A stretch of DNA of 38,453 bases from Dehalococcoidia bacterium. Its GTDB lineage: Bacteria > Chloroflexota > Dehalococcoidia > GIF9 > AB-539-J10. Location: positions 1 to 38,453 of the forward strand of contig SOHS01000110.1 of NCBI GenBank assembly GCA_004377135.1. Direction: 5' to 3'. This document shows positions 1 to 38,453 of the stretch, piece after piece. The translations under genes were made by a program, and so were the position numbers. Under the pieces are notes generated by a model. It made no database searches. It was not told the DNA's origin and worked only from the letters and a program-made list of their open reading frames with translations. How positions within the stretch are numbered: the first letter of the stretch is position 1; the number at the start of each line of letters is the position of its first letter.

Positions 1-90
1 TCACGGAATAGCATGTCGGCTAAAAGAGGTGTTTGGTAGCGTATACCGGATTCGATTTCCATCACACGCCCACTAAGAAGACGCAGAAAT

Positions 91-981
91 TCAGCCTTCG
101 ATGAATTCTCTGATATAGGAATTAACCAGTCCCGGCTTTTCATGAATGACCCAGTGCGAGCCATCGGGAATGCGCTTGATGGTCAGGTCTGGTACGTACT
201 TTTCCAGACCTTCCAGATTACCTGTAAGCAGCCATTTGTCTTTCTCCCCCCAGATGACCAGCGTTGGCACCTTAACCATAAACAACGAAGGATTGGCGGA
301 CAAACTATCGTCGCTTTCACCTGTAAAAGAGCCGAGATGGGTGGCTCGATAATAGTTTAAACCACCGGTGAGCGCTCCAGGCTGCGACCAGGCTTCGATA
401 TATGCTTTCCTGTCCTCTTTTGTGAAATAGCCCTGATTTATACCGTCCTCTAAAAGGTTACTGACAAGAACTTCATAGTTGTTTCTTGCCAGTATGTCCT
501 CAGCCTCAGGAGTCCGATGGACCAGAATATACTGGCTGGCTTTCTGCTGTGCCGGATTATCACGGAGCTCACGCATAAAGATAACAGGATGTGGAGCATT
601 TATTATTATGAGCTTCTCCAGATATTCAGGATAACGCATTGCGAACGACCAAGCCACCGCACCACCCCAGTCATGAGCCACGAGGATGAACTTCTTATAC
701 CCAAGGTGCTCGGCAAGAGCACGTACGTCTTCAATCAGATATTTAATTCGATATTGCTCGACTTCGGCAGGTTTTGATGAAAGATTATAACCGCGCATAT
801 CCGGAGCTACAGCCTGGTAATCTCGTCCGAACTCGGTAAGCTGATTCTTCCACTCGTACCAGAACTCAGGAAAACCGTGGAGGAACATTATCAATTTCCC
901 CTTGCCCACCGTTACATAGTGGATGTGTATGTTATTGACATCAGCATATTTATGTTCGGACATATTTTTACTCAGCGGCAT
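91..981 (-). CDS. alpha/beta-fold hydrolase (epoxide hydrolase / haloalkane dehalogenase-like branch)
   Basis: 296-aa ORF with an HGFPEFWYEW motif and an AHDWGG nucleophile elbow. AAGGAGG Shine-Dalgarno lies 5 nt upstream of the ATG at 981. Confidence 0.8.
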   Translation of the reverse strand: MPLSKNMSEHKYADVNNIHIHYVTVGKGKLIMFLHGFPEFWYEWKNQLTEFGRDYQAVAPDMRGYNLSSKPAEVEQYRIKYLIEDVRALAEHLGYKKFILVAHDWGGAVAWSFAMRYPEYLEKLIIINAPHPVIFMRELRDNPAQQKASQYILVHRTPEAEDILARNNYEVLVSNLLEDGINQGYFTKEDRKAYIEAWSQPGALTGGLNYYRATHLGSFTGESDDSLSANPSLFMVKVPTLVIWGEKDKWLLTGNLEGLEKYVPDLTIKRIPDGSHWVIHEKPGLVNSYIREFIEG

Positions 982-1132
982 GTTATCCTCCTTAATTCTG
1001 CATTATACTCAAATCGATATCAAAGTGAATTCAGATAAATTATCAGAGCGCCTATATTCTGGTACTCCTCTAGTCAGTACCTCTGAATAAAAATAGAACT
1101 CCCTCAAAGGAAGCCCTACATATCAACAGAAT

Positions 1133-1209
1133 TGGTAGCGCATACCGGATTCGAACCGGTGATCTCCTCCTTGAGAGGGAGGTGTCCTAGGCCTCTAGAC
1201 GAATGCGCC
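1133..1209 (-). tRNA. tRNA-Glu (anticodon CUC), CCA encoded
   Basis: Reverse complement reads GGCGCATTCGTCTAGAGGCCTAGGACACCTCCCTCTCAAGGAGGAGATCACCGGTTCGAATCCGGTATGCGCTACCA. It folds by hand into a cloverleaf: acceptor GGCGCAT/ATGCGCT, anticodon stem CCTCC/GGAGG with loop CTCTCAA, T arm ACCGG-TTCGAAT-CCGGT. The GTCTAGAGGCCTAGGAC D region is typical of tRNA-Glu. Confidence 0.85.
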
Positions 1210-1425
1210 ACACCAGTTGGACACTCGGGACCTACATAGAACTTTCTAAGACCAGGCTTAGTCCCGAGATTACGACAGCTATTTAGGAAGTCGGCCTCCT
1301 TGTCGCCGCAGCCATAACTATTATACAACAGAAATACAAGAGGCAATACAGGGTTCAGATTCGCTTACGGGGATTTTCCTGGACAATTCCTGTGCGGCTT
1401 CACAGTGGAAATCGCGTGCACTTTC

Positions 1426-1842
1426 TTACAGCCTGAACTTTTCCTTGAAATATGTATGCTTCACATCTTTGGCTTTTGTTTTTGCCCATGATTCCAAGCC
1501 CATTTTCTTTATTAGGCACAGATTAAATACTTTGGTATTGTGAGGCACTTCGGATGCCCTGTCTGCATATGGGTGAAGATTGTCACATGGAAAATCAGAA
1601 CACTGATAACAAAAGTCAAGCTTTCTTTTTGTGATGCACCTGTAAACATTACAGGGTTCAGTCCAGTTAAGAAAATCTGGTTTCCCTGCTTCTTCACGAC
1701 ACCCTTTACATATCGCCTGCTCAAATGGGATGCCACGGTTCTTGGAAATTTTAGTTCTCAGATCCTCATTCTCATTCGCTAGGTACATTAAACAGTTAAA
1801 ACAATCTAATCCGCACGGCGCAGTCATCCATTTATAGTTCAT
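1426..1842 (-). CDS. Cys-rich DUF3795-like protein (probable metal/Fe-S binding, function unknown)
   Basis: 138-aa ORF with N-terminal APCGLDCFNC and later CKGC, CNVYRC, CYQCSDFPC clusters. This matches my recollection of the DUF3795 family common in anaerobes. Confidence 0.6.
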   Translation of the reverse strand: MNYKWMTAPCGLDCFNCLMYLANENEDLRTKISKNRGIPFEQAICKGCREEAGKPDFLNWTEPCNVYRCITKRKLDFCYQCSDFPCDNLHPYADRASEVPHNTKVFNLCLIKKMGLESWAKTKAKDVKHTYFKEKFRL

Positions 1843-1915
1843 GATTTTGCCTCTCTTTCACTTCTTTCTTTTACACTAATTAGAAGATAGTTTGAGGTGA
1901 TTTTGTTAGCCTTCT

Positions 1916-1989
1916 TGGCTGGGGATCCAGGATTCGAACCTGGCCTAACTGATCCAGAGTCAGTCGTCCTACCGCTAGACTAATCCCCA
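1916..1989 (-). tRNA. tRNA-Gln (anticodon CUG), CCA encoded
   Basis: Reverse complement reads TGGGGATTAGTCTAGCGGTAGGACGACTGACTCTGGATCAGTTAGGCCAGGTTCGAATCCTGGATCCCCAGCCA. Acceptor TGGGGAT/ATCCCCA, anticodon loop CTCTGGA, T arm CCAGG-TTCGAAT-CCTGG. Confidence 0.85.
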
Positions 1990-1999
1990 GCAGGTTAAT

Positions 2000-2028
2000 A
2001 TTATAGTTGTTCCTCTCATCTGGAGCAA
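2000..2028 (-). promoter_or_regulatory. sigma70-type promoter for tRNA-Gln (TTGCTC-N17-TATAAT)
   Basis: Minus strand reads TTGCTC CAGATGAGAGGAACAAC TATAAT and ends about 10 nt upstream of the mature tRNA 5' end. Confidence 0.4.
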
Positions 2029-2106
2029 TAGCACAATGCCTGCAAAGTTGGGGTTAAAGAAAATCCAAAACAGCCACACGCTGCCGAGTGATAAATCGGA
2101 GCACAA

Positions 2107-2502
2107 TTAGCGCTTGGTATATTGTGGTGCCTTGCGAGCTCGCTTGAGTCCGTATTTTTTACGCTCTTTGATTCTAGCATCCCGAGTAAGCAAGCCTTCT
2201 TTACGTAACACAGGCTTAAGTAGTTCGTTTTCCTTAACAAGAGCTCGAGCAATGCCATGACGAATGGCTCCAGCCTGACCACTGAGCCCGCCGCCGTTCA
2301 CCTTCACCATGATACAAAATTTGCCCATGTTATCCGTAGCCAGTAAAGGATGTTCAATCATATGGCGATGCTCGATGCGAGGGAAAGCTTCTTGATAAGG
2401 CTTATCATTGACAATTATCTCCCCCTTGCCGGGGAAAAGCCTGACTTGGGCTATAGCACATTTGCGTTTACCCGTCCCCCAAACGTAACTTTCCTCGCTC
2501 AT
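2107..2502 (-). CDS. rpsI: 30S ribosomal protein S9
   Basis: 131 aa. Contains GGGLSGQAGAIRHGIARAL and a C-terminal KKYGLKRARKAPQYTKR. Sits immediately downstream of rplM. Confidence 0.95.
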   Translation of the reverse strand: MSEESYVWGTGKRKCAIAQVRLFPGKGEIIVNDKPYQEAFPRIEHRHMIEHPLLATDNMGKFCIMVKVNGGGLSGQAGAIRHGIARALVKENELLKPVLRKEGLLTRDARIKERKKYGLKRARKAPQYTKR

Positions 2503-2508
2503 AAGTTA

Positions 2509-2997
2509 TCACCTTTCCTTTGGTAATATTTCTCTTTCTTCGCTCTTGGTTACTCTGAGCCCTCCGCTTCGCTCAGGGCGACGAAAGGAAACCTGGGCCT
2601 GGTGAGGATGCTCATTTCCAGGATAAACCTTCAGTTTCTTATACATAGCTCTGCCTAAACTATTATGAGGCAACATTCCTTTAACCGCAAGTTCAATCAC
2701 CCGGCCAGGGTCTTTACCAAATAGTTCCTTATAACTCCGGCTCTTTAAGCCGCCGGGATATCCAGAATGTCTATAATAAATCTTTTGTTCGGCTTTCTTC
2801 CCGGTCACCCTCACTTTGGCAGCATTGATTACCACCACATAGTCACCGGTATCAATATGAGGGGCATAAATCGGCTTATGCTTGCCCATAAGCAACTTCG
2901 CTACTTGTGTCGCTATTTTCCCCAAAGTTTTATCCGCGGCATCAATCACGTGCCACTCCCGCTCGATATCTTTAGCTTTAGGACTATAAGTTTTCAT
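2509..2997 (-). CDS. rplM: 50S ribosomal protein L13 (with an unusual roughly 20-aa C-terminal extension)
   Basis: 162 aa, starting [20 protein letters not shown], with a conserved L13 core. The tail ...[24 protein letters not shown] overlaps a palindromic repeat (see repeat 2548-2582). Confidence 0.95.
2548..2582. repeat. short palindromic REP-like element (GTCGCCCTGAGCGAAGCGGAGGGCTCAGAGTAACC on the minus strand)
   Basis: Inverted arms GGTTACTCTGAGC / GCTCAGGGCGAC. It shares the motif GTCRCCCTGAGCRAAGCGRAGGG with the element at 7621-7683. Confidence 0.45.
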
Positions 2998-2999
2998 CT

Positions 3000-3785
3000 C
3001 TAGCTTTCCAAGGGCTTAGGATAATTGACCTTTTCAAGGCATAGGCCACAAGCAGGGGAGACGGGACCCGCTGAACCCAAACTCTTTGCCTCCATTATAT
3101 CATGAAAATCTTCGATACCCATCTTACCCAAGCCCAGCCTGATTAAAAGACCCACGGTGCTTCGTACCTGGTGAGGCAAAAAAGAATTAGCCACGATACG
3201 GAAAACGGTGAATTCCCCTTTCTTTTCGATTCCCGCTTCATAAACATTACGCAACGTGCTCTTGCTGCCATCCAAAGAACTAGCAAAGGAGGCAAAATCA
3301 TGCTCACCTCGGATAAGCTGGCAGGCTTCATTCATCGCCTGTATGTCTAGCATTTTGGGGACAAATAAAGCAAACCTTTGACTAAACGGCGATCGGGTAT
3401 CGCTATTTAAAATATAATAATGGTACTCCCGGCTCAGGGCATCACGCCGGACATTAAAATCATCGCTAGCCCTGTAAGCTGCTTTGACCGCGACATCTCC
3501 TGGTAAATAATAATTCAATGCTCTAACCAGCGTCATGGTATCCAATGTAGATTTTACCCAGAAGCAAACCACCTGTCCCTTGGCATGCACACCAGCATCA
3601 GTTCTGCTAGCTGCCATAACCCGGCTGCTTTGCCCGCAAAATCGCCTTATAGCTTGCTCAAGCTCATTTTGAATGGTAGGCAAGCCAACTTGCCATTGAA
3701 AACCATGATATTGGGTGCCGTCATACTCGATAAGCAAAATAAACTTACTTAACCAATTCAATTTGAACCATAGGCGCGTTATCAC
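3000..3785 (-). CDS. truA: tRNA pseudouridine(38-40) synthase TruA
   Basis: Contains [14 protein letters not shown] and the catalytic RTDAGVHA block. The start is uncertain because the longest ORF overlaps rplQ by 41 nt. Confidence 0.85.
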
Positions 3786-4098
3786 CAGGGCGGGATCCCA
3801 GCTTTAGCAACCTCGTATAACCCCCGCTACGGTCAGCATAGCCTGGAGCAATTTCAGCAAATAGCTTGTCAACTACTTTTTTATCAGTAATAAAAGCTAA
3901 GGCTTCCCGCCTTGAGGCAAGGCTGCCATCCTTACCTAAAGTAATCATTTTTTCCGCTAAACTGCGAACCTCCTTAGCTTTAGCCCTAGTGGTGGTTATC
4001 TTTTCATGAGTCAAAAGCGCGGTAACTTGATTTCGGTATAACGCCCACCGGTGCTCTGAAGGCCTACTTAAGTTCCGTCCTGCTATCTTGTGTCTCAT
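3745..4098 (-). CDS. rplQ: 50S ribosomal protein L17
   Basis: 117 aa, starting [24 protein letters not shown]. Position after rpoA. Confidence 0.95.
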
Positions 4099-5015
4099 TC
4101 TATTTTCTTCTTAGAAACAGGAGCGCCTACCTTTTCCATTAACTCTTCCACTTCGGCTCGAGACTTTGCCCCCAAACCAGGCAACGGTGGCAAACCTTCC
4201 TTGCTTTTCTCTATTAATTGTCCCAGAGTGAAAATACCCGCTCTCCTCAAACTGTTATAGGAGCGAGTTGATAAATTTAGTTCTTCCAGAGGAGTATCAT
4301 ATTGCTCGGGCAAAAGGGACAAAGCTCTAGCCATGGGAACTTCAAGATCCCTGAAAGAAGCAAACTGATTAATTAAGATGATAGCACTTTGACTAAGCGC
4401 CTCCCAGGGGAAAATGGTAGCATCAGTCCAAATCTCCAGGATGAGCTTTTCTGGACTTCCTTCCTGGCCAGGCTTGATAGATTCTACAGAAAAATTGACT
4501 TCCCGCACTGGGGTGAAGATGGCATCTACTGGCAGTGCTCCAACAGGTAAACCGTCATCTGATTTAGCCAGCACATAACCTCTCCCTAACTCCACATTAA
4601 GTTCGACATAAAGCTTGGCCTGGGGAGAGTCTAAAGAAGCTAAATGCAGTTCCGGATTGGCAATGCGAAAGTCAGCAGAGGGTTTAATATCACCTGCACA
4701 GACCTTGCCTGCCCCCTCTACTTCCAAGAACAACTGCCTGGGCTGACGGGAAAGAGGACAGAGTCTCAGTTGCCTGATATTCAGTAAGAACTCCATAGCA
4801 TCCTCTTTCACATAAGGAATGGGAGAGAATTCATGCTGAATTCCTTCGATCTTGACCCAGGTTACCGCAGCACCAGGTAAAGAACTGAGAAGCACACGCC
4901 GCAAGGCATTACCTAAAGTGATACCAAAACCTGGCTCTAGAGGTTCAGCAAGAAAACGGCCATAATTACCAGCGCTTTCAACACAAGTTACAGTGGGGAT
5001 GTACAATTCAGGCAT
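4095..5015 (-). CDS. rpoA: DNA-directed RNA polymerase subunit alpha
   Basis: 306 aa with an N-terminal domain ([14 protein letters not shown]) and a C-terminal domain ([16 protein letters not shown]). Position between rpsD and rplQ. Confidence 0.95.
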
Positions 5016-5018
5016 AGC

Positions 5019-5651
5019 TCACCTCGAATAATATGCAACAATAGCTTGCTGACTAAATCCAGCTTCAATGTCGTCCTTGCCAGGCAAATTTAACACTTTA
5101 CCTGTCATGCTTTCTTTGTCCAAGCTTAACCAATTAGGGATAATTTTTCCCTCAACTTCCTCAGCTACTCTCTTATAATATTCCGTTTTTTTACTAGCTT
5201 CTCGCCATTTTATAACATCTCCGGACTTCACCAGACAGGAAGGAATATCTGTTTTGCGATCATTGATATTTATATGGCCATGCCCAACTATTTGCCTGGC
5301 TTGAGCACGTGAGTCCGCAAAGCCCAAGCGATATACTACATTATCCAATCTCCGCTCCAGCAATATGAGCAGGTTTTCTCCAGTGGCGCTGGGGCTTTTT
5401 TTCGCCTCGGCAAAAAACCTGCGAAATTGTCGCTCCAGGACACCATAGCTAAAGCGCACCTTTTGCTTTTCGCGCAATTGGAGTCCCCGGTCGGAAATCC
5501 CTCTGCGCCTTCGAGTTGTAGGACGCCCGCCGGGAGGAGTATTCCTCTTCTCTACAGGACATTTAGGTGTAGAGCACCTCTCGCCTTTGAGCATCAGCTT
5601 GTCTCCTAAACGGCGACATAGACGACAAGACGGGCCTGTGTAGCGCGCCAT
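5019..5651 (-). CDS. rpsD: 30S ribosomal protein S4
   Basis: Starts [14 protein letters not shown] at the internal ATG (5651), which is preceded by GGAGG. The 12-codon upstream extension in the ORF track would overlap rpsK. Confidence 0.9.
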
Positions 5652-5652
5652 T

Positions 5653-6036
5653 TTATACTCTTCGCCTCCCTTTCGGACGACAGCCATTATGGGGGATAGG
5701 AGTCACGTCTCTGATAGCTGTAACAGTAATTCCGGAGGCCTGTAAGGCACGAATAGCTGCTTCTCTTCCACTACCAGGGCCTTTAATATACACCTCAACT
5801 CGGCGCAAGCCATCACCCATTGCGCGATGTGCTGCATCTCTGGCAGCTATTTGGGCAGCGTAAGGGGTTCCTTTCCTGGAACCCTTGAATCCCGCGCTAC
5901 CAGAACTCCCCCAGGCGACAACGTTACCTTCCATATCAGTAATGGTAACGGTCGTGTTATTGAAAGTAGACTGGATGTAAGCTTTACCCTCGCTAACCTT
6001 TTTATGAGTTTTACGAGCCCTTTTCTTTTTCGGCAT
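5653..6036 (-). CDS. rpsK: 30S ribosomal protein S11
   Basis: 127 aa. Contains [16 protein letters not shown] and [13 protein letters not shown]. Confidence 0.95.
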
Positions 6037-6054
6037 TTGTTAAAACCAAGCTCC

Positions 6055-6444
6055 TTACTTTTTACCTACGCCACGTCTTTGCCCTCGACCGGCCACTGTT
6101 TTCCTGGGCCCTCTTTTAGTTCGGGCATTTGTGCGCGTTCTCTGTCCATGGACTGGCAACCTCATGCGGTGTCTTATGCCTCGATGGCAACTGATTTCAA
6201 TCATCCGCTTTATATTAGATTGAACCTCCCGCCTAAGGTCGCCTTCCACTTTGTATTGTTTATCAAGAACATCTCGAATCTGACCAACCTGTTCTTCACT
6301 AAGTTCCTTAACTCTAAGGCCAGAATCGATACCAGAGGCAGCCAAAATGTGCTGGCTTGATGAAGCACCAATGCCATAAATTCTCTGCAAAGCTACCCAA
6401 ATTGGCTTATCTTTAGGAAGGTCTATACCAGCAATACGCGCCAT
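6055..6444 (-). CDS. rpsM: 30S ribosomal protein S13
   Basis: 129 aa, starting [10 protein letters not shown], with [25 protein letters not shown]. Confidence 0.95.
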
Positions 6445-6450
6445 TGTTTA

Positions 6451-6564
6451 TCACCCTTGCCTCTGTTTGTGCTTTGGGTTCTCGCAGATAACCCTAACCA
6501 CTCCCTCTCGCCTGATAACTTTGCATTTTTTACATATCGGCTTAACCGAAGCTCTTACTTTCAT
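6451..6564 (-). CDS. rpmJ: 50S ribosomal protein L36
   Basis: Not in the ORF track because it is only 37 aa. Hand translation of the minus strand gives [37 protein letters not shown] followed by a stop. It sits in the canonical slot between infA and rpsM. Confidence 0.9.
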
Positions 6565-6593
6565 TTCCAATCACCATTCAAACAAACCCTATT

Positions 6594-6622
6594 ATGATAA
6601 ACTTTCTTAGCTAACCTGTCAA
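6594..6622 (-). promoter_or_regulatory. internal promoter ahead of rpmJ/alpha operon (TTGACA-N17-TATCAT)
   Basis: Minus strand reads TTGACA GGTTAGCTAAGAAAGTT TATCAT, directly after the infA stop codon. Confidence 0.35.
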
Positions 6623-6623
6623 A

Positions 6624-6842
6624 CTATTTAAGCCGATAGGTAACCCTGCCCCGGCTCAAATCATAAGGGGAAAGTTCTACCAGAACTCTATCCCCAGGTA
6701 AAATTTTGATATAGTGCTTTCTCATCTTACCCGAGATATGGGCCAATACCTGATGTCCATTGGCCAATTCAACGCGAAACATGGTATTAGGTAAGACTGT
6801 AATCACCTTGCCTTCAACTTCTATCCTCTCTTTTTTAGCCAT
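6624..6842 (-). CDS. infA: translation initiation factor IF-1
   Basis: 72 aa: [13 protein letters not shown]...[16 protein letters not shown]...[11 protein letters not shown]. Confidence 0.95.
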
Positions 6843-6856
6843 TTCTTACATAATAC

Positions 6857-7594
6857 CTAAACAAGTATCTCAGCTCCATTATCAGTTATGGCTATGGTAT
6901 GTTCAAAATGTGCTGAAAGATTCCCATCGGCTGTAAGCACCGTCCATTGATTAGCCGCCAATTTAGTGTGCCAATCTCCGACATTAACCATAGGCTCAAT
7001 AGCCAGAGCCATACCTTTACGAAGCAAGAGACCTTTCCCAACCACAAAATTAGGTATTGGGGGCTCTTCATGCAAGTCCCGACCTACTCCATGCCCGGTA
7101 TATTCTCTAACCACAGAAAATCCTCTTGATTCAACATAATGTTGAATAGCAGACGAGATATCTCCTATCCATGCCTCATTTATCGCTTGAGCGATGCCTG
7201 ACTTTAGACTACCTTCTGTGACCGTGATAAGTCCCTCAGCCTCCTTACTTATCCGCCCTACACCAACAGTTATGGCGGCATCGGTATGAAAGCCATTAAG
7301 TTTTGCCCCCGCATCTAAAGAAACGATGTCTCCTTCTTGTAGTACTCGCTCACCAGGAATACCGTGGACTATTTCATCGTTTACCGAAACACATAAATTT
7401 GCAGGAAAGCCGCGATAGTTCTTAAAAGAAGGTATAACTCCCCTCTTATTCGATTCTTCAGCCATAACTATGTCCAACTGGCCAGTCTTAATCCCTGGTT
7501 GTACTTCTGTTCTTAGTTTATCTAAAATAGCGGCCAGAATTTTGCCACACTTTCTCATGATAGCTATTTCCTCGTCAGATTTGATAATCACCAT
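6857..7594 (-). CDS. map: type I methionine aminopeptidase
   Basis: 245 aa. Contains VHGIPG, D..A metal ligands, GHGVG and EPM blocks. Position between adk and infA. Confidence 0.95.
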   Translation of the reverse strand: MVIIKSDEEIAIMRKCGKILAAILDKLRTEVQPGIKTGQLDIVMAEESNKRGVIPSFKNYRGFPANLCVSVNDEIVHGIPGERVLQEGDIVSLDAGAKLNGFHTDAAITVGVGRISKEAEGLITVTEGSLKSGIAQAINEAWIGDISSAIQHYVESRGFSVVREYTGHGVGRDLHEEPPIPNFVVGKGLLLRKGMALAIEPMVNVGDWHTKLAANQWTVLTADGNLSAHFEHTIAITDNGAEILV

Positions 7595-7620
7595 CTATTT
7601 TATCCCTGCTTACCCCTAAT

Positions 7621-7683
7621 GTCATCCTGAAGGAGCGGAGCAACCGAAAAATCTCGGGAACCCTTCGCTTTGCTCAGGGTGAC
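7621..7683. repeat. 63-nt palindromic REP-like element overlapping the adk stop codon
   Basis: Minus strand reads GTCACCCTGAGCAAAGCGAAGGG-TTCCCGAGATTTTTCGGTT-GCTCCGCTCCTTCAGGATGAC, with imperfect inverted arms of about 21 nt. The last codons of adk (TCA CCC TGA) lie inside the arm. Confidence 0.5.
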
Positions 7684-8330
7684 ATGGGTACCTTGAGGGC
7701 AGAGATTATTGCTCTAGCCACCTCCTGTATTCCCAGGTTACCATTAACCTTAATTAGTTTATTTTGTTTTTTATAATAATCAAGTATGGGAATAGTTTGA
7801 GTAAAGAAAATACTAAGTCGTTCCTTTATTGTTTTCTCTTTGTCATCAGAACGTTGATACAATTCGCCATCGCATTTATCACATTTGCCCGGCGTTTTAG
7901 GCGGTGAATTTATTATGTGATATGGTATCTGACAAGTCCGGCAAAGCCATCTTCCACTGAGGCGTTTCACTAGCTCTCCATTGGGTACTTCAATGTATAT
8001 CGCCTTATCTATGGTTTTTCCTTGTTCCCTAAAGGCCTTGTCTAAAACTTCAGCTTGGTGCAAAGTCCGGGGAAAGCCGTCGAAAAGGCAACCAGCGGCA
8101 CAGTCAGGCTGATTAATTCTTTCCAGAATCATCTTTATGGCTACCTCATCAGGAACTAGTTCTCCCTTATCCATATAGCTTTTCGCCAAGAGACCGACCC
8201 CGGTCCTTTCCTCTAATGCCTGCCGAAATAAATCCCCGGAGGCTATATGAGGTAAATTCATCTCTTGAGAGAGAATATCTGCCTGGGTTCCCTTTCCTGC
8301 CCCCGGAGCACCCAGCATGATGATGTACAT
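7674..8330 (-). CDS. adk: adenylate kinase (zinc-lid type)
   Basis: 218 aa with a P-loop GAPGAGKGTQ and a lid CRTC...CDKCDG. Confidence 0.95.
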   Translation of the reverse strand: MYIIMLGAPGAGKGTQADILSQEMNLPHIASGDLFRQALEERTGVGLLAKSYMDKGELVPDEVAIKMILERINQPDCAAGCLFDGFPRTLHQAEVLDKAFREQGKTIDKAIYIEVPNGELVKRLSGRWLCRTCQIPYHIINSPPKTPGKCDKCDGELYQRSDDKEKTIKERLSIFFTQTIPILDYYKKQNKLIKVNGNLGIQEVARAIISALKVPMSP

Positions 8331-9640
8331 TATTTTAGGAAACCCTCGTAGCGGCGCATGGTTAGTTGAGCCTCTAATTGTTTCATGGTATCTAGAGCCA
8401 CACCAACAGCTATAAGCATGGCGGTGCTCTGGATTACCAACGCTGTAACGCCGGTGATTCTTTGAGCAATGAAGGGCATAATTGCCACTACAGCCAGAAA
8501 GAGGGCGCCACCGAAAGTAATACGCTTTATGACTCTATTCAAATAATCAGCCGTTGTCTTGCCTGGTCGAACTCCAGGGATGAAGCCGCTTTGCTGTTGC
8601 AAAGTTTGAGGCAGGTTCATTTGTTCGAATATGACCATAGTGTAGAAAAAAGCGAAACCAATTACCAAGGCAAAAAACAATAAGTTGTAGACTACGGTAT
8701 TAACCTGAAACACAGTAAAGATTGTATTCCAGAAATTCGGGTCTGCGCCCGCTGGGCTCATAAAATATGAAGCTATCGTGCTAGGAAGTTGCATTAAAGC
8801 TATGGCAAAAATAAGGGGTATCATCCCGGCGGTATTGACCCGTAGCGGTATGTAGGTGGAACCTGATTGGCGGTACATACGGCCACTGCGAAAAGTGCTC
8901 CGAGCATACTGCACCGGAATACGGCGATGAGCTTCAACAAATATGACTATGAGCACCAGCATAGCTAAGGCCAGAATAATGTAGGCGATCAATCCCTCGG
9001 GCCTTCCGGCTTGAGCCTCAACAATACCACTACCCACTATCCCAGGTATGCCGGCCACGATACCACCAAAGATTATTATCGATATTCCGTTCCCTATACC
9101 ACGCTCGGTAATCAATTCACCTAGCCAAACGAGGAACATCGTGCCAGCTACCATTGTTATTATTATGGTGGCCATGGTCAATGACTCGAGTGGCCCAGTG
9201 GTAACTCCCTGAGAACGTAATATAGCAATCACAGCATAGCCCTGAAGACCAGCTAAAGGTATCGTTGCAAAGTGAGTAATTCGATTGATTTTCTGTTGAC
9301 CGAGTTCCCCCTCCTGGGATATAGCCTGAAGGCGGGGGATTACCGGAACCAGCAATTGCATAATTATGGACGCAGTGATGTAAGGATAAACGCCCAGGGT
9401 AGCCACACTGAAATTCGTCATGGCACCACCGCTAAAAAGGTCAAACATGCCGAAGAGCAGGTTTTCCCCGAATAATGCTTCCAAGGCGTTGATATCCACG
9501 CCGGGCAAGGGAACATGAGCCAAAAAACGAAAAACGACAAGGATGCCGATGGTGAAAAGAATTTTTCGCCGCAAATCGGGCAATGTCAATACGTCCATCA
9601 TTGCCTGGACGAGGCGTGGTCTGGTCGCTTTGCGCTGCAT
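8330..9640 (-). CDS. secY: preprotein translocase subunit SecY
   Basis: 436-aa polytopic membrane protein in the canonical position after rplO. Confidence 0.95.
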   Translation of the reverse strand: MQRKATRPRLVQAMMDVLTLPDLRRKILFTIGILVVFRFLAHVPLPGVDINALEALFGENLLFGMFDLFSGGAMTNFSVATLGVYPYITASIIMQLLVPVIPRLQAISQEGELGQQKINRITHFATIPLAGLQGYAVIAILRSQGVTTGPLESLTMATIIITMVAGTMFLVWLGELITERGIGNGISIIIFGGIVAGIPGIVGSGIVEAQAGRPEGLIAYIILALAMLVLIVIFVEAHRRIPVQYARSTFRSGRMYRQSGSTYIPLRVNTAGMIPLIFAIALMQLPSTIASYFMSPAGADPNFWNTIFTVFQVNTVVYNLLFFALVIGFAFFYTMVIFEQMNLPQTLQQQSGFIPGVRPGKTTADYLNRVIKRITFGGALFLAVVAIMPFIAQRITGVTALVIQSTAMLIAVGVALDTMKQLEAQLTMRRYEGFLK

Positions 9641-9641
9641 T

Positions 9642-10085
9642 CTAAGCCTGTTTTACCTTCCCTCCAGCAGCGAGGATTTTTTTCTCCGCTGATGAAGAGA
9701 ATTTGTTAGCACTAATTAGCAATGGATGCTGGATATCGCCAGCGCCGAGAATTTTAGTCGGATGGTCCGTGGTATTAATCAGCCCCGCTCGAAGCAATTC
9801 CTTAGGGGTTACCTCACTTCCCGGGGGGAAAACGGCTAGTTTTCCTACATTGACAACATTATATTCAGTTTTAAAAATGTTAGTGAAACCCCTTTTCCGT
9901 GGCAGTCGTTTTATCAAAGGCAACTGCCCGCCTTCAAAGCCAGGGCGCACGCCACCACCGGCGCGAGCCTTTTGCCCTTTGCAACCTCGCCCTGAATAGG
10001 TGCCATGTCGGCTGCCATCTCCTCGACCTACGAGCTTTCTCTTGTGCTTAGCACCCTCAGGAGGCCGTAATTCATTCTGTTTCAT
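9642..10085 (-). CDS. rplO: 50S ribosomal protein L15
   Basis: 147 aa. Contains GRGDGSRHGTYSGRGCKGQKARAGG. Confidence 0.95.
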   Translation of the reverse strand: MKQNELRPPEGAKHKRKLVGRGDGSRHGTYSGRGCKGQKARAGGGVRPGFEGGQLPLIKRLPRKRGFTNIFKTEYNVVNVGKLAVFPPGSEVTPKELLRAGLINTTDHPTKILGAGDIQHPLLISANKFSSSAEKKILAAGGKVKQA

Positions 10086-10632
10086 CTACCTTTACTTCCT
10101 GAGCTTCCCCAACACTCATATCTGTAAGTGCTTGGTGAAACGCCGCTTCTTCACCTTTCCTCAAGTTAGCCAGGGCAAGTATCGTCGCCTTAGCTACGTT
10201 TATTTTGCTTGGTCCACCTAATGATTTGCCAAGGGCGTCTTTTATGCCTGCCAATTCAAGCACTGCTCGAGTAGTATTGTTGACAATTAAGCCTGTGCCA
10301 GGCGCCGCTGGCTTCAGTAAGATTTTGGATGCACCGAACTTGGCTAGAATTTCATGAGGAATGGTATTGTCCTTGATAGGGACCTCAATCAGCCCCCTCC
10401 TCGCCATAGCACCTGCCTTGCGAACTGCTTCGGGAACCGCTGCCGCTTTAGCCAAACCAAATCCGACATGCCCTTGGCCATCACCAACTACCACTGATGC
10501 TCTGAACCGAAGGTGTCTACCACCTTTGACCACTTTAGTTACACGGTCAATGCCTAACAGTTTCTCTTCGAGACTCAGTTCCGAGGCATCGATTTTGGCC
10601 TTCTTCCCTCTTACTTTGGTAACCGCTTTCAT
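10072..10632 (-). CDS. rpsE: 30S ribosomal protein S5
   Basis: 186 aa. Contains [22 protein letters not shown]. The 3' end overlaps rplO by 14 nt. Confidence 0.95.
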
Positions 10633-10642
10633 AAGCTAACTC

Positions 10643-11017
10643 TCAAAATTCTAATCCAGCTTTCCTGGCAGCCTCGGCTAAAGCCTTAACCCTGCCGTGA
10701 TACTTATAGCCACCACGATCAAAAACCACCTGTTTGATCCCTTTATTTAATGCTCTCTCCGCAAGTAAAGTTCCTACTTCCACAGCCTTCTTGGTTTTCA
10801 CCATTCCATTGGTTTTGCCTCTCATCTGAGAGTCAAGAGTGCTCATTGAGACCAAAGTCTGGCCCCTAGAATCATCAATAAGCTGGGCATGGATATGATT
10901 CAAGCTGCGGAAGACACATAATCGAGGACGTGATATTGTTCCCGTTACTTTTTGCCTCACCCTTCTGTGTCGTATCCTTCTTGTTTCCTTTGAATCTCTT
11001 TCGTTCATTACAGCCAC
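10643..11017 (-). CDS. rplR: 50S ribosomal protein L18
   Basis: 124 aa. Contains [18 protein letters not shown] and [20 protein letters not shown]. Confidence 0.95.
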
Positions 11018-11565
11018 TATTTCTTGCCTATTTTGCCCGCTTTGCCAGGTTTAAGACGTAGCTCTTCATCAAAGTATTTAATGCCTTTCCCTTTATAGGA
11101 GTCAGCAGGGCGTATCGCCCGAATTCTAGCAGCTGTTTCTCCAACTACTTCTTTATCAATACCAGTGACGCGAATACGATTTGCCCCTTCAACACTAATA
11201 CTAATACCAGGAGGGGGGGGGAACTCCACAGCATTGGCATATCCCACTTGGAACAACAGCTTGTCGCCAGTTTTTTGCGCCTTGTAGCCCACGCCATTTA
11301 TTTCCAAGACTTTTTCAAAACCTTTGTTCACCCCTGTAACCATATTTGCCAGAAGACTACGAGTGAGCCCATGTAAAGAACGATGAAGTTTACTATCACT
11401 GGGGCGGGTTACAATCAAGCACTCATCCTTCAAAGTGATAGAAATGTCAGGGTGAAACCGTCGCCGGAGTTCTCCCTTACTTCCTTTTACCATAACTTCG
11501 CTTCCCTCAATATTTACCTCGGTACTTTGAGGTATATCAATGGGAAGCAAGCCAATACGAGACAT
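11017..11565 (-). CDS. rplF: 50S ribosomal protein L6
   Basis: 182 aa, starting [12 protein letters not shown], with [12 protein letters not shown]. Confidence 0.95.
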
Positions 11566-11587
11566 AATTCACTGCTCCTGAGTTAAT

Positions 11588-11983
11588 TTACCACACATAG
11601 CATAGAATTTCACCGCCAAGACGCTGCCGCCATGCCTCCTGGCCAGTCATAATACCTTTGGATGTGGATAGAATGGCTATGCCCAAGCCCCCATAAACAC
11701 GGGGGATTTCACGCCTTTCCGCATAGATTCTTAAGCTCGGCTTGCTCGCCCTTTCTAACCCTAAGATTGCAGGCTGGTCACCTGTGTACTTGAGGTAGAT
11801 TTTTATCATTGTCTGCGGTTTACCTTTAAGCACTTCATAACGGTCAATAAAACCCTCTTCATTAAGTATTTTGGCGATAGAAAGCTTTATTTTGGAGGAG
11901 GGCACAAGCACACTCTCGTGGCTTGCCATGATAGCGTTGCGTATCCTGGTCAACATATCAGCGATAGGGTCAATAATTGTCAT
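11588..11983 (-). CDS. rpsH: 30S ribosomal protein S8
   Basis: 131 aa. Contains [13 protein letters not shown] and ends GGEILCYVW. Confidence 0.95.
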
Positions 11984-11989
11984 TTTTCT

Positions 11990-12175
11990 CTACCAGCTTG
12001 ACTTCCTTATCCCGGGGATTACACCAGTTACAGCAAGCTCTCGGAAACAAATACGGCACAAGCCAAATTTACGCATATAAGCACGCGGCCTGCCGCATAA
12101 TTGACAACGATTACGTTGCTGCACCTTATACTTTGGTGTCCGTTTTGACTGCACAATCTTAGATAACTTCGCCAT
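11990..12175 (-). CDS. rpsN: 30S ribosomal protein S14, zinc-binding type Z
   Basis: 61 aa with CQLCGR...CRIC zinc-ribbon cysteines. Confidence 0.95.
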
Positions 12176-12176
12176 A

Positions 12177-12728
12177 TCAAGTTCTCCTGAAAGGCATGCC
12201 CATTAGCTCCAACAAAGTCCTGGCTTCATCATCGTTCTCGGCTGTAGTAACAATGGTTACCTCGAGGCCGCGAATTTTGTCTACTTTATCGTAATCAATC
12301 TCAGGGAAACCTATCTGTTCTTTCATGCCCAGGCTGTAGTTTCCTCGACCATCGAACGAATCCCGTGATACTCCGCGGAAATCTCGAAACCTCGGTAGAA
12401 CAACATTAACCAGCTTGTCAAAAAAATCGTACATCCGCTTACCTCGCAAAGTCACCATCATCCCAATAGGCATACCAGCCCGTAGTTTGAAAGAGGAGAT
12501 AGACCTTTTTGCCCGTGTCGTCACCGGATGTTGCCCTGAAATTGTAGTTAGGTCCTTCTCCGCTGCTTCAAGAGCTTTAGGCTCCTGTGTTGCTTCGCCC
12601 AAACCAATGCTAAGTACAATCTTTCTCAACCTGGGCAATCCCATTACATTGTCATAGCCTAGCCTAGCTTTAAGTTGAGGAGCTAATTCAGCTAAATATT
12701 TTTCCTCCAGGCGAGATTTCATAACCAA
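12177..12728 (-). CDS. rplE: 50S ribosomal protein L5
   Basis: 183 aa. Contains the [25 protein letters not shown] block. Confidence 0.95.
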
Positions 12729-12733
12729 CTTCC

Positions 12734-13045
12734 TTAGTCAATCACCTCTTGACATGATTTGCAAACTCGAACCCTTTTGCCGTCTGCCAAAAATTGGAAG
12801 CCCACTCGCGTAGGTTTGCCACATTTACTACATACCAACATTACGTTGGATACATGGATTGGAGCTTCAAGCTCAATTATGCCAGCTTGGCGAGCAGCCC
12901 TGCGGGCACGGGAATGGCGCTTAATCATATTGGCGCCTTCTACTATCACCCTCTCTTCGTCAGGCCAGGTACGGCGCACTTTTCCCCTTTTCCCACTGTC
13001 TTTGCCAGCAGTTATGACAACCGTATCATCTTTTCTGATTTTCAT
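12734..13045 (-). CDS. rplX: 50S ribosomal protein L24
   Basis: 103 aa, starting [23 protein letters not shown] (KOW motif). Confidence 0.95.
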
Positions 13046-13046
13046 T

Positions 13047-13412
13047 TTACAAGACCTCAGGGGCCAAGGATATTATTTTGGCAAAGTTTTTATCTCTAAG
13101 TTCTCGGGCTACAGGACCAAAAATACGGCTGCCCTTAGGATTATTTTTATCACCAAGAACGACTGCGGCATTCTCATCAAATCTGATATAGGAGCCATCA
13201 GAGCGGCGATAAGGCTTAGTCACACGCACAACCACAGCCTTCACTACCTCACCCTTCTTCACCATCCCATGGGGCATGGCTCGCTTCACAGTGGCTACAA
13301 TAATATCACCTATATGAGCATATTTCCTTGCCCCAACAGAGACATTAATGCACATAATTTGCTTAGCCCCAGTATTATCAGCTATCTTCAGTCTAGTATA
13401 AGTCTGAATCAT
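13047..13412 (-). CDS. rplN: 50S ribosomal protein L14
   Basis: 121 aa, starting [17 protein letters not shown]. Confidence 0.95.
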
Positions 13413-13696
13413 TTCTTTTTCTTTGGGCTGGTTTCAACCATTTCCTTCTTAGACATTATCTCCGTTACCCGCCAACTCTTCTCCTTGGACAAAGGGCGAA
13501 TCTCCACAATCTTCACTTTGTCTCCAATTTTACAGGCATTATTTTCATCATGAGCCTTATATTTTTTGGTAACTTTGATAGCTTTCTTATAGAGTGGGTG
13601 AACTTTCCTGGTTTCCACTGCTACCACAACAGTTCTATTCATTTTGTCACTCACCACCAAGCCTTCTCTAACCTTTCTTTTCCCGAGATCACTCAT
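13409..13696 (-). CDS. rpsQ: 30S ribosomal protein S17
   Basis: 95 aa. Contains [17 protein letters not shown] and KYKAHDE. Confidence 0.95.
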
Positions 13697-13917
13697 CTTA
13701 CTGTGCCAAGTTCCCTTTCTCTTAAAATAGTTTCTATTCTGGCAATCCTTTTCTTCACTCTAGGGATCTCCCGATGATTCCCCAGCTGTCTAGTAGCCAA
13801 GCGAAAACGGAGGTTAAAAAGTTCCTCATGAGCCTCTGTAAGCTTCGTTAATAGTTCTTCATTGTTGAGAGCGCGTATTTCGCTAGCTTTCAACTTACTG
13901 CCTCTCCTTCCTGACAA
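13693..13917 (-). CDS. rpmC: 50S ribosomal protein L29
   Basis: 74 aa. Contains [14 protein letters not shown]. Confidence 0.9.
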
Positions 13918-14308
13918 AACTAGTAGCTATAGGGAGCTTGTAGGAAGCAAGATGGGCTGCCTCCGAAGCCACATCCTCCTTTACATCAGCCAATTCGAAC
14001 AGGATTTTGCCTCTCTTAACTACGGCTACCCAGTGATCCGGAGCACCTTTCCCGCTACCCATCCTTGTCTCCGCAGGTTTTTTTGTCACAGATTTGTCAG
14101 GGAAAACTCGTATCCACAGCTTACCACCACGATGCAAGTGGCGGACAAATACGCGACGCGTTGCCTCAATTTGTCGCGCTGTTACCCAAGCGGATTCTTC
14201 AGCCCTAATGCCAAAGTCACCAAAAACAATGGTATCCCCGCTCTGGGCACTACCTTTTAGCCTTCCTCTATGTACCTTGCGGTACTTCACCCGTTTCGGC
14301 TGTAGCAT
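13895..14308 (-). CDS. rplP: 50S ribosomal protein L16
   Basis: Start taken at the internal ATG (14308), giving [16 protein letters not shown], preceded by AAGGAG. The longer ORF in the track is an upstream extension into rpsC. Confidence 0.93.
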
Positions 14309-14948
14309 TTTTCTCCTTCTTTTCAGGGATAATATCGCCCTTATAAATCCACACTTTAACCCCAATACGCCCCATCAATGTATGGGCTTCAGTAAAACCA
14401 TAATCGATATTGGCACGTAACTTATGCAACGGCATTTGACCTTGACGGACAGTTTCACTTCTAGCAATTTCAAGCCCACCAAGTCTTCCATTGCAGTTTA
14501 CCTTTATTCCCTTAGCACCAGCTTGCAAAGTTCGGAAGGTTGCTTGCCTCATAGCCCGCCGGAAAGGGATTCTCTCTTCAAGCCGCTCAGCTATGCTCCG
14601 AGCCACCAAAGGAGCTTCAAGCTCCGGGTGCTCAACTTCTCTAATGGTCAATCTAATTTTATCCCCACTGACTTTTTCCAAGTCCGACTTCAGTATTTCT
14701 ACATTTTGTCCCCCTCGGCCAATCAAGATGCCAGGACGAGCTGAGTAAAGAGTTAAATGTACCTCGTCTCCCGGCCGTTCAATTTCCACCCGAGCAACCG
14801 CTCCTCCAGGACATTGTTGTTCAACAACTCTGCGTAGCTTTAAATCATCCAATAAAAACTGTTTATAATTCTTCTCAGCATACCACTTGGCTCGCCAATC
14901 CTGGTTAATCCCCAGCCTGAAACCACAAGGATGAACTTTATGTCCCAA
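14268..14948 (-). CDS. rpsC: 30S ribosomal protein S3
   Basis: 226 aa, starting [13 protein letters not shown], with a KH domain. Confidence 0.95.
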
Positions 14949-14950
14949 AA

Positions 14951-15289
14951 CTATTCCTCCTCTTCAGTAACGAAAACTGTAATATTGCTAGACCGTTTTA
15001 AGATAGGACTTATCCTCCCTCTCGACTGAGGGCGGAATCTCTTCAAGGTATGCCCTTGATCAGCAAATATATCAGTGATTCTAAGCTCAGCAGGCGACAT
15101 TTGAAAATTGTTTTCAGCATTTGCTACCGCCGATTTAATTACTTTAGACACAGCCTTGGCTGTGGGGGTAGGCAAAAAACTGAGGGTATTCAACGCCTCG
15201 CTAACTTTTCTGCCTCTAACCATATTTATCACTAACCGAACCTTCTGAGGCGAAATGCCAACTTCCTTAGCTACTGCTTTTACCTTCAT
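14951..15289 (-). CDS. rplV: 50S ribosomal protein L22
   Basis: 112 aa. Position and L22 core (ISPQKVRLVINMVRG). Confidence 0.95.
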   Translation of the reverse strand: MKVKAVAKEVGISPQKVRLVINMVRGRKVSEALNTLSFLPTPTAKAVSKVIKSAVANAENNFQMSPAELRITDIFADQGHTLKRFRPQSRGRISPILKRSSNITVFVTEEEE

Positions 15290-15295
15290 TCCGTC

Positions 15296-15586
15296 TTATT
15301 TTATCCTTGCCTGTTCAGTTATTTTAGCTTTGGTGATATGGCCTCTGAATGTCCTGGTAGCCGCAAATTCTGCCAATTTATGCCCCACCATATTTTCAGT
15401 GATGAAAATGGGCACATGCTTTCTGCCATTATGCACTGCAATAGTATGACCTATCATTTGAGGCAAAATAGTAGAGGAGCGAGACCATGTCTTTATCACT
15501 GTCTTTTCGCCCGAATTATTGAGCGCTTCTATTTTCTTAAACAATTTAGCATCGCAAAAGGGCCCTTTCTTAAGTGACCGTGACAT
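15296..15586 (-). CDS. rpsS: 30S ribosomal protein S19
   Basis: 96 aa, starting [10 protein letters not shown], with [24 protein letters not shown]-like block. Confidence 0.95.
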
Positions 15587-16409
15587 CTTCTTGCCTCCGT
15601 TTGAGAATCATTTTGTCTGATGTTTTACGACGACGTGTCTTAGCCCCCAAAGCTGGCTTTCCCCAGGGAGTTTTCGGATGCATTCCTCGCGGAGCTCTGC
15701 CCTCCCCACCTCCATGTGGGTGGTCACGAGGAGTCATAGCAGAACCCCTGACCGTAGGCCGCCAACCTGACCATCTTCTCTTTCCAGCTTTGCCTAACTT
15801 TATATTTTCGTGGTCAACGTTGCCTATCTGACCAATAGTAGCCCAGCACTTTTGATGAAATTTACGTAGTTCACCCGAAGGGAGTTTAAGTACAACATAT
15901 TGGCCCTCCTTGCTTATAATTTGGGCAGAACTCCCTGCGCTATGAACAAGCTTTCCTCCTTTGCCTGGCTCAAACTCAATATTATGCACTAAAGTTCCCA
16001 CAGGAATAGATTCCAACGGGAGAGCATTCCCAAGTTTTATATCAACATCCTCGCCTGCCTGTATAGTTTCACCCAACTTGATGCCCAAAGGGGCGATTAT
16101 ATAGCGCTTTTCTCCATCAGCATAATGAATTAGGGCAATGCGAGCTGCCCTATTAGGGTCATATTCAATGGAAGCTATTTTTCCAGGAACGGTAATTTTA
16201 TCCCTCTTAAAATCGATAAGGCGAAGTTTCCGCTTACTGCCGCCACCTCGATGACGCACAGTTATAACACCTCGGCTATTACGCCCTGCTTTCTTTTTCA
16301 GCGGCACCAGTAAGGATTTCTCAGGAGCTACCTTGGTTAACTCTTCAAAAGTAGCGCCAGACATAAATCTCCTGCCCGGAGAAGTTGGATTATAAGTCTT
16401 TAATCCCAC
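15570..16409 (-). CDS. rplB: 50S ribosomal protein L2
   Basis: 279 aa with a GTG start preceded by AAGGAG. Contains [14 protein letters not shown]. Confidence 0.95.
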
Positions 16410-16419
16410 GAATCGCTCC

Positions 16420-16515
16420 TTATTTGTGCGTCCTTTGCCAGCGAGTTTTTTTAAGAAGTTTCTTATGTCTGTGTTTGGACATCTTCTTTTTTCTCCACTT
16501 AACGACTGAACCCAT
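16420..16515 (-). CDS. small basic protein resembling ribosomal protein bS22 (AURKAIP1/COX24-like), unannotated
   Basis: Hand translation gives [31 protein letters not shown] followed by a stop. The ATG overlaps the rplW stop (TAATG) and GAGGG lies 8 nt upstream. Its stop is embedded in the rplB Shine-Dalgarno. It closely resembles the mycobacterial bS22 sequence as I remember it ([33 protein letters not shown]). Confidence 0.7.
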
Positions 16516-16823
16516 TATATACCCTCAAAGAAAGTAATTTTGTGTCCCGGTGCCAAGGTAACTATTGCCTTTTTCCAAGGTGAGCTAGTTACTTGCCTCC
16601 TGCCAAATCTTCTTGTCTTGCCAGGCACCGTCATTACATTGACTTTATTTACCTTTACCTTGAAAGCTTGTTCCACTGCCTCCTTAATCTGAGACCCGGT
16701 AGCCTTGCTAGCAACCTTAAAGGCATATTTATCTCTCTCCTTAAGCGAAGTAGCCTTCTCTGTAATTAAAGGACGCCGCAGAACTTCATAAAGATGCAAT
16801 TTATTTACCCCAAATTTGCTCAA
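16515..16823 (-). CDS. rplW: 50S ribosomal protein L23
   Basis: L23 core LYEVLRRPLITEKA. The ORF-track start (TTG at 16823) overlaps rplD by 23 nt. An alternative TTG at 16799, 1 nt after the rplD stop, is equally plausible. Confidence 0.9.
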   Translation of the reverse strand: MSKFGVNKLHLYEVLRRPLITEKATSLKERDKYAFKVASKATGSQIKEAVEQAFKVKVNKVNVMTVPGKTRRFGRRQVTSSPWKKAIVTLAPGHKITFFEGI

Positions 16824-17424
16824 TGTTGCGTATTGCCGGTACGGTGGCTACCAATATTTCATAAGAAAGTAAATCCAATACATTAATTAGGTTCGAAGGA
16901 AGGACCTTAACTTCAGGCAAATTAGCCGCTGATTTAACCACATGTGACGTGGACTGAGCAGTAAGAATCAAAGTGGAGGAATCGATGCCAAGCGAGGACA
17001 GAACATTTATCATGTCTTTTGTCTTTGGTTCCTCAAAATCAAGTTCCTGCAACAGTCTTATATTTCCTTCTCTAACTTTAGCAGAGAGAAGGCATTTCAA
17101 AGCTAACTTCCTCATTTTCCGGGGCATCGACTGGCGATAGGTGCGCGGCTTGGGGCCAAAAACTACCCCACCTCCCCTAAGCAGCGGTGATTTTATATCA
17201 CCCCTTCGCGCTCTGCCAGTATGCTTTTGGCGATAGAGTTTTCTTGTGCTCCCCTTAACATCTCCCCTGGTCTTGGTAGACACAGTACCATGGCGTCTAT
17301 TGGCTAATTGGCCGACCATTGCTTGATGAACTACCGCTCCATTAAAGGGAAGATTAAAAACAGCCTGGCTAAGCTCTATCTGGTCAACAACTTCACCGTT
17401 TAAAGTATAAACTGGCACTTTCAT
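16801..17424 (-). CDS. rplD: 50S ribosomal protein L4
   Basis: 207 aa. Contains [35 protein letters not shown]. Confidence 0.95.
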
Positions 17425-17430
17425 TTCCTG

Positions 17431-18057
17431 TTACCTTACTTTTTCAATTATTAACAATCCACCAGTGGCTCCAGGTACTGCACCCTTCACCAAAAGCAAA
17501 TTACTCTCTGGGTCAGCTTGAATTACCTCGAGATTATGCGCTGTCACTCTCCTATTTCCCATATGTCCTGCCATGCGTTTCCCTTTAAGCACGCGCCCGG
17601 GAAAAGTGGTAGCTCCAATTGAACCAGGGGCGCGATGGCGGTCAGTTTGGCCGTGGGTCTTTGGCCCACCGGCAAAATGGTACCGCTTAACCACGCCAGC
17701 AAAGCCCTTGCCCTTAGAAAAGCCAGTTACGTTTATCAGGTCACCTTGCTTTAGAAAGCCAACATCCACTTTGTCACCCATCTTGACCGAGCTAATATCA
17801 TCGGTCCTGAATTCGCGAAGATAGCGAACGTTCTCTAAGCCTCGAAGATGTCCCTTCTCCGAAGAGTTGAGCTGAGATTGCTTCACCTTGTTCTCAATAA
17901 AGCCCACTTGGATAGCATCATAACCATCTCTGTCCCGGCTCTTTATCTGAGTTACCACGGAAGGCCCGGCTTGAATAGCGGTTACTGCCATCGCCTCTCC
18001 GTTTTCCTGAAACAGTTGCGTCATGCCTATTTTTCTACCAATAATGCCTGTAAACAT
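17431..18057 (-). CDS. rplC: 50S ribosomal protein L3
   Basis: 208 aa. Contains GIIGRKIGMTQLF and FAGVVKRYHFAGGPKTHGQ. Confidence 0.95.
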   Translation of the reverse strand: MFTGIIGRKIGMTQLFQENGEAMAVTAIQAGPSVVTQIKSRDRDGYDAIQVGFIENKVKQSQLNSSEKGHLRGLENVRYLREFRTDDISSVKMGDKVDVGFLKQGDLINVTGFSKGKGFAGVVKRYHFAGGPKTHGQTDRHRAPGSIGATTFPGRVLKGKRMAGHMGNRRVTAHNLEVIQADPESNLLLVKGAVPGATGGLLIIEKVR

Positions 18058-18065
18058 GGTTTTAA

Positions 18066-18374
18066 CTACAACTTAATATCTATCTCTACTCCAGATGCCA
18101 GGTCAAGGTGACTCAGGGCATCTATAGTCTTGGAACTCGGCTGCAAAATATCAATTAACCTCTTATGGGTCCTGATTTCAAACTGCTCCCTGGAATCTTT
18201 ATCAATATTAGGGGAGCGAATAACGCAAAATTTTTCAATATCAGTGGGTAGAGGTACCGGGCCAACCACTATAGCCCCGGTGCGTTCCACTGTTTCCAGT
18301 ATTTGCCTTACTGCTTGATCAGCCAACTTATGGTCGAAGCTTTTAATTTTGATACGAACTTTCTGGTCAATCAT
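18066..18374 (-). CDS. rpsJ: 30S ribosomal protein S10
   Basis: 102 aa. Contains [16 protein letters not shown]. Its ATG overlaps the fusA TGA (ATGA). Confidence 0.95.
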
Positions 18375-20440
18375 CTGCTTCCCCCCATTCTAGTCGCAAT
18401 TTGCTTAGCCAAATCCTGAGGCAATTGTTCATAGCGATGAAAGCACATAGTATGAGTCGCCCTTCCTTGACTGAGCGACCTCAAATCTCCAGCGAAACCG
18501 AATATTTCCGCTAGAGGAACAACACCACGGATAGTGGAGAACTCGGTGTGACTCTCAATGCCTTCGACGTGAGCCCTTCGAGAGTTTAAATCGCCAATAA
18601 TGTCCCCGAGGAACTGATTGGGAGTTGTTATCTCCACTTCCATAATTGGCTCGAGAATAACAGGTTTAGCTTTACCTATCCCATCCCTCATAGCCATGAA
18701 GGCTGCCATCCTGAAAGCCACATCTGAAGAATCGACCTCATGAAAACTTCCATCATACAAAGTCACCTTTACATCTATTACAGGGTAACCAGCTAATTCT
18801 CCGCTTTGTAAAGCTGACTTGGCACCGGCTTCTACTGAGGGAGTAAATCCCTTAGGTATGGCCCCGCTTCGAATCTGGTCACGAAACTCAAATCCGCTCC
18901 CACGCTCGCCTGGCTCAATTCTAAGCCAAACGTGCCCATATTGCCCTTTACCACCGGATTGACGTATAAATCTCCCCTCAGATTCCACAGGAAGGGTGAT
19001 TGTTTCCTTATAAGCGACCTGAGGCTTACCAGCATTGACCCTTATACCATATTCGCGAAATATACGCTCCATTAACACTTCGAGATGAAGTTCACCCATC
19101 CCCGAAATCAGAGTTTGACCTGTTTCCTTGTCATAGTAAACCTTGAATGTGGGGTCCTCCATAGCAAGTTTAGCCAGGGAATCATCTAACTTGTCCTGGT
19201 CGACTTTAGTTTTAGGTTCAACAGCCATGGAAAGCACCGGCTCGACAAATCGTATAGCCTCAAGAAGCACTGGTCGTGTGGGCTCGCAAAGGGTATCACC
19301 TGTCGAGGTCATCTTAAGTCCCAGGCTAGCTACAATGCTTCCGGTCTCAGTGTGGCCAATTTCCTCACGGTGATCGGCATGCATAACATATAGTTTTCCC
19401 AATCTCTCTTTCTTATCTATGCTGGAGTTCAAGACTTGTGCTCCGGCCTTTACCATGCCTGAGTACACACGCAAGTAAACCAGTCTACCCATAAACGGGT
19501 CAAAAACCGTTTTAAACGCCAACGCAGAAAAAGGTTCATCATCGCTCGCCAGACGAAGGATTTCCTCTCTACTTTTAGGATTTATAGCCGAGATGGGAGG
19601 AATATCTAGCGGCGAAGGGAGGTAATCTACAATAGCATCAAGCAATAACTGGATGCCTCTATCTCTCAAGGCACTGCCACAAAGGACAGGCACAATGCAG
19701 TTAGAAAGGGTCAGCCTTCTTATAGCCGCCTTAATTTGAGATGCGGACACATCTTGCCCATTAAGGTAGAGCATCATAATCTGCTCATCGAGCTCGGCTA
19801 AGTCCTCAATTAATGCCTGGCGATGCTTGGCCAGCAAAGTCTCGCTGCCCTCCTCAATTGAAGCTGAATTAGAATCAACCGGGAAAGAAACGACTTTGTT
19901 TTCCACAAGGTCAATGATGCCCCGAAAGAGTTTTTCACTTCCTATGGGGAGCTGTATGGGTAATGCCTTGATTCGCAACCTTTCATTAATCATGGTCACT
20001 GTGTGATGAAAATCAGCGCCAATCCTGTCCATTTTGTTAATAAAGCAAATCCTGGCCACGCCATATTTATCTGCCTGGCGCCACACAGCCTCTGATTGAG
20101 CTTCCACTCCAGCTACACCATCGAAAATCACCACACCACCATCTAACACACGGAGGCTACGCTCCACCTCAGCGGTAAAATCTACATGCCCAGGGGTGTC
20201 TATGATGTTTATACAATATTCACGCCAGTGACATGTGGTAGCCGCTGAAGTAATGGTAATACCTCGTTCTCTTTCTTGCTCCATCCAATCCATTACTGCA
20301 GTCCCCTCATCTACACTTCCCACCTTGTAAGTTCGCCTTGTGTGATGTAGTATCATTTCCGTGGCTGTGGTCTTGCCAGCATCTATATGAGCAATGATCC
20401 CTATATTCCGTATTTTTTCCAAAGGGAAAGTCCGCGACAT
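18371..20440 (-). CDS. fusA: elongation factor G
   Basis: GTPase motifs [21 protein letters not shown]. Start taken at the ATG at 20440 ([15 protein letters not shown]), preceded by AAGGA. The ORF track extends 12 codons upstream to a GTG. Confidence 0.93.
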
Positions 20441-20482
20441 GAGTTTATCCTTTGCCTCAATTACTGCTTTTAACACGACTTC

Positions 20483-20956
20483 TCACCAGCGATAGTGAGC
20501 AAAGGCTTTGTTAGCCTCTGCCATCTTGTGAAGATCATCACGTTTCTTAATTGCTGTCCCCCGACCATGGACAGCATCAACCAACTCGCTCGCCAGCCTT
20601 TCTTCCATAGATTTGCCACTACGAGCTCGCGCTGAAGCAATAAGCCATCTCATGGCAAGAGCGCGCCCTCGATCTTCCCTTACCTCTGAGGGGACCTGAT
20701 AGGTAGCCCCACCAATACGGCGTGATTTAACCATGAGAAGCGGCGTAGCATTTCTAATCGCTCGCTCTAAGGCTTCTTCAGGACTGCTATTCACTTGCTG
20801 AGCAGTGAGCTGCAAGGCATTATAGACAATGCGCTCGGCTATAGATTTTTGCCCTCCTAGCATAAGCTTATTAATAAATTTAGCTACCGTAGTGCTGTCA
20901 TATTTAGCATCGGGTGGCGGTACCCTTTTTACTACTTTTCTAGCTCCTCTTGGCAT
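20483..20956 (-). CDS. rpsG: 30S ribosomal protein S7
   Basis: 157 aa, starting MPRGARKVVKR and ending NKAFAHYRW. Confidence 0.95.
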   Translation of the reverse strand: MPRGARKVVKRVPPPDAKYDSTTVAKFINKLMLGGQKSIAERIVYNALQLTAQQVNSSPEEALERAIRNATPLLMVKSRRIGGATYQVPSEVREDRGRALAMRWLIASARARSGKSMEERLASELVDAVHGRGTAIKKRDDLHKMAEANKAFAHYRW

Positions 20957-20968
20957 TCGATATCCTCG

Positions 20969-21382
20969 CTATTTTTGTGCCTTGGCCCCATACCTGCTGC
21001 GACTTCGTTTACGACCAGATACTCCCTCAGTGTCCAAGGTGCCACGGATAATATGGTAGCGAATTCCAGGAACATCTTTAACCCGGCCACCACGAATCAA
21101 CACTACCGAGTGTTCCTGCAAATTATGTCCTTCGCCAGGAATATAAGCGGTCACTTCCATGCCGTTGGTTAGCCTAACGCGGGCAACTTTGCGCAATGCC
21201 GAGTTGGGCTTCTTAGGTGTAACCGTCTTAACCTGGACGCATACACCCCTTCTTTGAGGCGCTCCCTGGATCCATTTAATTTCCCCTTTCATTGTATTTC
21301 GGGTGTAATGCAATGCCGGGACATCGCTTTTCTTTCCTATCTTTTGCCGTCCTTTACGAGTAAGTTGATTAATTGTTGGCAT
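20969..21382 (-). CDS. rpsL: 30S ribosomal protein S12
   Basis: 137 aa, starting [12 protein letters not shown], with [20 protein letters not shown]. Confidence 0.95.
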
Positions 21383-21519
21383 TCCTATACTCCTCTATTT
21401 TAGGCAATCAAAAAGCCGTCTGGTTATATGCCGGTCTACTCCAGGAAAATTTGCTCGGCTTCAGCCAGCCGGCTTTTAAACTCTCTACGTTTTTACCTTC
21501 TAGTAGACACCAACTTACT

Positions 21520-21548
21520 AATTTAACACAAGGTAATTAGCGTGTCAA
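21520..21548 (-). promoter_or_regulatory. promoter of the str/S10/spc superoperon (TTGACA-N17-TAAATT)
   Basis: Minus strand reads TTGACA CGCTAATTACCTTGTGT TAAATT, about 135 nt upstream of the rpsL ATG. Confidence 0.45.
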
Positions 21549-21785
21549 CTAGCGAAGCAATACTTTTTCCTAATCAACAAGGTAGTGCATACCACCATCT
21601 ATATCGAAATTTATACAGACCCTTATAATGAGATGTTGGCCAGTGGTCCCTCTATATCACATTCCGTCGATATGGCTGGAAAACAGTTTATCAGCACTGA
21701 ATCACAACTCAGAAACCGAGAAATGGAAGGGGGATACTTTTTCAGGGCAAGCTTACCCGTTACGATATTTCGAACGCTTTACTTG

Positions 21786-22940
21786 CTAATGCAGGTGTCT
21801 CCTTACTCCTGCCTTAACTTTGAACATCCTGCTACTGGCTAGGTTATATAAATACGCATTGAGCATAGCTACGTATTCATCTACTTCTTCACGATCGAAT
21901 TGTATGACTTTATTGGCTATTCGTTGACAATAATCGCAATGGCTACACCCAGATAAACAATCTTGCTTCTTGAAGAAATCTATAAAACCTTCTAGGGCTT
22001 GGTTGTCGATATATAATCTGGGCAGTGACCCAATAACGTTGTTCTGTACGCCCGGTAAATCAGAATTGCCAAATCCAACTTTGGGAGTAATGACGTTCAA
22101 AATATCATATAGGTTCCCCTGATAACGACGTGACGAATATGCTGTGGCAGCATTCAAAATTCGCTCGGTTGGCATTGACCTGCCACTGGTTTTGAACATA
22201 TCGATACCTATCTCTTCATAAACATGAATATCCTCGGGTCTTACCCAGCGGCATTTAATGGCCTGAGAGATATCCCAGAGCCTGTCTAGAGTACAACGCA
22301 GTACACAATAGTCTTCATAATAACCGTTAAGCGGATTATAACTTTGACTGGCATGCCCCAGGGTATCATGGTGGTAATATTCGTAGGGGCACTGGTATAA
22401 GCAGAGATTATTCAGTAGTACAGTGAGTCCGCAATTCACTGCGCTCCTGATAGCCTTAAGTAAAGTAAAGTCCCGGTTTACATTAATGTCCAGAGTAATA
22501 GAATCGGCGCCTAAGGATTCAAATAATTTAGCTCTAGCAACGCTGCTCACATGAGCAATGGTTGACACCCTTACATCCAGCTGCGGAAATTGACGCTTTA
22601 TAAGCTCAATCAGATAAGGGATGCTTACTGTGACACTATCCACCCCCATGCTGGTAATCCATCTAATTTGCTCTAGCAATTCTCGATGAGTATTCTCATC
22701 CCACTCCATATTAACCATACTGGGAGCATTTAAGATATAGTCAAACTTCAGACCTGCGGAATGCGCCCGCTCGATGTATTCCTCCGCCTGATTTTCTGCC
22801 ATGTGGACATTCTCAGCACCTCTCCCCCCACTACCTATCATTGAGGTGGGCAATACGCCATATATCTGTACCTCGGCTTCCAGCCTGCTTAATGGCAATA
22901 TCAAGTCTGGATCCCAATTCGTTGGCACTAGTAACTTCAT
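21786..22940 (-). CDS. peptidase-U32-family protein (probable Fe-S enzyme rather than protease)
   Basis: 384 aa. The layout matches the U32 TIM-barrel as I recall it: N-terminal KLLVPT..., GVDSVTVSIPYLIELIK, LDVRVSTIAH, GADSITLD. Cys pairs CLYQC...CVLRC and a C-terminal CLSGCSHCDYC cluster are present. Confidence 0.55.
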   Translation of the reverse strand: MKLLVPTNWDPDLILPLSRLEAEVQIYGVLPTSMIGSGGRGAENVHMAENQAEEYIERAHSAGLKFDYILNAPSMVNMEWDENTHRELLEQIRWITSMGVDSVTVSIPYLIELIKRQFPQLDVRVSTIAHVSSVARAKLFESLGADSITLDINVNRDFTLLKAIRSAVNCGLTVLLNNLCLYQCPYEYYHHDTLGHASQSYNPLNGYYEDYCVLRCTLDRLWDISQAIKCRWVRPEDIHVYEEIGIDMFKTSGRSMPTERILNAATAYSSRRYQGNLYDILNVITPKVGFGNSDLPGVQNNVIGSLPRLYIDNQALEGFIDFFKKQDCLSGCSHCDYCQRIANKVIQFDREEVDEYVAMLNAYLYNLASSRMFKVKAGVRRHLH

Positions 22941-23032
22941 GACACCTCGCTACGGCACATAATACTGATACAAAGCAGGGCAGATGTACCTACCTTTGGA
23001 CATTTCTTCGTGTTTAGCAAAACCATACGTTA

Positions 23033-23082
23033 TATCGTAATCCGATGTATTATGAATTTAAAGAAATTTTTTGTCAATACCC
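23033..23082 (-). repeat. promoter module copy 1 (50 nt)
   Basis: 45 of 50 positions are identical (by eye) to 23198-23247, which lies 165 nt away in direct orientation. Confidence 0.8.
23049..23077 (-). promoter_or_regulatory. promoter P1 upstream of the U32 gene (TTGACA-N17-CATAAT)
   Basis: Minus strand reads TTGACA AAAAATTTCTTTAAATT CATAAT. Confidence 0.55.
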
Positions 23083-23197
23083 CCAATTAAAAATCACTGC
23101 TCCAAGATTTTGTCAACATGTAATTGTCTCGGGAGATGTCACCCCACGAAAATATTAAGAAAAGGACAAAACTTAGATTATATCTTATATGGTCCTG

Positions 23198-23247
23198 TAT
23201 CGTAATGCGATGTATTATGAACATAACGAACTTTTTTGTCAATACCC
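23198..23247 (-). repeat. promoter module copy 2 (50 nt)
   Basis: Direct repeat of 23033-23082. Confidence 0.8.
23214..23242 (-). promoter_or_regulatory. promoter P2 (TTGACA-N17-CATAAT)
   Basis: Minus strand reads TTGACA AAAAAGTTCGTTATGTT CATAAT. Confidence 0.5.
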
Positions 23248-23324
23248 TTTTGATCTTGGCATATAGTTAGACACCCTATAAAACCATAGCAGCATTATAT
23301 TATCATCTTTCAACTTCGACTGAC

Positions 23325-24080
23325 TTAAGGAAATGCTCCACCATCTATAGTGATGACTTGTCCAGTGATATAGCCAGCTCTTTCACTGGCTAAAAAAGCT
23401 ACCAATTCAGCCACATCCTCAGGTTGACCAAAGCGTTGCAACGGAACCATTGCCAGTATGGCCTCTTTTTTTTCCGAAGGCAGCTTATCTGTCATCCCAG
23501 TAATAATGAAACCTGGAGCCACGGCATTGACAGTTATATTACGGGAACCCATCTCTCGGGCTATGCTCTTGGTGAAAGCAATGAGTCCTCCTTTGGAAGC
23601 AGCATAGTTACTTTGCCCTATATTCCCTACTATCCCGGTCACCGAAGATATGCTAATAATACGCCCCCATTCCTGTCTCATCATAGACTTCAGGGCAAAC
23701 TTGGTGCACAGGTAAGCTCCACGTAAATTAGTGTTAATTACATCGTCCCAGGCATCATCAGACATTCTTAACAAAAGGGTATCTCTATTTATTCCGGCAT
23801 TATTTACCAGAATATCAACCTTGCCCCATTTATCAGTCACCTGTTCTACCATGACCTGCGCTACCGCACTATCCCGAATATCAGCTTCAACCGACATGGC
23901 TTCCCCGCCTAGCCGGATTATGTCTTCCACTACATTATCCGCATCAACCTTATTACTATCTTCAATTGCTACGTAATTGACTGCTACCTTGGAACCAAGG
24001 CTGGCAAGCTTCAAGGCAATAGCTTTACCTATGCCGCGAGAGGCACCAGTTACTATGGATACTTTTCCTTCCAATTCCAT
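23325..24080 (-). CDS. fabG: 3-oxoacyl-[ACP] reductase
   Basis: 251-aa SDR with TGASRGIGKAIA and YAASKGG. Last gene of the fab cluster. Confidence 0.9.
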   Translation of the reverse strand: MELEGKVSIVTGASRGIGKAIALKLASLGSKVAVNYVAIEDSNKVDADNVVEDIIRLGGEAMSVEADIRDSAVAQVMVEQVTDKWGKVDILVNNAGINRDTLLLRMSDDAWDDVINTNLRGAYLCTKFALKSMMRQEWGRIISISSVTGIVGNIGQSNYAASKGGLIAFTKSIAREMGSRNITVNAVAPGFIITGMTDKLPSEKKEAILAMVPLQRFGQPEDVAELVAFLASERAGYITGQVITIDGGAFP

Positions 24081-24089
24081 TACTGACTT

Positions 24090-25373
24090 TCACTCGCTGG
24101 CGCGTTTAAGTACCAGACAGCAATTTTCACCACCTAACCCAAAGCTATTCTTCAGACATACATTTACCTGAGCCGGGCGAGCTACATTGGGGACATAATC
24201 CAGATCACAGTCCGGATCAGGGGTCTCATAATTTATAGTTGGATGGATAATCCCTTTGTTCATAACTAATATAGCGGCGATGGTTTCAATAGCGCCGCCA
24301 GCAGTAATGCCATGCCCAATCATGGATTTAGTAGAGCTTATAGGAATTTTGTAAGCATGCTCTCCAAACACTATCTTAATAGCTTTGGTTTCACAGGCAT
24401 CATTCAGTTTGGTGCTGGTGCCGTGAGCGTTAATATAATCAACCTCCTCAATCTTCACCCTGGCATTTTGCAGGGCAGTACGCATAGCATAAGCCTCAGC
24501 GTCAGGGGCGGGAGCAGTTGCATCGTGGGCATCGAAAGACCAACCTGCACCGGCAACTTCAGCCAGGATAGGTGCACCCCGTCTCTTGGCATGTTCATAG
24601 CTTTCCAAGACAACTAATCCGGCACCCTCAGCATAGACGAAACCATTGCGGTTGAGATCAAATGGACGACAAGCCTTGGACGGGTCAGGTTCATGGGAAA
24701 GGGCTCCCAAAATATCTATTCCAGCCACGCCAACTGGCTCCAGGCTGGCGTCAGAACCCCCGGCTATCATCACATCAACATACCCTAAGCGAATGAAATT
24801 GGTCGCTGTGCCTATGGCGTCAGCGCCACTGGCACAAAGGCTATTCACACTGCTATTAGGGCCCCTGGCCCCCAGCATCATTCCCACCTGCATGGATGCT
24901 GCACTGGCTGTTGACTTGGTGATGAAGAGAGGGTCGGCTCCTCTTCTAGGACCCGTTTTTTGGTATTGCTCCCATCCCCAAACAACATAGCCTTGTTCCG
25001 TCATAGTAGAAATGCTGACACCTACTCTATCAGAATTTTCCTGGGCCATATCCAGGCCGGCTGATTGTATTGCTTCTTTGGCAGCAGCAATGGCAAACTG
25101 AATGGTCCTTGAAGTCCGGTCAATTGCCTTCAAGTCCATATACTTTGTGGCATCAAAGCCATGCACCTCAGCATCCACTTTCACTCGAAAGTTGCTGGCA
25201 TCAAAGTGGGTAATAGGACCGATGGCTGACTTTCCTGCGACTAATCCCTCCCAAAACTCTTCTGCACTTAAGCCCAAGGGATTAATAGTACCCATACCGG
25301 TAACTACAACTCTCGGTATATCTATCGTGCCCCAAGAATTTACCGAGTTCGTAGAAACTTTAGCCGTGTTCAT
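24090..25373 (-). CDS. fabF: 3-oxoacyl-[ACP] synthase II
   Basis: 427 aa with the Cys-His-His triad context (LCASGADAIG, NAHGTST, GHGITAGG). Confidence 0.9.
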   Translation of the reverse strand: MNTAKVSTNSVNSWGTIDIPRVVVTGMGTINPLGLSAEEFWEGLVAGKSAIGPITHFDASNFRVKVDAEVHGFDATKYMDLKAIDRTSRTIQFAIAAAKEAIQSAGLDMAQENSDRVGVSISTMTEQGYVVWGWEQYQKTGPRRGADPLFITKSTASAASMQVGMMLGARGPNSSVNSLCASGADAIGTATNFIRLGYVDVMIAGGSDASLEPVGVAGIDILGALSHEPDPSKACRPFDLNRNGFVYAEGAGLVVLESYEHAKRRGAPILAEVAGAGWSFDAHDATAPAPDAEAYAMRTALQNARVKIEEVDYINAHGTSTKLNDACETKAIKIVFGEHAYKIPISSTKSMIGHGITAGGAIETIAAILVMNKGIIHPTINYETPDPDCDLDYVPNVARPAQVNVCLKNSFGLGGENCCLVLKRASE

Positions 25374-25378
25374 TATTC

Positions 25379-26390
<1,012 letters not shown>

Positions 26391-26394
<4 letters not shown>

Positions 26395-27440
26395 AACTTA
26401 CCTCCTTGGTTAAATTTGGCCAATTCCGACTTCAAACTTTCAACAACCCCGGCTTTTACCGCTTCCTTGGCGCTTTCTATAGCATTAGCTATTTGGGGAG
26501 CCCGGCTAGCTCCATGCGCTATCTTCACAACCCCATCAATACCCCACAAAATACCGCCACCATGCTTCTCAGTTTCATTGGATATTTTGGTTGCCGGGAA
26601 TAATCCCTTAAACAATAATCTTACTAAGGCGCGCAGGGGTGGGTACTTTTTTAGCTTACGCACTATCCAAACCTGGGCGTAACCCCCTATGCTTTCATAA
26701 AACTTTAAAATAACATTGCCCACAAAGCCATCGCAGACAATGACATTGGCTTTGCCGTTTAAGATATCACTGCCTTCTATATTGCCAACGAAGTTCAACC
26801 CACTATTTTTGAGAAGTGAATAAGCTTCACGCACTGCGTCACTCCCTTTGCTTTCTTCACTCCCCGTGCTTAGCAAAGCTACCTTGGGGTCAGTGATGTT
26901 AAGGAACTTCTTAGCATAGACTGAGCCAGCAACGGCAAAAGTTAGGAATTGATGTGGCTTGCAATCTACATTAGCCCCGAGGTCTACCATCACAGTATTC
27001 GGTGCAAAGCTCCCCAGAGAGCCGACAAGTGCCGGACGATATACTCCGTCCACCATGCCCATAAATTGAATGGCGCTTATTGCGGCTGCCGCAGTAGATC
27101 CGGCACTCAATAATGCATCTGCTTCGCCCGATTTTACCATCTTCGCCGCTATGGCAACAGAACAATTAGGCTTGCGGCGAACTACGTCAACCGGCGACTC
27201 ATTTTCCTTGATAACGTCACTGGCTCCAACAACATGGATGGATGAACCGTTAGTGAGTTTGCACTTGGCTAATTCCTTTTCCAGAATGGTTGCGGTGCCC
27301 ACCAAGAAGATTTCTACATCATTCTTCCGAGCCGCAAGAACCGCCCCCTTAACTATTTCCCCAGGAGCATAATCACCACCCATGGCATCCACAGCCACCC
27401 TTATTCTGCCATTTTGAACCATATTTTTATTTCTTATCAC
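26391..27440 (-). CDS. plsX: phosphate:acyl-ACP acyltransferase PlsX
   Basis: 349 aa. Contains RVAVDAMGGDYAP and CDGFVGNV. Confidence 0.9.
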
Positions 27441-27849
27441 TTGAGAACTTGACTATTGTCTCTCCTGTAACTATCATTTCTCCTTTTTGATTACGACACT
27501 CAAAACTGCAATTTGCGTATGATACATCATCTTCTTGTTCAATGCAATCAATTTTACCATTGATAGTCAGCGTGTCTCCAGGATGTGCTGGCTCTTTAAA
27601 CTTCGCGCGAAGCTTACCTTCAGACAGCCAGTTTCGGCCAAAAGCCGAGGTCATCATCTCTGACACATAAGCCAAGCTAAGCATACCATGAGCAATAGTT
27701 CCACCCAAAGGAGTCTTAGCAGCAAAAGACTCGTCTATGTGGATGGGATTAAAATCACCCGATGCCTCAGCATAAAGGTTAATTTTCTCCTGGGTGATAT
27801 GTTTTACCACCGAATCAAAAGCCTTACCTTCTTGAATCTCTGTTAGCAT
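27427..27849 (-). CDS. MaoC-like (R)-specific hydratase/dehydratase, catalytic hotdog subunit (HadB-like)
   Basis: 140 aa. Carries the hydratase-2 motif YAEASGDFNPIHIDESFA. Confidence 0.75.
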   Translation of the reverse strand: MLTEIQEGKAFDSVVKHITQEKINLYAEASGDFNPIHIDESFAAKTPLGGTIAHGMLSLAYVSEMMTSAFGRNWLSEGKLRAKFKEPAHPGDTLTINGKIDCIEQEDDVSYANCSFECRNQKGEMIVTGETIVKFSSDKK

Positions 27850-27856
27850 TTCCTCC

Positions 27857-28252
27857 TTAGGTGGGCAATGCTATAGTTGCCCTTCCTGATTGCACTTTTT
27901 CTTTGCCTTTGTCAAAAACCTCTAACTCCAGAATTAACATACTCATTTTGCCCCGAGTTATTTTTTGTAACACTCCTATGTAACACTCTATAGTAGCTCC
28001 AATTGGCACCATTTTGAAAAACTCTAATTCTTGTGAGGCATGTATAGCAATAGTGTCAGGTGGCAGTGGAATAGACTTTGTCGTAGCAGCTATGGTGCAG
28101 GCTGTAATAGCCAAAGGAGGGACAAATCCATCACCTTCACTATCTACAGCTTTTAGATATTTGGAAACGAAGGAGTCACTCAGTTCATAGGTAGTAGGAG
28201 GGAATTTGTAACCGGGTGTTAGCTCTTCATAGCTTATAGCTCTGTCCGGCAT
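27857..28252 (-). CDS. hotdog-fold protein lacking the hydratase motif (HadA/HadC-like partner subunit)
   Basis: 131 aa. First gene of the operon, 7 nt upstream of the catalytic MaoC gene. No D-x-N-P-x-H motif. Confidence 0.6.
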   Translation of the reverse strand: MPDRAISYEELTPGYKFPPTTYELSDSFVSKYLKAVDSEGDGFVPPLAITACTIAATTKSIPLPPDTIAIHASQELEFFKMVPIGATIECYIGVLQKITRGKMSMLILELEVFDKGKEKVQSGRATIALPT

Positions 28253-28292
28253 TCGACTAGTTCCTGATACATCGGTATGCTATGCATATTAC

Positions 28293-28320
28293 ATTATACA
28301 CTGCCCCTGATTATTGTCAA
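28293..28320 (-). promoter_or_regulatory. promoter of the fab/plsX operon (TTGACA-N16-TATAAT)
   Basis: Minus strand reads TTGACA ATAATCAGGGGCAGTG TATAAT, about 40 nt upstream of the first hotdog gene. Confidence 0.5.
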
Positions 28321-28496
28321 TATTTTCCTATTATTACCACCACCCATTAATAATGGACTTTTGGCATCGACAGAATTGACTTAAAATCAACCTGTCCCAC
28401 ACAGAATACCCTAAATTGCTGGAAGGTATAAGACGGAAAAAGCTATCGAGCACACTTTGCTAGCTGCACCGTCTTCCCATTTGGTTTACTGCAAAA

Positions 28497-28568
28497 TGGG
28501 CTCGGCAGGATTCGAACCTGCGACCAACCGGTTATGAGCCGGCCGCTCTGCCACTGAGCTACGAGCCC
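28497..28568 (-). tRNA. tRNA with CAU anticodon (elongator Met or lysidine-modified Ile2), CCA not encoded
   Basis: Reverse complement reads GGGCTCGTAGCTCAGTGGCAGAGCGGCCGGCTCATAACCGGTTGGTCGCAGGTTCGAATCCTGCCGAGCCCA. Clean cloverleaf. It is not initiator-like because the anticodon stem has no 3xGC. Confidence 0.85.
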
Positions 28569-28617
28569 ACTCTTCTACCCATGAAAAGCTTCACCTTTCA
28601 TGGTAACCAATATTGTG

Positions 28618-28695
28618 TGGAGCAGGAAACGGGACTCGAACCCTCGACACCTTACCTGGAAAGAGTAGTTATGACTGAGCCCTCGTTTTCCTCAC
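28618..28695 (-). pseudogene. degenerate tRNA-Gly(UCC)-derived sequence
   Basis: The 3' 33 nt (GTGTCGAGGGTTCGAGTCCCGTTTCCTGCTCCA) match the fragment at 37517-37549 at 30 of 33 positions by eye. The acceptor helix is partly retained (GTGAGGA / TTCCTGC), but the T stem has an A-G mismatch and the D and anticodon stems cannot form. Confidence 0.6.
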
Positions 28696-29252
28696 CTTTT
28701 AAACGTGACAAGCGGTAGAGGACTGCCTCTTTCCATTACTAATCAGGTGAGTGTTCATTCTCTATCTCCCGCCACTTCCTTGACTGATTTTACCATGCTT
28801 GCCCATAAGGCAACAACCGGTTTGGTAAGGACAAGAGACACTTCTTAGAGTTACCATAGTCTCTTTACAGTCAAAAGGATACGAATACTTGGCCTATTGC
28901 CCATCGAACAAAAGAGGTTTTATTGTGTTTGAAATCTAGCTAGAATATCGTCTCCCCTAGCCAGCTGAGCGCATTTCAAGTTCGCTAGAACTGACAGGCG
29001 CCAGGGGATTCGGAATTAAGTCATACAGAGGGGATAGCCCACGCAAATCTGTACTTGAGAATATTAAGCTGCGCTCAACTTTGCTACCTTGGCTAAACAA
29101 TTGTTCCTTTGACCTCACTAGTCCAAAGTTGTAGACTGTCAATATCTTCTTAACCGGAACTTAAATAGGTACACAGCCAAGGCCAGATTACAATGTGGAC
29201 AAAGGCTTGAAAGAGCACTTTGGTTCATGCCTCGAGACAGAAGTGAAGGAAA

Positions 29253-30452
29253 ATGAGAATAGAAAGCACCAGATACACTGAATGTCTTGGCTCAGTTCGG
29301 ATTAACGATGTACAGCAGGTATTGGAACTGGACTCTGGCAGAGCCAAAGAACTTCCCCCCCAAGAGAATATCGCTGTGCAAAAAATTGAGGAGGATGTTA
29401 TCAAGGACTTCGAAGAGAAAATGGCTATTGTCATCCCTACTAAGGACGAGAAACTCAAGCTCTTCGAAGGTGTTGTCAGTGGAGTCCCTCATGAGTGCCT
29501 GCTAATCGTAGTCTCTAACAGCCAGAGAAGGCGGGTTGACCGGTTCAGGATGGAGAAAGACGCATTGAACCAGTTCTGTCACTTTACTCGCCGTGAGGCT
29601 CTGATTATTCACCAGAAAGACCCCGTACTAGCCCGGGCTCTCGCTGAGGCTGGCTACACTGACATTTTAGGAGAGGATGGGTTGATAAGGGATGGCAAGG
29701 CTGAAGGCATGCTAGCTGCAATCCTTCTCGCTATGGTTGCCAAGAAAGATTTTGTTGGCTTTATCGATGCTGATAATTATTTTCCCGGCGCTGTATGGGA
29801 GTACGCCAGATGCTATGCTACCGGCTTCTGCATGGCTAAATCCGCTTATAGCATGGTCAGGGTTTTGTGGCGCTACAAGCCTAAAATTTCGGCAGGCATG
29901 TTTTTTAAGAGATGGGGTCGAGTATCAGAGATAACTAACAGGTGTATGAACTCCCTGATCTCAAGCAAAACCGGATTTGAAACTGAGATTATCAAGACAG
30001 GCAATGCCGGGGAGCATGCTATGAGCTTGAGACTGGCAGAGATACTCACTTATGCCTCAGGCTACGCTGTGGAACCTCAGGAACTTATATCTATCTTCGA
30101 AGGGTTTGGTGGTGTCTTACCCATGGCAAACCCTACCGCTGCCAAACATGGCGTTGAGATATTCCAGACCGAGACAAGGAACCCCCATCTCCATGAAGAA
30201 AGGGGTGGGCGGCATCTTCTGGTGGAAATGCTATTGCCAGGTCTGGGGTCTATCTATCACTCCCCACTCTGTGAAAAGGAGACCAAGCAGTTAATTATCA
30301 ACGAGCTTTTACAGCAGAATGCCATCCAGCCAGATGAAGAACCACCAAAACCACGCCTTATTACTCCACTGAGGGCTATCAACCTGAAGAAGTTCACCGC
30401 AGTTATGACGGAACACATGAACTCGTATTCAGCATTAGAGGAAGAGGAATGA
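29253..30452 (+). CDS. mpgS: mannosyl-3-phosphoglycerate synthase (GT55)
   Basis: 399 aa, collinear with archaeal MPGS as remembered. Blocks: MAIVIPTKDEKL, IIHQKDP, GFIDADNYFPGAV, WGRVSEITN, GNAGEHAM, ETRNPHLHEE, EEPPKP. Confidence 0.88.
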   Translation: MRIESTRYTECLGSVRINDVQQVLELDSGRAKELPPQENIAVQKIEEDVIKDFEEKMAIVIPTKDEKLKLFEGVVSGVPHECLLIVVSNSQRRRVDRFRMEKDALNQFCHFTRREALIIHQKDPVLARALAEAGYTDILGEDGLIRDGKAEGMLAAILLAMVAKKDFVGFIDADNYFPGAVWEYARCYATGFCMAKSAYSMVRVLWRYKPKISAGMFFKRWGRVSEITNRCMNSLISSKTGFETEIIKTGNAGEHAMSLRLAEILTYASGYAVEPQELISIFEGFGGVLPMANPTAAKHGVEIFQTETRNPHLHEERGGRHLLVEMLLPGLGSIYHSPLCEKETKQLIINELLQQNAIQPDEEPPKPRLITPLRAINLKKFTAVMTEHMNSYSALEEEE

Positions 30453-31543
30453 AAGCGGTCGTTCTTATCGGTGGGGAAGGGACGAGGCTACGTCCACTAA
30501 CCTTCAATACCCCCAAGGCGATTATGCCTATCCTGAACCGTCCTTTCTTGGAGCACTTGCTGGGCTACTTGAAAGAGCACGGAGTTGCCGACGCTATTCT
30601 CGCCATGGGTTATCTCCCTGACCCAATCCAAAGCTGTTTAGGCGATGGTACTCAACTCGGAGTTCGGCTCACCTACCTGGTGGAGGAGTCGCCTCTGGGC
30701 ACAGCCGGAGCAGTGAAGAATGCTGAATCATACCTGGATGGGCCATTCTTTGTTTTCAACGGAGACATTATCACCGGGATAGACTTGACTGCTATGATGA
30801 AACGCCACAAAGAAGTTAAGCCCAAAGTTAGCATAGCACTGACACCGGTAGATAATCCTACTATATACGGGGTAGTGGAGACTGATACCCGGGGCATGGT
30901 ACAGCGCTTTGTTGAGAAGCCGACCTGGGACAAGGTCACCACTAACATGATAAACGCCGGCATCTACATCCTGGAGCCTGAGGTCTTAGCACATATCCCA
31001 GCATCAACTCCGTCTATGTTTGAGAATTATCTCTTTCCGAGACTTCTTGAGATAGGTGAGCCTATCTTGGGCTATCCTTCTGACGCCTATTGGATTGATA
31101 TCGGTACGCCGGAGAAATATCTAAAGGCAAACCATGACTTGCTTTTACAGCAGGCTGGTAGAGGCATTCAAGCTAAAGGAAAGAGTCAGTTCCATCCTAC
31201 TGCCCAAATTGAGGGGCCGGTTTTGATTGCCGAAGGATGTATTATTGCTGAGGACGCCAAGCTAAAAGGGCCCGTCGTTCTAGGGCCGCATTGTGAAATT
31301 GGCAAAGGCGCAGTAGTGCAAGGAGCGGTACTGTGGCACCACTCGAGAGTGGGTGAGAAAGCAATACTCAGGAATTGCGTAGTTTGCTCCCATAGCTATG
31401 TGGAACAAGGCAGCCATGTTCCCGATAACTGCGTACTGGGCGATAGTGTTACAGTTGCTTCAGGAAACATATTGGATAAAGGTACCCAGGTCTGGCCGGA
31501 TGGCTATGCTGAGTCAAATGCAACTCAACCCTTAGTATCATGA
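30449..31543 (+). CDS. mannose-1-phosphate guanylyltransferase (NDP-sugar pyrophosphorylase with C-terminal left-handed beta-helix)
   Basis: 364 aa. N-terminal GGEGTRLRPLT signature. Its ATG overlaps the mpgS TGA (ATGA). Confidence 0.8.
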   Translation: MKAVVLIGGEGTRLRPLTFNTPKAIMPILNRPFLEHLLGYLKEHGVADAILAMGYLPDPIQSCLGDGTQLGVRLTYLVEESPLGTAGAVKNAESYLDGPFFVFNGDIITGIDLTAMMKRHKEVKPKVSIALTPVDNPTIYGVVETDTRGMVQRFVEKPTWDKVTTNMINAGIYILEPEVLAHIPASTPSMFENYLFPRLLEIGEPILGYPSDAYWIDIGTPEKYLKANHDLLLQQAGRGIQAKGKSQFHPTAQIEGPVLIAEGCIIAEDAKLKGPVVLGPHCEIGKGAVVQGAVLWHHSRVGEKAILRNCVVCSHSYVEQGSHVPDNCVLGDSVTVASGNILDKGTQVWPDGYAESNATQPLVS

Positions 31544-31643
31544 TTTGGCTAACCCCCGCTTTAAATCTGATAGTCAGCAAACACACCAACTTAATCAATG
31601 TTCTGGATTCGACCCCTAAAGCCAGAAAGGAATTTGAGTTTAT

Positions 31644-33335
31644 ATGTGCCCTATTTGTGGTATTGTAAGTCGGAATGATGAAGATGTGAGCAGCCAGATA
31701 CACTCTCCGATGAGTACACTGTGTAGCAATAGTTCTGCCGAGGCCTGGCTTGTTTCCGAGGGAGTGTCATACAGATGGCCAATGGATGCTCAGGCAATAA
31801 GAAGACAGGCCCTGGGGCAGGTCTCGTTTGCCACCAGGGAACAAGGCTCAGTAAGGCCTGGCTTTAATCACAACGGCAATTTATCCGTGCTTTGTGAGGG
31901 TAATCTCTATAATAGTGAGAATCTAAGATTGAGCCTCGCCTCGAAGCAGAAACCAGCTAGCGGAAGTACAGCCGAGATAGTAGCTTACTTGCTGTCAGAA
32001 AGATATCAGGGAGACCTGGTTGATGCACTAAAACAGGTGTCGCCCATGCTCGATGGCGAATTCTGTCTGGCAGCAAGTGATGGGAAGCAAGTTGTGCTCA
32101 CGAGGGATTTTGCCGGCCTCAGGCCGGCATGCTATGCCGAAAACAACAAAATTTTTGCCTTTGCCTCAAGGAAGACGGCTCTATGGGAGATAGGGCTGCG
32201 TAATGTAAGACCCCTGCGAGCAGGAATGATTGCTTCTTTTGGCAAAGATGGCATTATTCTTGATAAAGCCTACCCATTGAGCAAGATGAATATTCAAGTG
32301 ACCATCACCGACCTGGCTGAAGCTGTTGACAGCTACTGCGCCCTGCTTAAGGCGGCTGTTGAGAGGAGATTATACAATGTTAAAAGAGTAGCAGCGCTCG
32401 TTTCAGGAGGTGTAGACAGTTGCCTGATAGCTAAGCTTGTCTCAGACATGTCCGCAATGAGGGGCATTGAGGTAACCACTTATACTGCTGGCGTAGAGGG
32501 GGCGACTGATATTGAATATGCCAAACGCTTTGCTCAAGAGCTGGGGCTAAAGCATAAGGTGAGGAGGCTGAGCCAGGATGAGATTGAGTCATACATACCC
32601 CGAGTAGCTGCTGCTGTTGAGGAGAGGGACTTTGTACAAATTGAAGCCGGTATCGGAGTCTATGCCGCGGTGGAGATGGCAAGCCAAGATGGTCTCAAGG
32701 TAATCTTCTCAGGTCAGGGTCCAGATGAGCTATGGGGAGGCTACAGCTGGTATCCTCAAGTTATTGCCAAAGATGGCTATGACAGTCTTCTGCAGAATAT
32801 GTGGGGTGATTTAGAGAGAGCCGACGTGGAGACCTTTGACAGGGAGAACCGAATTGCTATGGCACACGGGGTGGAAAAGGTGTTCCCTTACGTTGATATT
32901 AATGTAGTCAAGCTGGCAATGAGCGTGTCGCCTCACCTCAAGATTACCTCTACTGAAGACAGGATTGGCAAGCGTCCCCATCGGGAGGCAGCCAAAAGGC
33001 TTGGACTACCTGCGCAATATGCTGACCGAAGTAAAGAAGCAGCCCAGCATGGTACAGGAATTCATGGTACCCTTGACGCAATAGCACGCAAGAATGGCTT
33101 TACTCCTGAGTTAGTGGAGCATGTTGGGTATGCTAGTGATAAAGTGAGCCAGGAAAAGTTAGCCAGTTCCACCCGTTACGGCTACCTATATGCAGAAAAG
33201 GAGCTCTGGCAGATACCCCAGCACATTCAGTTCTTCTTTGACTCGGTAGCGTACAGGAGTAACCTGCTCAATGAAGCGGAAAGGTCAAGGATAGAGCAAT
33301 TTCTAAAGAAGGCAAGTATTTGTTTAAACCAATGA
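31644..33335 (+). CDS. asparagine-synthetase-family (AsnB-like) ATP-dependent amidotransferase, atypical glutaminase domain
   Basis: 563 aa. N-terminus MCPICGIV, then EGNLYN and LTRDFAGLRP blocks. PP-loop AALVSGGVDSC. C-terminal SKEAAQHGTGIHG. Confidence 0.75.
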   Translation: MCPICGIVSRNDEDVSSQIHSPMSTLCSNSSAEAWLVSEGVSYRWPMDAQAIRRQALGQVSFATREQGSVRPGFNHNGNLSVLCEGNLYNSENLRLSLASKQKPASGSTAEIVAYLLSERYQGDLVDALKQVSPMLDGEFCLAASDGKQVVLTRDFAGLRPACYAENNKIFAFASRKTALWEIGLRNVRPLRAGMIASFGKDGIILDKAYPLSKMNIQVTITDLAEAVDSYCALLKAAVERRLYNVKRVAALVSGGVDSCLIAKLVSDMSAMRGIEVTTYTAGVEGATDIEYAKRFAQELGLKHKVRRLSQDEIESYIPRVAAAVEERDFVQIEAGIGVYAAVEMASQDGLKVIFSGQGPDELWGGYSWYPQVIAKDGYDSLLQNMWGDLERADVETFDRENRIAMAHGVEKVFPYVDINVVKLAMSVSPHLKITSTEDRIGKRPHREAAKRLGLPAQYADRSKEAAQHGTGIHGTLDAIARKNGFTPELVEHVGYASDKVSQEKLASSTRYGYLYAEKELWQIPQHIQFFFDSVAYRSNLLNEAERSRIEQFLKKASICLNQ

Positions 33336-33375
33336 ATGATGCCAAGCTGGGATTCGTTCATGGGCAGGGTTAAGA

Positions 33376-34197
33376 TTGATGAAGTTGAAACCAGTTATTT
33401 TCACCGACTTAGATGGTACTTTGCTAGACCTGGAAACTTACTCTTATGAAAGAGCTTTGCCATCCATAGAGTATTTACGAAGCCAGGAGGTACCTATTAT
33501 CTTCTGCTCGGCCAAGACCAGAGCTGAGCAAGAGGTATATCGAAAAGAGTTGCAGATAAACGACCCATTCATTGTGGAAAATGGAGGGGCGGTCTTCATT
33601 TCTCAAGGCTATTTCCCGTTTGATTTTGAGTATCATAAAGCTAAGGATAGTTACCAGGTAATTGAACTCGGCATCCCCTATCACCGAATCAGAGAGATTT
33701 TGGTACAGATAAGGGATGATACCGGGGTCAATTTTAGAGGTTTTGGTGATATGAGTGCGGAGGAAGTAGCATCATTGACGAACTTGGATCTCGGAGCCGC
33801 ACAGCGAGCCAAAGCCAAAGAGTATGACGAAACCCTTAATCTTCAGGGAATACCGGACGAGATTAATAGAGTGCTAAATGCGATAAGGAAAATGGGCCTC
33901 AATTATACATCTGGCAGCCGCTATTGTGACGTCACCGGTCCAAATGACAAAGGAAAGGCAACAAGAATCCTCATTGACTTATTCAACAGAAAATCAGGAC
34001 AAATAAAGACAATAGCCATAGGTGATAGCCCTAATGACTTGCCTATGCTCTCAGCAGTGGACATCCCCGTCTTGGTACAAAAGCCGGGAGGGACTTGGGA
34101 AGAGATAGATATACCTCATCTCCACAGGGTGGAGGGGATTGGCCCGGAGGGCTGGGCAAGGGCTGTTGAGGAAATAATCGAACAGGGAATGGCCTAG
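33376..34197 (+). CDS. mpgP: mannosyl-3-phosphoglycerate phosphatase (HAD-IIB, YedP-like)
   Basis: 273 aa. HAD motif I FTDLDGTLL and motif IV GDSPNDLPML. Context with mpgS. Confidence 0.8.
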   Translation: MMKLKPVIFTDLDGTLLDLETYSYERALPSIEYLRSQEVPIIFCSAKTRAEQEVYRKELQINDPFIVENGGAVFISQGYFPFDFEYHKAKDSYQVIELGIPYHRIREILVQIRDDTGVNFRGFGDMSAEEVASLTNLDLGAAQRAKAKEYDETLNLQGIPDEINRVLNAIRKMGLNYTSGSRYCDVTGPNDKGKATRILIDLFNRKSGQIKTIAIGDSPNDLPMLSAVDIPVLVQKPGGTWEEIDIPHLHRVEGIGPEGWARAVEEIIEQGMA

Positions 34198-34320
34198 TCT
34201 TCGGAGATCAGTATTGAAAGCTGGAGTAATTCAAATTGGCCTTTGCCATGAAATAGGAACAAACATGGAATAGAATTTGCTTTTGATTAATACTTTATCT
34301 CTATTGATATTGTACAAACC

Positions 34321-34333
34321 GGCAAATATTGCC
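34321..34333 (-). terminator. short hairpin after the oxidoreductase gamma subunit
   Basis: Minus strand reads GGCAA-TAT-TTGCC followed by GGTTTGT. The T tract is weak. Confidence 0.25.
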
Positions 34334-34905
34334 TAGACCTCTACAGGGCCTTCGAGTTCTTGAAATGCGATGTGTTTCTTCAAATCCCTACCCAGCTTGA
34401 CCCCTTCCCGGAAGGCGACCAGATTCGACCGGATAGTTCCCTGAGGCATCCTTTTAGCAATGGCTTTATGGATAGAGTGGGTAGAAAACCAAGGGCAGAA
34501 AGGTGCCAATACCCCCACAGCCAACATATTGGCAAATTTCTGCTCTTTATATGTATTTTGAGACAATCTAGAAAAAGGCGCTCTTACTACATTCACCCAA
34601 AATACACTATTCACCAAATCAGCGTCTACTATGACCAAGCCCTGAGGCTTCATATCGCGCAGGTTTTCGTCACAAGCCCTCTGATTGAAGGCCAGTAATA
34701 TGTCCAAGCCCAGCGTCTTAGGATAATCTATTTCGGCATCGCTGATGATTACCTCTGAGACGGAAGTCCCGCCGCGGGCTTCGGGACCATAGTTTTGACT
34801 TTGGATAACATAGTATCCCTTAAAGATACCTGCTTCAGCTAGGATGATTCCTGCTATTATGATTCCTTGTCCCCCGCTGCCGGCAATTCTTATTTCATAG
34901 CGCAT
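34333..34905 (-). CDS. 2-oxoacid:ferredoxin oxidoreductase, gamma subunit
   Basis: 190 aa. Contains IRIAGSGGQGIIIAG and PEARGG. Confidence 0.88.
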   Translation of the reverse strand: MRYEIRIAGSGGQGIIIAGIILAEAGIFKGYYVIQSQNYGPEARGGTSVSEVIISDAEIDYPKTLGLDILLAFNQRACDENLRDMKPQGLVIVDADLVNSVFWVNVVRAPFSRLSQNTYKEQKFANMLAVGVLAPFCPWFSTHSIHKAIAKRMPQGTIRSNLVAFREGVKLGRDLKKHIAFQELEGPVEV

Positions 34906-35734
34906 TGTCTTCCAACCTGCATTTCGCTATCAGTTTTTCATACATTTCATGGTATGCCGGCGCCTTTCTATCTACCAGCACGCCAATTACTATTTTTTGT
35001 CTAAGCTCTTCCTCCCCAAGGTCCTTTGCTTTCTCTACCCGTACTGCGTTGTCTCTCTGCCACTTCATCATTTCCACTGGTGATTCCAAGCCTATCTCCC
35101 GACCAAAGTACGTCGTACAATGAGAGACGACTTCAACCACGGAAAATCCTTCCTTACCAATAGCCATCCCGATTATTTCTTCAAGGAGGCGAGCGTGATA
35201 AACAGTAGACCGTGCCACAAAGGTGGCTCCAGCTTCCCTGGCTAGTCCACAGATGTCAAAGGGGGATTCTAGGTTTCCGTGGGGAGAAGAGCTTGTCTTT
35301 AGCCCAAAAGGGGTAGTAGGAGAAAATTGCCCGCCAGTCATGCCATATGTTTGGTTGTTGATGATTATTGAGGTAATTCCGATGTTCCTTCTAGCGGCAT
35401 GTATAAAATGGTTCCCCCCGATAGCGGTAGCATCCCCGTCCCCCATAACTACAATTACTTTGAGAGATGGATTGGCCAGTTTTATCCCGGTAGCAAAGGT
35501 AAGCGCTCTGCCATGGGTAGTATGCAAAGTATTGAAGTCCACATAGGTTGGCAACCGGCCGGAACACCCTATCCCAGAAATAAGGACGACGTCGTCCTTA
35601 CCATACCCACCGCCATCAATGGCTCTGATGAGTGCACCGAGCAGGATACCAATACCACAACCGGGACACCAGATATGTGGGAACCTCTTACTCGAGCGAA
35701 GGTATTTGTAAATCAGATGTTCACGTTCTTTCAA
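34895..35734 (-). CDS. 2-oxoacid:ferredoxin oxidoreductase, beta (TPP-binding) subunit
   Basis: 279 aa. Contains WCPGCG, GIGCSG and GDGDATAIGGNH. Confidence 0.9.
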   Translation of the reverse strand: MKEREHLIYKYLRSSKRFPHIWCPGCGIGILLGALIRAIDGGGYGKDDVVLISGIGCSGRLPTYVDFNTLHTTHGRALTFATGIKLANPSLKVIVVMGDGDATAIGGNHFIHAARRNIGITSIIINNQTYGMTGGQFSPTTPFGLKTSSSPHGNLESPFDICGLAREAGATFVARSTVYHARLLEEIIGMAIGKEGFSVVEVVSHCTTYFGREIGLESPVEMMKWQRDNAVRVEKAKDLGEEELRQKIVIGVLVDRKAPAYHEMYEKLIAKCRLEDNAL

Positions 35735-36879
35735 GGGTAAATATCCTCCAAGCTTCTCAGTATCTCTTTGGGGGAAATCATAGTTCCATCTACTTTATTT
35801 AATGTCACTATTTCACATCCTCCCTGACTAACTCTCTTGACCTCCCGTGACAGTTGCCCCATGTTCATCTCAGGGACAAGCACCTTTGCCGAGCTTTGCA
35901 AAAACCTTATTACAGTATGGCGCATGAATGGCCAGAGCACTTTAAGCTTGATTAGTCCTACCTTTAGCCCTTTTTCTCTGGCTTCCTTTACTGCGTGTAG
36001 CGCTGACCTAGCTACCGAACCATAAGCGATAATAGTGACCACGGAATCGTCAGCCTGGTACGAATCGAACCATTGAAGGAGGTGGAAATCTTTGGAAATC
36101 TTGCTGAAAAGACGGTCGATGAGGGTTCCCACTTCATCACTACGTGTCGTTGGGTAACCCCGTATATCGTGGGCTAAACCCGTTACATGATAACGGTATC
36201 CCTCACCGAAGGCAGGCATGGGAGGTACGCCTGTCTGTCTATCATCGTAGGGCGTGTACCACTCCGGAGGAACGTTAGGTTTACGTCTCTCCTCAACAAC
36301 TAGCTCGTCGCTTGGTGGAAGAATAACGCTTTCCCGCGTATGAGCGGTTACCTCGTCCGTCAGTAATATCACCGGAATGCGATACCTTTCTGAAAGGTTG
36401 AAAGCTTTTATGGTAAGGTCAAAGAACTCGTATGTTGACGAAGGACAGAGGACGATTATTGGGTGGTCGCCATGGGCTCCCCAGCGTGCCTGCATAACAT
36501 CGCCCTGGGCCGGTAGAGTAGGCAGCCCAGTGCTAGGACCGCCTCGCATCACATCCACTATCACACAAGGAACCTCTGCCATACAGGCGAAGCTTATATG
36601 CTCCTGCATCAAGGAGAACCCCGGGCTACTGGTAGCAGTCATGCTCTTGAGTCCAGTTAGTGAGGCTCCAATTACTGCTCCTAAACTAGCGATCTCGTCT
36701 TCCATCTGGATGAAGACGCCGCCCGCTTTGGGAAGCTGCCGGGACATTTGCTCCATGATTTCAGTAGCTGGCGTAATTGGGTAGCCGGCATAGAAACGGC
36801 AACCGGCTATAAGTGCTCCACGAACACAGGCCTCGCTACCCTGAAGTAGAATGCGGTCACTCTTTCTGGTTCTTTTCAT
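35731..36879 (-). CDS. 2-oxoacid:ferredoxin oxidoreductase, alpha subunit
   Basis: 382 aa. Contains GSEACVRGALIAGCRFYAGYPITP. Confidence 0.9.
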   Translation of the reverse strand: MKRTRKSDRILLQGSEACVRGALIAGCRFYAGYPITPATEIMEQMSRQLPKAGGVFIQMEDEIASLGAVIGASLTGLKSMTATSSPGFSLMQEHISFACMAEVPCVIVDVMRGGPSTGLPTLPAQGDVMQARWGAHGDHPIIVLCPSSTYEFFDLTIKAFNLSERYRIPVILLTDEVTAHTRESVILPPSDELVVEERRKPNVPPEWYTPYDDRQTGVPPMPAFGEGYRYHVTGLAHDIRGYPTTRSDEVGTLIDRLFSKISKDFHLLQWFDSYQADDSVVTIIAYGSVARSALHAVKEAREKGLKVGLIKLKVLWPFMRHTVIRFLQSSAKVLVPEMNMGQLSREVKRVSQGGCEIVTLNKVDGTMISPKEILRSLEDIYP

Positions 36880-37081
36880 CTCCTGACACTATGATGGCAA
36901 AATCGGGGCATCTTATGTCGCACCAGTCACATCCTTTGCACTTTTCTGGGGCTCTGACAAAGGGATAGCCTTCCTCGTTAATGTCTAACACGCCAAGTGG
37001 GCAGAATGCCACACAGATACCACATTTCTTACACCAATCTTTATAAATTTCCACTCGGTTCTTCATTATTTCTATACCCAA
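36857..37081 (-). CDS. 2-oxoacid:ferredoxin oxidoreductase, delta subunit (2x[4Fe-4S] ferredoxin)
   Basis: Contains CKKCGICVAFCP and CKGCDWCDIRCP. The ORF-track start is a TTG; the ATG at 37066 (MKNRVEIY) is the more likely start. Confidence 0.85.
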   Translation of the reverse strand: MGIEIMKNRVEIYKDWCKKCGICVAFCPLGVLDINEEGYPFVRAPEKCKGCDWCDIRCPDFAIIVSGDEKNQKE

Positions 37082-37276
37082 GGTGCTTGCATCAAGAAAT
37101 GGTGCCCAAGCAGGTAATCTTTACCATACATTTTCCTTCGGGAAATCCATTTGCTCGACAAAATACTCGTTAAAATCATGACGAAAAGAGAGTTCAATGT
37201 GCTCGATGAAATCGATGAGGTCTCGGGCATCAGATCAATCGCCATAGTCTCAGTTGTACACTTAACCAGCATTAAT

Positions 37277-37305
37277 AGCGTAAATGATTGGGCCTATGAT
37301 GTCAA
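37277..37305 (-). promoter_or_regulatory. candidate promoter of the oxidoreductase operon (TTGACA-N17-TACGCT)
   Basis: Minus strand reads TTGACA TCATAGGCCCAATCATT TACGCT. It implies a leader of about 200 nt. Confidence 0.25.
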
Positions 37306-37477
37306 TGACTACTACAAGTATATGTGGGGAATATCTGTCGCCCACCGTGTTAGCGACAAGTAATTGTTACTTTTGTAGTATAGATTGTGTCCAATTAGAC
37401 CGTCGTGCTTCAAATCTTACGTTGAAATTGGCAAGTATTTGCAACTGCTTACTTCTTGGGTAGTCTGTCTGACAATG

Positions 37478-37502
37478 AAAAAAACCGCCGATATATCGAC
37501 AG
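37478..37502 (-). terminator. rho-independent terminator following the tRNA-Gly fragment
   Basis: Minus strand reads CTGTCGATATATCGGCGG followed by TTTTTTT. Confidence 0.45.
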
Positions 37503-37516
37503 ATTCTGAAGCCATG

Positions 37517-37562
37517 TGGAGCGGGAGACGGGACTCGAACCCGCGACACCCTGCTTGGAAGG
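37517..37562 (-). pseudogene. 3' fragment of tRNA-Gly(UCC): anticodon loop through CCA, 5' half absent
   Basis: Minus strand reads C CTTCCAA GCAGG GTGTC GCGGG TTCGAGT CCCGT CTCCCGC T CCA, a perfect tRNA-Gly 3' portion. The upstream sequence (..AGTAATATT) cannot form the anticodon, D or acceptor 5' strands. Confidence 0.7.
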
Positions 37563-37770
37563 AATATTACTCTAAACGGTGTGGCATAAACATACATAAG
37601 GCAAGCGAAAGTTGTCCAGTTATCATCTGGAAAAAGCACGGATGTTGTTGGGATAGCAACCCGTCCCAAACATTTTAACGTCAAAATAACGTCAATTTTT
37701 CAGGTATATCTTGGAGTTCTACGGGGCACCGGTTTCTTGGGGACAAGAGTCTTAGTAAGCTTTTTAAGGG

Positions 37771-37995
37771 CTACGGTGCTGCCTCGATCAGATTCCATTT
37801 GGCGAGCTCGACCTCAAGGCCCACGGCGACCACGGTGCCATCGGACTTAAGCCCTATCGTCCGTTTATAGCGTGCGGAGATGATAGGGTTGACCCCAAAG
37901 TTGGTGGTGATAGAGTAGTTGCCACTCATGGTGATGGTGGTTGAGGCAGCATATACATCGGCGATGGTGCATACATCGCCGATCCAGTTGACAAA
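37771..37995 (-). pseudogene. possible 3' remnant of an RCC1-repeat-like gene
   Basis: Open frame without a usable start: FVNWIGDVCTIADVYAASTTITMSGNYSITTNFGVNPIISARYKRTIGLKSDGTVVAVGLEVELAKWNLIEAAP then a stop. GLKSDGTVVAVG is the typical bacterial RCC1-like blade motif. The frame is closed by a TGA at 37996-37998, inside the arsR promoter region. Confidence 0.3.
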
Positions 37996-38016
37996 TCAAA
38001 ATTTGAGCATCATAAT
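37988..38016 (+). promoter_or_regulatory. promoter of the ArsR-family gene (TTGACA-N17-CATAAT)
   Basis: Plus strand reads TTGACA AATCAAAATTTGAGCAT CATAAT, 35 nt upstream of the ATG. Confidence 0.5.
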
Positions 38017-38018
38017 GT

Positions 38019-38038
38019 ATATGCAATAATGCGCATAT
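38019..38038 (+). promoter_or_regulatory. dyad ATATGC-N8-GCATAT just downstream of the -10 (candidate ArsR autoregulatory operator)
   Basis: Sequence ATATGCAATAATGCGCATAT. A related TATATGCG recurs after the stop codon (about 38440). Confidence 0.35.
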
Positions 38039-38051
38039 AAGGAGTTCTTCT

Positions 38052-38426
38052 ATGAGGGAGACTATTAAAGCCTTCAAAGCTCTTTCTGATGAGACCAGGT
38101 TAAGAATACTCAATATCTTACTAGAGAGGGAGTGTTGCGTCTGTGAAGTAATGCAGGCATTGGACATCTCGCAGACTAGAGCGTCACGTAATTTGGCTGC
38201 GCTTTACGAGGCCGGTTTCCTTAAACTGCGAAGGGATGGACTTTGGTCACTCTATTCCATCAATAGGGATGACATGAATGAATACTTAGCCGATTTGGTA
38301 CAGGCAGTAACTAAGGCACTGGAAGGGAACAAGGCGCTTGAGCAGGATCGAGAGCGTTTGAGGAAAGCTGTGCGGGTGGGCCCCGGTTGTGCTGAAAAGA
38401 TGCGTGGAAAAAAGACCATCGCATGA
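38052..38426 (+). CDS. ArsR/SmtB-family metalloregulatory transcriptional repressor
   Basis: 124 aa with a winged-helix core LSDETRLRILNIL...CCVCEVMQALDISQTRASRNLAALYEAGFL. The CVC-type metal(loid) site is in helix 3. GGAG Shine-Dalgarno is present. Confidence 0.85.
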   Translation: MRETIKAFKALSDETRLRILNILLERECCVCEVMQALDISQTRASRNLAALYEAGFLKLRRDGLWSLYSINRDDMNEYLADLVQAVTKALEGNKALEQDRERLRKAVRVGPGCAEKMRGKKTIA

Positions 38427-38453
38427 TTTTTTTTGCGTATTTATATGCGTTGA

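What the first reader, a model, noticed from the sequence alone, without database searches (positions are those of the whole stretch)
16420..16515. Unannotated 31-codon bS22-like ORF coupled between rplW and rplB
The 105-nt rplW-rplB spacer is unusually long for an S10 operon. On the minus strand it encodes [31 protein letters not shown].

- Its ATG overlaps the rplW stop (TAATG).
- Its TAA is embedded in the AAGGAG Shine-Dalgarno of rplB.

The peptide is near-collinear with mycobacterial ribosomal protein bS22 as I remember it ([33 protein letters not shown]).

bS22 has been seen in actinobacterial and Bacteroidetes ribosome structures. A copy wired into the S10 operon of what looks like a Chloroflexota genome would extend its distribution. 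It would also be missed by any minimum-length ORF caller, and it is absent from the supplied track.
Basis: partly seen in the sequence, partly recalled or inferred. Interest (0 to 1): 0.6.

Follow-up and report, generated by a model that had tools for sequence, protein, structure and literature searches.

The report
bS22 ribosomal mini-gene inside S10 operon
The 31-codon frame between the L23 and L2 genes is a real, strongly conserved gene for the tiny, already known ribosomal protein bS22 in an uncultured Dehalococcoidia bacterium; only its position inside the S10 operon is unusual.

Summary
The ORF at 16420..16515 (-) exists exactly as described. It has a TAATG overlap with the rplW stop, and its TAA runs into the AAGGAG Shine-Dalgarno of rplB.

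It matches NCBI's curated bS22 model end to end (57 bits, cut-off 34). It aligns without gaps to bS22 chains from solved mycobacterial and Cutibacterium ribosomes.

All 41 relatives searched have it. All 40 relatives' loci inspected show rplD-rplW-bS22-rplB. Within the genus pN/pS is 0.09.

In the class sample it was found in 38 of 121 genomes, and only part of the class carries it in the S10 operon. Other Chloroflexota and 77 Actinomycetota loci encode it elsewhere. Class relatives without it at this site mostly have a 0-40 nt rplW-rplB spacer.

The gene is not new to databases. The identical protein is a called gene on at least 15 public contigs. Near-identical ones are named [quoted passage not shown].

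No paper in the searchable library links bS22 to Chloroflexota or to the S10 operon. This scan has already found the same thing in at least 8 other genomes.

Verdict: a sound annotation catch and an ordinary member of a known family, with a modestly interesting clade-specific gene order.

The parts
16420..16515 (-). Gene for 30S ribosomal protein bS22: 31 codons plus TAA, ATG start.
   Evidence: ORF. NF047430 scores 57.2 bits over its full length and PF08213 scores 31.7 bits. It is the only match in the genome. Within the genus pN/pS is 0.087.
16513..16517 (-). TAATG: the rplW stop codon and the bS22 start codon share one base, a signature of translational coupling.
   Evidence: Sequence. The overlap is conserved in all 25 genus-level sequences. 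Public gene calls show L23 ending and the 31-aa gene starting on the same base.
16416..16422 (-). TAAGGAG: the bS22 stop codon fused to the Shine-Dalgarno of rplB, 6 nt before the GTG at 16409.
   Evidence: Sequence. In all 25 genus-level sequences the stop (TAA, TAG or TGA) is followed directly by GGAG.
16515..16823 (-). rplW (L23), the upstream neighbour. The longest ORF starts at a TTG; public calls for the same gene use a 94-aa start further in.
   Evidence: PF00276.
15570..16409 (-). rplB (L2), the downstream neighbour, with a GTG start.
   Evidence: PF00181, PF03947.
16801..17424 (-). rplD (L4), two genes upstream of bS22 (directly upstream of rplW) in the same operon.
   Evidence: PF00573.
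18066..18374 (-). rpsJ (S10), the first gene of the S10 block. Its start overlaps the fusA stop.
   Evidence: PF00338.

Best explanation
The ORF is the structural gene for ribosomal protein bS22, a 31-residue, very basic, helical peptide.

By homology with solved mycobacterial and Cutibacterium ribosomes, it should lie in the 30S pocket formed by 16S rRNA helices h27, h44 and h45 next to the decoding centre. There it also touches 23S rRNA as an extra intersubunit bridge.

In this Dehalococcoidia lineage the gene sits inside the S10 operon between rplW and rplB. Its ATG shares a base with the rplW stop, and its stop abuts the rplB Shine-Dalgarno. It is therefore most likely co-transcribed and translationally coupled with L23 and L2, which ties its output to that of its operon neighbours.

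- Shown: the ORF, family membership by curated profile, collinearity with experimentally placed bS22, conservation under purifying selection, conserved gene order and coupling signals, a single copy per genome, and short empty sites in relatives.
- Inferred: ribosome binding site, co-transcription, coupling and stoichiometry.
For: - Curated equivalog NF047430 scores 57.2 bits (cut-off 34) over 1-31 of 31 positions, E 1.3e-15. PF08213 scores above its gathering score.
- phmmer hits PDB bS22 chains at E 5e-6 to 6e-5. A profile of 20 window and locus sequences hits them at E 2e-13 to 1.5e-10, and mitochondrial mS38 from E 3e-6.
- There is one match in the genome.
- 41 of 41 genomes of the genus and order have it. 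All 40 relatives' loci checked show rplD-rplW-bS22-rplB.
- In 25 genus-level CDSs, all distinct at the DNA level, the variable columns by codon position are 9, 5 and 25, with pS 0.50, pN 0.043 and pN/pS 0.087.
- The same peptide family is conserved in other genomic contexts, so the protein itself is selected, not merely the spacer.
- The AlphaFold2 model has mean pLDDT 93.5 and shows helix 2-23, a break at residue 24 and helix 25-29. This agrees with the bent helix described in PMC10618245.
- No promoter-like or terminator-like site and no Rfam family lies between rplW and rplB.
- The function of homologues is described in PMC10081302, PMC10085706 and PMC10618245.
Against: - There is no expression, proteomic or structural evidence from any Chloroflexota.
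- bS22 is dispensable in M. smegmatis (PMC10081302), and it was not found in about two thirds of the class sample. It is therefore not a universal requirement.
- Position 16 is a Lys that contacts h44 in M. smegmatis. In this genus it varies between R, Q and K, so details of the rRNA contact may differ.
- Foldseek found no structural match, as expected for a 31-residue helix.
Confidence: 0.93

Rival explanations
1. The frame is translated, but its main role is as a coupling or relay ORF. It would pass ribosomes from rplW to rplB or regulate rplB, and the peptide itself would be unimportant.
For: The start overlaps the rplW stop, and the stop is fused to the rplB Shine-Dalgarno. Both features are conserved in the genus.
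Against: - The amino-acid sequence is under strong purifying selection (pN/pS 0.087).
- The same peptide is conserved at unrelated loci in other Chloroflexota, Actinomycetota and other phyla.
- Sister families keep the gene with its own Shine-Dalgarno and a TTG or GTG start, without the overlap.
- Relatives without the gene couple rplW and rplB directly across spacers of about 0-10 nt.
Confidence: 0.03
2. It is a bS22-family peptide whose main role lies outside the ribosome, for example as a secreted or released cationic antimicrobial peptide.
For: Synthetic C. acnes bS22 inhibits bacterial growth and cell-free translation (PMC10085706).
Against: - There is no signal peptide or export gene nearby.
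- The gene is embedded in the core ribosomal operon.
- In every organism examined structurally the protein is a ribosome component.
Confidence: 0.03
3. It is a chance open frame in a purine-rich non-coding spacer, or a dead relic.
For: The ORF is very short and its composition is lysine-codon-rich and of low complexity.
Against: - The six-frame whole-genome search gives E 1.8e-14.
- The frame is intact in all 46 S10-type loci.
- Variation is concentrated at third codon positions.
- No Rfam family matches the region.
Confidence: 0.01

Closest known systems
Actinobacterial bS22 (M. smegmatis MSMEG_0945, M. tuberculosis Rv0550B, Cutibacterium acnes; PDB 5o5j, 5o61, 8crx and others)
   Same: - It belongs to the same curated family (NF047430, PF08213).
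- It is 62% identical and gapless over residues 1-29.
- It shares the MGSV.K.R.K.M..K.H.KLL..TR.QR pattern, size and charge.
- The predicted bent helix is the same.
   Different: - It has 31 residues rather than 33, and W at positions 7 and 26.
- Position 16 is R here (K in M. smegmatis, where it contacts h44).
- It is encoded inside the S10 operon. None of the 77 Actinomycetota loci examined has rplD, rplW or rplB within 2 kb, and the two inspected in detail have a proC-like gene upstream.
- There is no structural or genetic evidence in this organism.
bS22 of other Chloroflexota (other Dehalococcoidia families, Anaerolineae and others)
   Same: It is an orthologous peptide, 55-90% identical and 30-32 aa long.
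   Different: In those genomes the gene lies elsewhere, next to gap in several and next to proA- or proB-like genes in others. Their rplW-rplB spacer is short.
Mitochondrial mS38 (AURKAIP1 / Cox24p), C-terminal domain
   Same: It shares the Pfam domain, and the profile hits start at E 3e-6. According to the literature it occupies the same rRNA pocket.
   Different: mS38 is a protein of 110-200 aa with an N-terminal extension, and it is nuclear-encoded.
Bacteroidota and Borrelia bS22 (Fjoh_1533, bb0822)
   Same: They are tiny basic helices in the same 30S pocket. Like the sister families here, they were unrecognised in annotation and, in Borrelia, use a non-ATG start.
   Different: Their sequences are much more distant. 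C. acnes and F. johnsoniae bS22 are 37% identical according to PMC10085706. The profile of the Dehalococcoidia peptides hit only the actinobacterial-type and mS38 chains at E up to 0.01.

Membership tests
bS22 (NCBIfam NF047430 ribo_bS22, equivalog) | Full-length match to the curated model above its cut-off. | tested here: met
   The score is 57.2 bits against a cut-off of 34, E 1.3e-15, covering 1-31 of 31 positions. The six-frame genome search gives 54.8 bits at one place only.
bS22 / mS38 (Pfam PF08213 COX24_C, formerly DUF1713) | Domain match above the gathering score. | tested here: met
   The score is 31.7 bits against a gathering score of 23, E 1.4e-7. The same family is recorded for the identical public protein.
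bS22 | Length of about 30-33 residues, extremely basic, no acidic residues. | tested here: met
   The peptide has 31 aa with 14 K/R, 3 H and no D or E.
bS22 | Collinear with bS22 chains that were placed experimentally in ribosome structures. | tested here: met
   The alignment to PDB bS22 chains is gapless over residues 1-29, at E 5e-6 to 6e-5 for the single sequence and 2e-13 to 1.5e-10 for the profile.
bS22 | Single bent alpha-helix. | tested here: met
   The AlphaFold2 model has pLDDT 93.5 and shows helix 2-23, a break at 24 and helix 25-29. This is a prediction only, and Foldseek gave no matches.
bS22 | Physically bound in the 30S pocket between 16S h27, h44 and h45, bridging to 23S rRNA. 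| not testable with these tools
   This needs purified ribosomes from this lineage (cryo-EM or mass spectrometry).
bS22 | Expressed. | not testable with these tools
Canonical S10 operon (rpsJ-rplC-rplD-rplW-rplB-rpsS-rplV-rpsC-rplP-rpmC-rpsQ) | rplW is followed directly by rplB. | tested here: not met
   Here and in 46 related loci a bS22 gene is intercalated and the spacer is 105-209 nt. The canonical adjacency holds in most of the 60 other class genomes, where the median spacer is 10 nt.

The most novel reading that the evidence does not exclude
The S10-operon copy may reflect a single ancient relocation of bS22 into the most conserved operon of prokaryotes, in the ancestor of one Dehalococcoidia clade. 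That move would have made bS22 a core, stoichiometrically co-expressed ribosomal protein there.

The pro-gene-linked position shared by some other Chloroflexota and by Actinomycetota would then be the older state. The patchy distribution in the phylum would result from repeated loss. A decaying remnant may still be visible at the same junction in one family (f40).
Probability: 0.4. Interest if true: 0.4.

Novelty: new member of a known kind. Interest (0 to 1): 0.25.

Why it matters
This corrects an annotation gap: a ribosomal protein gene that sits at the lower size limit of gene callers.

It adds Chloroflexota to the phyla that very probably carry bS22 in their ribosomes. In the literature searched, structural evidence exists only for Actinomycetota, Bacteroidota and Borrelia.

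Insertions into the S10 operon are uncommon. This one is a clean synapomorphy-like marker for part of the Dehalococcoidia, and it is an argument that bS22 is made in step with its operon neighbours L23 and L2 there.

It does not open a new mechanism. The family, its binding site and its curated model already exist, and public records already call the gene.

Tried and rejected
- Foldseek against the PDB gave no match for the 31-residue model.
- The Rfam and promoter/terminator scans found nothing in the spacer. Site counts were at the level of shuffled sequence, so a regulatory-RNA reading of the spacer was dropped.
- The possible bS22 remnant in family f40 was tested with an HMM built from the collected peptides. 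It was the best of 4340 six-frame fragments but scored only 8.8 bits, E 0.4. It is kept as a hint, not a finding.
- Whether S10-type genomes form one clade stays open. The quick three-protein tree needs at least 3 changes but has weak backbone support. The AU test does not reject one clade (p 0.548; the constrained tree is 3.0 log-likelihood units better). This leaves one origin possible but does not show it.

Full report
**Observation**

On the minus strand, 16420..16515 is a 31-codon ORF encoding [31 protein letters not shown].
- The rplW stop and the ORF's ATG form TAATG (16517..16513).
- The ORF's TAA (16422..16420) runs into AAGGAG, 6 nt before the GTG of rplB at 16409.
- The rplW-rplB spacer is 105 nt, and the ORF fills 96 of them.

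**Identity**

- The peptide matches NCBI's curated equivalog model for bS22 (NF047430) over all 31 positions. The score is 57.2 bits against a cut-off of 34, E 1.3e-15.
- It matches Pfam COX24_C above its gathering score.
- It aligns without gaps over residues 1-29 to bS22 chains from solved M. smegmatis, M. tuberculosis and C. acnes ribosomes. Identity to these is 62%.
- A profile of 20 such peptides from the window and fetched loci hits those chains at E 2e-13 to 1.5e-10, and mitochondrial mS38 from E 3e-6.
- A six-frame search of the window's 1.24-Mb assembly (179 contigs, 89.65% complete) finds exactly this one place, E 1.8e-14.
- AlphaFold2 with that alignment predicts a confident bent helix: pLDDT 93.5, helix 2-23, a break at 24, helix 25-29. 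This is the shape described for bS22 (PMC10618245).
- Foldseek returned nothing for so short a model.

**Conservation**

- All 41 genomes sampled from the genus (24 plus the window's own) and the order (16, in five families) have one match above the cut-off.
- In the 20 loci returned and 20 more fetched, the order is always rplD-rplW-bS22-rplB.
- The 25 genus-level coding sequences are all different at the DNA level but encode only 16 peptides.
- Variable columns by codon position are 9, 5 and 25. pS is 0.50, pN is 0.043 and pN/pS is 0.087.
- All 25 keep the TAATG overlap and a stop (TAA, TAG or TGA) followed directly by GGAG.
- Sister families in the order mostly start the gene at TTG or GTG behind their own Shine-Dalgarno, without the overlap.

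**Distribution and gene order**

- In a class-wide sample 38 of 121 genomes have a match, consistently by family. Well-assembled single-contig or few-contig genomes are among those without one.
- Of the new class loci, 9 are S10-type and 17 lie elsewhere. Several of these sit next to gap, others next to proA- or proB-like genes.
- In a phylum sample of genomes at least 90% complete, 64 of 301 have a match. None of 22 loci from other classes is in the S10 operon.
- Named public records place close relatives in "Dehalococcoidia bacterium" MAGs. L110 has rplB 94% identical to the window's.
- Family members outside the S10 operon also occur in MAGs labelled Nitrospiraceae, Anaerolineae, delta proteobacterium and Candidatus Servula.
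- None of 77 Actinomycetota loci has rplD, rplW or rplB within 2 kb. Two were inspected in detail, and both have a proC-like gene upstream.
- The literature gives MSMEG_0945 and Rv0550B for mycobacteria and bb0822 for Borrelia.

**Empty sites**

I located rplW in 119 of 121 class genomes and fetched the junction in 60 genomes without bS22 at that site.
- Their rplW-rplB spacer has a median of 10 nt, and 49 of 60 are at most 40 nt.
- The 26 S10-type genomes have spacers of 105-209 nt.

The long spacer is therefore explained by the inserted gene.

**History**

- In a quick IQ-TREE of concatenated L4, L23 and L2 (86 rows), all 26 S10-type genomes fall in one 43-row sector. Its SH-aLRT support is 85, which is weak.
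- That sector also holds families with no bS22 or with bS22 elsewhere.
- The trait needs at least 3 changes on that tree, but the well-supported branches force only 1.
- An AU test does not reject a tree that holds all S10-type genomes together. p is 0.548, and the constrained tree is 3.0 log-likelihood units better.
- One origin is thus possible but not shown. Direction (gain at S10 versus loss) cannot be read without a root.

In family f40, which groups with an S10-type family, three genomes may represent stages of loss:
- One genome has a 20-codon ORF, MGSQVKRRVKKRSKNAAKGI, at the junction.
- A second has the homologous stretch without an ATG and with a stop.
- A third has a 5-nt spacer.

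Statistically the match is weak, at 8.8 bits and E 0.4, although it is the best of 4340 fragments.

**Mechanism**

By homology, bS22 lies between 16S h27, h44 and h45 next to the decoding centre and contacts 23S rRNA.
- In M. smegmatis it is dispensable, and its loss increases aminoglycoside sensitivity (PMC10081302).
- In Borrelia it is among the candidate essential genes.

Here, the shared base with the rplW stop and the stop fused to the rplB Shine-Dalgarno point to co-transcription and translational coupling. So does the absence of any promoter-like site, terminator-like site or Rfam element in the spacer. Coupling would give output in step with the neighbouring operon genes. These last steps are inferred.

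**What is already known**

- The exact 31-aa sequence is in NCBI, JGI, ENA and Logan protein sets.
- Members of its 90% identity cluster are named [quoted passage not shown].
- The identical protein is a called gene, tagged PF08213, between L23 and L2 on at least 15 public contigs. One of these is a 1.62-Mb record.
- No held paper mentions bS22 together with Chloroflexota, Dehalococcoidia or the S10 operon. Papers still describe it as actinobacterial, Bacteroidetes or Borrelia.
- This scan has already reported the same gene in at least 8 other genomes, with the same conclusion.

**Verdict**

The gene is real and is a plain member of a known family that public gene calls already capture. The clade-specific S10-operon position is a minor, apparently unpublished curiosity. 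Interest is low to moderate.

Noticed in passing
L167 (G075), L182 (G106), L183 (G147): rplW-rplB junction in class family f40: There may be a decaying bS22 remnant at the same junction. G075 has a 20-codon ORF, MGSQVKRRVKKRSKNAAKGI. G106 has the homologous stretch with the ATG lost and an in-frame stop. G147 has only a 5-nt spacer. The HMM score is weak (8.8 bits, E 0.4), although it is the best of 4340 fragments.
   Followed up: partly
L176 (G129, family f57) 171-743 and 1048-1446: This genome has a 132-aa ORF between rplW and rplB and a 190-aa ORF between rplD and rplW. Neither has a Pfam match. These are different insertions into the same part of the S10 operon.
   Followed up: partly
L129 (G090, family f13): 152-nt rplW-rplB spacer: The spacer holds a long imperfect inverted repeat (cattgcgagcgaagcgaagcaatc ... 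gattgccgcgcttcgctcgcaatg). It looks like a small palindromic repeat element rather than a gene.
   Followed up: no
window 18371..18374: The fusA stop overlaps the rpsJ start, and no tuf gene lies between them. The str and S10 blocks are therefore fused into one tightly packed unit. The best promoter-like site on this strand lies upstream of rpsL (21548..21520).
   Followed up: partly
L002-L017, L111, L115, L116 (sister families and other MAGs): Most bS22 genes of the sister families start at TTG or GTG. That makes them easy to miss or truncate in annotation, as happened in Borrelia.
   Followed up: partly
L023, L036 (Chloroflexota); L216, L245 (Actinomycetota); L040, L041, L044, L047: Outside the S10 operon, bS22 lies next to proA-like (L023) or proB-like (L036) genes in two Chloroflexota loci. 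It lies downstream of a proC-like gene in the two Actinomycetota loci inspected. It lies next to gap in four Dehalococcoidia families. The link to proline genes across two phyla may be the older location.
   Followed up: no
window 16468..16470 (codon 16 of bS22): Residue 16 is a Lys that contacts the h44 aminoglycoside pocket in M. smegmatis (PMC10081302). In this genus it is R in the window and varies between R, Q and K.
   Followed up: no

Follow-up and report, generated by a model that had tools for sequence, protein, structure and literature searches.

In the classical operons for mannosylglycerate (MG) of Pyrococcus, Thermus and Dehalococcoides, mpgS and mpgP occur with or without genes for mannose activation, and to our knowledge such mpgS-mpgP operons of measured MG producers carry no AsnB-like gene (work of Empadinhas, Santos and da Costa). 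The related solute mannosylglyceramide was reportedly first described in Rhodothermus marinus in 1999, and we know of no other producer. Under salt stress, R. marinus favours mannosylglyceramide over MG (PMC1224877), and a metabolic model of this organism from 2024 contains MG only. An earlier note on the DNA studied here had stated that no enzyme is assigned to mannosylglyceramide synthesis, and indeed neither a gene nor an enzyme for it was found in the searchable literature. Amidation of a compatible solute precursor has been described for the osmolyte NAGGN in Sinorhizobium and Pseudomonas, where AsnO (PA3459) acts on the terminal carboxylate of NAGG and is encoded in the NAGGN operon, with an adjacent MarR regulator that exerts control and a hydrolase in the cluster (PMC8070244).

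The window analysed here, a stretch of 38,453 nucleotides from a Dehalococcoidia bacterium, contains an MG operon of related layout on the forward strand. It begins with mpgS (29253..30452, 399 aa), the product of which, mannosyl-3-phosphoglycerate synthase, scores 521.6 bits against TIGR02460 (cut-off 351.2) and matches Pfam Osmo_MPGsynth at 4.6e-152. The start of the following gene (30449..31543, 364 aa) overlaps the end of mpgS by 4 bp and encodes a sugar-1-phosphate nucleotidyltransferase (Pfam NTP_transferase, 2.4e-49) resembling GDP-mannose pyrophosphorylase, with mannose-1-P guanylyltransferase as its best NCBIfam match (292 bits, below the cut-off of 440); a gene of this kind is found in only some of the related clusters (L003, L005). 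The operon further includes mpgP (33376..34197, 273 aa) for mannosyl-3-phosphoglycerate phosphatase (Pfam Hydrolase_3; TIGR02461, 275.4 bits, cut-off 244.35), so that both steps of the MG pathway are represented above their equivalog cut-offs by adjacent genes on the same strand. Between the nucleotidyltransferase gene and mpgP lies an ORF of 563 aa with an ATG start (31644..33335, forward strand), separated from its neighbours by 100 nt on the 5' side and 40 nt on the 3' side. Both its place in the operon and the approximate spacers had been given in the earlier note and agree with our coordinates, and the Pfam assignments likewise agree with the asparagine-synthetase architecture claimed there. 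An Rfam scan of the window returned three tRNAs only and no riboswitch near the operon, and promoter and terminator scans of the window gave no enrichment over shuffled sequence.

The ORF product combines an N-terminal class-II (Ntn) amidotransferase domain (GATase_7, 1.2e-12) with a C-terminal PP-loop synthetase domain (Asn_synthase, 2.3e-47) and hence has the two-domain architecture of AsnB. Its AF2 model (pLDDT 90, pTM 0.91) finds E. coli AsnB (1ct9) and human ASNS (6gq3) as top Foldseek matches, with 1ct9 as the best PDB match (TM 0.74/0.83, 20% identity); further fold matches are beta-lactam synthetase, CarA and TsnB9, a hydroxyamidotransferase. The profile comparison with models of AsnB and its paralogues, which the earlier note had recommended, showed that no curated AsnB or AsnB-like threshold is reached: the protein scores 193.5 bits against TIGR01536 (cut-off 267.1) and 182.2 bits against PRK09431 (cut-off 499). 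Membership in the NAGGN amidotransferases was rejected (121.5 bits for TIGR03104, cut-off 570.1), and the models for XrtA/PEP-CTERM amidotransferases, lasso-peptide cyclases and macrolactam cyclases stayed far below their cut-offs as well. Judged by these scores and by the replaced residues described below, the window protein is not a canonical asparagine synthetase.

The ORF product belongs to a distinct clade of ~560-aa proteins with AsnB fold, for which we propose, with moderate confidence, that it works in the MG pathway, rather than in asparagine synthesis, and amidates the carboxylate of MG or of mannosyl-3-phosphoglycerate (MPG). For substrate, product and nitrogen source we infer the following scheme. 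The PP-loop synthetase domain would adenylate MG, or its precursor MPG, at the free carboxylate of the glycerate moiety, and ammonia would attack the acyl-adenylate. The product, formed directly or once MpgP has removed the phosphate, would be the neutral solute mannosylglyceramide (C9H17NO8), with a mass about 1 Da below that of MG (C9H16O9). In most clade members, the ammonia would be released from glutamine by an intact N-terminal glutaminase, whereas in the Dehalococcoidia branch, including the window protein, where this site is degenerate, free NH3/NH4+ or some partner might serve as the source.

The residues for ATP binding are retained: the PP-loop SGGVDS (aa 254-259, nt 32403..32420, forward strand) is invariant in all groups compared, and together with Asp351, Glu352, Lys429 and Lys449 it is conserved in every group; within the clade, Tyr357 and Arg387 are kept in addition. 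The substrate-site region (32634..32729, forward strand), as compared in a residue table of the groups, carries a signature of the clade, which reads V-Q-I-E (aa 331-334) where AsnB has T-T-I-R, and SGQGPDE (aa 356-362) where AsnB has SGEGSDE. In E. coli numbering, Thr323 is replaced by Gln and Arg325 by Glu in all ~560-aa members (outgroup: Lys/Asn and Gly/Ala), Thr322 has become Val, and the exchanges Glu348 to Gln, Lys376 to Asp and Asp384 to Thr are clade-wide. The site for aspartate and beta-aspartyl-AMP is thus lost at Thr322/323, Arg325, Glu348, Lys376 and Asp384; in the E. coli enzyme, Arg325, Glu348, Lys376 and Asp384 have been linked to the formation of beta-aspartyl-AMP. Since a wider, large, uncharacterised and mostly archaeal subfamily shares the exchanges Glu348 to Gln and Lys376 to Asp, these two alone are no sign of a sugar-acid substrate. 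The clade also has its own C-terminal tail (aa ~480-563, nt 33081..33335, forward strand), which contains SSxRYGYxY...W (aa 508-522), an aromatic motif in which S508, R511, Y512, G513 and W522 are invariant across 74 clade sequences. This tail is missing from the ~480-aa outgroup, cannot be aligned in E. coli AsnB and is modelled by AF2 as helices with pLDDT mostly between 72 and 94. At the level of sequence, it is the synthetase domain and the tail, and not the glutaminase site, that set the clade apart from asparagine synthetase.

The N-terminal domain (31644..32258, forward strand, ~aa 1-205) resembles class-II amidotransferases but has a degenerate glutamine site. The motifs pointed out in the earlier note were all recovered at the positions claimed, including EGNLYN (aa 85-90, nt 31896-31913, forward strand), GSTAE (aa 107-111, nt 31962-31976, forward strand), the PP-loop and the N-terminus MCPICGIV with an ATT codon before the second Cys. 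This N-terminus is, however, less unusual than had been suggested: MCPICGIV aligns without a gap with MCSIFGVF of E. coli AsnB and MCGIAGIV of the orthologues, so that Cys2 occupies the canonical nucleophile position, no residues are inserted and an ATT start is not needed. An alternative ATT start with a 3-residue propeptide was ruled out by the same alignment. At the positions of E. coli Arg49, Asn74, Glu76 and Asp98 the window protein has Ala/Ser, Glu, Asn and Thr, respectively, with Gly75 kept, and it therefore lacks the AsnB glutaminase site defined by Cys1, Arg49, Asn74-Gly75 and Asp98. Of 111 close homologues, 88 have Cys and 23 have Ser at position 2, and 110 contain Cys5. Orthologues from Nitrososphaerales, Archaeoglobus and other bacteria have canonical Cys1, Arg49, Asn74, Gly75, Glu76 and Asp98, and sequence comparison thus marks the degenerate site as a peculiarity of the Dehalococcoidia branch. 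The earlier note had used this site as an argument against a housekeeping enzyme; the degeneration holds for the window protein but, given the canonical site of the orthologues outside Dehalococcoidia, not for the clade. With a dN/dS of 0.15-0.27 the N-domain is under purifying selection, which rules out its pseudogenisation.

The linkage of the clade to MG genes, which the earlier note had proposed to examine, was found in bacteria and archaea and in several gene orders. Among loci from a genome scan limited to 600 candidate stretches, the ~560-aa clade gene has mpgS, mpgP or the gene for the archaeal phosphatase as a neighbour in 43 of the 54 loci that could be assessed, compared with none of 21 loci of the sister paralogue and the outgroup (Fisher p = 6e-11, relatedness of loci left uncorrected). 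The remaining 11 clade loci have no MG genes within reach; two bacterial loci (L043, L085) show the clade gene between genes for MarR and a CN_hydrolase, without mpgS. Linked loci come from Dehalococcoidia, Fidelibacterota, Verrucomicrobiota, Ignavibacteria, Latescibacteria, Krumholzibacteriia and one 'Deltaproteobacteria' MAG among the bacteria, and from Nitrososphaerales and Archaeoglobus among the archaea. The gene orders differ between these lineages, with at least five arrangements. Writing X for the clade gene, Dehalococcoidia have mpgS-GMPP-X-mpgP or mpgS-X-mpgP; locus L001 has mpgS-X alone; a bacterial order is MarR-X-mpgS-(SSF)-mpgP, in which X and mpgS overlap by 1-4 bp; archaeal ammonia oxidisers, including the cultured Ca. 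Nitrososphaera gargensis Ga9.2, have mpgS-HAD-X, in some of them with mpgS inverted; and in Archaeoglobus X is divergent from mpgS-mpgP-manC. Such variety favours selection on proximity over inherited synteny. As is the case for AsnO, the clade gene is encoded with the genes for its proposed carboxylate substrate, and this across lineages. The mannosylglyceramide-synthase idea of the earlier note gains from this linkage and loses two of its supporting arguments, those on the N-terminus and the glutaminase site, and a function of this kind is still what we infer. Also in its favour are candidate amide hydrolases in some of the neighbourhoods, namely a CN_hydrolase in L003 and C69/C45-like Ntn hydrolases beside GH38 in L056, L086 and L088.

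One could argue that the clade represents genuine but divergent asparagine synthetases of archaeal type, which convert Asp to Asn and are merely co-located with the MG genes or co-regulated with them under osmotic or nitrogen stress. The AsnB fold with AsnB among the best structural matches would fit this view, as would the orthologues with intact glutaminase, which exceed the NCBI cut-off for TIGR01536 (P0127 with 312 bits, P0131 with 348 bits), the database name "asparagine synthase (glutamine-hydrolysing)" given to clade proteins, and the clade members without mpgS nearby. Yet Arg325, Lys376, Asp384 and Glu348 are all replaced, two of them with reversal of charge, and the contrast in linkage to the control loci, the number of gene orders and the stop/start overlaps are hard to reconcile with a housekeeping gene. 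Second AsnB-type genes, moreover, occur in the same genomes or lineages; at L086 a second Asn_synthase gene lies 7 kb from the clade gene. The sister paralogue of Dehalococcoidia has as neighbours the genes for glutamate dehydrogenase, a protein with a glutamate-synthase domain and a DAO oxidoreductase, a nitrogen-assimilation setting which is compatible with amino-acid amidation and can be counted in favour of asparagine synthesis. For ammonia-oxidising archaea, it has been reported that MPGS and a 'putative asparagine synthase', FAM007479, were both gained at their ancestor and, further on, lost at one shared node; arCOG00071, another asparagine-synthase family, is ancestral (Abby et al., 2020, Table S3). 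FAM007479 probably corresponds to the ~560-aa clade, which would make the shared pattern independent phyletic evidence for the link with MG, and its loss together with MPGS, while asparagine was still needed, would speak against asparagine synthesis as well. Taken together, we regard this explanation as unlikely.

It is also conceivable that MG or MPG is adenylated but joined to another nucleophile, such as an amine or an amino acid, or that the Dehalococcoidia protein does not amidate at all and is, for example, cyclising or regulatory, much like beta-lactam synthetase and carbapenam synthetase with their inactive N-domain. Throughout the Dehalococcoidia branch the glutaminase residues have degenerated, but the N-domain is under purifying selection and has newly conserved features, namely Cys5 and the E-G-N block, and the fold matches to beta-lactam synthetase, CarA and TsnB9 would also agree with such chemistry. 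However, the canonical glutaminase site in the orthologues of all other lineages suggests that the ancestral enzyme transferred ammonia, and no conserved gene that could supply another amine was found in the clusters. As E. coli AsnB is able to use free NH3, loss of the glutaminase alone does not require a new chemistry, and both of these variants appear improbable to us. Very unlikely, finally, is the amidation of an unrelated carboxylate, for instance of a cell-envelope glycan or another metabolite, with MG neighbours explained only by a common need for GDP-mannose or by common regulation. Carboxylates of many kinds are amidated by AsnB-like enzymes, and two Nitrososphaera loci (L028, L062) lack mpgS but have a manC-like gene downstream; against this, the genes that recur beside the clade gene are mpgS and that for the MPG phosphatase rather than GDP-mannose genes or glycan glycosyltransferases, and the hosts include bacteria and archaea with unrelated envelopes.

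With amidation of MG or MPG as the preferred reading, the clade is the first concrete candidate for a mannosylglyceramide-making enzyme that sequence data provide. The more far-reaching view that it represents the missing mannosylglycerate amidotransferase, with mannosylglyceramide made by the ammonia-oxidising Nitrososphaerales of soil, Archaeoglobus, Dehalococcoidia and many uncultured bacterial phyla, and without glutamine hydrolysis in the Dehalococcoidia branch, is tentative, and we see its chances as slightly short of even. When an R. marinus orthologue was sought, a tblastn search of plasmids returned only ordinary asnB with at most 26% identity, and a profile search with bacterial orthologues gave only MAG proteins among the best 120 matches listed. 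R. marinus does have a gene annotated as 'asparagine synthase', RMAR_RS11910, which varies between strains. With hosts that can be cultivated, Ca. N. gargensis among them, the question of the mannosylglyceramide gene becomes directly testable. Should the proposal hold true, a different solute would be predicted from "mpgS-positive" soil nitrifiers and many uncultured phyla, models of osmoadaptation would gain the replacement of a charged solute by a neutral one, a systematic mis-annotation as asparagine synthase in databases would be corrected, and biotechnology would have an enzyme at hand with which to produce a neutral analogue of MG. The remodelling of the Dehalococcoidia N-domain under selection would then indicate that nitrogen is supplied in another way or that a new derivative of MG is made.

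Compared with the known systems, the operon in the window has the mpgS-mpgP core of classical MG operons, and it is the AsnB-like gene that sets this variant apart. With AsnB (1ct9) and human ASNS (6gq3) the window protein shares the two-domain fold (TM 0.74-0.83) and the PP-loop SGGxDS, while it differs from them in its low identity (18-20%), its extra C-terminal tail rich in aromatic residues and its mpgS operon context. Beta-lactam synthetase and CarA keep the N-domain without glutaminase activity, and the Dehalococcoidia branch, judged by its residues, appears to do the same. Beta-lactam synthetase, carbapenam synthetase and TsnB9 likewise have the AsnB fold and adenylate a carboxylate other than that of aspartate; the genes for these enzymes, however, lie in clusters for antibiotics or secondary metabolites, and the reactions are cyclisation or the transfer of hydroxylamine, whereas the clade is found in a compatible-solute operon and has a canonical glutaminase site in most members. 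The AsnO system is matched by the bacterial clusters of the type MarR-X-mpgS-(SSF)-mpgP with hydrolases nearby. Unlike AsnO, the window protein belongs to another family (TIGR03104, 121.5 versus 570.1 bits) and seems to have no working glutamine pocket, and its proposed substrate is a glycosylated hydroxy-acid instead of a dipeptide. By analogy, the best reading is nevertheless that amidation of MG or MPG by this clade would mirror the role of AsnO in NAGGN synthesis.

The AsnB-like gene (31644-33335, plus strand, 563 aa) does lie, as the earlier note had proposed, inside a mannosylglycerate (MG) module of four same-strand genes. It is separated by a 100-nt spacer from an NTP-transferase gene (30449-31543, +), which in turn overlaps by 4 bp the mannosyl-3-phosphoglycerate (MPG) synthase gene mpgS (29253-30452, +), and it is followed after 40 nt by the MPG phosphatase gene mpgP (33376-34197, +). 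MpgS and MpgP both exceed the curated equivalog cut-offs of their NCBIfam models (TIGR02460, 521.6 vs 351; TIGR02461, 275.4 vs 244), and the nucleotidyltransferase has mannose-1-P guanylyltransferase as its nearest model, with a score below that model's cut-off. The nearest genome relative, a Dehalococcoidia MAG (L005), shows the identical four-gene order at 92% protein identity.

The 1 kb upstream of mpgS (28253-29252) is without a sizeable ORF and contains a minus-strand tRNA-Met(CAT) (28496-28569) as well as a perfect (12/12) sigma-70-like promoter match (minus strand, 28320-28293), which points toward minus-strand genes starting at 28252 that we take, from their sizes, to be fatty-acid-synthesis genes. 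Nearly all large ORFs in 1-28252 are on the minus strand and the MG module (29253-34197) is on the plus strand; the sign of the GC skew flips at about 29 kb, in agreement with this strand switch. Judging from gene sizes alone, we take the window outside the module to be core genome (ribosomal-protein, EF-G, SecY and fatty-acid-synthesis genes).

The 563-aa protein matches the Pfam families Asn_synthase (2.3e-47) and GATase_7 (1.2e-12) and misses the curated asparagine-synthase cut-offs (TIGR01536, 193.5 vs 267.1; PRK09431, 182 vs 499). The motifs quoted in the earlier note were found where it had placed them, but its argument from an unusual N-terminus (MCPICGIV, with an in-frame ATT) fails, since in an alignment with E. 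coli AsnB from NC_000913 this stretch is colinear with MCSIFGVF, and likewise with MCGIAGIV of the orthologues. Cys2 thus occupies the nucleophile position, and an ATT start or a propeptide is unnecessary. The synthetase domain keeps the PP-loop SGGVDS, Asp351, Glu352, Tyr357, Arg387, Lys429 and Lys449, and carries the changes Thr323 to Gln, Arg325 to Glu, Glu348 to Gln, Lys376 to Asp and Asp384 to Thr (E. coli numbering). An AlphaFold2 model from 74 clade sequences (pLDDT 90, pTM 0.91) has E. coli AsnB and human ASNS as its top PDB matches (TM 0.74-0.83, identity 18-20%), with beta-lactam synthetase, TsnB9 and carbapenam synthetase in the next rank.

The relatives returned by an exhaustive HMMER search over 1.8 billion representatives form a graded series. 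All of the best 150 carry Gln where E. coli AsnB has Glu348, and Asp replaces Lys376 in nearly all of them, so that both changes are marks of a large AsnB subfamily, mostly archaeal and uncharacterised. Within it, a neighbour-joining analysis of the proteins of 80 genome loci resolved a distinct clade of about 560 aa, defined by Gln for Thr323 and Glu for Arg325, by Thr, Cys or Ser in place of Asp384, and by an invariant SSxRYGYxY...W motif in the C-terminal tail. The outgroup (about 480 aa; methanogens, Thermococci, Bathyarchaeia) is without these three features. The clade comprises a Dehalococcoidia group including the window, a Dehalococcoidia sister paralogue, Archaeoglobaceae, a large bacterial group and Nitrososphaerales.

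The earlier note had also used a non-canonical glutaminase site as an argument. The site is indeed degenerate in the window protein, which has Ala/Ser, Glu, Asn and Thr where E. coli AsnB has Arg49, Asn74, Glu76 and Asp98; of 111 close homologues, 88 have Cys and 23 have Ser at position 2, and 110 share a new Cys5. The argument itself is lost, however, since all clade members beyond the two Dehalococcoidia groups, among them another Dehalococcoidia MAG locus (L022), have MCGIAG and the canonical Cys-Arg-Asn-Gly-Glu-Asp set, which makes the degeneration lineage-specific rather than a clade property. As judged by dN/dS between the window and six relatives (N-domain 0.15-0.27, C-domain 0.07-0.19), the N-domain is not decaying. 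The nitrogen source of the window protein would most likely be free ammonia. In one Dehalococcoidia relative (L003, 10544-12402) mpgP is directly followed by a CN_hydrolase gene, which has the glutaminase domain of NAD+ synthase as its best family match, and then by an enolase-superfamily (MR_MLE) gene; no such CN_hydrolase gene is present in the window. An MR_MLE gene also stands ahead of the AsnB-like gene in L022 (2-373).

The neighbourhoods were assessed by searching all fetched loci with tblastn for the window MpgS, GDP-mannose-pyrophosphorylase-like protein (GMPP) and MpgP, and later for additional cluster genes, together with called-gene tables of five further contigs and of Ca. N. gargensis. 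The clade gene (X) is linked to MG genes, in bacteria and archaea, at 43 of the 54 assessable loci, compared with 0 of 21 sister-paralogue and outgroup loci (Fisher p = 6e-11, phylogenetic kinship ignored). The stronger argument is the variety of gene orders over two domains of life: mpgS-GMPP-X-mpgP, mpgS-X-mpgP, GH38-mpgS-X-mpgP or mpgS-X alone in Dehalococcoidia; mpgS-(SerB-like HAD)-X, with mpgS inverted in some, in Nitrososphaerales; X divergent from mpgS-mpgP-manC in Archaeoglobus; and MarR-X-mpgS-(SSF symporter)-mpgP, where X shares 1-4 bp with mpgS and a divergent GH38 is often nearby, in some cases together with a C69/C45-like Ntn hydrolase, in the bacterial group (Fidelibacterota, Verrucomicrobiota, Ignavibacteria, Latescibacteria, Krumholzibacteriia and a 'Deltaproteobacteria' MAG).

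In the mpgS-X case (L001, 6836-9701, 73% identity) the end of mpgS and the AsnB-like gene overlap by about 35 nt, and rpsR comes next, with GMPP and mpgP not nearby; the pair hence persists without the remainder of the module, be it lost or relocated. The clusters of ammonia-oxidising archaea have no MpgP orthologue; mpgS and the AsnB-like gene are instead separated by the gene of a SerB-like HAD-IB phosphatase of 213-216 aa (L023, 9218-9859; Ca. N. gargensis L090, 5253-5903; about 17 further Nitrososphaerales loci), which is a candidate MPG phosphatase not orthologous to MpgP. Most bacterial clusters have an SSF sodium:solute symporter of about 545 aa between mpgS and mpgP (L025, L026, L040, L056, L061, L086, L087, L088; e.g., L086, 9976-11610), which may serve solute re-uptake.

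For ammonia-oxidising archaea, a published reconstruction (Abby et al., 2020, PMC7554672, Table S3) places the gain of MPGS (FAM006285) in their last common ancestor and its loss at node CARA. FAM007479, a 'putative asparagine synthase' without arCOG, which we infer to be the present clade, shares exactly these gain and loss nodes, plus one extra loss, and another asparagine-synthase family, arCOG00071, is ancestral (PMC7554672). The genome papers on these archaea that note MPGS leave the AsnB-like neighbour unmentioned, and no link between MG and an amidotransferase was found in the literature searched.

Several observations run counter to a role in MG metabolism. MG genes are absent within reach at 11 assessable clade loci, and in an Ignavibacteria and a Zixibacteria MAG (L043, 9267-12579; L085, 6314-9572) the order is MarR-X-CN_hydrolase, mpgS being absent within 10 kb; for this recurring pair of amide synthetase and carbon-nitrogen hydrolase the MG model gives no explanation. 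Orthologues with an intact glutaminase exceed the TIGR01536 cut-off. The Dehalococcoidia sister paralogue (44-51% identity, glutaminase site likewise degenerate) lies away from MG genes, in a conserved run of glutamate dehydrogenase, a glutamate-synthase FMN-domain protein (528 aa), a DAO-type FAD oxidoreductase (370 aa) and the paralogue itself (L011, 1015-6982; L015, 5788-11695; L021, 6774-11533; L012, L013, L014, L016, L017), often with a CN_hydrolase a few kb away. It occurs together with a window-type copy in one MAG (L008 and L012) and may act in nitrogen assimilation or as the Asn enzyme of this lineage.

Enzymes of the AsnB fold activate a carboxylate by adenylation and then transfer ammonia to it. 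The carboxylates of the pathway are those of 3-PG, MPG and MG, and the most economical reading is that MG or MPG is amidated, which would yield mannosylglyceramide. The acidic replacements at Arg325 and Lys376 and the aromatic C-terminal motif would be easier to reconcile with a polyhydroxylated substrate than with an amino acid, although this is suggestive only. Under salt stress, Rhodothermus marinus, the only known producer, prefers mannosylglyceramide over MG (PMC1224877). Two asparagine synthases are annotated in strain DSM 4252, of which RMAR_RS11910 is absent from strain ISCaR-493 (PMC11730185, Table 3) and is the sole lead in this species; the 2024 metabolic model includes MG and not the amide (PMC11730185).

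GH38 alpha-mannosidases near the clusters (L056, 6680-10628; L086, 2198-6098; L088, 932-6160; L087, 11146-13677; L089, 3730-6231; L007, 5848-8421) have mannosylglycerate hydrolase as best NCBIfam match, far below cut-off; they are co-oriented with a C69/C45-like Ntn hydrolase in L056, L086 and L088, the last of which also has a glycerate 2-kinase. The CN_hydrolase and the Ntn hydrolases are plausible candidate amide hydrolases, and GH38, Ntn hydrolase and glycerate 2-kinase together look like a catabolic arm from the amide via MG to mannose and glycerate.

Overall, comparative genomics strengthens the prediction of the clade gene as a mannosylglyceramide synthase, which would add a new functional variant to a known enzyme superfamily, and since at least one cultivable host (Ca. 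N. gargensis) carries the cluster, there is a clear experimental path. The nearest functional precedent is AsnO/PA3459, which amidates the osmolyte precursor NAGG and is encoded in the osmolyte's own operon with an adjacent MarR repressor (PMC8070244), a layout similar to that of MarR and amidotransferase in the bacterial clusters.
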